Source: Candidatus Omnitrophota bacterium (GTDB taxonomy: Bacteria; Omnitrophota; Gorgyraeia; Tantalellales; Tantalellaceae). From it: DNA of 53,856 nt. Position numbers and translations under genes: made by a program. A model generated the notes under the pieces. It saw nothing but the letters and a program-made list of their open reading frames with translations, did not search any database and was not told the origin of the DNA. Of the stretch, positions 1 through 53,856 are shown piece after piece (within the stretch, counting starts at the first letter, position 1; each line of letters opens with the position of its first letter). The stretch covers positions 1-53,856 of the forward strand of contig JBDRIH010000065.1 in the NCBI GenBank assembly GCA_043816025.1, in the 5' to 3' direction.

Positions 1-465
1 GCGATGAGCGGCACGGTCACGCAAGGCGCAACGTATAAGAATAAAATGTCCGAATTGGACAGCCAAATCGTAACCCTAGAAGACAAACTCACCAAACTGC
101 GGACACAAAAAACGGTCAACGACATGACCGCAAACTCAGCCGACTACCTCCACGAAACCCTGCAGTTTGCCATGCAGTACCTCGACAAAGCCCCCGTAGA
201 TGCCCAGAAAAGCCTAATACACGCCCTTGTTAAAGACATTGTGATCCATAACGACGTAATTGACCTTAAAATGTACCTCGGCGATCCTGACACAGTTTTG
301 CAAGCCGATATAAACGATTGTGAACATAATCACGACGGTATAAAAAAGAAAAGCCCCACTCCGGCGCAATGCCGAAATGGGGCTGTAACCGAACAGGCGG
401 TTGTTGCGTCTGTTCGTCAACAATGGCTCCCCGGGTTGGATTCGAACCAACAACCTATTGGTTAA
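1..465 (+). CDS. Serine recombinase (large/resolvase-type), C-terminal fragment; 5' end outside window
   Basis: The frame is open from base 1. A coiled-coil-like stretch KMSELDSQIVTLEDKLTKLRTQ is followed by SLIHALVKDIVIHNDVIDLKMYL, a layout typical of C-termini of large serine recombinases. The last 42 nt overlap tRNA-Asn on the opposite strand. Confidence 0.45.
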   Translation, partial: AMSGTVTQGATYKNKMSELDSQIVTLEDKLTKLRTQKTVNDMTANSADYLHETLQFAMQYLDKAPVDAQKSLIHALVKDIVIHNDVIDLKMYLGDPDTVLQADINDCEHNHDGIKKKSPTPAQCRNGAVTEQAVVASVRQQWLPGLDSNQQPIG

Positions 466-499
466 CAGCCAATCGCTACTACCATTGAGCTACCGGGGA
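424..499 (-). tRNA. tRNA-Asn (anticodon GTT), CCA encoded
   Basis: The reverse complement reads TCCCCGGTAGCTCAATGGTAGTAGCGATTGGCTGTTAACCAATAGGTTGTTGGTTCGAATCCAACCCGGGGAGCCA. It has a 7-bp acceptor stem TCCCCGG/CCGGGGA and an anticodon arm ATTGG-CTGTTAA-CCAAT. The T arm is GTTGG-TTCGAAT-CCAAC, the discriminator is G, and the length is 76 nt. Confidence 0.9.
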
Positions 500-559
500 G
501 CGATATGTGAAAACTGTCTGGCGAATTTTAATTATAGGTAAAACCGCGAACATTGTCAA

Positions 560-588
560 TTGGAAAGGCTCCCGGGTTGTGGTACAAT
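560..588 (+). promoter_or_regulatory. Putative sigma70-type promoter of dinB (TTGGAA-17-TACAAT with TG extension)
   Basis: ttggaa lies at 560-565 and tacaat at 583-588, preceded by tgg. The ATG at 595 is only 6 nt downstream and has no Shine-Dalgarno sequence. Confidence 0.35.
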
Positions 589-594
589 CTGCTC

Positions 595-1770
595 ATGAGC
601 GCAAAACAAAGATACATAGTCCATGTCGATATGGACGCTTTCTTCGCATCCGTGGAACAGCGTGATAATCCCGCCTGCAGGGGTAAACCGGTCATTATAG
701 GCGCGGACCCGAAAGACGGCAAAGGACGGGGCGTCGTCTCGACCTGTTCCTACGAAGCGCGCAGGTTCGGCATACATTCGGCCATGCCGATATCCATCGC
801 CTACAAAAGGTGTCCGGACGCGGTATTCTTGCCGCCAGATATGGAAAAATACTCCCGTGTCTCCCATAAAATATTCGAAATACTGGAGAGGTTCACTCCC
901 GAGATAGAACCGATCAGTATCGACGAGGGCTTTCTGGACATAACCGGCAGTTACCATCTTTTCGGAACACCGTCGGAAACCTGCCGCCGGATCAAATCCT
1001 TGATAAAAAAAGAAACGAACCTTACGGCTTCCGTGGGGCTTGCGCCTAACAAAATGACCGCTAAAATAGCTTCAGACATCAACAAGCCGGACGCCCTGGT
1101 GGTGGTAAGCAAAGAGGATCTTTTGAGTTTTCTTCATCCTTTGCCTGTCGGTAAACTGTGGGGCGTCGGTGAGAAGACAAAAATAGAACTTAAGAAAATG
1201 GGGATACGCACTATAGGTGACCTGGCAAAACGAAACATAGCGGATTTAGAACATGTCTTCGGAAGGAACGGGCGTCACGCGTGGGAACTCGCCAACGGTA
1301 TAGACCCTCGCGTGGTAGAAACCTCCGAAGAAGTGAAATCAATCAGTAACGAGTACACATTCGAACAGGATACGAGCGAAAAACACAAAATCAAGGATAC
1401 ATTGATGTTTCTGAGCGAAAAGGTATCCAGGCGCCTGCGTAAATCTGGACTGAAAGGTAAAACCGTTACGCTAAAAATAAGATTCTCCGATTTCAGAACA
1501 TACACAAGATCGATCACCCTCGAAGCACCCACGAATTTCGTGGATGTCATCTATGAATATTCCTCAAGAAAAATGGAAAGTTTCGATCTGGATAAAAAAA
1601 CGGTAAGACTGGTCGGGGTACGCGTGTCGAACCTGGTTGATCCCTCGCGGAAGGCTGATCTATTCGAGGGGGAGTCCGAATCGGCAGAAAAAAAGGAAAG
1701 GCTTCACAAGGCTCTGGACCGCATACTGGACCGCTTCGGTGAAGGAGCTCTAAGGCACCGCAGCATTTAA
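595..1770 (+). CDS. dinB: DNA polymerase IV (Y-family translesion polymerase)
   Basis: Contains YIVHVDMDAFFASVEQRDNP and SIDEGFLDIT catalytic motifs and a little-finger region. The ATG at 595 is preferred over the TTG at 553. Confidence 0.9.
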   Translation: MSAKQRYIVHVDMDAFFASVEQRDNPACRGKPVIIGADPKDGKGRGVVSTCSYEARRFGIHSAMPISIAYKRCPDAVFLPPDMEKYSRVSHKIFEILERFTPEIEPISIDEGFLDITGSYHLFGTPSETCRRIKSLIKKETNLTASVGLAPNKMTAKIASDINKPDALVVVSKEDLLSFLHPLPVGKLWGVGEKTKIELKKMGIRTIGDLAKRNIADLEHVFGRNGRHAWELANGIDPRVVETSEEVKSISNEYTFEQDTSEKHKIKDTLMFLSEKVSRRLRKSGLKGKTVTLKIRFSDFRTYTRSITLEAPTNFVDVIYEYSSRKMESFDLDKKTVRLVGVRVSNLVDPSRKADLFEGESESAEKKERLHKALDRILDRFGEGALRHRSI

Positions 1771-2324
1771 GCGCGCCTGAAAAGCATCTGCTCGGCGATC
1801 ATATCTGCTTTGGCTCTGCCCACAAGATTCTCCGCGATCTTAACCGCAAACGCGAAAGCCGTCCCGGGGCCACGGCTCGTGATAACGTTGCCGTCCTGGA
1901 CCACTTCTTCTTTCACGAATTTTACATCCGGCGCGAAATTCTTCTCCAGGGCCGGGTAACAAGTCGCTTTTTTGCCGCTCAAAATGCCCGTGGGCGCAAG
2001 GACGAGTGCCGGCGAAGCGCATATCGCCGCGATGAGTTTGCCTTCGGAATGCATCTTCAATATCAGGTCTTTCACTTTTACCGAACTCGCAAGATTCTCA
2101 GCGCCGGGTAGCCCCCCCGGAAAAACAACGGCGTCGGGAAGGCAATTACAATCGTCAATATGAATATCGGGTTTTATCACAACGCCGTGTGTGCCCGTTA
2201 TGAAATCACCGTCAAGGCCGGCCACAATGACTTCTACCTCCGCCCGGCGGAGAACGTCCATCGGTGTAACCGCTTCTATCTCTTCAAACCCATCGGCAAG
2301 GACTATTAACGCTTTCTTCTTCAT
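1767..2324 (-). CDS. DJ-1/PfpI family protein
   Basis: 185 aa with the nucleophile-elbow cysteine in LIAAICASPALVL and DGFEEIE near the N-terminus. Confidence 0.85.
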   Translation of the reverse strand: MKKKALIVLADGFEEIEAVTPMDVLRRAEVEVIVAGLDGDFITGTHGVVIKPDIHIDDCNCLPDAVVFPGGLPGAENLASSVKVKDLILKMHSEGKLIAAICASPALVLAPTGILSGKKATCYPALEKNFAPDVKFVKEEVVQDGNVITSRGPGTAFAFAVKIAENLVGRAKADMIAEQMLFRRA

Positions 2325-3088
2325 TGTACCTCCTTTGACACAAATTCTACTGAAAGACGGACAAGTTCCCCGGCACCCATATCATAACCGTTTTTCTCAG
2401 GGGGCGCTAAAGTTTCCCACAAGGGTTTTTTCAGAGGCAGATCACTGACAAACACCAGACCCGCGGCTTTAAGCCCCGCCACACGCGCGGCGCAATATAC
2501 CGCCGAAAGCTCCATGTCTATCCCCATGAACCCCTTCTTTTCTATCTCGAGTACATTTGCCCGCTGTTCGGCTACGAGCGAACCCGTGGTGAAAATATCT
2601 CCTGTCTTCAGAGCCGTTTTGTCCGGCATCCAGCGGGATAAAAACTTTGTTAAACTTTCCGTATAACCCGCGTCGGCGGAATTCAGCTCTCCCATATCAA
2701 AAATCCTTTTCATGTCGAAATCCCGCCCGTAATACCGCGAGAACCCTTCGCCGTTAAACGCGCTCTCGCATATAACGAGGTCGCCTATCCCGCAATCGGT
2801 CAACCCCCCGCAGGCGCCGGCGAAAAGCATTTTGCTCACCGGCGAAACATTAAGAAGAAGAACCGCGTCCCCCATAAAGCGGTCGCCCATCCGGCAGTGG
2901 ACCACGGCAAATTTCTGACCGTCCTTCACAGCCGTTATTCCTGAATATAATCGGCCCTTGAAAGACTCAAGAGTCTGACAATGCTCGGCAAACCGCCCTA
3001 CATGAAGAAAAGGCGTTATAATAGCCGTCTCCGGGAAAAGAGCGGGAGAACAACCAAAACAGTATTCGAACAATTTCTTTTTATCCAT
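2321..3088 (-). CDS. Nucleoside phosphorylase-fold protein (PNP/UDP-1 family), specificity unknown
   Basis: Contains GACGGL, GIDMELSAVYCAA and VFVSDLP patterns. The start is set at MDKKKLFEY (3088), which overlaps the upstream gene stop by 8 nt. Confidence 0.6.
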   Translation of the reverse strand: MDKKKLFEYCFGCSPALFPETAIITPFLHVGRFAEHCQTLESFKGRLYSGITAVKDGQKFAVVHCRMGDRFMGDAVLLLNVSPVSKMLFAGACGGLTDCGIGDLVICESAFNGEGFSRYYGRDFDMKRIFDMGELNSADAGYTESLTKFLSRWMPDKTALKTGDIFTTGSLVAEQRANVLEIEKKGFMGIDMELSAVYCAARVAGLKAAGLVFVSDLPLKKPLWETLAPPEKNGYDMGAGELVRLSVEFVSKEVQ

Positions 3089-3857
3089 TATCAGTGTCCC
3101 GCAAGCGGCCGCACTCTTCGCATTCTTTGACGGTTTCAGGGTTATCCGCACCGCAATTCCTGCATACCCAGAACCCTTCCGGAGGGTTCTTGATCCGGTG
3201 CTGTTTTTTTATGTATGGCCACGCCCAATAATAAACTAAAACATAAATACCGGCAAGCGCCGCAATCAGAAAAAATGGAAAAAGAAAAAGAGGGGGCGTA
3301 ATAACCGGTCTTACACCGCCCAGCCTGATACCGTAAGAGGCCAGCCTTTCCTTGATGAGTTCCCGCGCGGGATCATACCGCTCTATACCCGAGGAAGCAA
3401 GGGTGCGTATCATGGGTCCGGAGATGCGGTACATTCCGGCATGATAATTCTTAAGTTTATTAAGATAACTTTTATAATATCTAGCCGCGGAGGAGTAATC
3501 ACCGTTTTCTTCATAGACAAGCGCCAGCAGGAAATCCGTACCGAAATATTCCGGCCATATACCGCGCGCCTTTAAAAGATCCTCCTCAGCCACTTTCAAA
3601 TCGCCGGCGGAAATAGCGTATATCCCGTCGGTGAAACTTACCGCGAAAGCATTCAGATCCTTCTGCACCTTCCCGTCACCGGAGATGCTGTCAACAACCG
3701 CCTGGTTGAGAAAAAATCTATCGTAGGAAAAGAACCTGTCTTTATCGACGGATGTTTCAGCAACTACCGCGGTACACGCTGAGAATATCAGTACCGCTAA
3801 AAGGACGGAGATCAAAAAGCTATCTAATCTCTGAGGGGTTGGGGTTAAAAAAGCCAT
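3081..3857 (-). CDS. Membrane-anchored TPR-like protein with C-terminal zinc ribbon
   Basis: Has an N-terminal signal/TM segment, TPR-like repeats (AARYYKSYLNKL) and a second TM segment. The C-terminal motif is CRNCGADNPETVKECEECG. Confidence 0.5.
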   Translation of the reverse strand: MAFLTPTPQRLDSFLISVLLAVLIFSACTAVVAETSVDKDRFFSYDRFFLNQAVVDSISGDGKVQKDLNAFAVSFTDGIYAISAGDLKVAEEDLLKARGIWPEYFGTDFLLALVYEENGDYSSAARYYKSYLNKLKNYHAGMYRISGPMIRTLASSGIERYDPARELIKERLASYGIRLGGVRPVITPPLFLFPFFLIAALAGIYVLVYYWAWPYIKKQHRIKNPPEGFWVCRNCGADNPETVKECEECGRLRDTDNG

Positions 3858-3871
3858 GTTTGCTCATCGGC

Positions 3872-4231
3872 CTACGCGGTGCTTTTGATTAAACTCAGGA
3901 CTTTATCTATCTCGAAAGGTTTATAAATTATCTCGGACGCTTTTGCTTCAAGCGCTTTATGGACCAGCTCATCTACGGAATGCGCCGTCATCATAATAAC
4001 AATGGCTTTCGGACAGAGCTTTTTGATCTCTTTGAGGGTCTCGATCCCATCCATATCAGGCATCTTTATATCCAGAAACATTATATCAAACTCGTCGTCT
4101 TTCACCATCTCTACGGCGCTTTTCCCGCCATAACAGCTTTCGGCCTTGTAATCGTTAGCCCTCAATATGTCGCAGAAAACATCAGCGAAATCTTTGTTGT
4201 CATCAATGACCAGTATTTTGTGCTCTTTCAT
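3872..4231 (-). CDS. Response regulator, receiver domain only (CheY-like)
   Basis: Contains KILVIDDN, FLDIKMPDMDG and MMTAH. The start at 4231 is preceded by ggagatggagaag. Confidence 0.85.
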   Translation of the reverse strand: MKEHKILVIDDNKDFADVFCDILRANDYKAESCYGGKSAVEMVKDDEFDIMFLDIKMPDMDGIETLKEIKKLCPKAIVIMMTAHSVDELVHKALEAKASEIIYKPFEIDKVLSLIKSTA

Positions 4232-4341
4232 AAATCTTCTCCATCTCCGTGAGATGTCTCCCACCGTTTACGAAAAACGTTCTCGAAGTGATATAAATTC
4301 TACAATAAGTAGTCACCTTTGTCGACAGGTTTTTAAATACC

Positions 4342-4959
4342 TCACTCTATGACTACGTTATCCACATAAATAGAACCGTGATACCTGGGACCTATACTGT
4401 GGGGGGGTGAGGCGTCGTATTCTACTCTGATGGCGATCTTCCTGACATTATGGATATTCTTAAAAAGACGTTTATCTCCTCTTCCCTTCCAATCCGAGTT
4501 TTCCTGTTCTTCAGACTCAAGCCTTGCCTTTATCGTGGTCCATTTGCCGGGTATTAGAATAGCCGTGTGGCGCATCTCGGTAAAATACCAGCCGTCCCCC
4601 GCGGTTAGAATGATCCGGGCCTTAAGGATACCTCCCGGAGCCTGTTTGGGGAGATACACATCCGCGGAAATGGTCTTGTAGTCGCTCAGGTCCATATCTT
4701 TTTCCCGTTCAACCAGAGCCGCCGTCCACATGTCACCGGGAAAGTCGCAAATCATTTCCAGGGAATTGTTACCGTGCGATGCCCGTTTTTTGCTTACCTC
4801 CACGGTCTCGGCTCTATGGTCCTCCTGATAATAGGCCCAATCGGGTATTCTCCAGTCCTGGGTTGTCGTTTCAAAGTCGAAATGAACCCCATCGGCGCCG
4901 ACAAATCCGACTGTTAGAAAAACAAATACTGTAATAAAAATAAATAGGATGATCTTCAA
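4342..4959 (-). CDS. Secreted hypothetical protein, possibly a carbohydrate-binding beta-sandwich
   Basis: Has the signal peptide MKIILFIFITVFVFLTVGFVGA but no catalytic motif that I recognise. Confidence 0.45.
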   Translation of the reverse strand: MKIILFIFITVFVFLTVGFVGADGVHFDFETTTQDWRIPDWAYYQEDHRAETVEVSKKRASHGNNSLEMICDFPGDMWTAALVEREKDMDLSDYKTISADVYLPKQAPGGILKARIILTAGDGWYFTEMRHTAILIPGKWTTIKARLESEEQENSDWKGRGDKRLFKNIHNVRKIAIRVEYDASPPHSIGPRYHGSIYVDNVVIE

Positions 4960-5173
4960 CGATGCATCTCCTCTATATTGACACTTTCCCCATTATTCCG
5001 CTATTATATCATAACTCTATATAGGATATGAATCTACATTTTTGCAAAAAACATTCCTAATCATTTTGCTAAGTGTATATATTTAAAGGGGTTTATAAAG
5101 CAAGTACCCTTGTCCTGTTGACTCCCAAATAAATATATGGTATTCTTGTTTAAAACAAGATGGAGTAATTCAA

Positions 5174-6343
5174 ATGAATACGAATAATAACGAAATACTG
5201 TTATCCGTTGTAATGCCATGCCTTAACGAGGAAGAAACGGTTGGAACGTGCATAAAAAAAGCTTTTAGCTCAATAGAAAAGATGGGAATCAAAGGAGAGG
5301 TTGTTATAGCTGATAATGGGTCAACCGACCGTTCAATCTCTATAGCTGAATCGCTTGGCGCCCGTGTAGTTGCTGAATCCATAAAAGGTTACGGAAAAGC
5401 TCTTATAAAAGGAATAAGCGAATCCAGAGGCAAATATGTCTTAATGGGAGATGCTGATGACTCGTATGACTTTTCCAGCATTGAAGGCTTTGTAGAAAAA
5501 CTAAAAGAAGGCTACGACTTAGTTATGGGGACAAGATTAAAAGGTGAAATCAAAAAAGGCGCAATGTCTCTTTCCCACCGTTTAGGAAATCCTGTTATGA
5601 CATGGATTTTGAATATATTCTACAGAACTGGTATCTCGGATGTAAATTGTGGTTTAAGGGCTTTTACCAAAAAGGCTTTCGAGAAGCTGGATTTAAAATG
5701 TGGCGGCATGGAATTCGCTTCTGAATTTGTCGTAAAATCCATAAAAGAAAAACTAAAAATTGCCGAAATACCCATAATACTTTATAAAGACGGGAGAAGT
5801 AGGCCCCCCCATCTTAGAACAATTCATGATGCCTGGAGACATTTAAGGTTTCTCCTGATCTACTGCCCCACATTCCTTTATATGATACCTGGGCTATTGC
5901 TATTCACATCAGGTTTTTTTATCCTGACACGGGGGTTATTCACCCCCTTCCAGGTCGGCCACTTTACTATCGACTTTCACTTTAATTTCCTGGGCTCTGT
6001 GCTATCGATTACAGGTTTCCAACTTTGCATGCTTGGCCTGCTCGCGCGTTCATTCGCGTATATCAAGGGGTTTGATAAATACGATAAATTTATAATAAAT
6101 TATGTCAAAACTTTCTCGCTGGAAAGAAGCCTAATAATCGGTATATTAGCTATTGGTTTCGGCCTTGTGTTCTTTATGACAATTTTAGCAAAATGGATAA
6201 TTGGTAATTTCGGAGAGCTGTTTGAAGTAAGAAAAGGCATAATAGGAATTACCTTGATCGCCATAGGCTTCCAATATATATCCTCTTCCTTCTTTCTGAG
6301 TATGCTGCTTATGGAAGATGTGGAAAAAAAACAGCTGGATTGA
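5174..6343 (+). CDS. GT2 glycosyltransferase with C-terminal membrane domain (polyprenyl-phosphate sugar synthase-like)
   Basis: Contains LSVVMPCLNEE, ADNGSTD and GDADDSYD (DxD), followed by about 4 TM helices after residue 230. Confidence 0.8.
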   Translation: MNTNNNEILLSVVMPCLNEEETVGTCIKKAFSSIEKMGIKGEVVIADNGSTDRSISIAESLGARVVAESIKGYGKALIKGISESRGKYVLMGDADDSYDFSSIEGFVEKLKEGYDLVMGTRLKGEIKKGAMSLSHRLGNPVMTWILNIFYRTGISDVNCGLRAFTKKAFEKLDLKCGGMEFASEFVVKSIKEKLKIAEIPIILYKDGRSRPPHLRTIHDAWRHLRFLLIYCPTFLYMIPGLLLFTSGFFILTRGLFTPFQVGHFTIDFHFNFLGSVLSITGFQLCMLGLLARSFAYIKGFDKYDKFIINYVKTFSLERSLIIGILAIGFGLVFFMTILAKWIIGNFGELFEVRKGIIGITLIAIGFQYISSSFFLSMLLMEDVEKKQLD

Positions 6344-6385
6344 TAACCCTATTGACGATTCGCGAGTTCCAACGTTCGAGCTCAT

Positions 6386-7405
6386 TCATTTGCCGGAAAG
6401 CCATATCCATGTAACTCTCATATATTCTTTAAGACTTTCCAGAGGGCTTGAAATAAATCCCAGCCGTTCCAGTTCTCTATCTGAAATATTGCGATTGGCC
6501 TGGATATATTTTCGTTTATCCATCAACGAACGCAAATCCATCAAGGCGCACACTGTGCCTTTAATCAGGGCCGCCGCATTATTCCATTTAAGAAAAATTA
6601 AGTAAAAAAGTATTTTCAAGATATTATATACGCCAAAAATCGGCACCGCCAGAAGAAGCCTTAAAAGACCAAGATTTTTCACTATATTGAACAAGGAATT
6701 TCGCTGGGAATAATATACCCTAAACGGCGTTTCCCTTTTCCCGATACTTGAACCAACTTTATGATAGCCAACCGACCTCGGCTGATAAATTATTTTATAT
6801 CCTCTAAGAATAATGCGCCAACAAAGGTCCGTATCTTCGCATAAAAGAAAGTAATCCCCGTCAAAACCACCTATTTCTTCAAACACTTTCCGTTTGATAA
6901 GACAACTTGCGGCACAGGCGCCGCCAACATATTTTTTAACATTGAATTCGGCGGCGTCCTTTTGACCATATCCCCTGTCAAAACCCACTCCAATGAAAGT
7001 AATTGCAATGCCGGCGCTATTGACCAGGTCGGGGTGATCATAAAAACATATTTTGCTTCCGACGATAGCAACGTCTTTTTCTTCATCAGCAGTTTCCACA
7101 AGGGTCTTGAGCCAATCCATATCGGTCTTAAAATCATTATTTAAGAGCGCTACATATTCATAATTTTTATCTAATTGCATGATGGCTTTATTATATCCCT
7201 CAGCAAAACCGTAATTTTTATCCATATTAATGATCTTTACCTCGGGAAAACTTTCTATCGTATAATCAATTGAACCGTCCGAAGAATTATTGTCCAAAAG
7301 AAAAACATCGAATTCTTTGAATGTTTGTTCCCGCAACGATAAAAAACATTCTTTTAAATGTTTTTTACCATTGTAATTTATTACTACTACTGCTACTCTG
7401 TTCAT
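6386..7405 (-). CDS. GT2 glycosyltransferase
   Basis: Contains VAVVVINYNG, LLDNNSSDGS and LLNNDF, with a CEDTDLCWR region typical of rhamnosyltransferase-like GT2 enzymes. Confidence 0.8.
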   Translation of the reverse strand: MNRVAVVVINYNGKKHLKECFLSLREQTFKEFDVFLLDNNSSDGSIDYTIESFPEVKIINMDKNYGFAEGYNKAIMQLDKNYEYVALLNNDFKTDMDWLKTLVETADEEKDVAIVGSKICFYDHPDLVNSAGIAITFIGVGFDRGYGQKDAAEFNVKKYVGGACAASCLIKRKVFEEIGGFDGDYFLLCEDTDLCWRIILRGYKIIYQPRSVGYHKVGSSIGKRETPFRVYYSQRNSLFNIVKNLGLLRLLLAVPIFGVYNILKILFYLIFLKWNNAAALIKGTVCALMDLRSLMDKRKYIQANRNISDRELERLGFISSPLESLKEYMRVTWIWLSGK

Positions 7406-7414
7406 GAATTAACA

Positions 7415-8374
7415 TTACGGATAAATTATCGAGACTTTTTTGTACAGAAGGCCTTTTAGAAATCCAATATTCCAAAAAATAAGCCCTGATACGCCTAAAA
7501 TTAACATATTGAGTTTGAACATGAAATATCCGGACACAGCGGCAAGACATATTACTACAAATAATAAAAGTAAATACGGTTGGCTAAAAAATAAAATGCC
7601 AAATACCATTAAGCATATCAAACTAAATACCGGGATAAAATGGATTTTCCTGAAAAAACCATATTTTCTTACTAAAACCCCCTGCGCCCAGCCATATCTG
7701 TACATCATATAAATAAAAGATCTTATATTTTTCGGGCGATAATGATAAACCACGGCCCTGGGATTAAAAAATATCCTGTATCCCTTTTTTCTGAGACGGT
7801 GATCAAGCTCCACATCTTCTCCAGGCCACAATCCTTCTGCAAACCCACCTTCTTCAAGGAAGATTTCACGCTTATAAATGACCGTACAAGAAGGATTATG
7901 ATCAACCTCGATAATCTTATCGAACCTCTTGAGGCGCATATAATCAGTGACTATACCGCTTTTCTTGAAGAACTTGAATACCCTGCGTTCAAAATCGGTC
8001 GCATCCGGCGGTATATCCTGTGAACCTCCGCATGAAACTGCTTCAGGATAAATATCAAAACATCCTACTAATTCATTCAGCCAGTCATCGCTGACGATAC
8101 AGTCGGCATCGGTAAAAGCAATACATTCTCCGTTTCCTTTTTTTGCGGCGTTGTTCCTTGATCTTGAAGGGCCCAAAGACGAAACATTGGTGATAACAGT
8201 AACTCTCGGCTTGTATTTTTCCAGTAGGTTCGGGGTCTTATCTGTGGAACCGTCATCGATTACAATAACTTCATAGTTATTGTACCGCAAACTTAGAATA
8301 GAAGTTATGCACTTTTCTATAGTCTTTTCCGCGTTTTTCGCGGCAACCACTATGCTGACTGACGGTTTGTCCAT
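7415..8374 (-). CDS. GT2 glycosyltransferase with C-terminal TM helices
   Basis: Contains VSIVVAAKNAE, VIDDGSTD, FTDADC and GEDVELDHR. Confidence 0.8.
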   Translation of the reverse strand: MDKPSVSIVVAAKNAEKTIEKCITSILSLRYNNYEVIVIDDGSTDKTPNLLEKYKPRVTVITNVSSLGPSRSRNNAAKKGNGECIAFTDADCIVSDDWLNELVGCFDIYPEAVSCGGSQDIPPDATDFERRVFKFFKKSGIVTDYMRLKRFDKIIEVDHNPSCTVIYKREIFLEEGGFAEGLWPGEDVELDHRLRKKGYRIFFNPRAVVYHYRPKNIRSFIYMMYRYGWAQGVLVRKYGFFRKIHFIPVFSLICLMVFGILFFSQPYLLLLFVVICLAAVSGYFMFKLNMLILGVSGLIFWNIGFLKGLLYKKVSIIYP

Positions 8375-9801
8375 TTGCCTAAAAGATATGTTAAATAATT
8401 CCAGGCTCCTCTTACCTTTCGGTAAAGATCCGCCTTCGACCCTGTTTTTAGAAGAAAATTAAGCATATACCAAGGGCGTAAATAAAATTTCTTAAGCCCC
8501 AAATCCACATAATAATCGATCCTGTCCCGACTAAAACCGGGATAGTCCACCACTCCGGCCTGCTCCCCCTTCTCAAGCCAATCCGACCACTTCTTCGCTT
8601 TAAGCCACCCTTTCTTTTTACACTCATCATAAAAAGCAGTTCCGGGAAAAGGCACCGCTCCTGCAAATTGCACGGTATTTAATCTGAGTCCAAGCGCGAA
8701 GTCGATCGTTTCTTTCGCGCTTTTTTCTGTTTCTCCGGGAAGGCCTATCACAAAACATCCATGCACGTCAAGACCCTCTTTTTTCGCGCAACTCATGAAA
8801 CGTCTTGCCTGATCTATTGCAAGATGCTTATTCATCCTATCAAGCATGCCCTGGCTTCCAGACTCAAACCCGACAAGGAGCTCCCTGCACCCGGCCTTTT
8901 TCATTATTCTGAAAAGTTCAGGATCGGCGCTGTCCACGCGCGCGTTCACGGAAAAAGTTATCTTTAAACCGGACCGCAATATTTCCACGCAGATCTGCGT
9001 GGCCCTTTCCTTGTCGACGGTAAAAGTATCGTCCTCAAAGAAGAATTCTCCCCCTTTTAAGACCCTGGGACATAATTCGATATCATGCCTTATTTCATCA
9101 ATGACATTTTTGGGACTTCTTAACCTGTACCTCGTCCCGTGCATAACCTGCGGCCAGAGGCAAAATATACACCGCATGGGACATCCCCGGCCCGAAATAA
9201 TGTCGATATAAGGATACAATTTACCTCCATCAAAATATTTCATCAGGTCCAAGTGATGCCATGCCGGGAATGGCAGTTCATCTAAATTCTCTATCAAAGG
9301 CCGCGGCTCATTCTTTGTTACATTGCCGTCCCAGTAATATGCAATGCCCTTAACAGTAGACAGATTACTGAAATTTTCCATGGCATCCTTTACCGTATAA
9401 TCATACTCACCTATACAGGCGACATCGACGGCACCCTTGGCCAAAAGCAGCGTTTCTTCCGGCAAGGCCGACACATGCGGGCCTACCATTATTACCTTCG
9501 CGTCAGAGTTCTCCTTAACGATGCGAGCGCAATCAATATCAGAAAATATCGACGGGGTTGTAGAATCGAGAACCACAAAATCGGGCATTTCCCTTTGTAT
9601 TATAATGGTCAGAGCTTCCTTTTTCTGGCCATTAGCCACCATATCTATAAGCTTGATATCATGACCGCCCTTCTCCAGGACGGCAGCCGCATACGCAAGC
9701 CAATCCGGAGCCCGCAACACCCTGCCGCGGGTGCGTGCGGCCCAGCGCTGTGTGCGGCAAAAGTTCTTAACAAAAGGCTCGTTAATTACTAAAACTTTCA
9801 T
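8350..9801 (-). CDS. B12-binding-domain radical SAM enzyme
   Basis: Has an N-terminal Rossmann-like B12-binding region and a CxxxCxxC cluster, GRGCPMRCIFCLW. It overlaps the downstream GT2 by 25 nt. Confidence 0.8.
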   Translation of the reverse strand: MKVLVINEPFVKNFCRTQRWAARTRGRVLRAPDWLAYAAAVLEKGGHDIKLIDMVANGQKKEALTIIIQREMPDFVVLDSTTPSIFSDIDCARIVKENSDAKVIMVGPHVSALPEETLLLAKGAVDVACIGEYDYTVKDAMENFSNLSTVKGIAYYWDGNVTKNEPRPLIENLDELPFPAWHHLDLMKYFDGGKLYPYIDIISGRGCPMRCIFCLWPQVMHGTRYRLRSPKNVIDEIRHDIELCPRVLKGGEFFFEDDTFTVDKERATQICVEILRSGLKITFSVNARVDSADPELFRIMKKAGCRELLVGFESGSQGMLDRMNKHLAIDQARRFMSCAKKEGLDVHGCFVIGLPGETEKSAKETIDFALGLRLNTVQFAGAVPFPGTAFYDECKKKGWLKAKKWSDWLEKGEQAGVVDYPGFSRDRIDYYVDLGLKKFYLRPWYMLNFLLKTGSKADLYRKVRGAWNYLTYLLGKWTNRQSA

Positions 9802-9813
9802 GGATTAATATCC

Positions 9814-11343
9814 TTAGAAAAAGAAAAAGTTATTCTTAGCAACAATTGTAAAATCAAAATATAATGTTTTAGCTACAGCATAAACTATAAATAACACAAT
9901 AATACATATGGGTATTGTCTTTTTCATCCCTGTCTTATTCGCAAAAACCGCGATTGCTTCTTTAATAGTATAAACCGCCAAAATCATTAAGGCCGGCGTA
10001 GCAATAATCACATACCTGGCCTCATATTCTTTATACATTCCAAAAACAACAAAGTACAATATCGGTATTAAGGCAAAAATGTAAATCCATTTATCCCATT
10101 TTTTAAAAAATAAAACTGAAAAATACGCGATCAAGAATAATAACGATATTGTAACGAAATGGTAAAAATAAAAATACGACGGAGACCCTCGAAACGGGTT
10201 CATCATGTTAGTCGGAACCGCTATATGCTTCCAGTTAAGTGCCTGTAAAATATGATTGCCGGATTCCATGAGCAGTGCGCAAAATATTATCATAATGGCC
10301 AAAAATAATCCATTTTTCACTGCAGGATACTCTAGTATTTTCTTTAAAAAAGTGCCTACTTTATTTGAAATATCTATAAAAAAACATTTGATCGCAATAA
10401 TAGCAACCAGTATAAAAACAGGTATAGACCCTATTAATATGAACTTTTGAAATTCCTTAAAAGTACTTGTTCCAGGTCCCTCTGGAGAAAAAATGTCTGC
10501 TATACTGGTAAAAATACTCCCATAAACCTTATAAATCCACAGAGCCCAGGGAATTCCCACAATAAATGGGATACATATATACAAAGCTAACAACTTCCTG
10601 TTTTTGATAATATCAGAAAACAATAATACGGAATATACCGAAAAAAGGACTAAAGCCGCGGGATATTTGCATAATATAGACAACCCGAAAGATACTCCGG
10701 ATAAAACGAAATATTCGACTTTTTCTTTTTTTTGGCCCAGTAGCAAGAATAATATACCCAGATAAACAAAAAATCCTACCGTAGTTTCGATCCAGATCTT
10801 CTGAGAACAAAGCCAGTAAAGCGGTTCAATTGCTATAAAAAAGGCTGCCAACAACCCCCAGGCTTCACCCCAAAGATATTTACACAATAAATAAACGGCA
10901 AGAATCGTTCCTATCCCGGTAAAAAGCGACACAGCATTAGCCGGCATATATCCATCACCAAAAAATTTCTTTGCAATCGCAATTAAATATGAATATACAG
11001 GCGGATGTTTAAATAGCGGAACATCCACATATCTTTTTACACGCTCCCATTCCTTTTTATCATGTATATGCGGCGACATTATCTTAAAAAATCCGCTTGA
11101 AGAATAATTAAACGGCTGGTATTTAAGTTGGGTTCCCACATAATTATATAATCCCTCATCAAAACTTCTAACAGGAGGATCTTGCACAGCTTTGATCCGT
11201 GGAACAGCTGCTAAAATAAGTAAAATAATAATTAATATCGGGCAGAATTCTTGAAGAAAGGACTTCTTTTTTACTTCAGGCATAACAGATTTAGCCTGCT
11301 CCTCCATCAATTGTCTCTGTCTCTTTTTTCTCTTCTTTCCCAT
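9814..11343 (-). CDS. GT-C fold glycosyltransferase (ArnT/PMT-like, polyprenyl-phosphate-sugar dependent)
   Basis: 509 aa with more than 10 TM helices and a basic N-terminus. It is very AT-rich, with the layout of the ArnT/PMT_2 family. Confidence 0.65.
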   Translation of the reverse strand: MGKKRKKRQRQLMEEQAKSVMPEVKKKSFLQEFCPILIIILLILAAVPRIKAVQDPPVRSFDEGLYNYVGTQLKYQPFNYSSSGFFKIMSPHIHDKKEWERVKRYVDVPLFKHPPVYSYLIAIAKKFFGDGYMPANAVSLFTGIGTILAVYLLCKYLWGEAWGLLAAFFIAIEPLYWLCSQKIWIETTVGFFVYLGILFLLLGQKKEKVEYFVLSGVSFGLSILCKYPAALVLFSVYSVLLFSDIIKNRKLLALYICIPFIVGIPWALWIYKVYGSIFTSIADIFSPEGPGTSTFKEFQKFILIGSIPVFILVAIIAIKCFFIDISNKVGTFLKKILEYPAVKNGLFLAIMIIFCALLMESGNHILQALNWKHIAVPTNMMNPFRGSPSYFYFYHFVTISLLFLIAYFSVLFFKKWDKWIYIFALIPILYFVVFGMYKEYEARYVIIATPALMILAVYTIKEAIAVFANKTGMKKTIPICIIVLFIVYAVAKTLYFDFTIVAKNNFFFF

Positions 11344-11412
11344 TTATATGCCGCCTCTATTCCCCCCAGGTATTACAAACAAAAAGTCCTTCACACCCCG
11401 GAGTATTCCAGG

Positions 11413-11538
11413 TTAACTGTGCCTGACTGGCCATATCGTAACATCATGACCGTTTTCAGCAAGATAACCCGCATATTCCAGGATCATCAAGTCTCCACCA
11501 CGGCTCAAAAGTGAATGTCTAATAAAGGCTATCTTCAT
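11413..11538 (-). pseudogene. 41-codon stub resembling the N-terminus of a GT4 glycosyltransferase
   Basis: It translates to MKIAFIRHSLLSRGGDLMILEYAGYLAENGHDVTIWPVRHS followed by a stop. Its ATG overlaps the upstream TGA as ATGA. Confidence 0.45.
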
Positions 11539-12161
11539 ATATTTATCTGTATCTTGCATTCTACGTCGGGTAACGCTGCCTCGACCTTTCTCATCAAATC
11601 GTCAAAAAATTGATTCCCTTTTATTTTTACACTCTGAAGACATTTTCCGGAATAAATTGAGGCAGCACTGCAGGCTCCGAAAATCGGCCTCTTCTCATTC
11701 TTTCCTTCATACTTTCTCTTATAATTTACCATTATTCCAAACCCATTCAATAAAAGCGCATCTCCATCCGAATAAACCAGATCGGTTTCAGGATAAAACA
11801 TAATTCTTGAAGAAGCAAAATCTGCATCAACTGATCTTAAGCCATTAACAAGATTGAAAAGCCAGTCTTTCTCAACGATACAATCATTGTTAAGGTTAAC
11901 TATATATTCAAACCCATTCTTCAATGCCCAGTTTATACCATCATTGTTTTTGCCCGCAAATCCTCTGTTTGTCTTGTTCCGGATCAAACATATATCCGAG
12001 AACATCCCCTTGAGTCTGCTGCCCTCATCATTATCTGAACCATTATCCACGAGAACAACTTTATAATTATTATAATTCAGCTTTTGCACAGACTCCAAGC
12101 ATTCTACTGTATCATCAAATCCATTCCAGTTAAGAACTATTATCGCGACCTTAGGATACAT
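11535..12161 (-). CDS. GT2 glycosyltransferase, apparently C-terminally truncated (208 aa)
   Basis: Contains VAIIVLNWNG, LVDNGSDND and NLNNDC. Recognisable similarity stops after QFFDD, where related GT2 enzymes continue for about 100 aa. Confidence 0.6.
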   Translation of the reverse strand: MYPKVAIIVLNWNGFDDTVECLESVQKLNYNNYKVVLVDNGSDNDEGSRLKGMFSDICLIRNKTNRGFAGKNNDGINWALKNGFEYIVNLNNDCIVEKDWLFNLVNGLRSVDADFASSRIMFYPETDLVYSDGDALLLNGFGIMVNYKRKYEGKNEKRPIFGACSAASIYSGKCLQSVKIKGNQFFDDLMRKVEAALPDVECKIQINI

Positions 12162-12270
12162 GGTTTATATCGACCTTTTTTCCGCCACGCTAGAAACCAA
12201 ACACACATTAGCGAGAGACTTTTCTAAATGTGCCTAACTCTGTTATAAATGTATAGCAATACTTGAAAGG

Positions 12271-13392
12271 CTATTTTTGTTGCTCAGAAAATTTTAGGAC
12301 AGCGTCCCTGGTGGCTTCCAAATAAGCCCTGCCCCATTTCTGGCAAGGCTCAAGATGGTTCCCTTCTCCCCATTCGTTCCAAGCATTAATAAAAACCAAC
12401 CTTTCGGAACCCTGAAAACTTTTTAATGAGCTTTCTATGGCCGACTTAAGCCATCTACCGTATGTTTCTGGAGTGTTGTGGATAAAAATAGTTGCGTTTT
12501 TTCTCCGTCTTGGGGAATTGTCCCATCCAGGCATAACGCATGGAAACTCTTTATACGCAGGTTCGCAAATGGACATTATACGCCGGACATAATCATCATA
12601 ACAATAAATACCGTTGTTCAAATAACCGCTATTGAACCCTAATAAGCTCACCAAACCCTTCGACCGGCTCAAAAATCGCCTTAAGAATGAAACCCCTCTT
12701 ATAGTTGGGTGGAACTGGACTGCTGCATCAAATCCCAGCCGCCCAGGCAAATCAAACTCATCAGGAAAACTCTCAACCTTGCACAGAAAGAGCTCGCCAA
12801 TTCCAGCGCAGCGCGCTTCTTCTCTCCATATCGACGTAGTCCTTACCGGGTCGGCTATTCTATTTGCCCTGTATACAAGAAAAATGGGTTTGCCATTAAC
12901 TCTTATATATCTATCGTCTTTAAATGCCTTCATAAGCCATCTGATATGTTCCTTATCATCCATCTCACTGTACCTCTGCTCTATAAGAATGTCCTTGTCC
13001 CGTCCATCCCACCTTCTTGTCCAATTCTCATTGGCCCAGCAAAGACAGAACGGAAAGTCGGGTTTGCCGGAGCTCAAAACCTCATCAAAGGGATGCCCCA
13101 ACAAACACCTTCCGTTAAACCAGTAATGATAATAACAGAAGCCATGTATCCCATATTCTCTGGCAAGCGAGGCTTGGGCTTCTCTTGCGGAATGGTCACA
13201 TAAATTATAATAACCGAGTTCCCCTGGAATGTGCGGCTGATAGTGCCCCGGGAAAAGCGGTTTAGCCTTCTTGACGTTAACCCATTCTGTAAAGCCCTTT
13301 CCCCACCATTCGTCGTTTTCAGGTATGGGGTGGAACTGTGGAAGAAAAAAAGCTATTAGCCGCACTTTCTGCTTTTCCATCCTGCTCTCCAT
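12271..13392 (-). CDS. WbsX-like glycosyltransferase / GH99-like domain protein
   Basis: Contains LIAFFLPQFHPIPENDEWWGKGFTEW and AWNEWGEGNHLEP, hallmarks of the WbsX family. Confidence 0.7.
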   Translation of the reverse strand: MESRMEKQKVRLIAFFLPQFHPIPENDEWWGKGFTEWVNVKKAKPLFPGHYQPHIPGELGYYNLCDHSAREAQASLAREYGIHGFCYYHYWFNGRCLLGHPFDEVLSSGKPDFPFCLCWANENWTRRWDGRDKDILIEQRYSEMDDKEHIRWLMKAFKDDRYIRVNGKPIFLVYRANRIADPVRTTSIWREEARCAGIGELFLCKVESFPDEFDLPGRLGFDAAVQFHPTIRGVSFLRRFLSRSKGLVSLLGFNSGYLNNGIYCYDDYVRRIMSICEPAYKEFPCVMPGWDNSPRRRKNATIFIHNTPETYGRWLKSAIESSLKSFQGSERLVFINAWNEWGEGNHLEPCQKWGRAYLEATRDAVLKFSEQQK

Positions 13393-13522
13393 CCCCTCAT
13401 CTCGTTCAGCTAATTAAAACATCCAGAGATTCGCCCTAGATATCACTGCCCTGATCTTTCTTGCTATAACCATAAGAGAACGTGTAAGTAAACAATTCAC
13501 ACGCTGAGTTTTTAAAAATACT

Positions 13523-14557
13523 TTATTTTTGGGCTATAATTGCATTTTGGTTAAAATATCCGTGCTTTTTGTAATATATAAAATCTACTTGCCGAAAATA
13601 TTTTGTCCATTCCGTTCTAATATATTTTTCAGGTATGCAAGTTTCACCGTAAAACGATCCGTCCCTTATCCCTCCGCCACCTACTGGGTCATAAATATAT
13701 TTGCCGTCATCATATTCTTTGAGCTTTTCCTCGGCATTCAAGAAAGCCATGGCCGCTCCTTGGGCAGAAATCGGCACCTTCGCCATCTTTCTGGTTTTCT
13801 CACACCAAAAAACAAAATCTCTGGGTCGTGTGGTCGCTATAAAAACCCCGCCCGGCTTTAGGATTCTTTGAAATTCAGCAAGCCAATGTTTATGCGCATC
13901 CTCCGACAAATGTGAAAAAACGGAATACGAATAAATTATGTCAAAAGATTTATCTTCAAACTCAATAGGAGGATATGGGTTGTTTATAGAAAGGGTGACT
14001 TTTAGATTCAACTTCCGGCAGACATCAACGATTTCTCCATCGCAATCACTACAATACAGGTCTGATGCGGGCAAATCTTTAAGAAAAAACCGAACAACCC
14101 TTCCCCATCCACATCCAAAATCCAGGATCTTTATTCCAGGACCTATAACAATTCCATGTTGTCTGGCTGTCGACTTGACAAATCTATAGAATAAAAAAGC
14201 CTCTCTCAAAGTCAGATTACCGCTGCAGCCAGTGAACTGGAGTTGCAGACTTTGTTCCGGCATGTTCGGCATTATCCCGTGCAAGACGGGCCTTTTATAA
14301 TAGCCTGACGTATACAGCCAGAGCCAAAAAGCATCGCCAACATCTTTAAACATCGAATAGATACTGACATTATTCAATTGGTTGTTCTTTATCATCTTAT
14401 CCAGCGCCATTAAAGGGCCTATATCCGCGACAAACGTAAAAATCTTTTTAAAATTCCGCATAATGGTTGATTTTTCAATATAATCACCGACAAAGACCGA
14501 CCATGGTCCTGGAATAATATTTTTAACGGCTGCTTTCATGCTATTTGTTAGCAACAT
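13523..14557 (-). CDS. Class I SAM-dependent methyltransferase
   Basis: Contains motif I, ILDFGCGWGR, and LKPGGVFI. Confidence 0.7.
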   Translation of the reverse strand: MLLTNSMKAAVKNIIPGPWSVFVGDYIEKSTIMRNFKKIFTFVADIGPLMALDKMIKNNQLNNVSIYSMFKDVGDAFWLWLYTSGYYKRPVLHGIMPNMPEQSLQLQFTGCSGNLTLREAFLFYRFVKSTARQHGIVIGPGIKILDFGCGWGRVVRFFLKDLPASDLYCSDCDGEIVDVCRKLNLKVTLSINNPYPPIEFEDKSFDIIYSYSVFSHLSEDAHKHWLAEFQRILKPGGVFIATTRPRDFVFWCEKTRKMAKVPISAQGAAMAFLNAEEKLKEYDDGKYIYDPVGGGGIRDGSFYGETCIPEKYIRTEWTKYFRQVDFIYYKKHGYFNQNAIIAQK

Positions 14558-14617
14558 AATACAAAACGCCTATTTACATCTTTGGGGCTTTTCATGCGTA
14601 TCAAAACAATGCACTTA

Positions 14618-15853
14618 TTATCTACCCCGCATTTTCAAAACGTCTGAAAAATTCTTTTCCAGGCAATCTACGGAGGCCGACCAGGTCCAGTTGGACAAGA
14701 CATGCTCCCTGCATCTTCTGCTCATCTGCTGAAGCAAGGCGCCATCCTCTAAAACGCGCAATACCGCCTGGCCCAAAAGAACGGGGTCATCGTTATTTAC
14801 CAAAAATCCGTTTACCCCGTCTTTCACGGTTTCTCTAACTCCTCCTTCCGCTATCGCCACAACTGGGGTTCCGCAGGCATTCGCTTCAAGAGGAGCCAAA
14901 CCCAGTGGCTCCAGCCTTGGTGTGTATATCATGACCGCCGCACGATTTAAAATATCCAACACCTCTTCTTGGGATGCACGGATCCTAAAAGATATTTTTA
15001 CCCCTGAAGCATTAGCCAGGTTTTCCATCTCGCGCTGATATTTCGCGTCAGAGAAATTCCCCACCCATATGATTTCCGGTCTTTTATCTTCAGGTATCGC
15101 CGCTATCGCCCGAATAGAACTTTCTATCCCTTTTCCAAAATATATTCCTCCAAGACCTACAACAAATCTTTCTTTATCCATTTTGATCGGCTTAAAAAAA
15201 TCCGTATCTACGCCAAGATAGCAAACCTTTGAGTCAATCCCATAGGCCCTGAGTACGCTTTCCCTGCTAAAAAGCGAGTTCACCAGAATCATATCAAAAG
15301 CCTTCGCGTTTGTTATCTCCTCTCTAGCTTGTACCCTGAGAAGCTGTACCCTTCCTAGATCTCTCATGAAAATAAAAGGGTAAATCAAAAATTCCCTGAG
15401 CGTAACCGGGTCTGGTAAAGCCGGCCACGGCAGTTCAGGTAAAGCTTCATAGATCCACCGATATGGTTCCTGGAGATAAAGAACTTTGGGGAGATCCACA
15501 TACCTGCCTATCGGTGCAGATCTAAAAAAGGTGCAGGAATTCGCAAAAAGGATGTCAAAACCACCGCTGTTTATCTCTTGGGCGCACATTTTACAATGCT
15601 TATCCATAGCCTTTATCTTTTTCAGAAAATTAGAGCACATCACGACGGGGTTTACAGACCTGACCGGCTCCCAAACAAAGGGAACAACGTGTTCCGGCGC
15701 AATATCACTTAAAGAAGACATGAAAGACTGGTCTGCCGTCGGCGGACACCACGATTCAACTTTATGCCCCTTTTCAACCAGTCCTTTGACATGATAATAT
15801 AAGGCCCGTTTCCCGCCTCCGGAAGGCAAATTATGCCACACCGCTATCTTCAT
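14618..15853 (-). CDS. GT4 (group 1) glycosyltransferase
   Basis: Contains MKIAVWHNLPSGGG and the E-x7-E region EPLGLAPLEANACGTPVVA. The start is set at 15853. Confidence 0.8.
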   Translation of the reverse strand: MKIAVWHNLPSGGGKRALYYHVKGLVEKGHKVESWCPPTADQSFMSSLSDIAPEHVVPFVWEPVRSVNPVVMCSNFLKKIKAMDKHCKMCAQEINSGGFDILFANSCTFFRSAPIGRYVDLPKVLYLQEPYRWIYEALPELPWPALPDPVTLREFLIYPFIFMRDLGRVQLLRVQAREEITNAKAFDMILVNSLFSRESVLRAYGIDSKVCYLGVDTDFFKPIKMDKERFVVGLGGIYFGKGIESSIRAIAAIPEDKRPEIIWVGNFSDAKYQREMENLANASGVKISFRIRASQEEVLDILNRAAVMIYTPRLEPLGLAPLEANACGTPVVAIAEGGVRETVKDGVNGFLVNNDDPVLLGQAVLRVLEDGALLQQMSRRCREHVLSNWTWSASVDCLEKNFSDVLKMRGR

Positions 15854-15874
15854 CTGTCCCCCCATAAGCAAAGC

Positions 15875-16762
15875 TCACACGCTTTTTCCAAACACAAAAC
15901 ACTGCGTAAGAATAGTGCTCCCACTGCATACCACGGTCAAAAAATCACCCAGCCGCCCCACTATCTCTTCTGGGTAAAAATCCGGGAAACCGTAAAGCTG
16001 GTCAGTTCTGCCAGAACGCAGGCAAAGCCCACTGTCGTCGATAAGCTTTTTTATTGATATGTTGGACCCATGCACGTTGGATGTCTTCTCGGAAAAAGGA
16101 TAGCAGTCGAGAAAAAGGTCTACCGTCGCAACAAAAATGCCGCCGGGCTTCAATAACCGGCATATTTCTTTCATTACACCGGCTACCTGGGCATACGGTA
16201 TGTGCTCCACTGACGACACGGAAAATATCCTGTCAAAATACGCCTCGGGCAGGCCTGCCCGGTCTATATGCTCCCTGATGAAATTTATCTTACCGCCAAA
16301 CACATCGATAAGACGCCTTATTTCGTTCTCCGATGACAGCCATCCGCTGCCAGGCACTATGTTCACCAAAGGGTCCACGCTGGTAACATCCGCGCCGGAT
16401 GCGGCTAAGGCGAACTGGAACCCCGCCCCGCCGGAACCGAAGTCCAGCACCTTCATTCCCTGGATCAACTCGGCTGTAAAAAAGCACCAGGGGTACTCAA
16501 AAACACGCGAATCGCTGTTGGTCTGGAAACCGAACGGCCCCACAAGACGCATAGCCCAAGATGGCAAAGACATCCTTTTCGGCCACAAGAACCTACTCAA
16601 TCTCTTCCCTGGATAAAAAAACCTTCTCCACCACCAGGCGCCAAAAGGCGCGCGGTTTGACCTATTCCATTCAATATATCTTTCTGGCATAACAGATGGC
16701 GCTATCATCTTCTCATGCTCCCATTCTTTTCTTGAACCGTTACCACGGGGCTCATCTACCAA
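15875..16762 (-). CDS. Class I SAM-dependent methyltransferase
   Basis: Contains VLDFGSGGAG and LKPGGIFV. The start is uncertain, with an alternative ATG at 16708. Confidence 0.65.
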   Translation of the reverse strand: MVDEPRGNGSRKEWEHEKMIAPSVMPERYIEWNRSNRAPFGAWWWRRFFYPGKRLSRFLWPKRMSLPSWAMRLVGPFGFQTNSDSRVFEYPWCFFTAELIQGMKVLDFGSGGAGFQFALAASGADVTSVDPLVNIVPGSGWLSSENEIRRLIDVFGGKINFIREHIDRAGLPEAYFDRIFSVSSVEHIPYAQVAGVMKEICRLLKPGGIFVATVDLFLDCYPFSEKTSNVHGSNISIKKLIDDSGLCLRSGRTDQLYGFPDFYPEEIVGRLGDFLTVVCSGSTILTQCFVFGKSV

Positions 16763-18314
16763 CCTGCCGCGGGAAGGTAAACTGTTTCCGGATCAAGTTA
16801 AAATCGTATTCGTCCAGGCACTTCAAAACGACTATTCCTGTCATGTATACAAATAGAAATACCGCGCCGCACGATAAAAACCTGACTAAAAGTTCTCCTT
16901 TGCCGGGCATCTGCGTGGCAAGGAAAGATATTTGCATACAATACGCGGATAGCCCAGCCACAACCGAAGCCAAAAGCGGCTTATAAACCACACTTCTCAG
17001 CAATTCCCTGATAGATATATTAAAATGTTTGTGTAATTCAAAATAAAGATACACCGGTCCTATTATCAGCGCTACAGAAGTGGCAATCGCCACGCCGTAA
17101 AAACCTATTAGTTTTAATAATAATATACTCAAGATTAAGTTTATGATCATTGTTATTGCAGCTGACCGGCTTAGCATTTTCGTCAGACCTATGCCCATTC
17201 CTACCGTGAATGCCATGCCTGCAGTGACATTTACCACATATCCTATCGCCAGAAGTCGAGCGATTGCGGCCGAAGTTTCATAGCCATTCCCGACCCATAG
17301 ATTTACTATTAGATTCGCAAGGCTTATCAGCAATGCCATTATCGGAGCGGCAATAACAAAAAGGTATTTGGATCCCCTGAGATATAGTTCCGCCAGCTTG
17401 GCCGCATCTTTCCTGGTTGATATTTCAGATGCGGCAGGCAAAACAGCTGGGATCAAAAAAAGCGGCAGTTGCCTGGCATAATTCACTAATGTGACCCCGA
17501 TCTGATATATCCCCACAGCTCTTACGCCAAAAAAAACAGCTATCAATAGTCTGTCGGTCTGGAATACCACAAGCTCACTAAGCCGAACTATCTGCATTCT
17601 ATAACCAAAACGTAAAAGCTTTATAAAAACATCCCATTTCATTCTCACAAACGGGGCAAACACCAAACTTGGCAGTAATTTGTAGGCCGCTATAACGTTA
17701 ATTATGCCGGCAATTATGAAAACAAAAATATTGTTCAGCATTAATCCTATAAGACCCATGCCTTTCCCAAGCACAAAAATGATGCCCAGCACATTGATCA
17801 CTGAAGACAACAAGGAAATCTTTACGGAAACATCCATCCTCTGAAGCCCTGCCTGGATCGCTGAAAATACGCTAATAGCACCGGAAAGTCCAAAAAGCGA
17901 TATTCCGCCAATTATCACAAACGATGCCTCTTTTTCCATGCCAGCCGGGATTTTCAATATGCTCACGAGCGGATGGATGGAAAAAAAAGCAAGGAGGCTG
18001 ATAACTACGGAAAGTACAAGGTAAAACGAGAACCCGGTATTGACGATCCCATTCAAGCCGTTATAATCTTTATTGGTATAGCATTCTGATATGTATTTTA
18101 CATAAGCCGACCCTATGCCGAGATCGAGCAATCCGAAATAGCCTGTTACCACGGTAACAATAGCCCATATCCCGTATCTTTCGATTCCGATATGGGACAA
18201 TATATAAGGGGTCAGGAGCAAGACTGCGACAATTTCCCAAATTTTCAAAAGAAAATTGTACCTTGTATTCCTGACTATTATGTCACCAAGATTCCTTCCC
18301 CCCACATCATGCAT
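16752..18314 (-). CDS. Wzx-type polysaccharide flippase (MOP superfamily)
   Basis: About 520 aa with 12-14 TM helices. The ATG at 18314 avoids overlap with the upstream gene. Confidence 0.75.
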   Translation of the reverse strand: MHDVGGRNLGDIIVRNTRYNFLLKIWEIVAVLLLTPYILSHIGIERYGIWAIVTVVTGYFGLLDLGIGSAYVKYISECYTNKDYNGLNGIVNTGFSFYLVLSVVISLLAFFSIHPLVSILKIPAGMEKEASFVIIGGISLFGLSGAISVFSAIQAGLQRMDVSVKISLLSSVINVLGIIFVLGKGMGLIGLMLNNIFVFIIAGIINVIAAYKLLPSLVFAPFVRMKWDVFIKLLRFGYRMQIVRLSELVVFQTDRLLIAVFFGVRAVGIYQIGVTLVNYARQLPLFLIPAVLPAASEISTRKDAAKLAELYLRGSKYLFVIAAPIMALLISLANLIVNLWVGNGYETSAAIARLLAIGYVVNVTAGMAFTVGMGIGLTKMLSRSAAITMIINLILSILLLKLIGFYGVAIATSVALIIGPVYLYFELHKHFNISIRELLRSVVYKPLLASVVAGLSAYCMQISFLATQMPGKGELLVRFLSCGAVFLFVYMTGIVVLKCLDEYDFNLIRKQFTFPRQVGR

Positions 18315-18330
18315 GATCAAACCCCTTGCA

Positions 18331-18999
18331 TTATTTCGAAAACATGTCACGTTGGTTGGTGATTTTAAAATTCAACGGATCACCCTTTACCAATTTCACC
18401 GGCTTCTTCATTGAAATAACCAAGCCGCAATCATCAGAAACATCTTTAAAATTATTCTCTACCCCTCGCTCGTGAGATTTGAGGATAGTTTCATAGCAAA
18501 ACCCCTGTGGGGTTTGGATGCGCTTGAGATATCTTCGGTCGGGGATGCTCTTGATGAAACCGTTCTTCTCCTCTATTATGGTGTCCTCGACGTCTATCAC
18601 TGGCCCCGCAGCGCCGTACTTTTTGGCGGCATTGAACACGTCTTTTATGATCTTATCGTTCACGAACGGACGGACGGCATCGTGGATCAGGACAAATTCC
18701 GTGTCAGGCGGACAACTCTTTATGCCGGCAAAAGAAGACTCTTGCCGGGTCTTCCCCCCGGGGATTATTGTGCATACTTTTTTAATGCCGCTTTTCTTTA
18801 CCAGACTCTCTAAATCCCCTATATGTTCGGCGTGGCAGACGACTACTATATCCGAGATCAGATCGCTCTTCTCAAAGTGTTCGAGAGTATGAACAATGAT
18901 GGGTTTATGAGCTACTTCCAGAAATTGTTTAGGAACAGCTTTCCCCATACGTACGCCGGTACCGCCGGCCAGCACTATAGCTACTACTTTATTTTTCAT
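18331..18999 (-). CDS. IspD/TarI-family cytidylyltransferase (alditol-phosphate or MEP type)
   Basis: Contains AIVLAGGTGVRMG..PKQF. It is the first gene of the minus-strand glycan operon. Confidence 0.8.
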   Translation of the reverse strand: MKNKVVAIVLAGGTGVRMGKAVPKQFLEVAHKPIIVHTLEHFEKSDLISDIVVVCHAEHIGDLESLVKKSGIKKVCTIIPGGKTRQESSFAGIKSCPPDTEFVLIHDAVRPFVNDKIIKDVFNAAKKYGAAGPVIDVEDTIIEEKNGFIKSIPDRRYLKRIQTPQGFCYETILKSHERGVENNFKDVSDDCGLVISMKKPVKLVKGDPLNFKITNQRDMFSK

Positions 19000-19030
19000 T
19001 TTTTAACTCGGCGTCTTTTAACGTAACGGT

Positions 19031-19233
19031 TGTTTGCTATGCTCTATCAGAGCCCCTCCGCCCGGTGTGGGAGGCTCCCTGTACGGAGCATAGCAAATGA
19101 CCCTAATCTACCAAATCTTACCAAATCTAACCAGGTTAGTTTAACCTGGTTAGTTTAACCTGGTTAGATTTCGTTTGGCCAGGACTCCTCCGCCTGGTGT
19201 GGACCTCCCCTGTGCGGAGTATGGTAGACGGCC
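19031..19233. repeat. Mosaic intergenic repeat locus L1: H rod, P module with 3 tandem 14-nt units, degenerate H rod
   Basis: H lies at 19033-19097 with a perfect outer stem tttgctatgctc/gagcatagcaaa. P lies at 19103-19171, with ctaaccaggttagt, ttaacctggttagt and ttaacctggttaga at 19127-19168. A second, degenerate H lies at 19172-19233. Confidence 0.85.
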
Positions 19234-19299
19234 ATATCCCGGGATATCTATCAAAGTAATAATATTATATAATACAGTATACTATTAATGGGGTGACTT

Positions 19300-20253
19300 T
19301 CAAATAAATCGTCCCTTTTCCATGAGCAGTCTGCTATCGACATAGACCGTGGGACCGGTAAGCACCCCGTCAAGATGCAAAGGTACGTCGTTGTCACCAC
19401 CATAGGAGAGATTATTACCGACGGCTATATGTACGGTTCCTATGACTTTTTCGTCTTCCAGGATATTGCCGATTATCTTCGCTTTGGGATTGAGGCCAAT
19501 GCCCAGTTCCGCTACACGATAAGCCTTGGGCCCTACTCTATCCAGGCGTTCGAGGACCTGGCCGGATCGTTCTCCCGTAATCTCATATACCGTGCCGCCC
19601 GCAACCTTAAACGTAAGAGGAGAGTCCAGAAGGCCCAGGTCCGGAAACGAAGCATCGACAATGTAAACTCCGTCGCACGTCTCCGACGAAAAAGATATTT
19701 CCCCTTCCGGAAGGTTCCCGAAAGCCCCGGGGTAATCAAACGAACCGCCGTCTTTTCCGAAAAATCCGCTTGCTCCTACCGTAAACTTGATGTCCGTGCC
19801 TAGCTCCGTCGTTACATGTACTTCGGAAGTTTGCTTCAGAACGTTGTAAAGGCGGTTCGATTCCTCCTTAAGAGCGTCATAATCTATATCAAGACACCGA
19901 TTCGCGATATCTTCGGTAATAGACGGCATCGTCGCTACCCTGGCGCCTCCGGCGGTGGCTTCCATCCTGGCACGGGTATGCGTGAGGGATTTTTCCGTAA
20001 CAAGCAGCTGGACGTCATACTTTAGCATCTCTTCGGCGATATCTGCCGGCGGTTCGCTAGCGTGCTCTTCTGTCGGCTCAATTACCGCGATCTTCGCCCT
20101 GGGAGTTATGCTTCTTGCGTATTCATAAAAAGCGCGCCCTATCGGTTCTTTGACGGTGTCCGTGACGATAAGACAGGATTCCGAGGGTCTAAGCTTCAAT
20201 GAACTGATAAATACGGCTTTTATAGCGTTTTCGTTTATCATTTTAGCATCCAC
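19300..20253 (-). CDS. Aminopeptidase, M29/AmpS-like
   Basis: 317 aa containing GTVHIAVGNNLSYGGDNDVPLHLDGV and EGEISF. The call rests on family resemblance only. Confidence 0.6.
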   Translation of the reverse strand: MDAKMINENAIKAVFISSLKLRPSESCLIVTDTVKEPIGRAFYEYARSITPRAKIAVIEPTEEHASEPPADIAEEMLKYDVQLLVTEKSLTHTRARMEATAGGARVATMPSITEDIANRCLDIDYDALKEESNRLYNVLKQTSEVHVTTELGTDIKFTVGASGFFGKDGGSFDYPGAFGNLPEGEISFSSETCDGVYIVDASFPDLGLLDSPLTFKVAGGTVYEITGERSGQVLERLDRVGPKAYRVAELGIGLNPKAKIIGNILEDEKVIGTVHIAVGNNLSYGGDNDVPLHLDGVLTGPTVYVDSRLLMEKGRFI

Positions 20254-20275
20254 ACTCCCGTATAGATAGAACTTA

Positions 20276-20397
20276 AGGTCGTGTTTAAATCAAAAACCAG
20301 GGCCCCTCCGCCCGGTGTGGGAGGCTCCCTGGTAGGAGCATGTCAAACGACCTTAACCTGCCAAATCTAACCAGGTTAGTTTAACCTGGTTAGATTT
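20276..20397. repeat. Mosaic repeat locus L2: H rod with deleted 5' arm plus P module with 2 units
   Basis: The H core ccagggcccctccgcccggtgtgggaggctccctggtaggagcatgtcaaacgacc lies at 20297-20352. The P module ttaacctgccaaatctaaccaggttagtttaacctggttagattt lies at 20353-20397. Confidence 0.85.
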
Positions 20398-20413
20398 CAA
20401 TTATACTCTAAAA

Positions 20414-20872
20414 TTATCGGCAGTTAAAACTAATTCTCCCACGCTTTAACCCGTGCCGCCACCTGTACAAGAGGGATAAACGCAAAACTCCCAGCTGGGG
20501 GTGAAAAAGATAATCCGTTAAAACATGCACCGTCATACCTGTCACCACGGGAGTGATCCAGAGAACCCCGGCGGAAAACACCCACAGGGCAATAAGCAGT
20601 TCCCACGAATGAAAGATGATATAACACCTTCCCGAATCCTTGTATCTATGGTTAAAAAAGTCACCCAGATCGAATCTCCAACCATAATAGAAGAAATAGT
20701 CGATAAAATGGTCGAGGTCTATTAGAACCCCTCCTGTAAAACCCAGGACGGGCCATGCCCACCCGAGCGTAAGTCTGCGAAAAAACCCGGCAAGCATGAA
20801 CGCGAGTATAAGGTGCGTAGCCAGATCGACGGCTGTCAGGAGCTGCCTCCTGCGTCCCTCTATATTAAACAT
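20414..20872 (-). CDS. Membrane-bound metal-dependent hydrolase (YdjM/DUF457-like)
   Basis: Has TM helices with LIDLDHFIDY and HVLTDY histidine/aspartate motifs. The start is set at MFNIEG (20872). Confidence 0.5.
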   Translation of the reverse strand: MFNIEGRRRQLLTAVDLATHLILAFMLAGFFRRLTLGWAWPVLGFTGGVLIDLDHFIDYFFYYGWRFDLGDFFNHRYKDSGRCYIIFHSWELLIALWVFSAGVLWITPVVTGMTVHVLTDYLFHPQLGVLRLSLLYRWRHGLKRGRISFNCR

Positions 20873-21038
20873 TCCTTTCTTCCTGTTAAACCGACTGAAC
20901 TTACGGAATTTTATTGTAACATTTCCACCCCCTAAGAGCAAATGAACTTGCATAACTTCCCTTAGCAATATATAATTAGGAATAACATTATCATTAATTT
21001 CTTAAAAACCTTCTTGGAGGGCAGGTCCCGTATTTAGC

Positions 21039-22766
21039 ATGAAGAAGATTCTCTCTATTTTTGTGTTTTTGGCATTTGTTTCCGCTTTTACCGGTTTTAT
21101 CATTCCAAAAGAAATACTGGCCGAGGAGAAACCTCAGATCGAAGCGCCTTCCGCACGTCAAACGGAAATAGCGGCTGAGAAAAACGCCGAAGAAAAAGCG
21201 CGCCTAGCGCGTGAACAGGCGCATAAACCGGCGGAGACCCTGCTGCCTGAAGGACACGCGTCCAAAAAAACGCTTGTATTCGCCGGGCATGATGAATTTG
21301 CCCCGTATTCTTACATTTCGGATGGGCGCCCAGCTGGTTATTGCGTTGACCTTATAAAGATACTTTCCGCCACTATCAATAAAGATATCACAATACAACT
21401 GATGCCCTGGGAAGAATGCCTTTCTAAGTTACGGGCGGGAAAGGTCGACGGCTTGATAGGCGCGGCGGCATACAAAAAACGCATGAACTACGCGGATTAT
21501 TCGGAACCTGTATCTGAAGTCGAGTTCGCCATATTCGTCGAATCAAGTAACAGCTACGTCCATTCCGTAAAATCACTCGAGGGTACGGTAGTAGCCGTAC
21601 ACGAAGCGAGTCTCATCGCAGACGAACTGCGTAAAAATGAACGAATAAGACTGCTCGAGGTGAAATCTATCCCCGAGGCCCTGAATAAGTTGAAAAACCG
21701 CGAAGTCACGGCTGTCATAGCGGAAAAGCGCGTGCTCTTGTACTACATCCAGCAGGAGAAACTCCATGACCTTAAAATCGTCGGCGCCGCTGTGGGTCCC
21801 GTTTACGAATATTCACTGGCGATCAAAAAAGGCAAAACCGAACTTTTAAAAGACATCAACTACGGAGTGACGGTGCTTAAAGAAAACGGCACCCTGAAGA
21901 AACTTGAAAGGAAATGGCTTGGCATCCGGCTTGTGGAACCTTTTCCCTGGAAAATGGTCTCTATGGTTATAGGCGGCATAACGGGCATATTACTGCTGCT
22001 TATGGGGCTGCTCTGGGCAACATCGCTTGAGGCCACAGTAAAAGCGAAAACCCGACAGATCCAGTTAATGGGCCAGAGAATGGTTGAGAAAGACAAACTG
22101 GCGGTACTGGGAAAACTGGCCGGCCAGATCGCGCACGAACTGCGGACTCCCTTAAGTATTATAAACAACTCCGTATTCCTTCTGCGCAAAGAAGGGAGCG
22201 AAAACAGGGAACTGTTTGAGAAAAGACTTCGCGTGCTGGAGGATAAGATAAAGCTTTCCAGTAACATACTCGAAAGTATTTTGAGTTACTCCCGCGTTAA
22301 AGCCGAGATGGCCACAACCGTTTCGGTGAAGGAAGCCATCGCGGAAGTCCTCAAAGATATAGGGATGCCGGAGGGCATCGAAAATGATGTTTCTTTCGAA
22401 AAAGAGGAGCTCTTGCAGGTTTTTATGGATTTCCATCAGCTTTACAGTGTTTTTCGGAATATCTTGTTGAACTCCGTACAGGCCATGGGCAAGGAAGGTA
22501 AACTGACGATCAAAGCGTTCCCGTCCGCGGATAACACGAAGGTGAACGTCCGTATGTGTGATACGGGGGGCGGCATAATGGACGGCGCGCAAAACAAGAT
22601 ATTCAACCTGTTTTACAGCACCAAAATAACAGGCACGGGGCTTGGCCTGCCCATCTCTAAATCCATAATCGAAGCCAATGGTGGCCGGCTCTATCTGGAG
22701 GAGACGACCAAAGAAGGCACATGTTTTATAGTAGAACTGCCTTCCGTGAAAACGTTAGTAAAATGA
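21039..22766 (+). CDS. Sensor histidine kinase with periplasmic solute-binding (SBP type 3) domain
   Basis: Has a signal peptide, an SBP-like region, a TM segment and the H-box IAHELRTPLS. The ATPase boxes are DTGGGI and GTGLGLPISKSI. Confidence 0.85.
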   Translation: MKKILSIFVFLAFVSAFTGFIIPKEILAEEKPQIEAPSARQTEIAAEKNAEEKARLAREQAHKPAETLLPEGHASKKTLVFAGHDEFAPYSYISDGRPAGYCVDLIKILSATINKDITIQLMPWEECLSKLRAGKVDGLIGAAAYKKRMNYADYSEPVSEVEFAIFVESSNSYVHSVKSLEGTVVAVHEASLIADELRKNERIRLLEVKSIPEALNKLKNREVTAVIAEKRVLLYYIQQEKLHDLKIVGAAVGPVYEYSLAIKKGKTELLKDINYGVTVLKENGTLKKLERKWLGIRLVEPFPWKMVSMVIGGITGILLLLMGLLWATSLEATVKAKTRQIQLMGQRMVEKDKLAVLGKLAGQIAHELRTPLSIINNSVFLLRKEGSENRELFEKRLRVLEDKIKLSSNILESILSYSRVKAEMATTVSVKEAIAEVLKDIGMPEGIENDVSFEKEELLQVFMDFHQLYSVFRNILLNSVQAMGKEGKLTIKAFPSADNTKVNVRMCDTGGGIMDGAQNKIFNLFYSTKITGTGLGLPISKSIIEANGGRLYLEETTKEGTCFIVELPSVKTLVK

Positions 22767-23137
22767 TAAGAAAAAAAGGACCAAATATATTACTTGTAGA
22801 CGACGATAAGGACATGTGCGAGTCCCTGGCGGATGTCCTGACGCTGGACTCCGATTATAACGTCAGCTACACCACCGATCCCCTTCAGGCTCTGGAAATG
22901 ATTAAGGCCAAAGACTTCTCCCTCATTATCATCGACTATAAGATGCCTAACATGAACGGTCTGGAGCTTTTGAAAAACATAAAAAAAATCAACCCTAATC
23001 CCGTTATCTTTATGCTTACCGCTTTCATATCCAATGAGCTCATCGACCAGGCAAAGAAAGAAGGTGCGAATAAAGTCCTCTCAAAGTTTATATGGCCCGA
23101 CGAGATCCTCCAGTATATCAAGGAAGCCATCAGCTGA
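22763..23137 (+). CDS. Response regulator, receiver domain only
   Basis: Contains ILLVDDDKD, IIDYKMPNMNG and MLTAF. Its ATG overlaps the kinase TGA as ATGA. Confidence 0.85.
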   Translation: MIRKKGPNILLVDDDKDMCESLADVLTLDSDYNVSYTTDPLQALEMIKAKDFSLIIIDYKMPNMNGLELLKNIKKINPNPVIFMLTAFISNELIDQAKKEGANKVLSKFIWPDEILQYIKEAIS

Positions 23138-23151
23138 CTCCGCTTTTGCTG

Positions 23152-23180
23152 TTGAAAATTCATGCCGATTATGTTATTGT
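23152..23180 (+). promoter_or_regulatory. Putative promoter of hppA (TTGAAA-17-TATTGT)
   Basis: ttgaaa lies at 23152-23157 and tattgt at 23175-23180. The -10 box overlaps the first 17-bp repeat unit by 5 nt. Confidence 0.35.
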
Positions 23181-23226
23181 GTGCTCATTAAAATTGTGTG
23201 CTCACTAAGATTGTGTGCTCACTAAA
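23176..23226 (+). repeat. Three perfect-phase tandem 17-bp repeats ATTGTGTGCTCAYTAAR directly upstream of the hppA RBS
   Basis: The units are attgtgtgctcattaaa (23176-23192), attgtgtgctcactaag (23193-23209) and attgtgtgctcactaaa (23210-23226). They are followed by ataaggag and the ATG at 23241. Confidence 0.9.
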
Positions 23227-23240
23227 ATAAGGAGTAACCT

Positions 23241-25217
23241 ATGATAATTGTCCCTATACTAGGAGTCGCGGGCCTTTTGTTCGCCTTAATAACGTTCTTG
23301 CTTCTCTTAAAAAAACCTGAGGGTTCTGAGACCATGCGGGATATCGCACATGAAGTTCATAAAGGCGCAATGGTCTTCCTGAGCCGCGAATACCGTATAA
23401 TCCTCATTTTCGTGGTCGTGATGTTCATTATCATCGCAAGCTTCCTTTCCCTGCACACGGCGATCGCCTACGTCTCGGGCGCTTTTTGTTCTATGCTGGC
23501 CGGTTTTATCGGCATGACAGCGGCTACCAGATCCAGCGCGAGAACCTGCGAAGCGGCCAGGGTCTCCGGTGCCGCCGAAGCGCTCAGTGTCGCTTTCAAG
23601 GGTGGGTCTGTCATGGGTATAACCGTTGCCTCCCTCGGTGTGCTCGGTGTCGGGATATGGTTCATGGTAACCAAAGACACAGCGATCATCACGGGGTTCG
23701 CCCTCGGCGCCAGTTCCATAGCCCTTTTTGCGCGTGTAGGCGGCGGTATTTTCACCAAAGCCGCGGATATGGGGTCCGATCTCGTCGGCAAGATCGAAGC
23801 CGGTATACCGGAAGATGACCCCCGCAATCCCGGGGTCATCGCGGATAACGTCGGCGACAACGTCGGAGACACAGCCGGGATGGGAGCGGATCTTTTCGAA
23901 TCCTATGTCGGATCCGTAATAGCAACAATGGCCATCGGAGCCCTAATGGCAAACCCGCTGGCTGCGATGTCTTTTCCTATAATACTGATCTCCATCGGGC
24001 TGGTGGCTTCCATGTTCGGTGTTCTATCGATTAATTTTCTGAAAAACCTCAACCCGCAAACCGCTCTGAGAAATTCCACTCTTGTATCCGCCGTGATTTT
24101 TCTGGCGGGGTCTTACATGGCCTCAAGGACACTGTTCGGCGAGCTCAGCCAGTTCTGGGCGATCCTTTCGGGTCTGGGCGCCGGGGTGCTGATCGGCGTG
24201 GAAAGCGAGTATTATACATCGGGCAACCCCATAAAAGAGATCGCCAAAAGCGCCCAGTCGGGTCCGGCCACTACAATAGTTTCGGGCCTGGCCGTCGGGT
24301 TTGAAAGCACCATCCTGCCCGTCCTGACTATAAGTGCGGCATTGCTGGTCTCTTATCATTTCGCCCAGCTTTACGGCATTGGTCTTGCGGCCGTCGGTAT
24401 GCTGTGCACGATAGGTATCGTCATGTCGACCGACTCTTACGGGCCCATCGCTGATAACGCCGGGGGCATAGCGGAGATGGCCAGGCTCGACAAAAAAGTC
24501 CGGACTATCACGGACAAGCTCGACGCCCTCGGAAACACAACAGCCGCTATCGGCAAAGGCTTCGCCATCGGTTCGGCGGCCCTTACGGCCCTTGCCCTTT
24601 TTGCGGCGTTTCAGAAAGTAACGGGCCTTAAAGCTATCGACCTGGTAAAACCGTTACCCGTCGCGGGCCTTTTTATCGGCGCCCTTATCCCCTTTTCCAT
24701 ATCCGCTATGACGTTGAAAGCCGTCGGCAGGGCCGCGGATAAACTCGTACAGGAAATCCGACGTCAGTTCCACCAGATAAAGGGCCTCATGGAAGGTACG
24801 GCCAAACCTGACACCCAGACATGCATCGACATCGCCACGAAAAGCGCCCTGAGAGAAATGATCCTCCCCGGTGTTGTGGCGATAGTAAGTCCGGCTCTGG
24901 TAGGTATAATCCTCGGGGTAGAAGCACTTGGCGGTTTTCTGGCCGGAGCTACCGTCTCCGGCGTGCTGCTCGGCATCATGATGTCTAATGGCGGCGGCGC
25001 ATGGGATAACGCAAAAAAATGGATCGAAGAAGGAAACCTCGGCGGAAAGGGAACAGAAACACATCAAGCCGCGGTTGTCGGTGACACGGTAGGAGATCCT
25101 TTCAAGGATACAACGGGCCCGGCTATGAATATACTGATAAAGCTGATGGGTATCGTGTCTCTGGTCTTCGGCGGGCTCTTCCTGTCGCTCCACCAACGGT
25201 TTATCAGCTTGTTCTAA
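23241..25217 (+). CDS. hppA: Membrane-bound proton-translocating pyrophosphatase
   Basis: Contains [18 protein letters not shown] and [21 protein letters not shown] signature motifs, with about 16 TM helices. Confidence 0.95.
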
Positions 25218-25232
25218 GTTGAGGAGGTAAAA

Positions 25233-25754
25233 ATGGATCTCGATAAAATAATTCGTAAAGTCCCGGATTTCCCCAAACCAGGCATCCTCTTTTATGATGT
25301 CACAAGTATATTCGCCAACCCGGAAGCTTTTCAATTCGTGCTAAGCAAGATGGACGACCTTTACAAAGACGTCAAGATAGATGGCGTCATCGCGATCGAG
25401 AGCCGCGGGTTTTTACTCGGTGCCCCTTTTGCCCTAAAAAGATCCCTCCCTCTGGTTCTGGCCAGAAAAAGCGGCAAGCTCCCCGGGGATACAGTGCAGC
25501 AAGCCTATTCCCTTGAATACGGGGAAGAAACACTTGAGATACACAAAGCGGACCTGATCCCTGGAAAGAGATGGCTGATAATTGATGACCTCATAGCTAC
25601 CGGGGGAACTCTTGAAGCCGTAGCGATAATGGTCGAAAGACAGAAAGCCGAAGTGGCGGGGATCTTTTCCATAATAGGATTACCGTTTTTGAATTATATG
25701 AAGAAGATCGAGCGTTACGATCCTAAGACTCTGATAGATTACGAGGGCGAATAG
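25233..25754 (+). CDS. apt: Adenine phosphoribosyltransferase
   Basis: 173 aa with the PRPP-binding motif LIIDDLIATGGTL and AIESRGF. Confidence 0.9.
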   Translation: MDLDKIIRKVPDFPKPGILFYDVTSIFANPEAFQFVLSKMDDLYKDVKIDGVIAIESRGFLLGAPFALKRSLPLVLARKSGKLPGDTVQQAYSLEYGEETLEIHKADLIPGKRWLIIDDLIATGGTLEAVAIMVERQKAEVAGIFSIIGLPFLNYMKKIERYDPKTLIDYEGE

Positions 25755-25762
25755 ATTTTAAT

Positions 25763-26503
25763 CTACTTCTTTATAACGTCGGATTTGACAGGATATTTTC
25801 CGCAGGAAAACTTGGTACCTTCCGGGCAATACCCCAGTTCTTCGCATTTGGCACCCGCGGCGGCAAACACCTCCGGAAGTTCTTGAGCGCATATCTCGAG
25901 CATCCTGCCCGCCAGGGCGCGTATCTCCCACTGGGCTCTCGTACAGCACCTGTGCGCGAAAAAATGTTTCAATTCACGGCAGTTCATCGTAACGACGATC
26001 TTCGTCTCCGCCGCCTGAGGCAGAACAAACCGGGCATCCTGATTGGCGATTTCCCCTTCGGTGCCTTTTCCTTTAAGCATTTCCAGGATATCATTGTAGC
26101 CCTTCTGGATCTCCTCCATCATGCGGACGAATCTCTCGTTTAAACTGTCGTCTTTCTTGAAGGCGGGAGGTGTTATATAATCAAAATCCGATTCTTTAAC
26201 ATATCTCTGGCTCTGCTGTGAATAGGAAGCTACGCGGTGCCGGACAAGCTGGTGCGTGAGCGCCCGGGAAACACCTTCTATGGCGAAGGTGAACTTAACA
26301 TGCTCGAGGGGGCTTTCATGACCGCTTGCTATGACTTTCCTGATGAAATCCTTTATCTTGGCGGGGTCATCCGAGTCGAGGGCTTTTTGGAATATCTCAC
26401 CGGCAAATTCGGGAGAATAACACTGCCGGCAGGCCGCGTATACAACTGCCAGCGCGTTATCTGTTTTTTCCAATAATCTTACGTTGAGTCGGACTTCCGC
26501 CAT
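25763..26503 (-). CDS. thyX: FAD-dependent thymidylate synthase
   Basis: Contains the ThyX motif RHRVASYSQQSQRY (RHRxxSxxxxSxR). Confidence 0.9.
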   Translation of the reverse strand: MAEVRLNVRLLEKTDNALAVVYAACRQCYSPEFAGEIFQKALDSDDPAKIKDFIRKVIASGHESPLEHVKFTFAIEGVSRALTHQLVRHRVASYSQQSQRYVKESDFDYITPPAFKKDDSLNERFVRMMEEIQKGYNDILEMLKGKGTEGEIANQDARFVLPQAAETKIVVTMNCRELKHFFAHRCCTRAQWEIRALAGRMLEICAQELPEVFAAAGAKCEELGYCPEGTKFSCGKYPVKSDVIKK

Positions 26504-26546
26504 TTCGCTCCCCTGAGCCTATCAGGCATAAATATGGGTAACTATT

Positions 26547-26574
26547 ATTATACATTTCCCCGAACTTAAATCAA
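26547..26574 (-). promoter_or_regulatory. Putative thyX promoter (TTGATT-16-TATAAT)
   Basis: The minus strand reads ttgatt taagttcggggaaatg tataat. The boxes lie at 26569-26574 and 26547-26552. Confidence 0.4.
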
Positions 26575-26580
26575 CGTTTT

Positions 26581-26717
26581 TAACCTCGCCAGCGGAAAGG
26601 CGGGTTGGGCTGTTCCTACCAGGGCCCCTCCGCCCGGTGTGGATCCTCCCTGTACGGAACAACCCAACCCGCCTTTCTAACCTGCCAGACCTAACCTGGT
26701 TAGATTTGGCAGGTTAA
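26581..26717. repeat. Mosaic repeat locus L3: P half-arm, H rod (B-type stem), full P palindrome
   Basis: taacctcgccag lies at 26581-26592. H lies at 26596-26676 with the stem ggcgggttgggctgttcc/ggaacaacccaacccgcc. The P palindrome ctaacctgccagacctaacctggttagatttggcaggttaa lies at 26677-26717. Confidence 0.85.
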
Positions 26718-26734
26718 CATCCTTGGGGTTCTCT

Positions 26735-27002
26735 TAGACAAAACGGATCTGAGGCCTTTGGAGTGAATTGCGATTTTAGCTTCTTTTTATAGCTTTTGAG
26801 GGACAAAGTGTTAAATATGTTTGACGAGCCCTGAACTATAGTTCGGGGCGAGGAGTTATTTAACACCCCTCAAAAGTTAGAAAAAAAGCGTTAAGAAATC
26901 GCTTCTGAACGAAACCGTGCAAGCCCACGAAGGCCATAAGAAGGTTCCCTGGATAGGAGTTAACGCATCGTCAGGAAAAAGGCCTCAGATCCGTTTTGTC
27001 TA
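26735..27002 (+). mobile_element. M2-A: 268-bp non-coding element with perfect 22-bp terminal inverted repeats (MITE-like)
   Basis: The TIR is tagacaaaacggatctgaggcc (26735-26756) and ggcctcagatccgttttgtcta (26981-27002). It has nested internal hairpins and a second copy at 49588-49853. Confidence 0.75.
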
Positions 27003-27012
27003 TGCAACACTC

Positions 27013-27041
27013 TTGACATATCTTTTGACCCATACTATAAC
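27013..27041 (+). promoter_or_regulatory. Putative promoter (TTGACA-17-TATAAC) 9 nt upstream of the GHL10 ATG
   Basis: ttgaca lies at 27013-27018 and tataac at 27036-27041. There is no SD before the ATG at 27051. Confidence 0.4.
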
Positions 27042-27050
27042 TATACTGTC

Positions 27051-28256
27051 ATGCCTAAAAAGAACATACTCCTGACTGCCCTTATCTTCCTCTGGTTCTC
27101 CGCCACCTTATGCCCCGCCGGCATATCCGATGTTCCTTCAGGTGGAAACCCGCGTCTCGGTGTCTGGATAACTGTCTTCTCCCCGGAAAAGGTATTGTAC
27201 TCAAGAGAAAACGCCGGCCGTTTGATCGAGTGCTGCAAAAAATCAGGTATAAACGATATTTATATCCAGGTCTACAGGGCCGATAAGGCCTATTATAATT
27301 CCGATATAACCGACAGGACGGCTTATGAAAATATAATGTCTGAGGCCGGCGAAGACACGCTTAAATATCTGATCGACCGGACGCGCGTTCAAGGCATCAA
27401 AGTCTACGCCTGGCTGAATCTGCTGAGCATAGCCCAAAACAAAGACGCGAATATACTTAAAAAATTCGGCGAAGAGGTTCTTGCGACGGACCAGTACGGA
27501 AGGTCTTCCATGCAGACGGACAAGAAGGATGAGCTGGATAAGTACTATATGCGCGAAAACCAGATCTTTCTGGAACCCGGTGACCGTCGCGTAAGAGAAT
27601 ACCTGGGGAGCATAACGGAAGAAATCGTTACAAAATATCCCGGTCTGGCGGGTGTGCACTTTGACTACATTAGATACCCCGCAGTTGTGCCTTTTGTTCC
27701 GGGGTCAAGATTTACCCCGTACGGTATAAATTATGGTTACAGCGCTTCTAACTTAAAAAGTTTTAAAGAAGCAACCGGTCTGGACGCAAAAACTATGGAA
27801 CGCTCGCGGGAAAACTTCAGACTGTGGGACGACTGGCGCAGAGATGCGATAACCCGCCTTGTGCGTGAGCTGTCCGAACGCGTGAGGGCTTCCACAAACT
27901 CCATGGAGGTCTCCTGTACGATAGTTCCTTCAATAGAAAGGGCATATTTCGTCACGTTCCAGGACTGGACCGTGTGGCTGCGTAAAGGATACGCCGACTA
28001 TGTCGTCGCCATGAACTACACTGACGACGCTAAGCTTATGGAACTAAACTCTGGTTCGCTGCTACTACCTGGCCTGGATGACAAAATACATATCGGTATA
28101 GGCGCGTACCTTCTGAAAGAGAGGCCCGACCAGATCAAGTCCCAGCTTATATCTTTACGGGAACTTTCCCCCGCTGGTGTGGTCATCTTCTCTTATGATG
28201 ATATAGCGGGAGATAAAAAACTTCAGGATTTTCTGGCGGAGAACTTCAAAAATTAA
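27051..28256 (+). CDS. Glycoside hydrolase-like family 10 (GHL10/YngK-like) secreted protein
   Basis: Has a signal peptide, the VHFDYIRYP hallmark and a TIM-barrel-like length of 401 aa. Confidence 0.7.
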   Translation: MPKKNILLTALIFLWFSATLCPAGISDVPSGGNPRLGVWITVFSPEKVLYSRENAGRLIECCKKSGINDIYIQVYRADKAYYNSDITDRTAYENIMSEAGEDTLKYLIDRTRVQGIKVYAWLNLLSIAQNKDANILKKFGEEVLATDQYGRSSMQTDKKDELDKYYMRENQIFLEPGDRRVREYLGSITEEIVTKYPGLAGVHFDYIRYPAVVPFVPGSRFTPYGINYGYSASNLKSFKEATGLDAKTMERSRENFRLWDDWRRDAITRLVRELSERVRASTNSMEVSCTIVPSIERAYFVTFQDWTVWLRKGYADYVVAMNYTDDAKLMELNSGSLLLPGLDDKIHIGIGAYLLKERPDQIKSQLISLRELSPAGVVIFSYDDIAGDKKLQDFLAENFKN

Positions 28257-28261
28257 GCGCC

Positions 28262-29278
28262 TTACCCCGCGGCTTTTCTGAGACGATTCATTATAGCCAG
28301 CCCCAACCCCTTTTCGGAAATACCTTCGGCCACTATAATGTCAACGTTCTCTTCGTCAAACTCGCGCAATATATGGAAGAGCCTGGAGGCGCAGGTTTTT
28401 CCGTCTTCTTCGGAACCCAGTACCTTAACGTCGTAGTCCCTGTATTCGACGGCGTGTTCCTGTTTGGCCATAATACCCACTTTCTGGCCGCGTGAAGTAA
28501 TGTCCGAAGCGGTGGAGAGAGTCTCTTCCACCTGCTGTGAACTGTTCTCGACAACTATAACCCTGGCGTTCGGCGCATAATGCTTCGGGTACTTACCCGG
28601 AGACCTCTGTTGATCTGGCGATTCAACGGTTACCTCGATATCCCCGACGATTTCCTGCAGTTCTTCTACTCCAATGCCGCCGGGCCTTAATACCACAACC
28701 TGTCCGTCGATGAATTCCACGACGGTGGATTCTATCCCTATCTCGGTACTGCCGCCGTCGAGAACCACATCGATCCTACCGTCGAGATCATCAATAACGT
28801 GCTGGGCTGTTGTCGGCGAAGGCCTGCCGAACATGTTCGCCGACGGCGCGGCTATGGGAACGCCTGCGGTTTTTATGAATTTTCTGGCGATCGTGTTCGA
28901 TGGCATCCGTATGGCAACGGTGTCCAGTCCCGTGGTTACCAGATCAGGGACTACTTCCCTCTTTTTAAGTACCACCGTCAACGGTCCCGGCCAGAAACGA
29001 CTCACCAGTCTTTCCGCTTCCGGCGGGACTTCCTCAGCCAGAGTATGAAGATCTTTCGGATCGGTGATATGAACTATCAGGGGATCGTCGAGCGGACGCT
29101 TTTTTGCCTCAAAAATACCCGTTACCGCCCTGGGTTCAAACGCGTTCGCGCCGAGCCCGTAAACAGTCTCGGTAGGAAAAGCGACAAGGCCGCGGTTATG
29201 TATAACTTCTACGGCCTGTTTTATGAGGTCTAGATCTATGTTGAGAGGATCTATTTTGAAGATGCGTGGCTTTGTCAC
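28262..29278 (-). CDS. tsaC: L-threonylcarbamoyladenylate synthase (Sua5/TsaC, long form)
   Basis: Contains FPTETVYGLGANA and PSANMFGRPSPT plus a Sua5 C-terminal domain. Confidence 0.9.
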   Translation of the reverse strand: MTKPRIFKIDPLNIDLDLIKQAVEVIHNRGLVAFPTETVYGLGANAFEPRAVTGIFEAKKRPLDDPLIVHITDPKDLHTLAEEVPPEAERLVSRFWPGPLTVVLKKREVVPDLVTTGLDTVAIRMPSNTIARKFIKTAGVPIAAPSANMFGRPSPTTAQHVIDDLDGRIDVVLDGGSTEIGIESTVVEFIDGQVVVLRPGGIGVEELQEIVGDIEVTVESPDQQRSPGKYPKHYAPNARVIVVENSSQQVEETLSTASDITSRGQKVGIMAKQEHAVEYRDYDVKVLGSEEDGKTCASRLFHILREFDEENVDIIVAEGISEKGLGLAIMNRLRKAAG

Positions 29279-29281
29279 AAT

Positions 29282-30184
29282 TTATAATTCTTTTCCCGTG
29301 AGTATACGGTACGCCTGGAGGTATTTCTCCCGGGTCTTCGTGACTATTTCGTCCGGCAGTTCCGGTCCGGGCGGGGTCTTATCCCAATCCAGCGTCTCCA
29401 GGTAATCCCTTACGAACTGCTTGTCAAAACTTTTCTGCTGGCGTCCCGGCTGGTAGTCGTCCTTCGGCCAGAACCTGGAAGAATCGGGGGTAAGAACTTC
29501 ATCGATAAGTATTATCTCCTCACCTATTTTGCCGAATTCGAACTTCGTGTCTGCCATTATTATGCCACGGGTTTCGGCGTACTCTCTTGCCTTTGAGTAT
29601 ATCTGGACGCTTTTCTCTTTTATAAACTCAAAGGTCTCATCGCCCAGTTCTTTCCGCGCCGCCTCCTGTGTTATGTTTATATCATGACCTTCCTCGGCCT
29701 TGGTAGAAGGTGTGAAGATGGGGTTCTCAAGTTTATCCGATTGTTTTAGGCCTTCGGGAAGTTTGATCCCGCATATCATACCGGTCTTTTGGTAATCTTT
29801 CCAGCCGGAACCTGATATGTATCCCCTTACTATACATTCAACAGTAAGCGGTGTTGCTTTTTTTACCAGCATGGATCTTTTGTCGAGAACATCCCGGTAA
29901 GGTTCAAGACGCCTGTCGGCGGAAACGATCCGGTCTATATCGGTGGTTATCATGTGATTTTCGCTGACATCCTTCATAAAATCGAACCAGAACGCGGATA
30001 TAAGGTTTAGTATCTTACCCTTGTCCGGTATCCCGTTGGCCATGATAACGTCGAACGCCGAGATCCTGTCGGATACCACGAAAAGCAGTTTATCTCCCAG
30101 ATCGTAAACGTTCCGCACTTTACCTTTTTTGATAAGAGGTATATCGGCTAAGTCTAAAGATAGCAAAGGTTTCGTCTGTTCCAT
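29282..30184 (-). CDS. purC: Phosphoribosylaminoimidazole-succinocarboxamide synthase
   Basis: Contains [25 protein letters not shown] and ADTKFEFG. The start at 30184 is preceded by ggagaa. Confidence 0.9.
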
Positions 30185-30203
30185 AAAAATATTCTCCAGA
30201 TTG

Positions 30204-32093
30204 CTACTGGTTCTCTTCCAAAATGAAGGGAGACACGTAATCGCCGCAGCTTTTCTGACATTCTTCCAGGCGCTTTCTCTGATCATCCAGAGCTTTCATC
30301 AGAATATGCGGCGTGTCGAAAACTTTTGTGTGATAGATATTTTTTATCCTTTCGATCTTCGCAATAGTCTCGGGAATCCGCAGCTTGAACTGTTCTTCGT
30401 ACTCATTTTTGCCATAATCCTTATCAAGCACTTTTTTGAACAACGGGGCAAGATCGTCATATTTCGGAATGAATCCTACCGGAGTTTTAATCGCGTCTGC
30501 CTCACCGTTTACGCGCAGTTCCATCCATTTGAGCCAGACATGCTTATCCTTAATTCCGTTCAGGTATTTCCCATTGTTGCCGCGTAGAAAATAATTTACA
30601 AAAAAGATAAGCGGGACTCTCTCGATACCTTTGACTATGTCTAGATTATTCTGGATATATCTCCCGATAGGTATGGAAAGAAAATCCAGATTAGCCATAA
30701 GATTAAATGTCCTTACGCCCTCCTTCCCCAATGTGGCAGCGGTGGTCTCCGATTCTATCGTAGCGGCTTGAACCAATATCCCGTGGGTCCAGTCAAAAGA
30801 CTGCGTGACGGGGACGTTTGTGTCTGAATCCCGGCCGCCGTATATAATGCCACCGACTTCAACCCCTTCCGGGTTTTCCAGGTTATCATCACAATTTTCT
30901 AGATCCTTAAGACGAATTGTATAACGCGCGTTTTTGTGGGCGAAAAAGACCTCGTTGTCATCCGGGCCCTTTTTCCCGGGCATCCATTCCCCCGAGAAGT
31001 TCACTCCTTCTTCGGGTTCCGGTCTACCATCGCCCAACCAGCGCGGTTCATTGTCAGTATCGATCAAGACGTTGGAAAAAATTACTTCCCCCGGACTGGT
31101 CAGCGCTTTGTATATAGATGGATCGCTATTTTCGCTGACATCGCGTATAATCCCGAAAATGCCCCTTTCTACATTGACGGCGCGTATTTTTCCATTTATA
31201 TTCCGCAAATACGCTATATCATCACCGACAATCGTTTCCCTCTCAAGCATGGCAGTTGCGGTTTTGCCGCAGGCGCTGGGGAAGGAGCCGGTAAAATATG
31301 TGCGCCGTTTATCCCCGGGGCCGTGAACTCCCATAATAAACATGTGCTCGGTAAGCCACCCTTCTTCCGAAGCGCGTTTAATGGCCAGGCGCATAGCAAG
31401 CTTCTTGAGTCCTACGGTATTTCCGGCATACTGTGTATTTATGCTGTAAACCATCTCTTCCGACAGATCTATATATACCCGGCGTTTATACACATCACGG
31501 CTTACATTATTCTCCAACACACCGGCACTGTGTAAAAAACGAAAAAATCTTGCCGACTGTCCGTTTTTGATAAACTGTTCATAGCCGGGGCGAAACAATC
31601 TGTCTTCCGAATGTGCCACGTAACTGGAATCCGTTACCTGCACGGCAAGAATCGAAAATACAGAATTTACCGGCCCTTTGCAGAAAAAACACACATACAT
31701 CTCTTTGCCCGCCATCGCGTTTTCAAAAAGCGTATGTACCTCTTTCAATCCTTTTTCCCGATCGTCGGATCTTATGTCCGAACCGAGAACCTCGTCGGGC
31801 CTAAGCAGATATTTGGTGTTGGCTTTATCCCTTGCCTGATCGTAATACCCGTCAAAATGGATCGTGTGTCCTTCTGTTTTTAGAGGTCTTTCTTCTCCGT
31901 TTTTCAGGGTTTTGGCGCGGATATACTCGGCATCCTCTTTTGAATCCGTACGTACGAAAACGGACGCAGGATTGCATAACGCGACATATTTGGCCACGAA
32001 ATCATGCACCTTGGGGTTCTCTATAGCCGTCAGTTTTTTGAAGTTTTCTTCCCCGCACTTTTTCTTGAGCAATTCCATGTTTTTATCTTTCAT
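30204..32093 (-). CDS. pckG: Phosphoenolpyruvate carboxykinase (GTP)
   Basis: 629 aa containing [10 protein letters not shown] (kinase-1a), IVGDDIAY and GGRDSD. Confidence 0.9.
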
Positions 32094-32180
32094 AAGTTTT
32101 CTTCACTCCTTGCACAATGACCAGTTCATATTAAAATTTGGACTATATATGTTATAATATTACTTCTTAGGTGTCAAATA

Positions 32181-32284
32181 CTAACCTGGTTAGATCTGTC
32201 AGGTTAGGCCGTTTGTCATGCTCCGTACAGGGAGCGGAGGGGCCCTGGTAGGAGTATGGGAAACGGCCTATATTGTCAGGTTAG
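32181..32284. repeat. Mosaic repeat locus L4: P half followed by an inverted, tip-deleted H rod flanked by an 11-nt direct repeat
   Basis: ctaacctggttagatctgtcaggttag lies at 32181-32207. H lies at 32208-32268 and reads ggccgtttgtcatgctcc gtacagggagc ggaggggccctggta ggagtatgggaaacggcc. tgtcaggttag occurs at both 32197-32207 and 32274-32284. Confidence 0.85.
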
Positions 32285-32293
32285 AAATATATT

Positions 32294-32962
32294 ATGAGAT
32301 ACAAGAACCTGCACAAATGGGACCTTTCTCCTAAAGAGGCTATACGTCTCCAAAATCGCCTCCGCAAAAAAATAATCACCAAAAAACTGCGCATAAAAGA
32401 CATACGTCTTGTGGCCGGGGTGGACGTCTCGGTTAAAGGCACCCGCTCAAAAGCCGCAATAGTAGTTTTCTCATACCCCAGCCTGGAAAGGATTGAAACC
32501 GCGGTATCCCATCTAAAGGTAAGTTTCCCGTATATCCCCGGCCTTTTATCCTTCAGGGAAGGCCCGGTAATACTGGACTGCGTAAAAAAACTTAACACAG
32601 TTCCTGACCTTTTTATATTCGACGGTCAGGGGTTGGCCCATCCACGCAGGATCGGTCTTGCCTCGCACATAGGCGTTATCCTCAATAAACCAAGCATCGG
32701 CTCGGCCAAGAGCCACCTTTATGGCACGTACAACACGCCAGAATGCGCTAAAGGTTCCTTTTCTTTTATGAAGGACACCGATGGCGCCTGTCTCGGCGCC
32801 GCTTTGAGGACGCGCGACAATACCAAGTGTGTATTTGTATCCCCCGGACATCTGGCGGACACGTCTTCCGCGATAAAGATCATCCTTACCTGCTCTCCCA
32901 GATACAAAATACCCGAACCGATACGCGCGGCGCATAACGCGGCATCTTTGAAAAAAGGATGA
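32294..32962 (+). CDS. nfi: Endonuclease V
   Basis: Contains VAGVDVS, YIPGLLSFREGP and DGQGLAHPRRIGLASHIGV. Confidence 0.9.
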   Translation: MRYKNLHKWDLSPKEAIRLQNRLRKKIITKKLRIKDIRLVAGVDVSVKGTRSKAAIVVFSYPSLERIETAVSHLKVSFPYIPGLLSFREGPVILDCVKKLNTVPDLFIFDGQGLAHPRRIGLASHIGVILNKPSIGSAKSHLYGTYNTPECAKGSFSFMKDTDGACLGAALRTRDNTKCVFVSPGHLADTSSAIKIILTCSPRYKIPEPIRAAHNAASLKKG

Positions 32963-32971
32963 AGCAACTTC

Positions 32972-33000
32972 TTGACCCTTCTCTACTTTGGTTATATAAT
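32972..33000 (+). promoter_or_regulatory. Putative promoter (TTGACC-17-TATAAT) for the lipoprotein gene
   Basis: ttgacc lies at 32972-32977 and tataat at 32995-33000. The ATG is at 33036. Confidence 0.5.
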
Positions 33001-33035
33001 TTAGCTGTTATCATTTTTAAAAATACACTAGTCCC

Positions 33036-33434
33036 ATGAAAAACATTACTAAAACTATCTTACCTCTAGTGCTGGCCAGTTTTCTGCTTGCCGGCTGTGC
33101 CTCCTATAACCTATATTCACTGGCAGGCACAAACATAGAAGATCTTGAGGCAGCGCGCAGCCAGGGTAAAAACAAGGTCTTTTCTCTTTCCTGCGACGCC
33201 GCGTTCGATAAAACCATCCAGATCCTAAAAAACAATGGCCTGACCATCTTCATGTCCAACCGGGAAAAAAGATACATTGTGGCTATCGGTTTTCATAAGC
33301 AGACCGACACCACGCGGGTAGGGATCTTTTTCGAGTCCCTGGCGGACGGTAAAACGGAAATAACCCTAAGTTCTTTAAGCTCAACGGCTCTCGCAAAAGC
33401 CGTTCCGATCATATTTGGCGGCCTCCAGCCATAA
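33036..33434 (+). CDS. Small lipoprotein, function unknown
   Basis: Has a signal peptide with the lipobox LLAGC. Length is 132 aa. Confidence 0.6.
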   Translation: MKNITKTILPLVLASFLLAGCASYNLYSLAGTNIEDLEAARSQGKNKVFSLSCDAAFDKTIQILKNNGLTIFMSNREKRYIVAIGFHKQTDTTRVGIFFESLADGKTEITLSSLSSTALAKAVPIIFGGLQP

Positions 33435-33436
33435 CA

Positions 33437-33658
33437 CCAGACACTTTCAAAGTAGCAGATTAGTTCACAGAAGTACCGCCTGATGTGGTGGGTATGTCCG
33501 AGCACGGTGTAAAGTTATCTTCCCCATGGGATAAAAATAATTTACACTTCTTTGAATATACTACACCTGAAGTATGCTAATAAAAAAGATAATTTTACAG
33601 CGCGCGCAGGATATGCCTATCACATCAGGCAGCTTCTTCTCTGGGATAAACTATAACC
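33437..33658. repeat. M3 copy 1: ~220-bp long-hairpin repeat immediately 3' of the lipoate ligase gene
   Basis: It is about 85% identical by eye to 34397-34616, at a constant offset of 957 bp. Internal inverted repeats are cctgatgtg (33479-33487)/cacatcagg (33621-33629) and tgtaaagttatctt (33508-33521)/aagataattttaca (33586-33599). Confidence 0.85.
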
Positions 33659-33661
33659 TTT

Positions 33662-34387
33662 TCAGAAGGCGTAGTTCCACTTGGCATTCGAGAATTTCTG
33701 CAGGACCAACGCGTCCAGTTCTTCGAGGTCCTCCTGATCCGGTTCCCATACGTCTTCGGATGGGGAAAACGCACACTTGATCAGTTCCTTTAACTCCTCG
33801 GACGGTATAGGAATATTTGCAATAAAATCCCGGTGAGCACGGCCTTTTCTGTATTCGGGTTCCGTGGCTGGATGTCTGAGCAAAAAAGGTATCTTCTCAA
33901 GATCAAAATCAAAGAGAATTGTCCCATGATGGAGAAAATATTTTCTTTTCCTTGCCTGGGCATTGCCGGAAATTTTCTTCCCGCCCAGAGCAAGATCTGA
34001 TACCGGAAAAAAATCTACTCCGTATCCCCTTGCCTTAAAAATGTCCGAAATATTCCCCAAAATGCGGCGATAGGAATCCCTTACATCCCTGTACATTTTG
34101 TCCCGGTCATAGGAGAGAATAACTGAATAATTGAAGCAGCCCGGCCCCTCGAGCACCGTACCGCCGCCAGAGATGCGTCTTATTATTTTAATGCCGCAGG
34201 CCCGGCACCTGTCGAGAAAACAGTCTTCCGAAGTCCTGCCGGCGCGTCCGACAACGACAAAATAATCCTTCGCGCTCCACAGACGCAATGTCTCCCCCAG
34301 CCGGCCGGATTCGGCTTTAACAAGAAGTAATTCATCCATGGCTATTGTCTCTTCGGGGGTATCGACTGAAAAATCAACAAGTCTCAT
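33662..34387 (-). CDS. Lipoate-protein ligase / octanoyltransferase family protein (LplA/LipM-like, catalytic domain only)
   Basis: 241 aa containing ISGGGTVLEGPGCFNYSVI and GKKISGNAQARKRK (the catalytic lysine motif). Confidence 0.75.
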   Translation of the reverse strand: MRLVDFSVDTPEETIAMDELLLVKAESGRLGETLRLWSAKDYFVVVGRAGRTSEDCFLDRCRACGIKIIRRISGGGTVLEGPGCFNYSVILSYDRDKMYRDVRDSYRRILGNISDIFKARGYGVDFFPVSDLALGGKKISGNAQARKRKYFLHHGTILFDFDLEKIPFLLRHPATEPEYRKGRAHRDFIANIPIPSEELKELIKCAFSPSEDVWEPDQEDLEELDALVLQKFSNAKWNYAF

Positions 34388-34396
34388 CTTTTATGT

Positions 34397-34616
34397 CCCA
34401 GCTCCAGTGTAGCGGATTAGCCTACGGGAGTATCGTCTAATGTGATGGGTATGTCCGAGCACGGTGTGAAGTTATCTCCCCCATGGGATAAAAATAATTT
34501 AAACTTCTTTGAATATACTACGCCTGACGTATGATAATAAAAGAGATAACTTTACAGCGCGCGCAGGATATGCCCCTCACATCAGACAGTTTCTTCTCTG
34601 GACTAAACTGTTACCC
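34397..34616. repeat. M3 copy 2: ~220-bp long-hairpin repeat between gcvPB stop and the lipoate ligase start
   Basis: It is colinear with 33437-33658. Its last 6 nt overlap the gcvPB stop codon region. Confidence 0.85.
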
Positions 34617-36059
34617 AAGACTGCACAGATCCATATCCTTTGCGGCCTTGACTTCGTCCAGGCGCCGGACAGGAGTGGTTTTCGGGAATTCTTTAAATGC
34701 AGCAGGGTCCTCTTCCGCCAGGCGGGCCAGTTCTATCATGACCTCTATAAACTCATCCAGTGTCTCTTTCGATTCGGTCTCCGTAGGCTCTATCATCATC
34801 GCCTCTTTAACTATAAGCGGAAAATAGACAGTCGGCGGGTGAATGCCCTTGTCGATCAAGGCTTTCGCGATATCGATAGCGCGTACGCCTTTGGCTGCCT
34901 GGCGGGACGCCGACAAGACAAATTCATGCAGGCAGTCTTTGTCATACGGGATATCATAATACTCCTCCAGACGGCTTTTTACATAGTTTGCGCTTAAAAC
35001 GGCATTTTCGCTTACCTCGATAAGCCCTTCCCTCCCGAGCAGGAGGATATAAGCATATGCTTTGAGCATAACGGCAAAATTCCCGTAAAACGGGGATATG
35101 TACCCTATAGAAAGAGGCTCGTCATAATTCAGGGTAAAAGTACCGTCCTTTTTCCTGACGACACGGGAAATCGGCAAAAACGGAATCAGATTCTTTTTTA
35201 CTCCTACGGGGCCGGATCCAGGACCGCCTCCGCCGTGCGGTGTAGCGAAAGTCTTATGAAGGTTTAGATGAACAACATCGAAACCGAGATCTCCAGGACG
35301 CGCCTTTCCCATGATAGCGTTAAAGTTGGCCCCGTCGTAATACATGAGCCCTCCGGCTTTATGCGTTAGATCTGATATCTCCTTTATGTGAGGATTGAAT
35401 ACACCAAGCGTGTTGGGGCATGTCAACATGACCGCCGCTACTTCATCGTTCAGCGCATTCTTGAATTCGTCGAGGTCCATTACCCCGTTCGCATCGGAGC
35501 GTATAGACTTGACCTCGTACCCGGCGATAGCCGCGGACGCGGGATTCGTACCGTGTCCCGAATCGGGTATAAGCACGTATTTTTTTCTGTTGCCGTTATG
35601 CCTGTGGTAAGCGGCGATGAGCATTATCCCAGCAAGTTCGCCGTGCGCGCCCGCCATGGGATGAGTGGTAAACTCGTCCATACCGGTAATCTCGCACAAC
35701 AGGTCTTCCAGGTTGCTGATGATCTCCAGCGCCCCTTGCGTAAGCATGCCTCCCTTTATAAGCTGGGGGTTAAGGGGATGAAGCGCGGTAAACTGTTCCA
35801 GGCCGGCTATCTTCTCGGTAAATTTCGGGTTGTATTTCATCGTGCAGGACCCTAGCGGATAGAAGTTAGCATCAACGCCAAAATTCATTTTTGACAGATT
35901 GGTATAATGCCTTACAACTTCCTGTTCCGACACGCATGGAAGTTCGGCGTCTTTCGCCCTCTTATACCTTGGGTCGATACCTCCGCTTTCGGGAACGTCC
36001 AGAGCGGGTAAGGTAACGCCTTTACGGCCCGGTTTGGATATCTCGAATATCAGCTCCAT
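34611..36059 (-). CDS. gcvPB: Glycine dehydrogenase (decarboxylating) subunit 2
   Basis: Contains HLNLHKTFATPHGGGGPG (the PLP-lysine region). Length is 482 aa. Confidence 0.95.
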   Translation of the reverse strand: MELIFEISKPGRKGVTLPALDVPESGGIDPRYKRAKDAELPCVSEQEVVRHYTNLSKMNFGVDANFYPLGSCTMKYNPKFTEKIAGLEQFTALHPLNPQLIKGGMLTQGALEIISNLEDLLCEITGMDEFTTHPMAGAHGELAGIMLIAAYHRHNGNRKKYVLIPDSGHGTNPASAAIAGYEVKSIRSDANGVMDLDEFKNALNDEVAAVMLTCPNTLGVFNPHIKEISDLTHKAGGLMYYDGANFNAIMGKARPGDLGFDVVHLNLHKTFATPHGGGGPGSGPVGVKKNLIPFLPISRVVRKKDGTFTLNYDEPLSIGYISPFYGNFAVMLKAYAYILLLGREGLIEVSENAVLSANYVKSRLEEYYDIPYDKDCLHEFVLSASRQAAKGVRAIDIAKALIDKGIHPPTVYFPLIVKEAMMIEPTETESKETLDEFIEVMIELARLAEEDPAAFKEFPKTTPVRRLDEVKAAKDMDLCSLG

Positions 36060-37393
36060 AAGCTCTCCTCCAGGGCTTCGGCAAACGCGTCGATTTCCTG
36101 CTTCGTTCTTTTCTCGGTCACCGCCACGAGCATGTAATCTTTCATATCATCGTAATAACGTCCCAGCGGGAAACCGGCTTCAAAGCCTCTCTCCACCATC
36201 TTCTCTATAACCTCGTTGGGGTCTTTGGGAAGCTTCATGGTAAATTCATTGAATGTCGGCGAGCTCCTCTTGATTTCTACGCCTTTGATCCCATCCAGTT
36301 TTTTCTTCGCATATTCGGCTTTTTCCATACAAAGCCGGGCAACTTCCTTTAAGCCTTCTTTACCGACAAGCGTCATATAAATCAAAGCGCGTAAAGCGCA
36401 AAGCGCCTCGTTAGAACATATGTTAGAAGTGGCTTTTTCCCTGCGTATATGCTGTTCCCTGGTCTGCAGTGTAAGGACAAACCCACGGCGCCCATCCTCG
36501 TCTGTGGTCGCGCCTACTATACGCCCGGGCATCTTACGGGCAAATTCCTTCCTGGTGGAGATAAACCCCAGGTAAGGACCGCCGAACGAAAGCGGTATCC
36601 CAAGGCTCTGCCCTTCCCCGGTCACTATGTCCACTCCCATTGCCCGGGGCGTTTTCAGGATACCCAGAGAGATGGGATATACACTTTCTATGACCAGCGC
36701 GCCCAGTTTATGGCATTTCGCGGATATATCGCTGTGATCGTCGATGGCGCCGAAAAAATTCGGGTTCTGAAGGATTATGGCCGCCGTCTCCTCATCAAGA
36801 TATTTATCTATCTCGCTCCGGTTGCTTTGCCCGTGGGTTACCGGGATCTCTACAAATTCGATGGAAAGATTACTGGTGTAACAGTACATCATTTTGCGAT
36901 ATATCGGACTTACACCGCCGTCCATTATGATCTTGTTCCTACCGGTAATGCGTATCGCCATCATCGCCGCCTCGTACAACGCGGTCCCACCGTCATAAAG
37001 GGAAGCGTTAGACACCTCCATATCCGTCAGGCGGCAGATACAACTCTGATATTCGTATATGGCCTGCAGCATACCCTGGGAGGCCTCAGGTTGATACGGG
37101 GTGTACGCGGTATAGAATTCGGAACGCGATGTAATAGCATCCACGGCGGCCGGAATATAATGCTCGTAAAAACCGCCGCCGACAAAAGTGACCAGGTTAG
37201 TCGCATTTTTCTTGGCAAGATCCCGCAGATATCTTTCGACTTCCATTTCGGATTTTCGGGGAGGTAGGTCGAAAGAACGGGCACGTAATCCGGACGGGAT
37301 GCTTTTAAAAAGCTCCTCCATATTGCCGGACTTGATGCCGATAACCTCCAGCATCTCCTTTTGGTCCTGAGGAGTATGCGCGATATAACTCAT
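36050..37393 (-). CDS. gcvPA: Glycine dehydrogenase (decarboxylating) subunit 1
   Basis: Contains YTPYQPEASQGMLQAIYEYQ. It overlaps gcvPB by 10 nt. Confidence 0.95.
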   Translation of the reverse strand: MSYIAHTPQDQKEMLEVIGIKSGNMEELFKSIPSGLRARSFDLPPRKSEMEVERYLRDLAKKNATNLVTFVGGGFYEHYIPAAVDAITSRSEFYTAYTPYQPEASQGMLQAIYEYQSCICRLTDMEVSNASLYDGGTALYEAAMMAIRITGRNKIIMDGGVSPIYRKMMYCYTSNLSIEFVEIPVTHGQSNRSEIDKYLDEETAAIILQNPNFFGAIDDHSDISAKCHKLGALVIESVYPISLGILKTPRAMGVDIVTGEGQSLGIPLSFGGPYLGFISTRKEFARKMPGRIVGATTDEDGRRGFVLTLQTREQHIRREKATSNICSNEALCALRALIYMTLVGKEGLKEVARLCMEKAEYAKKKLDGIKGVEIKRSSPTFNEFTMKLPKDPNEVIEKMVERGFEAGFPLGRYYDDMKDYMLVAVTEKRTKQEIDAFAEALEESLWS

Positions 37394-37773
37394 TACTTGG
37401 ACTCCTCCAGATATTTTTCGTACGCGGCGGCATCCATCAAATCGTTCAGCTCACTGGTGTCGGCAACACTGATGCGGCATATCCAGCCTTCCCCGTAAGG
37501 AGACTGATTTATGGTTTCCGGCTTGTCCTGCAGGATTTCGTTGACCCCTACGACCTTCCCGGAAACAGGCGCATAAATATCGCTTGCGGCTTTCACCGAT
37601 TCCACTGTCGCAAAACTTTCAGATCGTTTGACTTCGCTGGCGACGGGAAGTTCGACAAAAGTAATGTCCCCGAGCTCCGATTGCGCATAATCTGTGATAC
37701 CGAAAACCGCCTCACTACCCTCGAGGCGAACCCATTCATGGTCCTTAGTATATTTCAGTTCCTGAGGTATCAT
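37393..37773 (-). CDS. gcvH: Glycine cleavage system H protein
   Basis: Contains the lipoyl-lysine motif VESVKAASDIYAPVSG. Length is 126 aa. Confidence 0.95.
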   Translation of the reverse strand: MIPQELKYTKDHEWVRLEGSEAVFGITDYAQSELGDITFVELPVASEVKRSESFATVESVKAASDIYAPVSGKVVGVNEILQDKPETINQSPYGEGWICRISVADTSELNDLMDAAAYEKYLEESK

Positions 37774-37778
37774 CGTCC

Positions 37779-37884
37779 CCTCCTTTAAATGAGTACATGA
37801 TTTACGAACACACTAGTGCGAGTAAATCATATGTACGAATTTACCCCGACACCAATTATTCTAATTAAATAATTAGTGTCGGGG
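37779..37884 (-). promoter_or_regulatory. E1: two-hairpin leader motif ending in the gcvH Shine-Dalgarno
   Basis: The minus strand reads ccccgacac...gtgtcgggg taaattc GTACatATGATTTAC tcgcactagtgtgttc GTAAATCATGTAC tcatttaaaggagg. The same architecture is found at 45057-45144. Confidence 0.6.
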
Positions 37885-38979
37885 CCAAGTCCGTTCATAA
37901 ACCGGTATGCTTTTCACAAACGCCTTGAGAGCGGCCTTTCCGTCGGTAAGCGTAACCTCCCGCCCCCCAGAGGCAGCTCCTTTATTAATATAACACACCC
38001 CTATACCTTTTTTCAAACATGGAGAAAAGGCGCCGCTTGTCACCTCTCCGGCATCCATTTCGTCGACTAAAACTGTAAAATGTTTCCTGGCGCTTCTTCG
38101 GCCTTCGCACATGAACCCGGTCAAGATCCTCTCGATGCCTTGCTCCTTCTGTCTTAAAAGCGCCTCCCTGCCGATAAAGTCTTTCTCCAAAAAAACAAAT
38201 TTGGTCAGGTTTGCTTCAAAAGGTGTATGGTCTTCATCTATGTCATTGCCGTAAAGAGAATATCCCATCTCAAGACGCAGGGTGTCACGGGCACCCAGAC
38301 CGACCGGTTTTACCCCCTCGAACCCCGAAAGCGTATCCCAGATTTCTACCGCATATTCTTTAGAAAAAAACAGCTCGTAGCCTAACTCCCCGGTATAACC
38401 GGTTCGGCTGAGCAGGACATTAACACCTTTTATCTCGATATTGGTGAAATAGTAACGTTTAATCCCTTCAATAATAGGCCGGCCGATCAGCTGGCCCAAC
38501 ACTTCGCCGGAGGAAGGTCCCTGCAGGTCCAATTTAGCTGTGTTGTCGGATTCATCGCTAAAGGCCGTCCCGTAAGCGATATGCGTTTCGATCCATCTCT
38601 TATCTTTTTCAACGGTCCCGGCATTCACCACAAGCATAAACTCTTCCGGCGCCGTCTTGAATACTATGAGATCGTCTATTATCCCGCCGTTATCATTAAG
38701 CAGAAATCCATACCGGCACCTTCCCACAGGCATGTCGTCAACGCGGCAAGTCACCAATCTATTCAGTTCTTTTTGGACAGAAGGTCCCTTGAGGGAAAAT
38801 TCGCCCATGTGGCAGATATCGAATAGCCCCGCCTTTTCCCGGGTGTGGATATGTTCCTCGATTATACCAGTATACTGAACAGGCATGTTCCATCCCGAAA
38901 AGGGAACCATCTTTGCCCCCGCTTCAAGATGCCGGCTGTAAATAGGAGTATTCTTCAAATTATGATCCATTTCAGACAT
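37873..38979 (-). CDS. gcvT: Aminomethyltransferase (glycine cleavage T protein)
   Basis: Contains GLFDICHMGEF and GYTGELGYELF. The start is moved to the ATG at 38979 because a consensus promoter -10 box sits at 39011-39016. Confidence 0.9.
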   Translation of the reverse strand: MSEMDHNLKNTPIYSRHLEAGAKMVPFSGWNMPVQYTGIIEEHIHTREKAGLFDICHMGEFSLKGPSVQKELNRLVTCRVDDMPVGRCRYGFLLNDNGGIIDDLIVFKTAPEEFMLVVNAGTVEKDKRWIETHIAYGTAFSDESDNTAKLDLQGPSSGEVLGQLIGRPIIEGIKRYYFTNIEIKGVNVLLSRTGYTGELGYELFFSKEYAVEIWDTLSGFEGVKPVGLGARDTLRLEMGYSLYGNDIDEDHTPFEANLTKFVFLEKDFIGREALLRQKEQGIERILTGFMCEGRRSARKHFTVLVDEMDAGEVTSGAFSPCLKKGIGVCYINKGAASGGREVTLTDGKAALKAFVKSIPVYERTWPRH

Positions 38980-39010
38980 GTGATACGCCTGTTCAGTTAT
39001 ATTCGCTCTC

Positions 39011-39038
39011 ATTATAGACCATACAAACGCCTTGTCAA
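39011..39038 (-). promoter_or_regulatory. Near-consensus sigma70-type promoter of gcvT (TTGACA-16-TATAAT)
   Basis: The minus strand reads cttgacaaggcgtttgtatggtctataatgagagc. The -35 box lies at 39033-39038 and the -10 box at 39011-39016. Confidence 0.55.
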
Positions 39039-39169
39039 GATTTCGCTGCGCCTTCGGCTTGCGGCCCCTTCTGTGCTAGCCGTGCAAGCGCGCACGGTGT
39101 CCTGACCACATAAATAACTCGCTAAGAAGTCAGGGAACCTTCTCATAGCCTTCGCAGGCTCACACGGTT
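39031..39169 (-). repeat. Two Y-family modules (Y-variant 39031-39101, Y 39118-39169)
   Basis: The minus strand reads aaccgtgtgagcctgcgaaggctatgagaaggttccctgac, matching 26912-26955 and 49656-49700. The sequence gacaccgtgcgcgc...agaaggggcc...aaatcttgacaag matches 44136-44201. Confidence 0.75.
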
Positions 39170-39170
39170 T

Positions 39171-39299
39171 CTAACCTGCCAGAGATAAGGTGGGTTGGGC
39201 TACTCCTACCAGGGTCCCTCCGCCCGGTGTGGGAGGCTCCCTGTACGGAGTAGCCCAGCCACCTTGCTAACCTGACACATCTAACCTGGTTAGATCTGG
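39171..39299. repeat. Mosaic repeat locus L5: P arm, H rod (B-type stem), P palindrome overlapping the lipA stop
   Basis: ctaacctgccaga lies at 39171-39183. H lies at 39187-39265 with the stem aaggtgggttgggctactcc/ggagtagcccagccacctt. ctaacctgacacatctaacctggttagatctgg lies at 39267-39299. Confidence 0.85.
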
Positions 39300-40201
39300 A
39301 GAAGAGCGTTTTTGTAAGACTCGTGCGCGCGATAGGAACTACGGACCATCGGTCCGGCGCATACCGCGCCGAATCCCATGCGTACAGCTTCCTCCTCGAA
39401 GGATTTAAATTCCTCCGGGCTGTAATATCTCATAACAGGCCAGTGTTCCCGCGAAGGACTAAGGTATTGCCCTATATAAACTATATCCACCCCCGCATCC
39501 TTCAGATCTTTTAACGTCCGAAAAATATCATCCTCTGACTCTCCGAGACCCAGTATGATCGAAGACTTTGTCAGTATGTCCGTCCCTTCGGCTTTCTTCG
39601 CGTTAAGGATCTTAAGGACATCGAGAGACCGCCGGTAATCCGCATTCGGCCTTACGTTCGGGTAAAGCTTCCGGGGCACCTCAATGTTGTGGGCTATCAC
39701 TTCCGCCTGCGAAAAAGCTATCCTTTTCAGCAATCCGGCATCGCCGCTAAAATCAGGAATTAAGCTTTCCACCAAAACCTGCGGGGTATTTGTCTTTATC
39801 TCTCTGACCGTCCTGATGAAATGTCCGGCACCCTTATCCTCAAGATCATCGCGGGTCACGGATGTGATCACCGCATATTTAACGTCAAGCTTCTCGACGG
39901 CCGCGGCAACGTTTTGCGGTTCGGAAGAATCAAGCGCCGTGGGCGATCCGCCGGCAACGTTGCAAAAACGGCAAGCCCTGGTGCAAACCTGGCCCATAAT
40001 CATAAACGTAACATGCCGCATCTGCCAGCATTCGCCCCTGTTAGGACAGGCCGCTTCAACGCATACACTGTTAAGGCTTAATCCCTTTAGAACATCCCGA
40101 ACCTCGCCAAACCTTTTATCCCAGGAAACACTGCCGCGTATCCATTTCGGTCTGGCAAGACCCTTTCTTTTTTTTGTCAGTTCGATTCTTTTATTTTTCA
40201 T
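39290..40201 (-). CDS. lipA: Lipoyl synthase
   Basis: Contains CPNRGEC and the radical SAM motif CTRACRFCNV. The start is set at MKNKRIEL (40201). Confidence 0.9.
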   Translation of the reverse strand: MKNKRIELTKKRKGLARPKWIRGSVSWDKRFGEVRDVLKGLSLNSVCVEAACPNRGECWQMRHVTFMIMGQVCTRACRFCNVAGGSPTALDSSEPQNVAAAVEKLDVKYAVITSVTRDDLEDKGAGHFIRTVREIKTNTPQVLVESLIPDFSGDAGLLKRIAFSQAEVIAHNIEVPRKLYPNVRPNADYRRSLDVLKILNAKKAEGTDILTKSSIILGLGESEDDIFRTLKDLKDAGVDIVYIGQYLSPSREHWPVMRYYSPEEFKSFEEEAVRMGFGAVCAGPMVRSSYRAHESYKNALLQI

Positions 40202-40256
40202 AGAAGTCTTGTAACTACTCAGGTGTTCATGATCTAACATAAGTAGTTCCGAAGTC

Positions 40257-40291
40257 TTAAAAAAGACAGGGCCCGCTAGAGAAACGGGCCC
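40257..40291 (-). terminator. Rho-independent terminator after the PFOR gene
   Basis: The minus strand reads gggcccg tttctctag cgggccc tgtctttttt. Confidence 0.6.
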
Positions 40292-40319
40292 GCATTCTTA
40301 ACTGCACTTGACTAAAAAA

Positions 40320-43300
40320 TTATTCTGAAGCTTTAACTTCTTCTTTAGCAGTCTCGCACATACCGATCTTTCTTTCTGAAAGATACTTGTAAAGCTCATA
40401 ATGGTCCTTTACCAGCATCTGAGCTTTATCGAGCAGCTGTTTCGCCCTTTCCGGATCGGTCTTCTGGAGGACCTTGTAACGATTTTCGTTATAAATATAG
40501 TCTTCCAGCTTGATGCTAGGTTCTTTACTGTCAAGGGTAAGCGGGTTCTTGCCTTCAGCGCAAAGATCTGGATTGTACCTGAAAAGCGGCCAATGCCCCG
40601 AAGCAACCGCTTTCTTTTGTTCGTCTGCTCCGTAGAGAAGATTATAACCATGGGCTATGCAATGGGAATACGCTATTATTATTGACGGTCCGTCGTAAGC
40701 CTCGGCTTCGATGAACGCCTTCAGCGTCTGCATGGGGTCGGCTCCCAACGCTACCTTGGCTACGTAAACATATCCGTAACTCAGCACCATAAGACCAAGA
40801 TCCTTCTTCCCTATAGGCTTACCGCTTGCAGCAAACTTTGCTACGGCACCCATGGGTGTCGACTTTGAAGCCTGTCCGCCGGTATTCGAATATACTTCGG
40901 TATCAAGGACCAGAACGTTCACGTTCTTCCCGGATGCCAGAACATGGTCAAGTCCGCCGTAACCGATATCGTAAGCCCATCCGTCACCGCCGAGGGCCCA
41001 CACGGACCTCTTTATAAAATAATCCGCAACCGACAAAAGCTCCTTGCAGTCCGGCGAGTCGCAAACCTTCAGCATCCCTTTCAGTTCCGTAACACGTTCT
41101 CTCTGAGCTTCAATGTCTTCCTGCGCGGACTGGTCAGCTGTTTTCATCTCTTCCAGAAGTTTCTTTGTCTGGTCCTTGCAGGCCTTGGAAGCGATTATCC
41201 TGTCGGCTAACTCGTGAGCATATTCGGTGTACTTATCCGACGTCAGACGCATGCCGTAAGCTATCTCGGCGCAATCCTCAAAAAGCGAGTTATTCCACGT
41301 GGGTCCCCGTCCGTCAGAACGCTGGCAATACGGTGTAGTGGGAAGATTCCCGCCGTAGATAGAGCTGCATCCTGTAGCATTCGCTATAAGGGCCCTGTCC
41401 CCAAAAAGCTGAGTCATAAGCTTAACATAAGCGGTTTCACCGCATCCCGCACATGCTCCTGAATATTCGAAAAGCGGACGGACGAACTGGATGCCGTTCA
41501 TTACGTTTCGGTTATAAAGACTGCCATCTGTGTCGGGAATACTCAGAAAGAACCTGTGACGGTCCCTTTCTTTGTCCCTTAAAGGCTCCTGAAGCTCCAT
41601 CTTTATGGCTTCTTTCGCCTTCATGGGACAATACTGAACACAGACCCCGCAACCCGTACAATCTTCCGGAGCAACTTGAAGTGTATAAACATAACCTTCT
41701 CTGGGTTTTGGTTTAACCTGCGTATATTTAAACCCTTCCGGAGCATTTTTCAGTTCAACTTCGCTGTACATCTTCGCCCTGATAACCGAATGCGGGCAAA
41801 GCATCGTACATTTACCGCACTGGATACACGTTTCCGGATTCCATACGGGGATATTTATCGCTATATTGCGTTTCTCGTACTGGCTGGTCGATGTCGGCCA
41901 TGTTCCGTCTGCGGGCATTTCTGAGACCTTTATCGTCTCGCCTTCAGCGCGGAGCATTTTGGAAGTGGTTTCTTTCACAAAATCCGGAGCATCATCGCTG
42001 ACTGTGGGCTTTTCTTCTACCGTGTTTTTGAATTCCTTCGGAACTTCCACTTCTTGAATGCTTTCAAGGGCCTTGTCTACCGCCTGGATGTTCATATCAA
42101 CTACTTTATCGCCCTTTGATCCGTAAGTTTTCTTGACAGCTTTCTTTATCGCCTCAACCGCCACCTTTTTGTCTATTACCTGCGCTATCTTGAAGAACGC
42201 CGTCTGCATTATAACGTTTATACGGCCGCCCAGACCTATATCTTCAGCGATCTTTACGGCATCGATTATATAGAACTTGAGTTTTTTATCTATTATTTCT
42301 TTCTGCACTCTGGCAGGAAGGGTTTTCCACACCGCATCTTTATCATGCATGGAAGTAAGAAGGAACGTCCCTCCATCAACCACGTTCTTAAGCATGTCGT
42401 ATTTCTCAAGGAACGAAAAATTATGACAGGCAAGGAAGTTCGCCTTTGTTATAAGATACGGACTTCTTATGGGTTTTTTACCGAATCTTAGATGCGATAT
42501 AGTAACAGCTCCAGCTTTTTTAGAGTCATAAACGAAATATCCCTGGGCATTGTTTCCTGTCTCTTCCGCGATTATCTTGATGGAGTTCTTGTTGGCCCCG
42601 ACCGTACCGTCAGCTCCCAGGCCGTAGAACATCGCCCTGTAGGTATCCTCACTCTCGGAGCTGAATGATGGATCGTAATCAAGGCTTGTCGCCGTTACAT
42701 CATCATTTATTCCTACCGTAAAGTGCTTTTTGGGTTTTTTCTTCGAAAGGTTATCAAACACGCCCTTGATCATCGCCGGGGTGAACTCAGCGGATCCGAG
42801 ACCGTAACGACCGCCTATTACCACGGGATATTCTTTGAAAGGCGCATAACCTTCTTCCATCGCCTCCCCTATAGCAGTTCTTACGTCTTCATAAAGAGGT
42901 TCTCCGAGACTGCCGGGCTCCTTTGTCCTGTCCAGGACCGCGATACTTTTAACGGTTGAAGGTAACGCATTGATAAATGCTTTAGCATCAAAAGGCCGGT
43001 AGAGCCGCACCTTTAACACGCCTAGCTTTTCGCCTCTGGAATTAAGATAGTCAATGGTTTCGTGAACTGCTTCGCCTCCTGAACCCATGATCACGACCAC
43101 CCTGTCGGCGTCCTTGGTGCCTATATAATCAAAAAGCTTGTACGCGCGATCCGTAAGCTTGGCAAACTTGTCCATGGCTTTCTGTACAATAGCCGGACAC
43201 TCCTGGTAATATTTATTAACCGATTCTCGCCCCTGGAAATACACATCAGGGTTTTGCGAAGTGCCTCGGATCACCGGGTGTTCGGGATTCATGCCCCATC

Positions 43301-43916
43301 TGCGATGCGCATAGATAAGTTTATTATCCAGCATGGCCTTCATATCGTCAAAACTAAGTTCCTCGATCTTCTGTATCTCATGTGAAACGCGGAACCCTTC
43401 AAAAAAATGAAGAAACGGGATTTTTGATTCAAGCGTCGCCGCCTGGGCGATCAGCGCAAAATCCATTGCTTCTTGTACGCTTGAGGAGGCAAGCATCCCC
43501 CATCCGGTGGCTCTGGCCGCCATAACGTCGGAATGGTCCCCGAAGATAGACAGCGCCTGGCAAGCAAGAGAACGGGCCGCTATGTGAAACACAGTAGGCG
43601 TAAGTTCCCCCGCTATCTTATACATGTTGGGTATCATCAAGAGAAGTCCCTGTGACGCCGTAAACGTGGTTGTCAGCGCCCCCGTTGTCAGCGCGCCGTG
43701 AACGGCGCCGGAAGCTCCGCCTTCGGACTGCAGCTCCGCAACCGTAGGGACGGTCCCCCATATGTTTTTCTCGCCTTTCGCCGACTTGTCATCCGATATT
43801 TCGCCCATAGCGGAAGACGGGGTGATAGGATAAATAGCAATAACCTCATTTGTGGCATGCGCGACATGCGCAACCGCACTATTTCCGTCATGAGGAACCA
43901 TATTGTGTTTCATCAC
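40320..43916 (-). CDS. nifJ: Pyruvate:ferredoxin (flavodoxin) oxidoreductase, single-chain
   Basis: 1198 aa with two 4Fe-4S motifs, CIQCGKCTMLCP and CTGCGVCVQYCP. The TPP domain contains GGDGWAYDIGYGGLDH. Confidence 0.95.
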   Translation of the reverse strand: MMKHNMVPHDGNSAVAHVAHATNEVIAIYPITPSSAMGEISDDKSAKGEKNIWGTVPTVAELQSEGGASGAVHGALTTGALTTTFTASQGLLLMIPNMYKIAGELTPTVFHIAARSLACQALSIFGDHSDVMAARATGWGMLASSSVQEAMDFALIAQAATLESKIPFLHFFEGFRVSHEIQKIEELSFDDMKAMLDNKLIYAHRRWGMNPEHPVIRGTSQNPDVYFQGRESVNKYYQECPAIVQKAMDKFAKLTDRAYKLFDYIGTKDADRVVVIMGSGGEAVHETIDYLNSRGEKLGVLKVRLYRPFDAKAFINALPSTVKSIAVLDRTKEPGSLGEPLYEDVRTAIGEAMEEGYAPFKEYPVVIGGRYGLGSAEFTPAMIKGVFDNLSKKKPKKHFTVGINDDVTATSLDYDPSFSSESEDTYRAMFYGLGADGTVGANKNSIKIIAEETGNNAQGYFVYDSKKAGAVTISHLRFGKKPIRSPYLITKANFLACHNFSFLEKYDMLKNVVDGGTFLLTSMHDKDAVWKTLPARVQKEIIDKKLKFYIIDAVKIAEDIGLGGRINVIMQTAFFKIAQVIDKKVAVEAIKKAVKKTYGSKGDKVVDMNIQAVDKALESIQEVEVPKEFKNTVEEKPTVSDDAPDFVKETTSKMLRAEGETIKVSEMPADGTWPTSTSQYEKRNIAINIPVWNPETCIQCGKCTMLCPHSVIRAKMYSEVELKNAPEGFKYTQVKPKPREGYVYTLQVAPEDCTGCGVCVQYCPMKAKEAIKMELQEPLRDKERDRHRFFLSIPDTDGSLYNRNVMNGIQFVRPLFEYSGACAGCGETAYVKLMTQLFGDRALIANATGCSSIYGGNLPTTPYCQRSDGRGPTWNNSLFEDCAEIAYGMRLTSDKYTEYAHELADRIIASKACKDQTKKLLEEMKTADQSAQEDIEAQRERVTELKGMLKVCDSPDCKELLSVADYFIKRSVWALGGDGWAYDIGYGGLDHVLASGKNVNVLVLDTEVYSNTGGQASKSTPMGAVAKFAASGKPIGKKDLGLMVLSYGYVYVAKVALGADPMQTLKAFIEAEAYDGPSIIIAYSHCIAHGYNLLYGADEQKKAVASGHWPLFRYNPDLCAEGKNPLTLDSKEPSIKLEDYIYNENRYKVLQKTDPERAKQLLDKAQMLVKDHYELYKYLSERKIGMCETAKEEVKASE

Positions 43917-43958
43917 ACAACCTCCTGATTAAGGATTTTAAAGAAAAGGTAGAGTCGT

Positions 43959-43987
43959 ATTCTATCACAAAAAACAAAGGTTGTTAA
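43959..43987 (-). promoter_or_regulatory. Putative PFOR promoter (TTAACA-17-TAGAAT, TG-extended)
   Basis: The minus strand reads ttaaca acctttgttttttgtga tagaat. Confidence 0.4.
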
Positions 43988-44022
43988 GGGCTTTAATGGG
44001 TGAGGGTATAAAAAGGTGTTCT

Positions 44023-44069
44023 ACAGATCTAACCAGGTTAGTTTAACCTGGTTAGATCTGGCAGGTTAA
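44023..44069. repeat. Mosaic repeat locus L6: P module alone with 2 tandem units
   Basis: The sequence is acagatctaaccaggttagtttaacctggttagatctggcaggttaa. Confidence 0.85.
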
Positions 44070-44084
44070 GCTTAAACCGAGCCC

Positions 44085-44120
44085 TAAAAAACAAGTAGGG
44101 CAGGTTTAAACCTGCCCTAC
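44085..44120 (-). terminator. Rho-independent terminator after the membrane-protein gene
   Basis: A perfect 26-bp palindrome gtagggcaggtttaaacctgccctac (44095-44120) is followed on the minus strand by ttgtttttt. Confidence 0.6.
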
Positions 44121-44135
44121 TCTACTTTAATCTTA

Positions 44136-44201
44136 GACACCGTGCGCGCCTTCGAGGCCAAAAGAAGGGGCCTTGACATGATCGTTAAATCCTTGGTCAA
44201 G
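44136..44201 (+). repeat. Y-variant module
   Basis: The sequence gacaccgtgcgcgccttcgaggccaaaagaaggggccttgacatgatcgttaaatccttggtcaag is related to 39031-39101 (minus strand) and to the Y blocks inside M2. Confidence 0.65.
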
Positions 44202-44241
44202 AATTGGGGACACTTGCAAAGCTAAATTTGCAAGCGGTACA

Positions 44242-45051
44242 TCAACCTTCGCCGAGGCCCGGGGTGCTTTCGGCGGGGCTCTTTACTTCGGCTTGCGTCT
44301 CAGTAAGAAACATATAAAAGCTCATAAAAGCTATCATCATAACAACCGGTATATATGATTGAACGGCCGCGTTTACAATAGCTATCAGAACCTGACTTAC
44401 GGTAGCGCCAAGGGGTACCGTTACCAGTCCTAAAATAAACCCGATAATCAGCGAGATCAGCAGGCTTATGCCGAGCATCGCCATAAAAAGACCCAGTGTT
44501 TTCCAGAAATTGGATTTTGCTACTTGTATGCCTTTTTTTAGGGCCGCAAAAGCGCCTGTATCTTCTACAACGATGGTATAGATGGGGTAAACCAGAAGAG
44601 TTATAACGGCTACGGCCACGACTGTAACAATAGCAGCTACAAGACTCCTTGTTACAATATTATCGCCAAGCAGCAATATGCCGGCGCTTACCAGACTGAG
44701 CAGCAACACAACACCAATAGCAATAAGGATATAAAGAAGCAAAAGACCCAGTATCTTTAAATAGAATTTTTTCCCGTAAACCATGAACTGGGCCATGCTG
44801 GCCGTTGCGGTCTTCAGCTGATCCTTTACCAGACCAAGCGCTCCCCCCTGCAGGAATATGAATATCAGAAAAAACAGGATGCTTGATATGATCGATATCG
44901 CGACTATCCCGGGGTTTCCCGCTCTCGCCGGGTTGGCCAGAGGCAGGCTGATCAGACCTATAACCACATTAAAAACAAAAAACACCAGAACCACATTCAT
45001 AAGTTTCGAAGTTTGTGTAAAAGCTTTCTTAATAACTCCCAGGACACCCAT
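44242..45051 (-). CDS. Polytopic membrane protein, function unknown
   Basis: 269 aa with about 6-7 TM helices and no recognisable catalytic motif. Confidence 0.5.
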   Translation of the reverse strand: MGVLGVIKKAFTQTSKLMNVVLVFFVFNVVIGLISLPLANPARAGNPGIVAISIISSILFFLIFIFLQGGALGLVKDQLKTATASMAQFMVYGKKFYLKILGLLLLYILIAIGVVLLLSLVSAGILLLGDNIVTRSLVAAIVTVVAVAVITLLVYPIYTIVVEDTGAFAALKKGIQVAKSNFWKTLGLFMAMLGISLLISLIIGFILGLVTVPLGATVSQVLIAIVNAAVQSYIPVVMMIAFMSFYMFLTETQAEVKSPAESTPGLGEG

Positions 45052-45056
45052 ACATA

Positions 45057-45144
45057 CCTCCTTTAAATGAGATCATAACTTATGGAGCGACAGCGAACAT
45101 AAGTTATAAGATCGAATTTATCCCGAACCCTAACAGGGTGAGGG
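45057..45144 (-). promoter_or_regulatory. E2: two-hairpin leader motif ending in the Shine-Dalgarno of the membrane-protein gene
   Basis: The minus strand reads ccctcaccctgttagggttcggg ataaattc GATCttATAACTTATG ttcgctgtcgctc CATAAGTTATGATC tcatttaaaggagg. Confidence 0.6.
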
Positions 45145-45167
45145 ACCTTATTAAAATTGATAATTAG

Positions 45168-45195
45168 AGTATAATGATTATACACATCGTGTCAA
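45168..45195 (-). promoter_or_regulatory. Putative promoter (TTGACA-16-TATACT); the -35 box overlaps the recR stop codon
   Basis: The minus strand reads gcttgacacgatgtgtataatcattatactc. The recR TGA lies inside TTGACA. Confidence 0.45.
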
Positions 45196-45794
45196 GCTCC
45201 CCGGCGTTCCTCGAAAGCTCTCTGAAGCGTCGCGATGTCCGCGTATTCAAGGCTGCCCCCGACGGGCACGCCCCGCGCAAGACGGGTAAGCGTAACCTTA
45301 TACGGTTTAAGAACTTCGAGAAGATACAGGGCGGTGGTTTCCCCTTCGGTGGTAAAATCCGTCGCTATGACTACCTCTTTAATGTGACCTCGCCTCACCC
45401 TCTGGAGGAGTTCCTTGATCTTTAACTCTTCCGGACCCACCCCATCGATAGGCGAAAGTTCCCCCAAAAGAACGTGATACAAACCGTGGTATGCCCCGCT
45501 TTTTTCTACGGCTATGACCCCACTCGGGCCCTCAACCACGCATATCTTCGAAGAATCACGCATCTTGTCGGAACATATGGAACATAATTCCTGCTCACTG
45601 AGGTTATTACACTCTCTGCAAAACCTGACGTTCTCTTTAACCTCGCGTATATGGTGCAGAAGCGAATCTATCTCGGCCTTAGGCGACTGCAGTATATAAA
45701 AAGTCAGTCTCTGTGCCGACCGCGTCCCTATCCCGGGCATCTTGCTGAACTCGTCAATCAGACGAGCCATCGGCCGGGGAAAACCCTTTATCAC
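45192..45794 (-). CDS. recR: Recombination protein RecR
   Basis: Has the zinc finger CRECNNLSEQELCSIC and a Toprim region (VVEGPSGVIAVE). Confidence 0.95.
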   Translation of the reverse strand: MIKGFPRPMARLIDEFSKMPGIGTRSAQRLTFYILQSPKAEIDSLLHHIREVKENVRFCRECNNLSEQELCSICSDKMRDSSKICVVEGPSGVIAVEKSGAYHGLYHVLLGELSPIDGVGPEELKIKELLQRVRRGHIKEVVIATDFTTEGETTALYLLEVLKPYKVTLTRLARGVPVGGSLEYADIATLQRAFEERRGA

Positions 45795-47497
45795 TTCTCG
45801 TCCTCCACAAAATCCCTCACTACATTGCCGCCAAAAACATCCATGGCTTTTTCAATGATCGGTTTCATGGCCTTGGTCATTTTTACTTTTTGTTTGGCCT
45901 CATCGGCGCTTTTTTCGGCGGATTCGCCCAAAAACTCAAGAAGCGTGAATTCCACCCGCATCGATTTGCCGGTGACCTTGTTTACCGCTTCTTCAATCAC
46001 GCTTTTGTTATTATTCGCCTCGAGTGCCTCTTTGTTAAACGCGTGATCCTTCCCAAACCCTATGACCATTTTGTTTTCGCCGAACTCCACGGGTTTTGCC
46101 GTATTGAGAAACGTGAATACCGACATCTTTTTATTCTTGATGTAATTTAAAATCGCCTCCCAGTGGAATCTGTCCGGTTCGAAACCCGCGTCCATCGGCT
46201 CAAACTCATCATTATCGCCTTCGGCGGTGTAGTCCCGTACCGGCTGACTTTGCGCTGAAAGGACGTCCTTTTTAATGTCCGGATGAACGTGCTCCGCTGA
46301 AACAGATCTCGCGGTCGATGCGTCAGGCCGTGGAAGATCGCCGGAATGAGAACGGTAACCTTTTTCCAGCCTCTCCAGTTTTGCGAGAACCTCCGCGAGA
46401 GAAAACACATCTTTTCTCTTGGAAATCCTGATAAGGGCGACTTCAAGAGGCGCTCGAGCGAACATGGTTCCTTTCATCAGGGTAAGACAATGCGAAAGAT
46501 TCTGCAGGATGTAAAGAATCTCTTCCAGAGACAGTTTCCCCAGCTGCTGCGTTAATTTCTCAAGCTCGTCCGCGGCGAACGCCATATCAAAAGTCGGGGC
46601 ACCGGTCGTCTTGAGGATCATGAGATCCCTGTAATGAGAGATAAGACCGTTGGTTACAAACACCGGGTCTTTACCGCTGTTTATCAGTTCATCAAGAATA
46701 CGCGTAACGCGTCCAGGGTCGTTATCTATAACAGCATCAGATAATTCGAATATTCTGTCCTTATGGACCATGCCCAGAAGTTCTATCACATCATCGGGTA
46801 ATATCTCTTTACCGGAAAATGATACCATCTGATCCAGTATAACCAGGGAATCCCTCAGGCTGCCGTCCGCACTGCGTGATATCAGAAGAGCGGCTTTTTC
46901 GTCGATGTCGATTTTCTCTTTTTTGGCTATATCCATGACCCTGTCCTGTATCATCTTGGGGGGTATTTTTTTGAAATCGAACCTCTGGCAACGCGACAGG
47001 ATAGTCGGCAGGACTTTATGAGGCGCCGTTGTGGCGAATACAAACTTTACATGGGCGGGCGGTTCTTCAAGCGTTTTTAAGAGCGCGTTAAAAGCCTCCT
47101 GTGTTAACATGTGGACTTCATCAATGATGTAGACCTTGTACTTTCCCTTGGACGGAGAAAACTTTACATTTTCCCGAAGGGCCCTGATCTCGTCGATACC
47201 CCTGTTAGACGCACCGTCAATCTCCAGTACGTCTATGTTGTTACCCTGTGAGATCTCCCTGCAGGAGGAGCAAAGGTTGCATGGACTTTTCTCGGGCGGC
47301 GTCTCGCAATTGAGAGTTTTTGCAAGCAGGCGCGCCACGGACGTTTTCCCGACACCCCTGGGACCACAGAAAATATAAGCGTTGGCAAGGCGCCCGCGGA
47401 TTACGGAATTCTTGAGTGTTCTTGTAACGGCTTCCTGTCCGATGACATCATCAAACTTCTGGGGCCTATATTTTTGAGCGAATACTTGATACGACAT
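45791..47497 (-). CDS. dnaX: DNA polymerase III subunit gamma/tau
   Basis: Contains Walker A GPRGVGKTS, YIIDEVHML and the SRCQRF sensor region. It overlaps recR by 4 nt, and no ybaB lies between them. Confidence 0.95.
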   Translation of the reverse strand: MSYQVFAQKYRPQKFDDVIGQEAVTRTLKNSVIRGRLANAYIFCGPRGVGKTSVARLLAKTLNCETPPEKSPCNLCSSCREISQGNNIDVLEIDGASNRGIDEIRALRENVKFSPSKGKYKVYIIDEVHMLTQEAFNALLKTLEEPPAHVKFVFATTAPHKVLPTILSRCQRFDFKKIPPKMIQDRVMDIAKKEKIDIDEKAALLISRSADGSLRDSLVILDQMVSFSGKEILPDDVIELLGMVHKDRIFELSDAVIDNDPGRVTRILDELINSGKDPVFVTNGLISHYRDLMILKTTGAPTFDMAFAADELEKLTQQLGKLSLEEILYILQNLSHCLTLMKGTMFARAPLEVALIRISKRKDVFSLAEVLAKLERLEKGYRSHSGDLPRPDASTARSVSAEHVHPDIKKDVLSAQSQPVRDYTAEGDNDEFEPMDAGFEPDRFHWEAILNYIKNKKMSVFTFLNTAKPVEFGENKMVIGFGKDHAFNKEALEANNNKSVIEEAVNKVTGKSMRVEFTLLEFLGESAEKSADEAKQKVKMTKAMKPIIEKAMDVFGGNVVRDFVEDEK

Positions 47498-47572
47498 GAT
47501 AAAAATAAATAAACGTTAAGATCGAGGTTTGGTCAGGGACAGAACAATAGATATCTTATAGCACAGTGCCTG

Positions 47573-48373
47573 TTAAAATTCAAGCGCAACATTCTTGTGT
47601 TCTCTGAAATACTCCATCATTTTACCGCGCATCAAAGAATCATCAAAGTACGCCCCTACCAGTTTCCCTTCGTGCCCTTTTGCCCCCCTTACGGGACCCG
47701 GACCACTGCCCATCGGTACGGGACGGGGCGCTATACCGCCGGTGGCCAATATCCCGATAATGGAACAGGAATTCTTCCATTTTACAAAACATCCGGAAAT
47801 AGCTTCGGCCGAAGCGCGAAAAACTATCAATATATCTTCTGCATCCCTGGGCGTGTGATAAAGCATGTAATTGTAAAGAGCGCTTTCCGTCATCTGATTA
47901 TCCCCCGAAGATCGCCCCGATCCGATAATTACCGGAACATTATTACATGGCGGCAACGTAAACGTACAGGAATCCCCCTGGGGAAAAATAAGATCTTCAT
48001 TTGAATATCCTCTCTGCCACGATCTCATGCCGTTCTCCACGGCGCCCGCGACAACTCTGACGCAGTCAATATACTCCTGGGGTTTTCCTTTTCTGTCGAA
48101 ATTCTTAAGTATACTCGAAGCGGTAAGAACAGGCCCTTCAATATCTCCCGGCAGCAGAAGCCCGCGGGATCCATCCACATCGATATCGCTCACCAGAACC
48201 GTATCCTGCCATTTCTTCCAGGCCTTTTGAATAAGCAAGGACATTTCATCGGCAAACTCGTCCTTGCTCTCCAGTGTAAAAAAAAGTCCCTCGCTGCTCT
48301 TTGAGGTTGCGGGCTGGATTAAGACCAGCCCAATAAAAAATAAAAGAAGGAATAGTATTTTTGGATACCTCAT
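47573..48373 (-). CDS. Secreted hypothetical protein
   Basis: Has the signal peptide MRYPKILFLLLFFIGLVLIQPATS but no recognisable motif. Confidence 0.45.
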   Translation of the reverse strand: MRYPKILFLLLFFIGLVLIQPATSKSSEGLFFTLESKDEFADEMSLLIQKAWKKWQDTVLVSDIDVDGSRGLLLPGDIEGPVLTASSILKNFDRKGKPQEYIDCVRVVAGAVENGMRSWQRGYSNEDLIFPQGDSCTFTLPPCNNVPVIIGSGRSSGDNQMTESALYNYMLYHTPRDAEDILIVFRASAEAISGCFVKWKNSCSIIGILATGGIAPRPVPMGSGPGPVRGAKGHEGKLVGAYFDDSLMRGKMMEYFREHKNVALEF

Positions 48374-48387
48374 CTTCTTGTGCCCTG

Positions 48388-49371
48388 CTATCTTGCGCGT
48401 TTGTGTCCCATGAGGATCGAGGCTGCCCCGAAAATGCCTACATTTCTTTTGAGTTTAGCCTGTACTACCGGCGTCTTCTTTGCATAGATATTTATGGTGT
48501 GAAAAAGAATAGTTTTTCTGATCTCTTTAAAAAGAAGGTTCCCTAACATCGACACCCCGCCGCCTATAACGATGATCTCGGGATCCAGAACGTTTATCAT
48601 GCTGCCCAGCCATATGCCTAAAAGTTTTCCCTGCTCCCTGATTGCCTCCAGGGCCACTTTGTCGCCTTCTTTGGCCGCTTCCCCAAGAGTAACCATCGTC
48701 ACTTCGTCCGGTTCCCCCCCTGCCATATCGATTATATCTGTTTTTATGCCGGGGTTTTTTGCAATCTTTTTAAGTAAACGTTTTACCGTATTTGGGCCGG
48801 ACGCCATCGCTTCAATACACCCGATGTTTCCGCAATTGCATTTGGCATCCTTAGCGGTATAATTTATTGTCACATGCCCACCTTCCCCGGCCATGCCGTT
48901 TTTTCCGTGGTATATCTTTCCGTCGATAATAACGGCGGTACCGATACCGGTGCTTACGGTGACGTAAAACACGTGCTTATATCCCTTGGCCGCACCCCAT
49001 AGCACTTCCGCCATGCCGGCGGCGTTGGCATCATTTTCCACTCTTGTCCTTAACCTGAACTTCTTTCTTATAAGAGAGGCCAGCGGCACTTCTTTCCATC
49101 CCTGAAGATTGGGAGGGTTGTGCACTATCCCTTTGACCGGATTAAGGGGGCCCGGAGCGCATACCCCTATGCCTTCTATGTCCTTCTTGCTGATTTTGCT
49201 GATTTTAAGAAGGTCTTCGATAGACTGGTAAACCTGGTTGAGCGACTGCTCCAATTTTGGACCGGAATGTGTCGGTACGACTATTTTTTTCCCGAGTTTG
49301 CCGTCCCTATTGATAAGGCCTGTGGCTATCTTCGTACCGCCTATATCAACACCTACTATATATTTCTTCAT
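48388..49371 (-). CDS. ROK-family glucokinase
   Basis: Contains VGVDIGGTKIA and the zinc motif CNCGNIGCIEA. The start is moved to the ATG at 49371 (RBS gggagggg). The longer ORF reads through the H repeat. Confidence 0.8.
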   Translation of the reverse strand: MKKYIVGVDIGGTKIATGLINRDGKLGKKIVVPTHSGPKLEQSLNQVYQSIEDLLKISKISKKDIEGIGVCAPGPLNPVKGIVHNPPNLQGWKEVPLASLIRKKFRLRTRVENDANAAGMAEVLWGAAKGYKHVFYVTVSTGIGTAVIIDGKIYHGKNGMAGEGGHVTINYTAKDAKCNCGNIGCIEAMASGPNTVKRLLKKIAKNPGIKTDIIDMAGGEPDEVTMVTLGEAAKEGDKVALEAIREQGKLLGIWLGSMINVLDPEIIVIGGGVSMLGNLLFKEIRKTILFHTINIYAKKTPVVQAKLKRNVGIFGAASILMGHKRAR

Positions 49372-49471
49372 ATCGGCACACCCCTCCCACTTCATAATAT
49401 TTAACTGGATCAAAGATATTATCACACAAAATAGAACACACCTCAAGCCTAGTTTTTCGGCTAAACTAAGA

Positions 49472-49545
49472 GTCGTTTGACATACTCCTACCAGGGCCCC
49501 TCCGCCCGGTGTGGATCCTCCCTGTAGGTAGCTTGGCAAACGACT
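49472..49545 (+). repeat. Mosaic repeat locus L7: H rod (A-type stem, gatcc-type core) without a clear P module
   Basis: The sequence is gtcgtttgacatactcc taccagggcccctccgcccggtgtggatcctccctgtagg tagcttggcaaacgac. Confidence 0.85.
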
Positions 49546-49587
49546 CTAATCTGCAATGCTCATGTCAGAACATGACTTTTCATCTAC

Positions 49588-49853
49588 GAGAAAAAATGGA
49601 TCTGAAGCCTTTGAGTGAATTGCGATTTTAGCTTCTTTTTATAACTTTTGAGGGAAACCGTGCAAGCTCATGAAGGCTATAAGAAGGTTCCCTGGATAGG
49701 AGTTAACGAATTGCCAGAAAATAGTGTTAAATATGTTTGACGAGCCCTGAACATAGTTCAGGGTGAGGAGTTATTTAACACCCTCAAAAGTTTGAAAAAA
49801 AGCGTTAAAAAATCGCTTCTGAACGAGAAAGGTTTTAGATCCATTTTCCCTAG
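49588..49853 (+). mobile_element. M2-B: second copy of the ~265-bp TIR element, with internal blocks in a different order
   Basis: The degraded TIR is aaaatggatctgaagcc (49593-49609) and ggttttagatccatttt (49831-49847). The Y block lies at 49656-49721 and precedes the hairpin block at 49722-49826. Confidence 0.75.
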
Positions 49854-49866
49854 AAAAAAATGGCTG

Positions 49867-51006
49867 TTATGAGAGGCGGTTGCGGTAATCTTCGTACTGG
49901 AATTGGCGAACAACGCGGATCTTGCCACTGTCTGGATCATAAAGGGCGATCGACGGCAGACGCACGCCGTTGAAGGTATTGTTTTTGACCATGGTATAAT
50001 GGGCCATGTCCATGAAGGTGAGACGACTTCCCACCTCAAGCGGTTCGATAAACGAATAATCGCCGATAACATCACCGGCTAAACATGTCAACCCGCCGAG
50101 CCTGTACGTATGGGCATATTCGCCCGGCTGCCCCGCCCCAGCGATCTCCGGACGGTATGGCATCTCAAGGACATCTGGCATATGGGCCGCGGCAGAGGTA
50201 TCCAAAACAGCTATATCCATCCCGTTATGAACTATATCCAGCACGGACGCCACGAGAACGCCAGTATTCAGCGCGATGGCCTCGCCGGGTTCCAGATAAA
50301 CTTCCACATCATATCTTTCCCGGAACGCGTTTACCAGTCGAGAAAGTCTGTCCACGTCATAATCCGGACGCGTGATATGGTGTCCGCCCCCAAAATTGAC
50401 CCATTCCATCTGCCTCATGAAAGATCCAAACTTCTGCTCCACCACTTCTAGCGTGCGCTCGAGAGAATCGGAATTCAGCTCACAGAGTGTATGAAAATGC
50501 AGCCCCGTGATGCCGTCCAAATCCTGTCCTTCAAACTGATCCATCTTTATGCCGAGCCGGGAGCCCGGGGCGCAAGGATCGTAAAGGGCGACCTTTACCT
50601 CGGAATGTTCCGGGTTGATGCGCAGTCCGCAGCGCACCTCTCGGCCAAGACGTGAAACGACCGGTTTGAAGCGCTGCCACTGTGAAAAAGAGTTAAAACT
50701 GATATGGCTAGCGTAACGGATGAGTTCGAGGAACTCATCGTCCTTGTATGCCGGAGCGCACACGTGTACGTCGCCTCCGAATTCCTCAAAACCAAGTCGG
50801 GCCTCGTCCAGTGAACTTGCCGCGATCCCGGAAAGATAACGCTTGATGAGCGGAAACGTACCGAACATGGCGAACCCTTTTAGGGCCAGAATGATCTTGC
50901 AGCCAGTTCGCCGCTGGACTTCCGATAGTATCTCCAGGTTTCGCGTAAGTAATCCCTCATCAACGACATAGCATGGCGTGGAGGGAACTTTTGAAGCTAT
51001 GTTCAT
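49867..51006 (-). CDS. nspC: Carboxynorspermidine/carboxyspermidine decarboxylase
   Basis: 379 aa, PLP-decarboxylase fold III-like, containing ALKGFAMF, HFHTLCE and NFGGGHH. It is adjacent to the dehydrogenase partner gene. Confidence 0.85.
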   Translation of the reverse strand: MNIASKVPSTPCYVVDEGLLTRNLEILSEVQRRTGCKIILALKGFAMFGTFPLIKRYLSGIAASSLDEARLGFEEFGGDVHVCAPAYKDDEFLELIRYASHISFNSFSQWQRFKPVVSRLGREVRCGLRINPEHSEVKVALYDPCAPGSRLGIKMDQFEGQDLDGITGLHFHTLCELNSDSLERTLEVVEQKFGSFMRQMEWVNFGGGHHITRPDYDVDRLSRLVNAFRERYDVEVYLEPGEAIALNTGVLVASVLDIVHNGMDIAVLDTSAAAHMPDVLEMPYRPEIAGAGQPGEYAHTYRLGGLTCLAGDVIGDYSFIEPLEVGSRLTFMDMAHYTMVKNNTFNGVRLPSIALYDPDSGKIRVVRQFQYEDYRNRLS

Positions 51007-51018
51007 GAGTCAGAACCC

Positions 51019-52200
51019 CTAATCGATCTCCTTTATCACCCAGGGCAGCCCGTAAACGTTCAGTTTTTCCATAAACGGATCGGGGTCGAACTGTTCGACA
51101 TTGAAAACACCCTGCGCTTTCCAGGTACCCACAAGCATCAGCATCGCCCCTATCATGGTCGGAACACCGGTGGTATAGGAAATGGCCTGCGCTTTAACTT
51201 CACGGTAACATTCCGCGTGATCGCAGACATTATAGGTATAGATCTTTTTGGCACGACCGTTCTGAATGCCTTCCATCATACAGCCGATATTTGTTTTGCC
51301 GGTATAATTTTCACCCAGTGATGACGGCTCGGGCAGGACGGCCTTTAGGAATTTGAGCGGCACAACCCTGTGGCCTTCAAATTCCACGGGATCGATCCGG
51401 GTCATGCCAACGTTTTCCAGCACCCACAAATGCGTCAGATACTGCTCGCTGAACGTCATCCAGAACCGGATACGTTTAAGCCCCTTGATGTGTTTCACGA
51501 GCGACTCCAGTTCCTCGTGGTACATCAAATACATCTCCCGCGGCCCTATCTCCGGAAAATCGAACGTCTCGTGAACGGAAAGAGGATCGGTCTCCACCCA
51601 CTTGCCGTCTTCCCAGAATTTACCGCGCTGTGTGATCTCGCGAATATTGATTTCCGGATTAAAATTTGTGGCAAACGCTCGGCCGTGAGTTCCGGCGTTG
51701 CAATCCATAATATCCACGGCACGAATCTCGTCAAAGTAGTGCTTCATAGCGTGGGCGCAGAAAATGTTGGTTACTCCCGGGTCAAAACCGCATCCGAGCA
51801 AAGCCATCAGGCCCTTTTCCCTAAAACGTTCATGGTAGTCCCACTGCCACTTGTAGCAGAACCGCGCCTCATCGGGCGGCTCATAATTAGCGGTGTCCAG
51901 ATAGTCGACACCTGTCTCCAGACACGCCTCCATGATCGAGAGGTCCTGATATGGAAGAGCCACGTTGATTATAAGATCGGGATTGAAGCTGCGAACCAGT
52001 TCGACTACTTCCTCCGGTTTATCGGCGTCTACTTTCGCTGTTTTGATCGGGCGGTTCAGCTGCGCGGCTATTTTTTCGCATTTCTCAATAGTCCGGCTGG
52101 CAAGACATATCTGGTCAAACACATCCGGCACCTGGGCACACTTGTGTGTTACGACGGAGCCCACACCTCCCGCTCCGATAATGAGAACCTTCTTGCTCAT
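51019..52200 (-). CDS. Carboxynorspermidine synthase/dehydrogenase (saccharopine dehydrogenase family)
   Basis: Has the Rossmann motif VLIIGAGGVGSVV. The start at 52200 is preceded by ggagag, and the gene is paired with nspC. Confidence 0.8.
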   Translation of the reverse strand: MSKKVLIIGAGGVGSVVTHKCAQVPDVFDQICLASRTIEKCEKIAAQLNRPIKTAKVDADKPEEVVELVRSFNPDLIINVALPYQDLSIMEACLETGVDYLDTANYEPPDEARFCYKWQWDYHERFREKGLMALLGCGFDPGVTNIFCAHAMKHYFDEIRAVDIMDCNAGTHGRAFATNFNPEINIREITQRGKFWEDGKWVETDPLSVHETFDFPEIGPREMYLMYHEELESLVKHIKGLKRIRFWMTFSEQYLTHLWVLENVGMTRIDPVEFEGHRVVPLKFLKAVLPEPSSLGENYTGKTNIGCMMEGIQNGRAKKIYTYNVCDHAECYREVKAQAISYTTGVPTMIGAMLMLVGTWKAQGVFNVEQFDPDPFMEKLNVYGLPWVIKEID

Positions 52201-52231
52201 ATCTTTCTCTCCTGTGTGCATTGTTGGAAAA

Positions 52232-52283
52232 TCAGGGGCAACCCTTGAACGGAATATTCCCTCAATTCAAGACCTGCCCCTGA
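52232..52283 (-). terminator. Nested hairpin between the RRM gene and the polyamine genes (terminator or attenuator-like)
   Basis: The outer stem tcaggggca (52232-52240)/tgcccctga (52275-52283) encloses cttgaa...ttcaag and the palindrome ggaatattcc. The minus strand continues with attttcc. Confidence 0.35.
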
Positions 52284-52316
52284 AAGTTACACTAGGTTCG
52301 GATTATCTTTCGGTTA

Positions 52317-52589
52317 TTAATACCTACTGCCATAATCGCTTCTAGGTTCTCTGCTTTTGGGCGGACGGGCTTCATCAACCCTCAGCGCGCGTCCCTGGAA
52401 ATCCTGACCATCTAAAGCCTCTTTAGCCTTTGTGGCTCCTGCCGAGTCAGTCATCTCCACAAACCCAAAACCTTTGCCTTCAAGCACTGTGACATCCTTG
52501 ACCGTACCGTGGGCAGAAAACAGTTCCTGCAGCTGGCCCTCTGTCACGGAGTACTTTAGGTTTCCGATATAAAGCCTGTTACCTTGCAT
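52317..52589 (-). CDS. RRM-type RNA-binding protein
   Basis: Contains RNP2 LYIGNL and RNP1 KGFGFVEM, with a basic Gly/Arg-type tail. Length is 90 aa. Confidence 0.85.
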   Translation of the reverse strand: MQGNRLYIGNLKYSVTEGQLQELFSAHGTVKDVTVLEGKGFGFVEMTDSAGATKAKEALDGQDFQGRALRVDEARPPKSREPRSDYGSRY

Positions 52590-52768
52590 TCTATCCTCCT
52601 TTTTACGTCACTCTCTACGTCCAATAACGTCTCTTCTGGAGATAGAAACAAGATCGCGATCCTAACCCCTCACACTCAACATTATCAAACCCGAGAACTC
52701 CTTGTTACAACCTGCGTAACAAGATTTAACCTAATATCTTTACCATGCCGCCACACCTTTGTCAAGAT

Positions 52769-52809
52769 TTAACCTGACAGATCTAACTTGGTTAGATTTC
52801 GCAGGTTAG
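52769..52809. repeat. Mosaic repeat locus L8: P palindrome alone, with the right arm inside the hydrolase CDS
   Basis: The sequence is ttaacctgacagatctaacttggttagatttcgcaggttag. Confidence 0.85.
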
Positions 52810-53634
52810 AAACGATCTTATGCCCTCGATAAACTGCTTTTTAGAGTCTAAAAAGGCCGTGTTGTGGGTACCTCTTATCCTGAGAAAGGTCTTCGGCTGG
52901 GCCGCCTCGCTAAAAAGCTTCTCTCCCAGGTTAAAAGGAACGATCTCGTCATCCACGCTATGAATGATCAGTTTTGGACAGGCAACGTTTCTTATCTTAG
53001 AGGTAACATCAAACCTGGACGAAAAAACATAATGCGGTATAAACGGATATGCAATTTTTGCCATATCCTTGATGGACGAGAAAGTCTCTTCCGTAATCAA
53101 GGCCCGCACGTTCAGTTCTTGCGCGAGATTAACCGCAACGGCACCTCCTATGGATTCCCCGTAAAGAACGATATCTCCTTCGGCAATTTTGCGTTCTATC
53201 CTAAGATAATCATATGCCGCTTTCACATCTCTATACAAACCTGCCTCGGTCGGTACCCCCGTGCTCTTGCCGTAGCCGCGGTAATCAAAAACAAATACAT
53301 TCATTCCGAGGTTGTGCAATATCAGCACCTTTTCCAGCCTATGACTGATATTCCCGGCGTTGCCATGGCAGAAGACCAGCGTGAGCTTCCCCTGGCTGTT
53401 AGCGATAAACCAGCCATTCAGCCGTTTATTGTCGGATGTCTGGAAAGAGACCTCCTCGAAGGGAAGACCCACCAGTTCAGGCGTAGCGGTAATCTCCCGC
53501 ATCGGAAAATATATGCTGCGTTTTTCGATATACCTTACCGCGATCAGAAAAAGAGCGATAAAAACAACCAGCCATAAGAGTAAATTCACTTTTTCTCCTT
53601 TAGTTTTATAAGCGCGCTCCTTGCGGCGACGCAT
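52792..53634 (-). CDS. Alpha/beta hydrolase with N-terminal membrane anchor
   Basis: Contains HGNAGN and the nucleophile elbow GESIGG, plus a C-terminal D/H region. Confidence 0.75.
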   Translation of the reverse strand: MRRRKERAYKTKGEKVNLLLWLVVFIALFLIAVRYIEKRSIYFPMREITATPELVGLPFEEVSFQTSDNKRLNGWFIANSQGKLTLVFCHGNAGNISHRLEKVLILHNLGMNVFVFDYRGYGKSTGVPTEAGLYRDVKAAYDYLRIERKIAEGDIVLYGESIGGAVAVNLAQELNVRALITEETFSSIKDMAKIAYPFIPHYVFSSRFDVTSKIRNVACPKLIIHSVDDEIVPFNLGEKLFSEAAQPKTFLRIRGTHNTAFLDSKKQFIEGIRSFLTCEI

Positions 53635-53856
53635 ATCGCTTCGTAGCTGTCTTCGGCGCCGGAAGCGAGTCCCTCTTCTTCCATCTTCCCGGGATCCAGA
53701 ACTTCCCCGAACCTTACCTTTATTGGATGCCGTTTAGGAAACTTGGATGTCCTCGGCCAGGCCTGGTAAGCCCCTTCTATAACAACCGGCACAATGCGCG
53801 CTTTTGACTCCTTTACCAGGATACCGAACCCCTTCTTGAATGCGCCTATGTTTCCG
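53586..53856 (-). CDS. 1-acyl-sn-glycerol-3-phosphate acyltransferase-like protein, C-terminal fragment (5' end outside window)
   Basis: The frame is open to the window edge and reads GNIGAFKKGFGILVKESKARIVPVVIEGAY, typical of PlsC block III/IV. Confidence 0.6.
   Translation of the reverse strand, partial: GNIGAFKKGFGILVKESKARIVPVVIEGAYQAWPRTSKFPKRHPIKVRFGEVLDPGKMEEEGLASGAEDSYEAICVAARSALIKLKEKK

Follow-up and report, generated by a model that had tools for sequence, protein, structure and literature searches.

An intergenic hairpin-repeat family, previously undescribed and widespread in Candidatus Omnitrophota genomes

The stretch of DNA analyzed here, called the window at its full length of 53,856 bp, is a complete contig of a Candidatus Omnitrophota MAG. 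It carries housekeeping genes, among them ispD, thyX, dnaX, glycine-cleavage genes and the genes for GTP-PEPCK, PFOR and H+-pyrophosphatase. No transposase, integrase or RAYT was present in the gene content of these 53,856 bp. Between the genes lie seven copies of a hairpin repeat, which we call rods. All seven copies are intergenic, at a density of about one per 8 kb, and they occupy about one in five of the intergenic regions of the contig. The strand reading CCTCCGCCCGGTGTGG is referred to as the C strand, which is the + strand of the window in six copies, and its complement as the G strand. The stems of the window rods come in two versions, A and B. The copies are as follows:

19028..19104, + strand: rod copy 1, version A stem, apex allele GAGGC, C-rich apex strand on +; covariance model 51.5 bits, E = 4e-12; MFE -42.1 kcal/mol, z = -6.1
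19160..19233, + strand: rod copy 2, decayed, 5' arm internally deleted and apex mutated (CCTCCGCCTGGTGTGGACCTCCCC); covariance model 23.9 bits, E = 3.5e-4; z = -1.2
20278..20353, + strand: rod copy 3, apex and 3' arm intact, middle of the 5' arm replaced by GTTTAAATCAAAAA; covariance model 36.3 bits; z = -3.1
26595..26677, + strand: rod copy 4, version B stem, apex allele ATCC, the best-preserved copy; covariance model 84 bits, E = 2e-21; MFE -56.4 on the C strand and -60.2 on the G strand; z = -7.8
32206..32269, - strand: rod copy 5, inverted, version A stem, apex short of 13-14 nt; covariance model 36.7 bits on the - strand; MFE -31.4 on the C strand versus -44.6 on the G strand
39187..39265, + strand: rod copy 6, version B stem, apex allele GAGGC; covariance model 59.1 bits; z = -5.6
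49470..49546, + strand: rod copy 7, version A stem, apex allele ATCC; covariance model 74.2 bits; z = -5.7

A sequence-only reading of the window had claimed seven intergenic copies. This number was borne out by a covariance model built solely from 67 foreign copies and run on the window with filters off, which returned exactly the seven rod sites (19028-19104, 19160-19233, 20278-20353, 26600-26674, 32206-32267 on the - strand, 39190-39265, and 49472-49546; E = 2e-21 to 3.5e-4) and nothing more above noise. The core 16-mer CCTCCGCCCGGTGTGG with at most one mismatch gave six matches in the window, all at loci listed in that reading. With at most three mismatches there were seven matches versus 0.37 expected, and none of 100 shuffles reached seven; one of these seven matches, at 2237, is an unrelated site. 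The rods had also been said to fold back on themselves. Five of the window copies do fold as rods of 65-87 nt (z = -6.1, -7.8, -6.4, -5.6, and -5.7), and the other two are decayed: copy 2 does not fold as a rod (segment 19160-19240, z = -1.2) and copy 3 does so in part (segment 20275-20356, z = -3.1). The copy at 32.2 kb is inverted and its apex is deleted, as had been described, with 13-14 nt gone. A mechanical ORF with a TTG start overlaps the rod at 49472-49539, and this start lies 61 codons ahead of a ROK domain.

A second palindromic module (CTAACCTGNCAGAYCTAACCWGGTTAG; CTAACCTGNCAGAYC-TAACCWGGTTAG), absent from the sequence-only reading, adjoins every window rod and always on the same side. 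We call it the P-module. Its 12-mer TAACCTGGTTAG with at most one mismatch gave 17 matches in the window versus 0.19 expected. P-modules were located at these positions:

19105..19171, no strand assigned: P-module array (CTAACCWGGTTAG palindromes) between rods 1 and 2
20354-20397: P-module beside a rod
26677-26720: P-module beside a rod
32180-32207: P-module beside a rod
39266-39299: P-module beside a rod
44024..44071, no strand assigned: P-module with no rod; the covariance model gives a generic hairpin signal only
52756-52811: P-module with no rod

The P-module is specific to the window genome and was found in just one of 238 foreign loci. An imperfect repeat of 11-13 nt, CTAACCTGNCA, flanks the rod on both sides in three copies and is likewise limited to the window genome.

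The rods themselves are not limited to this genome. Among the matches listed there were at least 165 distinct full copies in about 20 MAGs and many metagenome contigs. When the 16-mer was scanned against one genome per species, about 48 of the matches listed were tips of long hairpins and about 60 were chance matches in G+C-rich coding DNA. By their labels, the listed hairpin matches came from 13 Omnitrophota MAGs, five Planctomycetia, two Deltaproteobacteria, one Bdellovibrionota chromosome, and two unclassified MAGs. One of the rod-bearing MAGs is doubtfully placed in Planctomycetia, given that the named relatives of its MurC belong without exception to Omnitrophota. The Bdellovibrionota chromosome is truly outside Omnitrophota because its Mfd has no Omnitrophota relatives. 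A metagenome scan added at least 120 further loci. One MAG, JBDRFA01, has at least 14 copies on 10 contigs. No Rfam 15 family reached its gathering threshold in the window and six foreign loci except a tRNA, and in E-value mode the window and foreign loci gave only chance matches to miRNA hairpins. Searches of IMG/VR, GenBank phages, and PLSDB plasmids gave no copy. Nothing relevant turned up in the full-text literature, whether the query was the tip sequence in its two orientations or hairpin repeats of Omnitrophota. This family of intergenic hairpin repeats has not been described before and is widespread in genomes of Candidatus Omnitrophota.

Across the family the rods are 60-110 nt long. 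From base to tip, each consists of a free stem, two pyrimidine-pyrimidine (Y-Y) mismatches, a 5-bp helix NNGGG/CCCNN, and the asymmetric tip CCCC-UCCGC-CCGGU-GUGGA-UCCU. The tip common to all recovered copies is GGGCCCCTCCGCCCGGTGTGG(ATCC/AGGC)TCCC, or in its wider form GGGCC-CCTCCGCCCGGTGTGG-(ATCC or AGGC; GAGGC in the window)-TCCC. On the C strand it folds as GGG / CCCC / UCCGC-CCGGU-GUGGA / UCCU / CCC, and the AGGC allele adds two paired bases. The two outer pairs of the apical 5-bp helix covary. The Y-Y mismatches 5-7 positions below the tip are conserved: of 103 non-redundant copies, 63 have C.U at position 5, and position 6 or 7 carries U.C. The resulting mismatch loop is UC/UC or UAC/UAC on the C strand, which is GA/GA or GUA/GUA on the G strand.

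The 29-base tip is almost invariant while the host contigs span 38-66% G+C, with every copy having been found via part of the tip. Both scans of the collections demanded the exact tip, so its apparent conservation is inflated, and the 25 invariant columns at the apex of the 67 diverse copies are in part a product of the search pattern. The first search made no demand on the 13 tip bases that flank its 16-mer, and these are constant in about 48 copies among the matches listed, save for the ATCC/AGGC allele. Only a few of the 116 model hits in 637 kb had a single-base change in the tip, a count that favors conserved tips, since the default filters work on sequence and exact matching had been used to pick the loci. 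All copies keep the tip and the Y-Y mismatch pair, which makes the apex the most constrained part of the rod. The sequence-only reading had taken the apical ~14 nt to be dispensable. The opposite was found, as the apex is the sole part conserved over all genomes and the deletion copy at 32.2 kb is a degenerate member of the family. The apex that had been called "replaced" in two copies merely carries a different allele of 4-5 nt, ATCC versus GAGGC. We read the tip and the mismatch loop as being under selection for sequence. The tip has likenesses to a DnaA box (TGTGGAT), an F-type nic site (GGTGT/GG), the 16S 3' end, 5S helix IV, and 7SL, but each of these is only a 7-9-nt match in a G+C-rich 29-mer.

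The stem behaves differently from the tip: its sequence is free and its pairing is kept. The five columns in which versions A and B had been reported to differ by compensatory changes (A:T to C:G, C:G to G:C, A:T to G:C, T:A to G:C, and C:G to G:C) are real when the arms are read outward from CTCC/GGAG. The claim that the outer stem stays paired through sequence change holds well beyond this A/B pair of the window. MAFFT aligned 67 diverse 75-nt copies without a single gap, so the alignment is anchored on the tip and not fitted to the structure. In this apex-anchored alignment 81.3% of the cells were paired; column shuffles gave 60.6% and slid registers 36-56%. Doubly changed (compensatory) cells numbered 445 versus 170 in shuffles, and the covariation score was 0.499 versus 0.148. 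Compensatory changes occurred at 17 of the 17 outer-stem pairs. Stem and foot together show 4-6 pair types per column, and the stem reaches up to about 30 bp. The earlier view that the rods are not merely a passively decaying repeat is supported as well. Stems are alike among copies of one genome and unrelated between genomes; GGTAGG is present only in the "TACCAGGG" stem type, and one stem family has an A-tract/T-tract frame. In our reading, selection or a strand-specific process acts on the stem for its pairing alone. Palindrome-correcting template switching could, without selection, have given rise to some of the "compensatory" changes.

The mismatches that remain in the stem differ between the two strands. 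We counted isolated stem mismatches flanked by Watson-Crick pairs in 103 non-redundant copies, read on the C strand. A.C/C.A mismatches outnumbered G.T/T.G mismatches 47 to 14 (binomial P = 2.7e-5), and Y.Y outnumbered R.R mismatches 42 to 9. Read on the G strand, these are G.U wobbles and purine-purine pairs, the least destabilizing kinds. The sequence-only reading had found that mismatches favor neither strand, which is correct for the seven window copies and incorrect for the family as a whole, where the G-rich strand is favored. By the family-wide counts, the strand with the G-rich apex makes the better hairpin of the two. Its folding energy is also more favorable, by a mean of 2.9 kcal/mol and in 38 of 53 copies. 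Transitions dominate the stem mismatches. The sign of the mismatches is the same with flanking genes running either way, indicating a property of the element and not transcription-coupled mutation. The asymmetry may be explained by helix selection on the G strand or by its deamination when single-stranded, and both explanations imply a strand-specific single-stranded stage. Contrary to the stem asymmetry, the apical 5-bp helix has an invariant wobble that reads G.U on the C strand and A.C on the G strand. The number of stem mismatches per copy was 1.03 where the G strand is co-transcribed versus 1.56 otherwise, a weak difference.

The arrangement of the copies is that of a dispersed repeat with turnover. 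Truncated, nested, and abutting tandem copies occur; the tandem spacing is 80-130 nt, and three copies lie within 700 bp in one foreign locus (L022). Half copies occur as well, two of which, from different genomes, both break between GGG and CCCCTCC. The half copies found adjoin other repeats, not transposase genes. A 704-aa ORF beside one half copy looks like a DinG-type helicase from its translated sequence. Genes in the foreign loci were called mechanically, as ORFs. In MAG JBDRFA01 the rod forms the center of a ~235-nt element with imperfect terminal inverted repeats. No general target-site duplication was detected, as direct repeats in the flanks of 164 copies were no longer than those in shuffled pairings.

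Rod loci are not conserved among close relatives. The closest relatives in the collection reach 79% protein identity at most, and at 76-79% identity gain is indistinguishable from loss. Three syntenic loci of the nearest relatives (M29 peptidase 76-77% identical, 44 kb in total) contained no rod when the model was run with filters off. Syntenic relatives further away carry their rods in different places. In one of these (L131) about 50 nt separate ispD and the M29 gene, where the window has 300 nt holding two rods. In another (L191), which is without the thyX region of the window, a rod sits between the convergent stop codons of the GHL10 and Sua5 genes, a gap of just 5 nt in the window. In two pairs of distant genomes the rods are at the same relative place with different stems, one after a giant ORF (39% amino-acid identity) and the other upstream of an orthologue (56% amino-acid identity). 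This points to long residence or function at those sites.

Orientation of the rods relative to genes is near random. Between co-directional genes, 39 rods had the G strand running with the genes and 27 had the C strand doing so; the other contexts were 11 divergent and 9 convergent. Orientation relative to the local GC skew, used as a proxy for replication direction, was 53:52 and showed no bias. In the window all seven G strands point to the next downstream gene. No terminator-like call was made at any rod, no consistent promoter or terminator was found there, and most copies have no T-run.

We looked for a partner gene in the rod-bearing loci. All-against-all clustering of ORFs from 234 loci revealed no protein family that recurs near rods. 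The recurrent ORF clusters that did appear were all artefacts, being ORFs that read through the rods themselves. A phmmer search with RayT and IS608 TnpA queries found one Y1_Tnp ORF (Pfam 6e-11) in 1.6 Mb of rod-bearing loci. This ORF is 2.2 kb from a rod and is not rod-flanked; it is no more than a lead. No autonomous IS sharing the rod termini was seen near rods in the rod-bearing loci searched.

Our preferred reading, to which we assign a probability of about one half, is that the rods are a dispersed non-autonomous palindromic element of the general REP/REPIN and MITE kind, which has expanded independently in many Omnitrophota lineages and whose single-stranded hairpin is read at the tip by a putative trans-acting factor. 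The element would work as a single-stranded hairpin of DNA or RNA, and its active strand would be the G-rich-apex strand, which is the - strand of the window for six copies. A putative trans-acting protein would read the tip and the mismatch loop, and the rest of the rod would need only to be double-helical. This protein may copy or move the element, or may have been co-opted to use it, without target duplication, comparable to HUH/Y1 enzymes acting on REP or IS200/IS605 hairpins. Such a tip-reading factor is inferred, as none was found in the loci searched. Several points count against this reading. No partner gene was seen in those loci, the relatives available show no insertion polymorphism and do not tell gain from loss, the rods at matching places in two pairs of distant genomes point to long residence or function, the apical wobble runs against the stem asymmetry, and template switching could account for some of the compensatory changes. 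In addition, REP sequences normally co-vary with RAYT between species, so that a tip frozen across the phylum would not be predicted.

A second possibility, which we put forward tentatively, is that the rods form a new class of single-stranded nucleic-acid element, phylum-wide and present in hundreds of copies. The tip and the GA/GA-type loop might then be the handle for a conserved machine, either a new hairpin-mobilizing enzyme unrelated to RAYT/IS200 or a core cellular partner, e.g. a CsrA-like protein or the anti-Shine-Dalgarno end of the ribosome. With a partner of the latter kind, the rods would be a dispersed regulatory or sponge RNA system in Omnitrophota.

The main rival, in our view rather unlikely, is that the rods are structured RNAs of a multi-copy family, being small independent hairpin RNAs or mRNA modules whose tip binds a conserved partner. 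Candidate partners would be the 30S subunit or a CsrA-type protein. Covariation combined with a frozen loop is a classic RNA signature, and the conserved non-canonical loops GA/GA, GUA/GUA, and AGGA/GGGG are typical RNA motifs. On the G strand, GGGAGGAU and GCGGAGGGG lie in internal loops about 15 nt apart and appear Shine-Dalgarno-like and GGA-type (GGAGG, GGA). The C strand has two CCUCC motifs that would resemble an anti-Shine-Dalgarno sequence, and a GGAUC-CUCC that would resemble the 16S 3' end. The tolerance of wobble and purine-purine pairs on one strand is expected from selection on an RNA helix, and the lower mismatch number where the G strand is co-transcribed (1.03 vs. 1.56) agrees weakly. 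The seven window G strands that all face the next downstream gene and the rods at the same relative place in distant genomes also fit an RNA. Against these stand the near-random orientation relative to genes (39:27) with use of every intergenic context, and the lack of a consistent promoter or terminator at the rods. One copy per 8 kb, with abutting and truncated copies and with closest relatives that have no rods, suggests a repeat rather than a gene family. In addition, perfect 30-bp stems would be RNase III substrates.

The rods may instead serve the host as REP-like cis elements without a special partner, in which any long hairpin would act as an mRNA 3'-end stabilizer, a terminator, or an RNase III site. 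Many copies do have co-directional genes on either side, at some loci (L096 and L191) the rod fits exactly between two convergent stop codons, and the A-tract/T-tract frame of one stem family is like that of a bidirectional terminator. Such elements have no need for an invariant asymmetric tip of 29 nt or for conserved mismatches. Eleven copies are in divergent promoter regions, the T-run is missing from most copies, and the nearest syntenic relatives manage without rods. We consider this explanation improbable.

We have similarly little expectation that the rods are a neutral repeat whose palindrome is kept by intrastrand template switching or gene conversion, with a mutation mechanism as the source of the covariation. 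Correction of quasipalindromes is a well-established source of mutations, and the homogenization of stems within genomes and the prevalence of transitions among the mismatches are consistent with it. Template switching would remove both the asymmetric tip and the UC/UC mismatches, yet these are kept in every recovered copy, and it provides no reason for a strand bias of the mismatches that does not depend on genomic orientation. It is highly improbable that the rods are recombination sites of a known structure-specific system, e.g. integron attC: like attC sites, the rods would be single-stranded hairpins of variable sequence with conserved irregularities, and the window flank CTAAC/GTTAG resembles R-box cores, but there is no attC or other Rfam match, the hairpin base is not conserved between genomes, the CTAAC module is specific to the window genome, and the neighbors are housekeeping genes with no cassettes and no integrase.

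The Omnitrophota are very small, abundant bacteria that have not been cultured, and almost nothing is known of the biology of their genomes. A constant tip with a changing remainder in dozens of MAGs suggests a strong, conserved molecular interaction that has not been described. The covariance model can be used for annotation, where it would explain many contig breaks in Omnitrophota MAGs and avert false ORFs across rods. It also offers a handle for finding the partner protein by co-occurrence.

Among known systems, the REP/REPIN sequences are like the rods in being extragenic, dense, imperfect palindromic hairpins in genome-specific families, with no target duplication, with BIME-like clusters and mosaics, and with a single-strand logic. 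They differ in having a conserved stem of 20-40 nt with a GTAG-type foot and a variable tip, whereas the rods have a free stem and a frozen tip of 29 nt. Because the rods reverse this rule of conserved stem and free tip, they provide a natural experiment on selection of a stem for structure only. REP/REPIN sequences also co-vary with RAYT between species, whereas the rod tip is constant and no RAYT was found in the loci searched. MITEs (Correia/NEMIS, ERIC, RUP, and Nezha) share with the rods their short, non-coding, dispersed, and fold-back character and the occurrence of decayed or truncated copies. Unlike the rods, they have a target duplication of fixed length and a parent IS; the rods have no general duplication, and no matching IS was seen in the loci searched. 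MITE families are also confined to a genus or species and have no phylum-wide invariant module. PATEs, derived from IS200/IS605, resemble the rods in the recognition of a hairpin on one strand, the absence of TIR-dependent cut-and-paste, and the absence of duplication. However, a PATE carries unlike subterminal hairpins at its two ends (LE and RE) and has a fixed target of four or five nucleotides, whereas the element described here is a single symmetric rod.

The attC and ssoA sites are similar in that their function belongs to a folded single strand and their sequence is free, with kept mismatches and extrahelical bases in attC and a short apical loop (CS-6) in ssoA. Their conserved sequences are different and at other places, they belong to cassettes and plasmids while the rods are in intergenic regions of housekeeping genes, and the rods have no R''/R' cores. 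Intrinsic terminators, with their G+C-rich stem and T-run at the 3' ends of genes in the direction of transcription, differ from the rods, which occur in both orientations, with 11 copies in divergent positions and no terminator-like call. Since the rods fail the defining features of REP/REPIN, MITE, and attC, we class them as a kind of dispersed palindrome outside any named family.

Every rod in the window is followed by a short palindromic module, which always takes the same side of the rod. Its consensus is [TAACCTGNCAG]-AYC-[TAACCWGGTTA]-GATYT-[CTGNCAGGTTA], and it is found in the window at the following positions:

19105-19171, palindromic module
20354-20397, palindromic module
26677-26720, palindromic module
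32180-32207, palindromic module
39266-39299, palindromic module
44024-44071, palindromic module, without a rod
52756-52811, palindromic module, without a rod

A 12-mer from the module has 17 matches in the window, compared to 0.19 expected, and was not found in 237 of the 238 foreign rod-bearing loci. The module is specific to the window genome. Its possible identities include a second small repeat, a favoured site of rod insertion and a binding site for a regulator.

The window contains two longer types of intergenic or gene-flanking repeat. Their positions are as follows:

26735-27002, intergenic element of about 240-270 nt
49596-49835, second copy of this element
39131-39171, module of this element, inverted
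33452-33658, 207-nt direct repeat
34409-34615, second copy of the direct repeat (90% identical, ungapped alignment)

The two copies of the 240-270-nt element have all their parts in common, and a module of about 70 nt (AACCGTGCAAGC...GGATAGGAGTTAACG) is placed differently in each. The ends of copy A are joined by a perfect 25-nt stem. The core of the element has a 79% identical counterpart adjoining a rod in a related genome (locus L182, 7387-7517), and some patches of it are sharply conserved. No match to the element was found in Rfam. The 207-nt repeat flanks a lipoate-protein ligase gene (33662-34387) on both sides. Each copy is a long imperfect palindrome (CCGCCTGATGTGGTGGGTATGTCC ... GGATATGCCTATCACATCAGGCAG), and its Rfam matches were chance hits to miRNA hairpins; this repeat is a further hairpin family on the contig.

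Two tRNA calls were checked in the window:

424-499, tRNA-Asn, confirmed by ARAGORN and Rfam
16401-16475, minus strand, tRNA-Arg(TCG), called by ARAGORN

The tRNA-Arg call falls within a 295-aa ORF (15875-16762) and is probably a false positive because the Rfam tRNA model does not report it.

Incomplete rods were found at foreign loci:

L037, 2391-2537, half rod
L037, about 7400, half rod
L158, 5563, half rod
L229, 4795, half rod

Two of them, from different genomes, start exactly at GGG|CCCCTCC, the junction between apical helix and tip, and one has its terminus at ...GGATCCTCC|. In an L037 half rod another short repeat (TTCACCATTCACCATAAACTATTCAC) stands in place of the absent arm. These breakpoints could be points of recombination or cleavage at the tip base.

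A single ORF of the Y1_Tnp kind was found in the 1.6 Mb of rod-bearing DNA:

L214, 2-538, minus strand, Y1_Tnp (IS200-like) ORF, Pfam E 6e-11

It is cut by the end of the locus, lies in AT-rich surroundings 2.2 kb from a rod, and has no rod adjoining it. Among the foreign loci, L034 (CAZNEE010000001.1) is recorded as 'uncultured Planctomycetia bacterium'. It carries a ftsW-murG-murC-murB-ddl-ftsA cluster, and the named relatives of its MurC are all Candidatus Omnitrophota (50-62% identity); the label is probably wrong.

Rods are also embedded in larger units. In the rod-rich MAG JBDRFA01 the rod sits within a larger palindrome, about 235 nt long, whose termini are (ATA)CCATTTAAACCTGATTGGTATTGT ... 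ACAATACTGATCAAGTTTAAAGCCGTAT (loci L013, L031, L037, L059, L086, L088 and L102); therefore, the rod can form the core of longer MITE-like units. In L131, from a syntenic relative of the window genome, two neighbouring intergenic regions have the same composition:

L131, 1-230, mosaic intergenic region
L131, 1040-1215, mosaic intergenic region

In both, an AT-rich ATCGTATATAGTATATCG stretch precedes two to three GCTCGGAATGACAATCCGGG copies, after which comes a rod; this mosaic arrangement resembles that of BIMEs.

Follow-up and report, generated by a model that had tools for sequence, protein, structure and literature searches.

A class-wide family of gene-less long-hairpin repeats in Candidatus Omnitrophota

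Our genome comparisons show that M2, a long hairpin present twice in the window (the whole stretch of DNA analysed here, 53,856 nucleotides, contig C65 of its source assembly), is the alpha lineage of a class-wide family of gene-less long-hairpin repeats in Candidatus Omnitrophota. The reading that we find probable, although well short of certain, is that M2 is a class-wide, gene-less structured repeat made of mobile, non-autonomous DNA that would be read as a folded single strand. The source assembly (G000) comprises 1.28 Mb in 103 contigs with a GC content of 48%.

The element was modelled with a covariance model called R1, which was built from eight copies and spans 186 positions and 66 pairs. 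Two M2-alpha copies, A and B, lie in the window with the parts and neighbours given here, in which P1 to P6 are the helices of the rod and B65 is a 65-nt block.

26735-27002, + strand: copy A, the whole rod including its B65 insert, supported by the inverted repeat, fold energy and R1 score
26735-26759, + strand: 5′ arm of P1 in copy A (the left terminal inverted repeat of the original prediction), 25 of 25 positions paired with 26978-27002
26760-26769, + strand: 5′ strand of J1/2 in copy A, GGAGUGAAUU, a conserved G·A loop whose class consensus is GAGCGA on both strands
26770-26910, + strand: core of copy A, P2-P6 with conserved bulges, aligned to R1; the segment also takes in most of the J1/2 3′ strand
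26911-26974, + strand: B65 insert of copy A, in the J1/2 3′ strand just 5′ of the P1 3′ arm, missing in 7 other alpha copies
26978-27002, + strand: 3′ arm of P1 in copy A, inverted-repeat partner of 26735-26759
49588-49853, + strand: copy B, the whole rod including its B65 insert, from R1 score and fold energy
49593-49612, + strand: 5′ arm of P1 in copy B, paired with 49828-49847 through 18 Watson-Crick and 2 G·U pairs
49654-49717, + strand: B65 insert of copy B, located where an A-rich bulge separates P4 from P5, as it also is in three M2-beta copies
49828-49847, + strand: 3′ arm of P1 in copy B, pairing with 49593-49612
49551-49583, − strand: residual 5′ arm of an M2-beta element, in head-to-head orientation to copy B and identified by its match to the reverse complement of the M2-beta arm
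39131-39171, − strand: partial B65 outside any M2 element, beside an arm of a P palindrome, from a repeat search of the window
26595-26716, + strand: repeats upstream of copy A, an H hairpin (26595-26677) and a P palindrome (26678-26716), which are separate families and not M2

The terminal inverted repeat of copy A, originally given as 22 bp, is perfect and extends to 25 nt. The second copy, predicted to be roughly 90% identical block by block, has block identities of 94%, 93% and 86%. Both copies form the nested hairpins that had been proposed and are far more stable than shuffled sequences, with MFE values of -115.8 kcal/mol for copy A (z = -10.5) and -91.4 kcal/mol for copy B (z = -8.4); in neither case was any of 200 dinucleotide shuffles as good. 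Differences between the copies in the apical helix, which had been noticed to keep pairing only on the plus strand, are U·G and G·U wobbles on that strand, and neither element contains an ORF of note, as predicted. The inverted repeat of copy B, in contrast, had been called degraded, and direct reading overturns this: its outer helix pairs at 20 of 20 positions on the + strand, two of them G·U wobbles. An H element does lie next to M2 at both window loci, but this adjacency is not a rule, and other copies follow a P palindrome or an M2-beta copy.

R1 scores copy A at 167.7 bits on the + strand and 41.7 on the − strand, copy B at 115.5 and 37.3, and the best copy at 214 against 82. When copy A is compared directly with the genome consensus, its P1 carries four changes, each of them compensated on the 3′ arm so that all 25 positions pair, and its inner helices carry only single changes, to G·U.

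Single-sequence folds of 26 copies from seven genomes yield one common architecture, a rod of six helices in the order P1-J1/2-P2-bulge-P3-P4-bulge-P5-loop-P6, and lengths in the family range from roughly 170 to 230 nt. P1 is a variable outer closing helix of 17-28 bp. It is followed by J1/2, a symmetric internal loop that has GAGCGA on both strands class-wide and can be drawn as G·A, A·G, G-C, C-G, G·A, A·G, such that tandem G·A pairs surround a G-C/C-G step. The two strands read GAGUGA / GAACGA in the source genome, where U-A has compensatorily replaced the central C-G. P2 terminates in UUUU/AAAA and leads to a single A facing a GUUAA bulge, a 5-nt A-rich bulge lies on the 5′ side between P4 and P5, and the loop between P5 and P6 has the form UGA(C)GA-G ... 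C-GAG(GA)G. P6 is a variable apical hairpin. The corresponding unpaired bases in the core of copy A are the A at 26778, the A-rich bulge ACAAA at 26803-26807, the apical loop UGACGA...GAGGAG and the GUUAA at 26890-26894.

Apical domains have been swapped between M2 copies, and a three-way-junction apex is the common low-copy form outside the source GTDB family (examples of this apex are C48:58-265, L046, L062 and L160-L170). A reading of CUGACGAG...GAGGAG as a hammerhead or K-turn was rejected; this motif is lineage-specific, and its general form is a tandem G·A beside a GC stem.

What was first described as a terminal inverted repeat is, on the evidence of these comparisons, the closing helix P1, which is kept only as a helix. 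P1 is the most variable and fastest-changing part of the element, and its sequence is wholly different between lineages yet remains paired. Even within one genome it can differ completely between copies while the interior is conserved, as in G019 and in G042. The P1 arms of G042 include GCGCAAGCGGG/CCCGCTTGCGC, GGCATAAGGGA/GCCCTTATGCC and GGATAAAGGGA/TCCCTTTATCC, among others, and pairing in this genome runs on for 4-11 bp into the apparent flank. We rejected the possibility that the outer stem derives from the target, through insertion into existing palindromes, because the alpha copies of the source genome and the copies of G023 each share their own P1 at different loci.

Covariation was assessed with two alignments: A4, with 26 sequences from the source GTDB family, and A6, with 21 sequences from other families, none of which was used in building R1, although they were aligned by it. 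Model-based alignments were used throughout; a MAFFT alignment misaligned P5 and P6. Compensatory changes occur across genomes in every helix of the rod. Because both alignments are fitted to the model, their pairing values are somewhat inflated: in A4, 95.2% of cells pair compared with 69.8% in column shuffles (none of 500 reaches the observed value), and in A6, 91.4% pair compared with 58.1%. Double-sided changes are found at 56 of the 66 pairs in A4 and at 60 of 66 in A6, and controls in which the partners of A4 were slid give only about 42-54% pairing. The size of this effect, along with the slid controls, leaves little doubt that the predicted fold is selected.

Furthermore, the fold belongs to one particular strand. 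G·U and U·G pairs outnumber A·C and C·A combinations by 109 to 23 in a mixed family set, by 122 to 10 in G042, by 22 to 2 in G059 and by 28 to 14 in the class set. In a comparison that involves no alignment, folding of the model strand is favoured over that of its reverse complement by 7-11 kcal/mol, and this holds for 20 of 20, 39 of 41 and 12 of 12 copies. The G·U excess falls on the same strand of the element whether the copies are sense to their neighbours (G042) or antisense (G059 and the class set). Tandem G·A loops and tolerance of G·U pairs are classic features of RNA, but they are found in DNA hairpins too, and thus do not decide between RNA and DNA.

Matches to R1 are present in 19 of 54 genomes (17 of 43 genera) of the source GTDB family, at 1-41 copies per genome. 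Match counts, which include some reverse-strand matches to the same locus, are 41 in G042, 18 in G059, 12 in G022 and 11 in G008. Stricter filters applied to the class leave 26 of 251 genomes with M2, which represent 12 other families and mostly have 1-4 copies each. The family is apparently undescribed so far. A search of the window and of 15 loci from other families against Rfam 15, at gathering and E-value thresholds, brought up only tRNA, where the best sub-threshold matches are miRNA-precursor hairpins with E > 0.1, and a literature search found no paper linking Omnitrophota to such repeats.

A genome-wide blastn search of the source genome extends the family beyond the two copies first noticed, to about 11 M2-alpha copies, and R1 adds 8 copies of M2-beta, a sister lineage that scores around 90 bits. 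The M2-alpha copies are located as follows.

C65: two copies (A and B)
C62: 5048-5249
C24: 13397-13595 and 11160-11356
C69: 40687-40883, and 43355 to the contig end
C3: 21821-22016
C10: 37-236
C35: 7340-7572
C48: 58-265, a variant in which the ends are kept and the apex is different

The copies are all intergenic. P doublets lie directly upstream of five alpha copies, and at six loci an M2-beta copy stands head-to-head with an alpha copy, 10-40 nt apart. A seemingly promoter-like ‘U module’ proved to be the 5′ arm of M2-beta in reverse complement.

The original prediction also noted that a 65-nt block is placed differently in the two copies, and this is borne out: B65 follows CUGAAC in copy A and lies between P4 and P5 in copy B. 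The canonical M2-alpha unit is about 190 nt long without B65, and seven copies in the genome are colinear and free of it as judged by blastn. B65 also occurs outside M2-alpha, on C99, C15 and C47, at C24:11039 and in the window at 39131-39171; three of these cases (C99, C24:11039 and C15) are M2-beta copies that carry it at the A-rich bulge between P4 and P5. The inserts of copies A and B and of these three M2-beta copies all start with GAAACC and are followed by GAAA or GAWA, and the B65 of copy A is bounded by GAAA (26911-26914 and 26975-26978). The same unpaired sites hold unrelated inserts in other relatives (C35, L018 and L023). B65 is thus a separate small module that appears to have been inserted independently into unpaired sites of two ordinary copies; because these are different unpaired sites of the fold, independent insertion accounts for the difference in block order.

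An assembly artefact is the other explanation to be considered for this difference, since the MAG is rich in repeats, is broken into 103 contigs and has several contig ends inside these very elements (C69:43484, C10:37 and C48:58). However, both copies lie deep inside a 53.9-kb contig, both B65 inserts are bounded by GAAA and preserve the fold, and the sites they occupy bear unrelated inserts in relatives. Above all, three M2-beta copies on other contigs carry B65 at the structural site used in copy B, which makes an artefact exceedingly improbable.

M2 copies are absent from orthologous gene junctions in close relatives, which indicates that the element moves. Specifically, a copy at G042:C131:31091-31275 sits between two genes that lie only about 10-25 nt apart in the congeners G001 and G041. 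The filled junction contains around 270 extra nucleotides relative to these genomes and has about 95 nt outside the hairpin, and a second locus follows the same trend. The repeated unit is longer than the hairpin in G023 and in G042, and in the latter it takes in an upstream TGTGTWATG microsatellite and a further hairpin, GATTGC...GCAATGAC, on the downstream side. Inspection of flanks in the source genome, G042 and the class set, where the ends of the outer helix are ragged, revealed no target duplication. An alpha/beta pair in G024, which belongs to a different genus, is 82-94% identical to copies in the source genome with P1 included, and one neighbouring gene (108 residues) is 58% identical in protein; this pair suggests either horizontal transfer or mis-binning.

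Other copies have been conserved in place. In G107 and G163, two genomes of one genus, an M2 copy follows the stop codon of fhs at a distance of 7 nt. Identity between these two copies is 95-96% over the scaffold, whereas the coding sequences of fhs match at 86%; compensatory changes have altered two P1 pairs, and the apical hairpins differ throughout. Likewise, G155 and G078, from two families, have related copies 5-7 nt after the queA stop codon. These cases at queA and fhs are exceptions, as M2 has no conserved gene neighbour in general, and the source genome has no M2 copy at either gene. The conservation of the fhs pair and the many lineages with only 1-4 copies suggest a selected function, possibly as RNA, for an element that would not be purely selfish.

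The position of M2 relative to genes differs between lineages. Copies located between genes of the same direction are oriented as follows.

G042: 23 sense, 3 antisense
G059: 0 sense, 7 antisense
Low-copy class set: 2 sense, 14 antisense

The 23 sense copies of G042 end 13-80 nt before the next start codon, and in the class set a distance of 5-30 nt typically separates the 3′ end of the element from the stop codon that precedes it. This flip in orientation bias between lineages argues against a simple cis-acting RNA in operon transcripts and equally against a single rule based on the replication strand. In the window, a thyX promoter candidate occupies 26547-26574 on the − strand, and copy A is upstream of it. 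The copy is likewise upstream of a promoter-like site, TTGACA-17-TATAAC at about 27011-27039, which was read by eye and went unreported by the promoter scan because its second hexamer lacks the final T. Copy B is antisense to the minus-strand ORF 49867-51006, and 14 nt separate its 3′ end from the stop codon of this ORF. The promoter scan returned nothing on the + strand at either window copy, and reading of the flanks by eye gave no conserved upstream promoter-like motif and no consistent U-tract. Taken with the orientation flip, the lack of such a motif argues against a simple sRNA gene. An intrinsic terminator was also rejected as an identity for M2, in that the alpha copies of the source genome have A-rich and U-rich flanks whereas other lineages do not.

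Enzymes that might mobilize M2 were sought in the same genomes. The high-copy genomes G000, G042, G059, G022 and G008 all lack an RVT_1 reverse transcriptase, which counts against this enzyme as the copying activity of a retron, group II intron or SINE-like repeat. A RAYT-like Y1_Tnp is encoded in 48 of 54 genomes compared with 19 of 54 for M2, and G006 is the only M2 genome without it; nearly all genomes of the source GTDB family similarly contain tiny GIY-YIG genes (about 80-140 codons). Because both are nearly ubiquitous, phyletic correlation with M2 is uninformative. Their surroundings point elsewhere. The single Y1 gene of the source genome (around C27:4750-5312) is flanked by P palindromes (TAACCTGGTTAG...) and not by M2, so P looks like its REP partner. 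The only tiny GIY-YIG gene found there (C37:9414-9698) has another, Q-like hairpin, GTCATYCCGAGCGA, on its flanks, again not M2, and G059, with 18 M2 copies, yields one weak GIY-YIG match (E 8.5e-7) and no detectable tiny GIY-YIG gene. An autonomous IS sharing the ends of M2, which the original prediction proposed looking for, was found nowhere in the whole assembly, where a fuzzy search for separated 5′-half and 3′-half motifs gave only the known short copies.

Among known systems, ERIC (or IRU) elements of Enterobacteriaceae and Vibrio are 127-bp imperfect palindromes that are usually classed as MITEs with a TA duplication (PMC3184786). They resemble M2 in being long, imperfect intergenic palindromes without a known transposase, whose copy number varies among related genomes. 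Wilson and Sharp reportedly described, in 2006, longer ERIC variants that arose via insertions of about 70 nt at internal sites, and are said to have proposed structure at the RNA level. M2 gives no hint of kinship with ERIC and is set apart by description: it is 170-230 nt long, lies in another phylum, has no TA duplication that we could see and, unlike ERIC, has conserved tandem G·A loops with a GUUAA bulge, variable outer and apical helices that covary, and a fold confined to one strand. By analogy, ERIC is nevertheless the nearest counterpart of M2 in behaviour.

REPs are 20-40 nt long with a conserved 5′ tetranucleotide, and REPINs are REP doublets. Like M2, the REP/REPIN/BIME-RAYT repeats are hairpins found in mosaics with other modules at gene junctions, and they retain structure over sequence. 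M2 differs in being a single six-helix rod of about 190 nt, and the Y1 gene of the source genome is flanked by P instead. The attC sites, at roughly 57-141 nt, share with M2 the conservation of structure over sequence and a strand-specific single-strand hairpin with conserved extrahelical bases and a variable terminal structure. M2 is longer, and its copies are scattered beside housekeeping genes in both orientations, without cassette arrays. An attC-like reading was rejected after direct inspection, as the GTTRRRY and RYYYAAC-like boxes are in reverse order compared with attC. NTS/SRM repeats occur as hundreds of small hairpin copies whose ssDNA is recognized by the tiny, site-specific GIY-YIG nuclease Ssn (Chenal et al. 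2025, PMC11893778). Unlike M2, NTS is short, and the GIY-YIG gene of the source genome adjoins another hairpin. Finally, a MITE is defined by terminal inverted repeats around a core, target-site duplications, the absence of a transposase and a relationship to an IS (PMC3184786). M2 has no coding capacity, is multi-copy and shows filled and empty orthologous sites, but its ends are neither conserved among copies nor common to a parent IS. M2 falls outside classical MITEs, REP/REPINs, ERIC, attC, NTS and any Rfam family.

The original prediction of a MITE carrying a structured RNA thus stands in part. M2 is indeed a dispersed, gene-less, multi-copy family with a conserved strand-specific fold, and it is mobile at orthologous junctions; the MITE anatomy is what fails, with a variable P1, no target duplication seen and no IS with the same ends in the assembly. 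A classical MITE would have arisen by deletion from a DDE-type IS and would be mobilized in trans by a transposase that binds its inverted repeats. The perfect 25-bp repeat of copy A, the lack of an ORF, the multi-copy intergenic distribution and the empty orthologous sites in relatives all agree with this origin. Yet the ends are the least conserved part, differing within G019 and G042 and between genera while the interior is conserved, and nowhere in the assembly are 5′ and 3′ halves split by an ORF. The repeated unit extends beyond the hairpin in two genomes, and asymmetric bulges with strand-specific G·U pairs would be unexpected in a substrate for a transposase acting on duplex DNA. We regard this origin as highly improbable.

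A serious rival is that M2 elements function as structured RNAs, acting in cis within operon transcripts or transcribed on their own, with an amplification that is secondary and SINE-like; in that case the G·A loops and GUUAA bulge would be putative sites for an RNA-binding protein. Conservation in place, persistence at low copy number across the class and RNA-like motifs are what make this explanation serious. It also draws on the very strong covariation with conserved non-canonical loops, the large excess of G·U over A·C, the fhs-adjoining pair that is more conserved than neighbouring coding sequence, and the sense orientation of copies ahead of start codons in G042. Nevertheless, in G059 (0:7) and in the class set (2:14) the strand that folds runs antisense to the genes on both sides, often at 5-30 nt from a stop codon and 8-40 nt from the following gene, so that a promoter of its own would have no space. 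The lack of a conserved upstream motif, the location of copy A upstream of both promoter candidates, the bursts of copy number, empty orthologous sites and nested insertions, and the lack of an Rfam match further weigh against it. We consider an RNA function possible, although we rather doubt it.

The reading that we prefer is that M2 multiplies as non-autonomous mobile DNA. Its folded single strand would be recognized, both for copying and for any effect on the host, through the G·A loops and the GUUAA bulge, and the reader would be a putative trans-acting, structure-specific protein. Single-stranded DNA would be the active form, and RNA hairpins in read-through transcripts would be a side effect. 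We lean towards ssDNA over RNA because the strand that folds is independent of the transcription of neighbours, no promoter was seen and the two promoter candidates flanking copy A are both downstream of it. A more speculative version, which we think unlikely, makes the rod the substrate or product of a mechanism so far undescribed among bacterial repeats, in which a protein reads the GAGCGA/GAGCGA loop and GUUAA bulge on one strand. SINEs arise from a cellular RNA gene; similarly, the low-copy three-way-junction form, present in 12 or more families and better conserved than adjacent coding DNA, might be a functional nucleic-acid element of Omnitrophota that repeatedly seeded amplified lineages (alpha, beta and the 41-copy lineage of G042), and the orientation bias might reflect directional, strand-aware insertion.

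Omnitrophota are, to our knowledge, uncultured bacteria with small genomes, and we know of no earlier account of their non-coding repertoire. In practical terms, M2 repeats cause MAG assemblies to break, leaving contig ends within them, and an annotator can take them for regulatory leaders or MITEs. The family unites traits that are usually separate, namely covariation that matches a good riboswitch alignment in strength and the bursts, empty sites and nesting of mobile DNA. If RNA is the active form, M2 would constitute a new, widespread class of structured RNA with tandem-G·A protein-binding loops. If ssDNA is the active form, M2 would point to a structure-reading mobilization system beyond REP-RAYT and NTS-Ssn.

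The M2 repeats, gene-less long hairpins of roughly 190 nt, show a strong orientation bias relative to flanking genes that run in the same direction, with ratios of 23:3 in the Omnitrophota genome G042, 0:7 in the related genome G059 and 2:14 among the class-level loci L156-L175. The direction of this bias is opposite between lineages, and the strand on which M2 folds is constant across the same three sets. At three G042 loci (L083, L087 and L131), one M2 lineage (AAAACTGTATGCC...) is nested within the outer arms of another (GTACAAGTGGATAT...), the core of which is replaced. Tandem repeats of TGTGTAATG/TGTGTTATG and a 33-nt tandem repeat lie upstream of the nested elements.

Example of nested M2 lineages
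G042:C38:25400-25900, one lineage within the outer arms of another

Both M2 copies in the window adjoin an H hairpin (26595-26677 and 49466-49546), a separate repeat for which blastn returns dozens of matches in the host genome, G000. These two hairpins share an identical 41-nt core, CCTACCAGGGCCCCTCCGCCCGGTGTGGATCCTCCCTGTA, and their outer stems are paired in each and wholly different between them. A 207-nt direct repeat of 87% identity (33452-33658 and 34409-34615 in the window, offset by 957 nt) is not matched by the M2 covariance model, R1, and is therefore a long-hairpin family other than M2.

Palindromes of the P family (TAACCTGGTTAGAT...) lie on each side of the sole Y1_Tnp (RAYT-like) gene in G000 (region C27:4650-5346, outside the window). 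Because this layout matches the classical arrangement of a REP-flanked RAYT gene, P is probably the REP partner of the Y1_Tnp gene.

Window copies of the palindrome found at C27
26678-26716, P palindrome
32181-32206, P palindrome
44027-44070, P palindrome
52769-52812, P palindrome

Elsewhere in G000, inverted hairpins (GTCATCCCGAGCGAGG... and ...TTCGCTCGGAATGAC) enclose a 94-codon GIY-YIG gene (region C37:9360-9776). In G042, a hairpin resembling these, GATTGCTTC...GCAATGAC, lies immediately downstream of many of the M2 copies.

The end of gpsA together with tRNA-Pro forms a 168-nt stretch that shares 96% identity across two genera (locus L002, G024:C8, 1436-1603, versus G000:C45:32765-32932); the protein encoded next to it is only 58% identical between these genomes. 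Since the remainder of gpsA is absent from G000, the tRNA may mark a recombination or integration boundary.

Downstream of the first window copy of M2, inspection by eye revealed a promoter-like TTGACA-17-TATAAC site (~27011-27039) ending ~11 nt upstream of an ATG at 27051. This site went unreported by the promoter scan because its second hexamer is missing the last T. If the promoter is real, the mRNA for this ATG would be leaderless or carry a very short leader.

Follow-up and report, generated by a model that had tools for sequence, protein, structure and literature searches.

The two similar leaders that lie ahead of gcvH and of an unrelated membrane-protein gene in this Omnitrophota genome are copies of a dispersed repeat and not a dedicated regulator, a reading to which we assign a probability of roughly 95%. 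The window, by which we mean the whole 53,856-nt stretch of DNA that was analysed, holds both copies on its minus strand (Table 1), and a direct read of the sequence recovered the two stretches as the original prediction had described them, namely as a first hairpin (HP1), a second hairpin (HP2) that begins with TAAATTC, a Shine-Dalgarno (SD) sequence and a start codon. The pattern TAAATTCG-N35-60-TCATTTAAAGGAGG has two matches in the window, which are copies 1 and 2, and none in 100 dinucleotide shuffles; the likeness of the two copies is not chance. Pfam assigns GCV_H to the gene downstream of copy 1, a DUF7847 membrane protein to the gene downstream of copy 2 and RecR to the gene upstream of copy 2.

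Table 1. Coordinates of the two repeat copies and of the adjoining gene signals in the window.
Feature	Position	Strand	Sequence, evidence or remark
Copy 1, HP1	37884-37844	minus	CCCCGACAC...GTGTCGGGG; sequence read and fold
Copy 1, HP2 (conserved repeat core)	37843-37786	minus	covariance model R1, 67.9 bits, E = 1.5e-15; nhmmer, E = 6.5e-11
gcvH SD, AAGGAGG	37785-37779	minus	part of the gene, not of the repeat
gcvH ATG	37773-37771	minus	downstream of copy 1
Copy 2, HP1	45145-45121	minus	TCCC-TC-ACCC-tgtta-GGGT-TC-GGGA; sequence read and fold
Copy 2, HP2 core	45120-45064	minus	covariance model R1, 79.6 bits, E = 4.8e-19
DUF7847 membrane-protein gene SD, AAGGAGG	45063-45057	minus	sequence read
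DUF7847 membrane-protein gene ATG	45051-45049	minus	ORF start
Promoter-like TTGACA-16-TATACT, overlapping the recR stop	45195-45168	minus	consensus scan, 11/12 positions

Specifically, HP2 of copy 1 is laid out as TAAAT-TC-GTAC-at-ATGATTTAC...GTAAATCAT-GTAC-TC-ATTTA, running TAAATTCG...CTCATTTA, and HP2 of copy 2 as TAAAT-TC-GATC-tt-ATAACTTATG...CATAAGTTAT-GATC-TC-ATTTA. The foot of HP1 in copy 2 is itself built as a stem, a TC/TC loop and a second stem, like the design of the HP2 foot. The RNA fold of copy 1 (121 nt) has an energy of -48.9 kcal/mol (z = -8.1), and in this fold what had been described as the loop of its second hairpin forms a mini-hairpin of its own, with a 4-bp stem and a further TC/TC loop at its flank. 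The promoter that had been proposed ahead of copy 2 is borne out only as a match to the consensus and would place this copy in a 5' UTR of ~110 nt. With regard to known RNA families, a gathering-threshold Rfam scan of the window and scans of both copies at E<=10 returned only chance microRNA-type matches. An intrinsic terminator scan found none at copy 1 or copy 2, where HP1 precedes TAAATTC, not a T run.

The covariance-model search that the original prediction had called for, performed with a model of HP2 (R1), returned 23 matches in the host assembly and more in relatives. The host assembly is an Omnitrophota MAG of 1.275 Mb in 103 contigs with 48% G+C and a completeness of 87.5%; its 23 HP2 copies, located with nhmmer and R1, are spread over 17 contigs and lie, without exception, outside ORFs or at ORF edges. 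Three pairs (C15/C39, C64/C88, C40/C47) resemble duplicated contig ends, which leaves ~20 independent copies. Many copies are found no more than 100 nt from a contig end, which is expected of a repeat that breaks short-read assemblies. Among related genera R1 detected 1-82 copies in 32 of 41 (17 families), with copy numbers that span 0-82 among the genera of one family, and across an even sampling of Omnitrophota it found matches in 197 of 301 genomes and in 142 of 207 genera. The closest relatives of the host GcvT are likewise encoded by Candidatus Omnitrophota MAGs, with an identity of at most 69%. The alternative suggestion made at the outset, that the shared leader is another small mobile hairpin, thus matches the census of the genome and of the phylum. 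Carriage by phages or plasmids is not supported, as viral contigs gave no match to the core pattern. Neither Rfam nor full-text searches of the literature for Omnitrophota/Omnitrophica repeats and hairpins yielded a description of the HP1-HP2 element.

Alignments of 20 host copies and of 67 matches from relatives show that HP2 is the conserved module, with a length of 55-58 nt. Its outer stem consists of 5 A/T base pairs, and covarying pairs in other copies (TTAAT/ATTAA, TCAAT/ATTGA, TAAGT/ACTTA, TGAGT/ACTCA) support the proposed closing of the helix by TAAAT and ATTTA. Next comes a symmetric internal loop (2x2), which is TC/TC in 54-56 of the 56 sense rows and GA/GA, a tandem G·A, on the complementary strand; of the two strands, the complementary one alone has the outer stem closed in its minimum-energy RNA fold. 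Further inward are a lower inner stem composed of a G:C pair plus three variable pairs, a bulge of 1-2 nt on the 5' arm, an upper stem of 9-10 bp (AACTTAYG/CRTAAGTT, or GATTTAC/GTAAATC in the gcvH and gap copies) and a loop of 12-16 nt, which holds an extra hairpin in the copy at L017. The 4-bp base of HP2 had been described as palindromic, which is true of copies 1 and 2 (GTAC and GATC), but elsewhere this base is GCAC/GTGC, GCTC/GAGC, GACC/GGTC or GGCC/GGCC. In nearly every copy HP2 directly adjoins the 3' foot of HP1, with no spacer between them. The interior of HP1 is unrelated among copies and varies freely in sequence and length; it usually starts with CCC and ends with GGG(A/G/T), and several HP1 types have a foot like that of HP2, with a 5-bp stem, a TC/TC loop and then G...C. 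One HP1 hairpin, type A (GATCCCTCG...CTCGGGAT), is also found without HP2, for example at L072.

The pairing of HP2 is well kept. In the host alignment 95.8% of cells are paired, 10 of the 19 pairs have changed on both sides and none of 500 shuffles was as good; in the relatives the corresponding values are 97.9% and 16 of 19, which lean towards structure since that alignment was fitted to the model. Note that template switching in the course of replication can turn quasi-palindromes into perfect ones, and for that reason covariation is weaker evidence of selection here than it usually is. The strand-asymmetric features of HP2, which are the TC/TC loop, the bulge and the tip sequence, are also kept phylum-wide, and therefore something sequence-specific constrains HP2.

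We examined where the copies sit relative to genes. Between co-directional genes the host has 8 sense and 7 antisense copies. The sense copies end 12-18 nt 5' of an ATG, and the genes that follow are gcvH, the DUF7847 gene, gap, an OmpA-family gene, a DeoC-family aldolase gene, a class II aldolase-like gene and rplT; those that follow sense copies in relatives, recognised by eye from their N-terminal residues, presumably include dnaK, tuf, argG, argH, aroC and plsX. The host antisense copies start at the stop codon of the upstream gene, and four of them supply its TAA through the TTA of ...CATTTA; genes that we take, by eye, to be PriA-like and FabG-like are examples. Over host and relatives together, an SD and start codon directly follow the element in 29 of 77 copies (38%), with no SD after more than half. 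Where a clear GGAG or GAGG is present, GGAG starts 0-2 nt past the element in 23 of 25 copies, and this abutment is also seen in promoter-proximal leaders where other positions had room. In relatives, three copies stop 0-3 nt short of the start of a tRNA, and others precede another unit. Placement this close to GGAG and to the tRNA +1 position is tighter than 'tolerated space' easily explains.

Units occur singly, in tandem or as triple-hairpin cassettes of the form HP2rc-HP1-HP2, in either orientation, and they take up the short gap that separates a stop codon or promoter from the next SD. Of the 16 close pairs in the closed genomes (G176, G171 and G182), every one is divergent, giving HP2rc-HP1-HP2, and none is convergent. 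Such cassettes fill the whole spacer, with the TAA of the upstream gene inside the left HP2 and the SD of the next gene abutting the right HP2, and the two HP2 arms of one cassette are of different subtypes. Truncated, nested and tandem copies are present in relatives as well.

An antisense copy was also seen inside a tRNA gene that has a group I intron, both in G012 (L010) and in G040 (L035), which belongs to another family. The intron around the repeat matches RF00028 with 71 bits, and the tRNA reads from its sequence as tRNA-Asn(GUU), with a 5' exon that ends ...GGCUGU and an intron that ends in G before UAACCAGU. The internal guide GCAGCU comes after the element, indicating that the element occupies the P1 loop of the intron. 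The P1 loop of this tRNA intron is thus another site that tolerates a hairpin insert.

When the orthologous sites are compared, occupancy by the element is sporadic. Synteny of gcvT and gcvH was observed at all 30 loci fetched, with the element present in the spacer of only four, which are those of the host (G000), G015, G039 (two copies) and G034 (two copies, one of them antisense). Several of the empty spacers are 5-25 nt long, as in G022 where the spacer is TAGGAGGAAAAG-ATG, and many other spacers are filled by other repeats, including an 'H rod', HP1 type A alone and tandem heptamers. The copy in G015 has the same HP2 subtype and the same position as that of the host, right after the stop codon, and a different HP1 interior. 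In the host, the 5' arm and loop of HP1 are made up of the last GcvT codons and the TAA stop at 37875-37873 (the gcvT ORF ends at 37873). The host triplet directly 5' of HP1 is TGG where G015 has a TAG stop, and the host gcvT frame continues to the TAA in the HP1 loop, giving GcvT five more residues (TWPRH). Similar results were obtained for gap, whose promoter is conserved in the family (TTGAAC-N17-TATATAATACTCACTT). Its leader contains the element in the host and in G022 and a foot-only variant in G024 (3 of 30 loci), and is without the element in the other 27, including the closest relative with 85% protein identity. At both gcvH and gap the GGAGG-5 nt-ATG geometry is identical with and without the element, indicating that the SD belongs to the gene and that the element abuts it. 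The idea that the hairpin carries an SD with it therefore fails on this constant spacing and on the share of copies, less than half, that an SD follows.

These comparisons also bear on the first reading that had been offered, in which the shared leader is a cis-regulatory element dedicated to gcvH and the membrane-protein gene. A riboswitch- or attenuator-like regulator would account for the original observation that two similar structured leaders end at an SD. Against this are ~20 further host copies beside unrelated genes and in both orientations, the lack of the element from 26 of 30 orthologous gcvT-gcvH spacers and the lack of both an Rfam family match and an intrinsic-terminator feature, and we consider a gene-specific regulator to be highly improbable. 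The likeness of the gcvH and DUF7847 leaders is instead due to common descent from a repeat family, not to co-regulation.

Regarding what kind of repeat this is, we cautiously lean towards a REP/BIME-like mosaic repeat that spreads at the DNA level and is carried passively in mRNA. As we would picture it, the HP1-HP2 unit spreads, or once spread, as a folded DNA hairpin, and copies would persist only where a stop codon, an SD or the 5' end of a tRNA stays intact. Genome compactness, together with the need to spare these signals, could then leave copies that abut them. Once inserted, the unit would be co-transcribed and would probably act at most as a passive barrier in the mRNA, as a 5' or 3' stabiliser or an SD insulator; an mRNA-stabilising side effect is possible.

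A different explanation is that HP2 is an RNA-level module, meaning a phylum-wide mRNA element that selection keeps in each place, either as a 'punctuation' site, read by a conserved RNA-binding protein or endoribonuclease and cut at the hairpin base to leave cistrons and tRNAs starting directly behind it, or as a 5'/3' stabiliser that also insulates the SD. Its phylum-wide sequence conservation, which includes unpaired positions, fits such a module, as do the 0-2 nt distance to GGAG among copies with a clear GGAG/GAGG, the 0-3 nt distance to tRNA 5' ends and the frequency of the element before and after highly expressed housekeeping genes. Folding of both strands also beats shuffles by a wide margin, with z from -2.7 to -8.1. 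The host and G015 gcvT-gcvH copies, moreover, differ by a compensatory pair (GTAC/GTAC versus GCAC/GTGC), a difference that would fit selection for the fold at that site. However, where a helix is under selection as RNA in a single orientation, G·U should be tolerated and A·C purged, and no such bias is present. The non-Watson-Crick cells comprise 6 G·T versus 9 A·C in the host and 9 versus 13 in the relatives, the latter against 1139 Watson-Crick cells. G·U thus makes up less than 1% of cells and is no commoner than A·C, unlike in selected RNA helices at such divergence; these equal and rare mismatches fit random copy decay or a constraint on both strands. The near equality of sense and antisense copies, whose two RNAs differ (a UC/UC versus a GA/GA loop), also argues against an RNA module, as do the scattered occupancy of orthologous leaders, the swing in copy number within one family and the existence of truncated and nested copies. 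A main role as a strand-specific RNA is disfavoured because of the absent orientation bias, the sporadic occupancy and these damaged or nested copies, and the RNA module is in our estimation a possible but doubtful explanation. In minimum-energy folds the invariant CUC of the 3' foot pairs with the GAG of the SD over 3-5 bp. SD sequestration was rejected as the reason for CUC conservation, as CTCA is invariant in SD-less copies too.

If the repeat spreads as DNA, as we prefer, an enzyme that mobilises it might be expected in these genomes, and our search found none. A link to Y1/RAYT genes was rejected. PF01797 occurs in 36 of 41 genomes, 7 of the 9 without any copy among them, such that presence of the gene does not track the element. 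On either side of the only Y1 gene of the host (187 aa, PF01797) are TAACCTGGTTAG palindromes, and these belong to a different repeat. At the Y1 loci of high-copy genomes 2 of 25 have a copy within 1.5 kb, where a rough estimate from copy density predicts ~1 by chance. No consistent target-site duplication was seen by eye at the junctions of ~70 copies; motifs on the left flank (such as TTAAAG and TAAGG) look like the right junction, yet the two do not vary together. At one insertion in a tRNA-Arg gene, 13-17 nt of the tRNA 5' end are duplicated, which keeps the tRNA intact. An exact-protein look-up of GcvH returned no near-identical genome on record for a comparison of empty and filled sites. 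Transposition of single-stranded DNA by an HUH enzyme would be expected to give a replication-strand bias. In the closed genome G176 (dnaA at base 316, terminus assumed to be opposite) 26 of 38 copies are anti-leading after removal of symmetric pairs, a weak trend that is non-significant once tandems are collapsed and is confounded by gene orientation.

A further explanation is an actively homing mini-element, in which HP2 would be a mobile DNA unit with true target specificity for the 3' foot of an existing GC-footed hairpin, for the exact 5' edge of an SD or stop codon, or for both. Insertion directed by structure or signal in this way would be of a new kind. HP2 is indeed fused with zero spacing to the 3' feet of very different hairpins, and the divergent arrangement of all 16 close pairs around a central hairpin is what would be expected if the 3' foot on each strand were the target. 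The differing subtypes of the HP2 arms in a cassette, the occurrence of HP1 type A alone and the constant 0-2 nt distance to GGAG point the same way. HP2-HP2 tandems and lone HP1 hairpins show that the modules can separate. Weighing against homing, the relatives with an empty gap leader have neither HP1 nor HP2, indicating that both arrived together and not onto a resident hairpin. In G039, copies at unrelated loci have HP1 and the ~12 nt ahead of it in common; the HP1+HP2 unit was duplicated whole there. Homing is further weakened by the enzyme search that found none, by the absence of a target duplication and by the fact that no recent insertion event was observed, and we regard it as unlikely.

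The passively carried, REP/BIME-like repeat that we favour has its own difficulty, in that the phylum-wide conservation of HP2, including the unpaired TC/TC, argues for a conserved sequence-specific partner or function and counts against a passive repeat. We tentatively raise, without holding it to be probable, that HP2 is the recognition hairpin of an undescribed Omnitrophota-specific system. This could take one of two forms. In the first, a non-RAYT machinery for structure-directed DNA insertion would place the 57-nt hairpin at the 3' foot of other hairpins, flush against translation signals, and in the second, a protein that reads the invariant T-TC-G / C-TC-A foot phylum-wide would serve RNA punctuation or stabilisation. 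Either form would explain the conserved unpaired bases and the 0-2 nt rule, which insertion tolerance explains poorly.

These results have practical consequences, the first being that look-alike structured leaders in Omnitrophota MAGs should not be taken for riboswitches or for shared regulons. The repeats also break assemblies, as the many copies at contig ends attest, and they alter gene ends, with HP1 lengthening GcvT by five residues and the repeat supplying the TAA stop of other genes. Identifying the partner of HP2 would reveal either a new route by which small pieces of DNA move or a new level at which very compact genomes organise their mRNA.

Several known systems resemble parts of this element. 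For MITEs, which have terminal inverted repeats, a target-site duplication and a related autonomous element, the observations point both ways. The cassettes do end in inverted HP2 copies, of different subtypes; the junctions have no consistent direct repeat, the tRNA-Arg insertion with its 13-17-nt duplication being the one case seen, and no autonomous partner was found. Integron attC sites, which stand in arrays beside intI, act as a folded single strand with an outer stem, an unpaired spacer, an inner stem with extrahelical bases and a variable tip. The Omnitrophota element is like them in architecture only, with a tip that tolerates insertions (L017) and a location between a stop codon and the next start; unlike attC, its consensus has no RYYYAAC/GTTRRRY cores, and it is dispersed over 17 contigs, before housekeeping genes and in both orientations. 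The stabiliser hairpins of the ompA 5' UTR and the intercistronic RNase III sites of phage T7, which have an internal loop near the helix base, are likewise stable hairpins just 5' of an SD or between cistrons. Those are single evolved sites, whereas the Omnitrophota element, which may work in a comparable way, is a repeat family.

Other parallels are found among dispersed repeats. The REP2 (CREN) repeats of Neisseria are small and lie right upstream of many unrelated genes, adjoining the ribosome-binding site, and Correia elements are co-transcribed hairpins that can be processed. The present element differs from both in its unrelated sequence, in having the SD outside the repeat and in occurring in both orientations, with neither a TA duplication nor long terminal inverted repeats seen. 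BOX, RUP and SPRITE of Streptococcus pneumoniae are modular, hairpin-forming, intergenic and present in tens to more than 100 copies, with no transposase of their own. The Omnitrophota element is equally modular, hairpin-forming and intergenic, but BOX, RUP and SPRITE have other modules and sequences, are found at the species level and do not show fixed abutment to an SD or stop codon.

The element can be likened to the REP and BIME repeats of enterobacteria and to REPINs with their RAYT transposases. These are also short imperfect palindromes, and each genome has tens of copies that lie outside genes and are transcribed together with their neighbours. As in REP/BIME, there are mosaic clusters in alternating orientation and inverted doublets, and the hairpin is kept while the stem sequence varies; BIMEs in particular are clusters of different palindromic units in a fixed relative orientation, which parallels the 16 divergent versus 0 convergent pairs observed here. 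There are also several differences. The GTAG 5' tag of REP is replaced by flanks of the form T(A/T/C)AAT-TC-G and C-TC-ATT(T/A/G)A, and the tie of REPINs to Y1/RAYT genes is not seen for the Omnitrophota element. It joins two different hairpins with no spacer, the strand-asymmetric TC/TC loop is conserved, and many copies lie 5' of genes and flush with the SD, whereas REP sequences are mainly located in 3' regions. Finally, REP sequences are conserved at the level of a species or genus, whereas this element is conserved phylum-wide, and a 57-nt hairpin that keeps even its unpaired bases across an uncultivated phylum is unusual among bacterial repeats.

Copies of the dispersed Omnitrophota hairpin repeat, in which a variable GC-footed hairpin (HP1) is fused 5' of a conserved 55-58-nt hairpin (HP2), are found within tRNA genes as well as between genes. 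Specifically, a group I intron splits a tRNA after U35 in genomes of two different families (G012 and G040), and by its sequence the interrupted tRNA reads as tRNA-Asn(GUU). The layout is identical in both families, with the intron P1 loop occupied by an antisense repeat copy (HP2rc+HP1rc, rc being reverse complement) located downstream of the 5' splice site (...GGCUGU|AAAUGAGG) and upstream of GCAGCU, the internal guide. A second tRNA gene, tRNA-Arg(CCU) of genome G021, also contains an antisense unit, and here a complete tRNA is retained because a 13-17-nt direct duplication, (ATTT)GCGTCCCCGTAGC, flanks the unit on both sides. The displaced tRNA-Arg fragment is adjoined by a sense copy with a gap of 0 nt.

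Location of the features discussed
Feature	Location	Strand	Remarks
GcvT end altered by HP1	window 37873-37890	minus	
HP2rc-HP1-HP2 cassettes	G171:C1 and G176:C1, loci L218-L229		148-226 nt
Antisense unit in tRNA-Arg(CCU) 5' part	L009 1400-1640 (G021)	minus	
Intron-bearing tRNA	L010 1483-1880 (G012); second instance L035 (G040)		group I intron RF00028, 71 bits
Y1/IS200-like (RAYT-type) gene	G000 contig C27:4749-5346 = locus L057 849-1447		187 aa

Protein-coding ends are also affected. GcvT of the window ends in ...VYERTWPRH* and that of relatives in ...Y(E/K/Q)(R/H)*, with HP1 encoding the added residues plus the TAA stop; the triplet directly 5' of HP1 is TGG in the window versus a TAG stop in G015. 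The triple-hairpin cassettes take up entire intergenic spacers, the left HP2 giving the TAA stop of the upstream gene and the right HP2 adjoining the SD of the following gene. Close HP2 pairs in closed genomes are divergent in 16 cases and convergent in none.

Upstream of gap, a promoter-like block (TTGAAC-N17-TATATAATACTCACTT) is strongly conserved across the family (L189-L205 in relatives; C39:7780-7830 in G000, the assembly holding the window), and in G000 a repeat unit separates it from the SD. At the same site G024 (L195) retains the HP2 foot only, TTAAT-TC-GAC...GTC-TC-ATTAA followed by GGAGG, and its upper stem, AAATGGTTTCAGAA...TTCTGAAACCAAA, is unrelated. The foot may be the truly constrained part of the repeat, in which case R1, our HP2 covariance model, would undercount the family. 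Raw copy counts are slightly inflated, since the G000 MAG includes some redundant strain-variant sequence: within each of the contig-end pairs C15/C39, C64/C88 and C40/C47, both ends share their genes and their repeat copy, apart from a few SNPs.

Spacers of the kinds that hold HP1+HP2 are also filled by other repeat types, namely six tandem AAGTATC heptamers in the gcvT-gcvH spacer of G014 (L062) and tandem, stand-alone units of one HP1 sequence type (type A), GATCCCTCGACTCGGCC...CTCGGGATGACATTGTCGG, at G000 C79:6408-6500. Finally, in regards to known systems, the sole Y1/IS200-like gene of G000 is bracketed by TAACCTGGTTAG palindromes, and together they look like a classical REP-RAYT pair serving a repeat family other than HP1/HP2.
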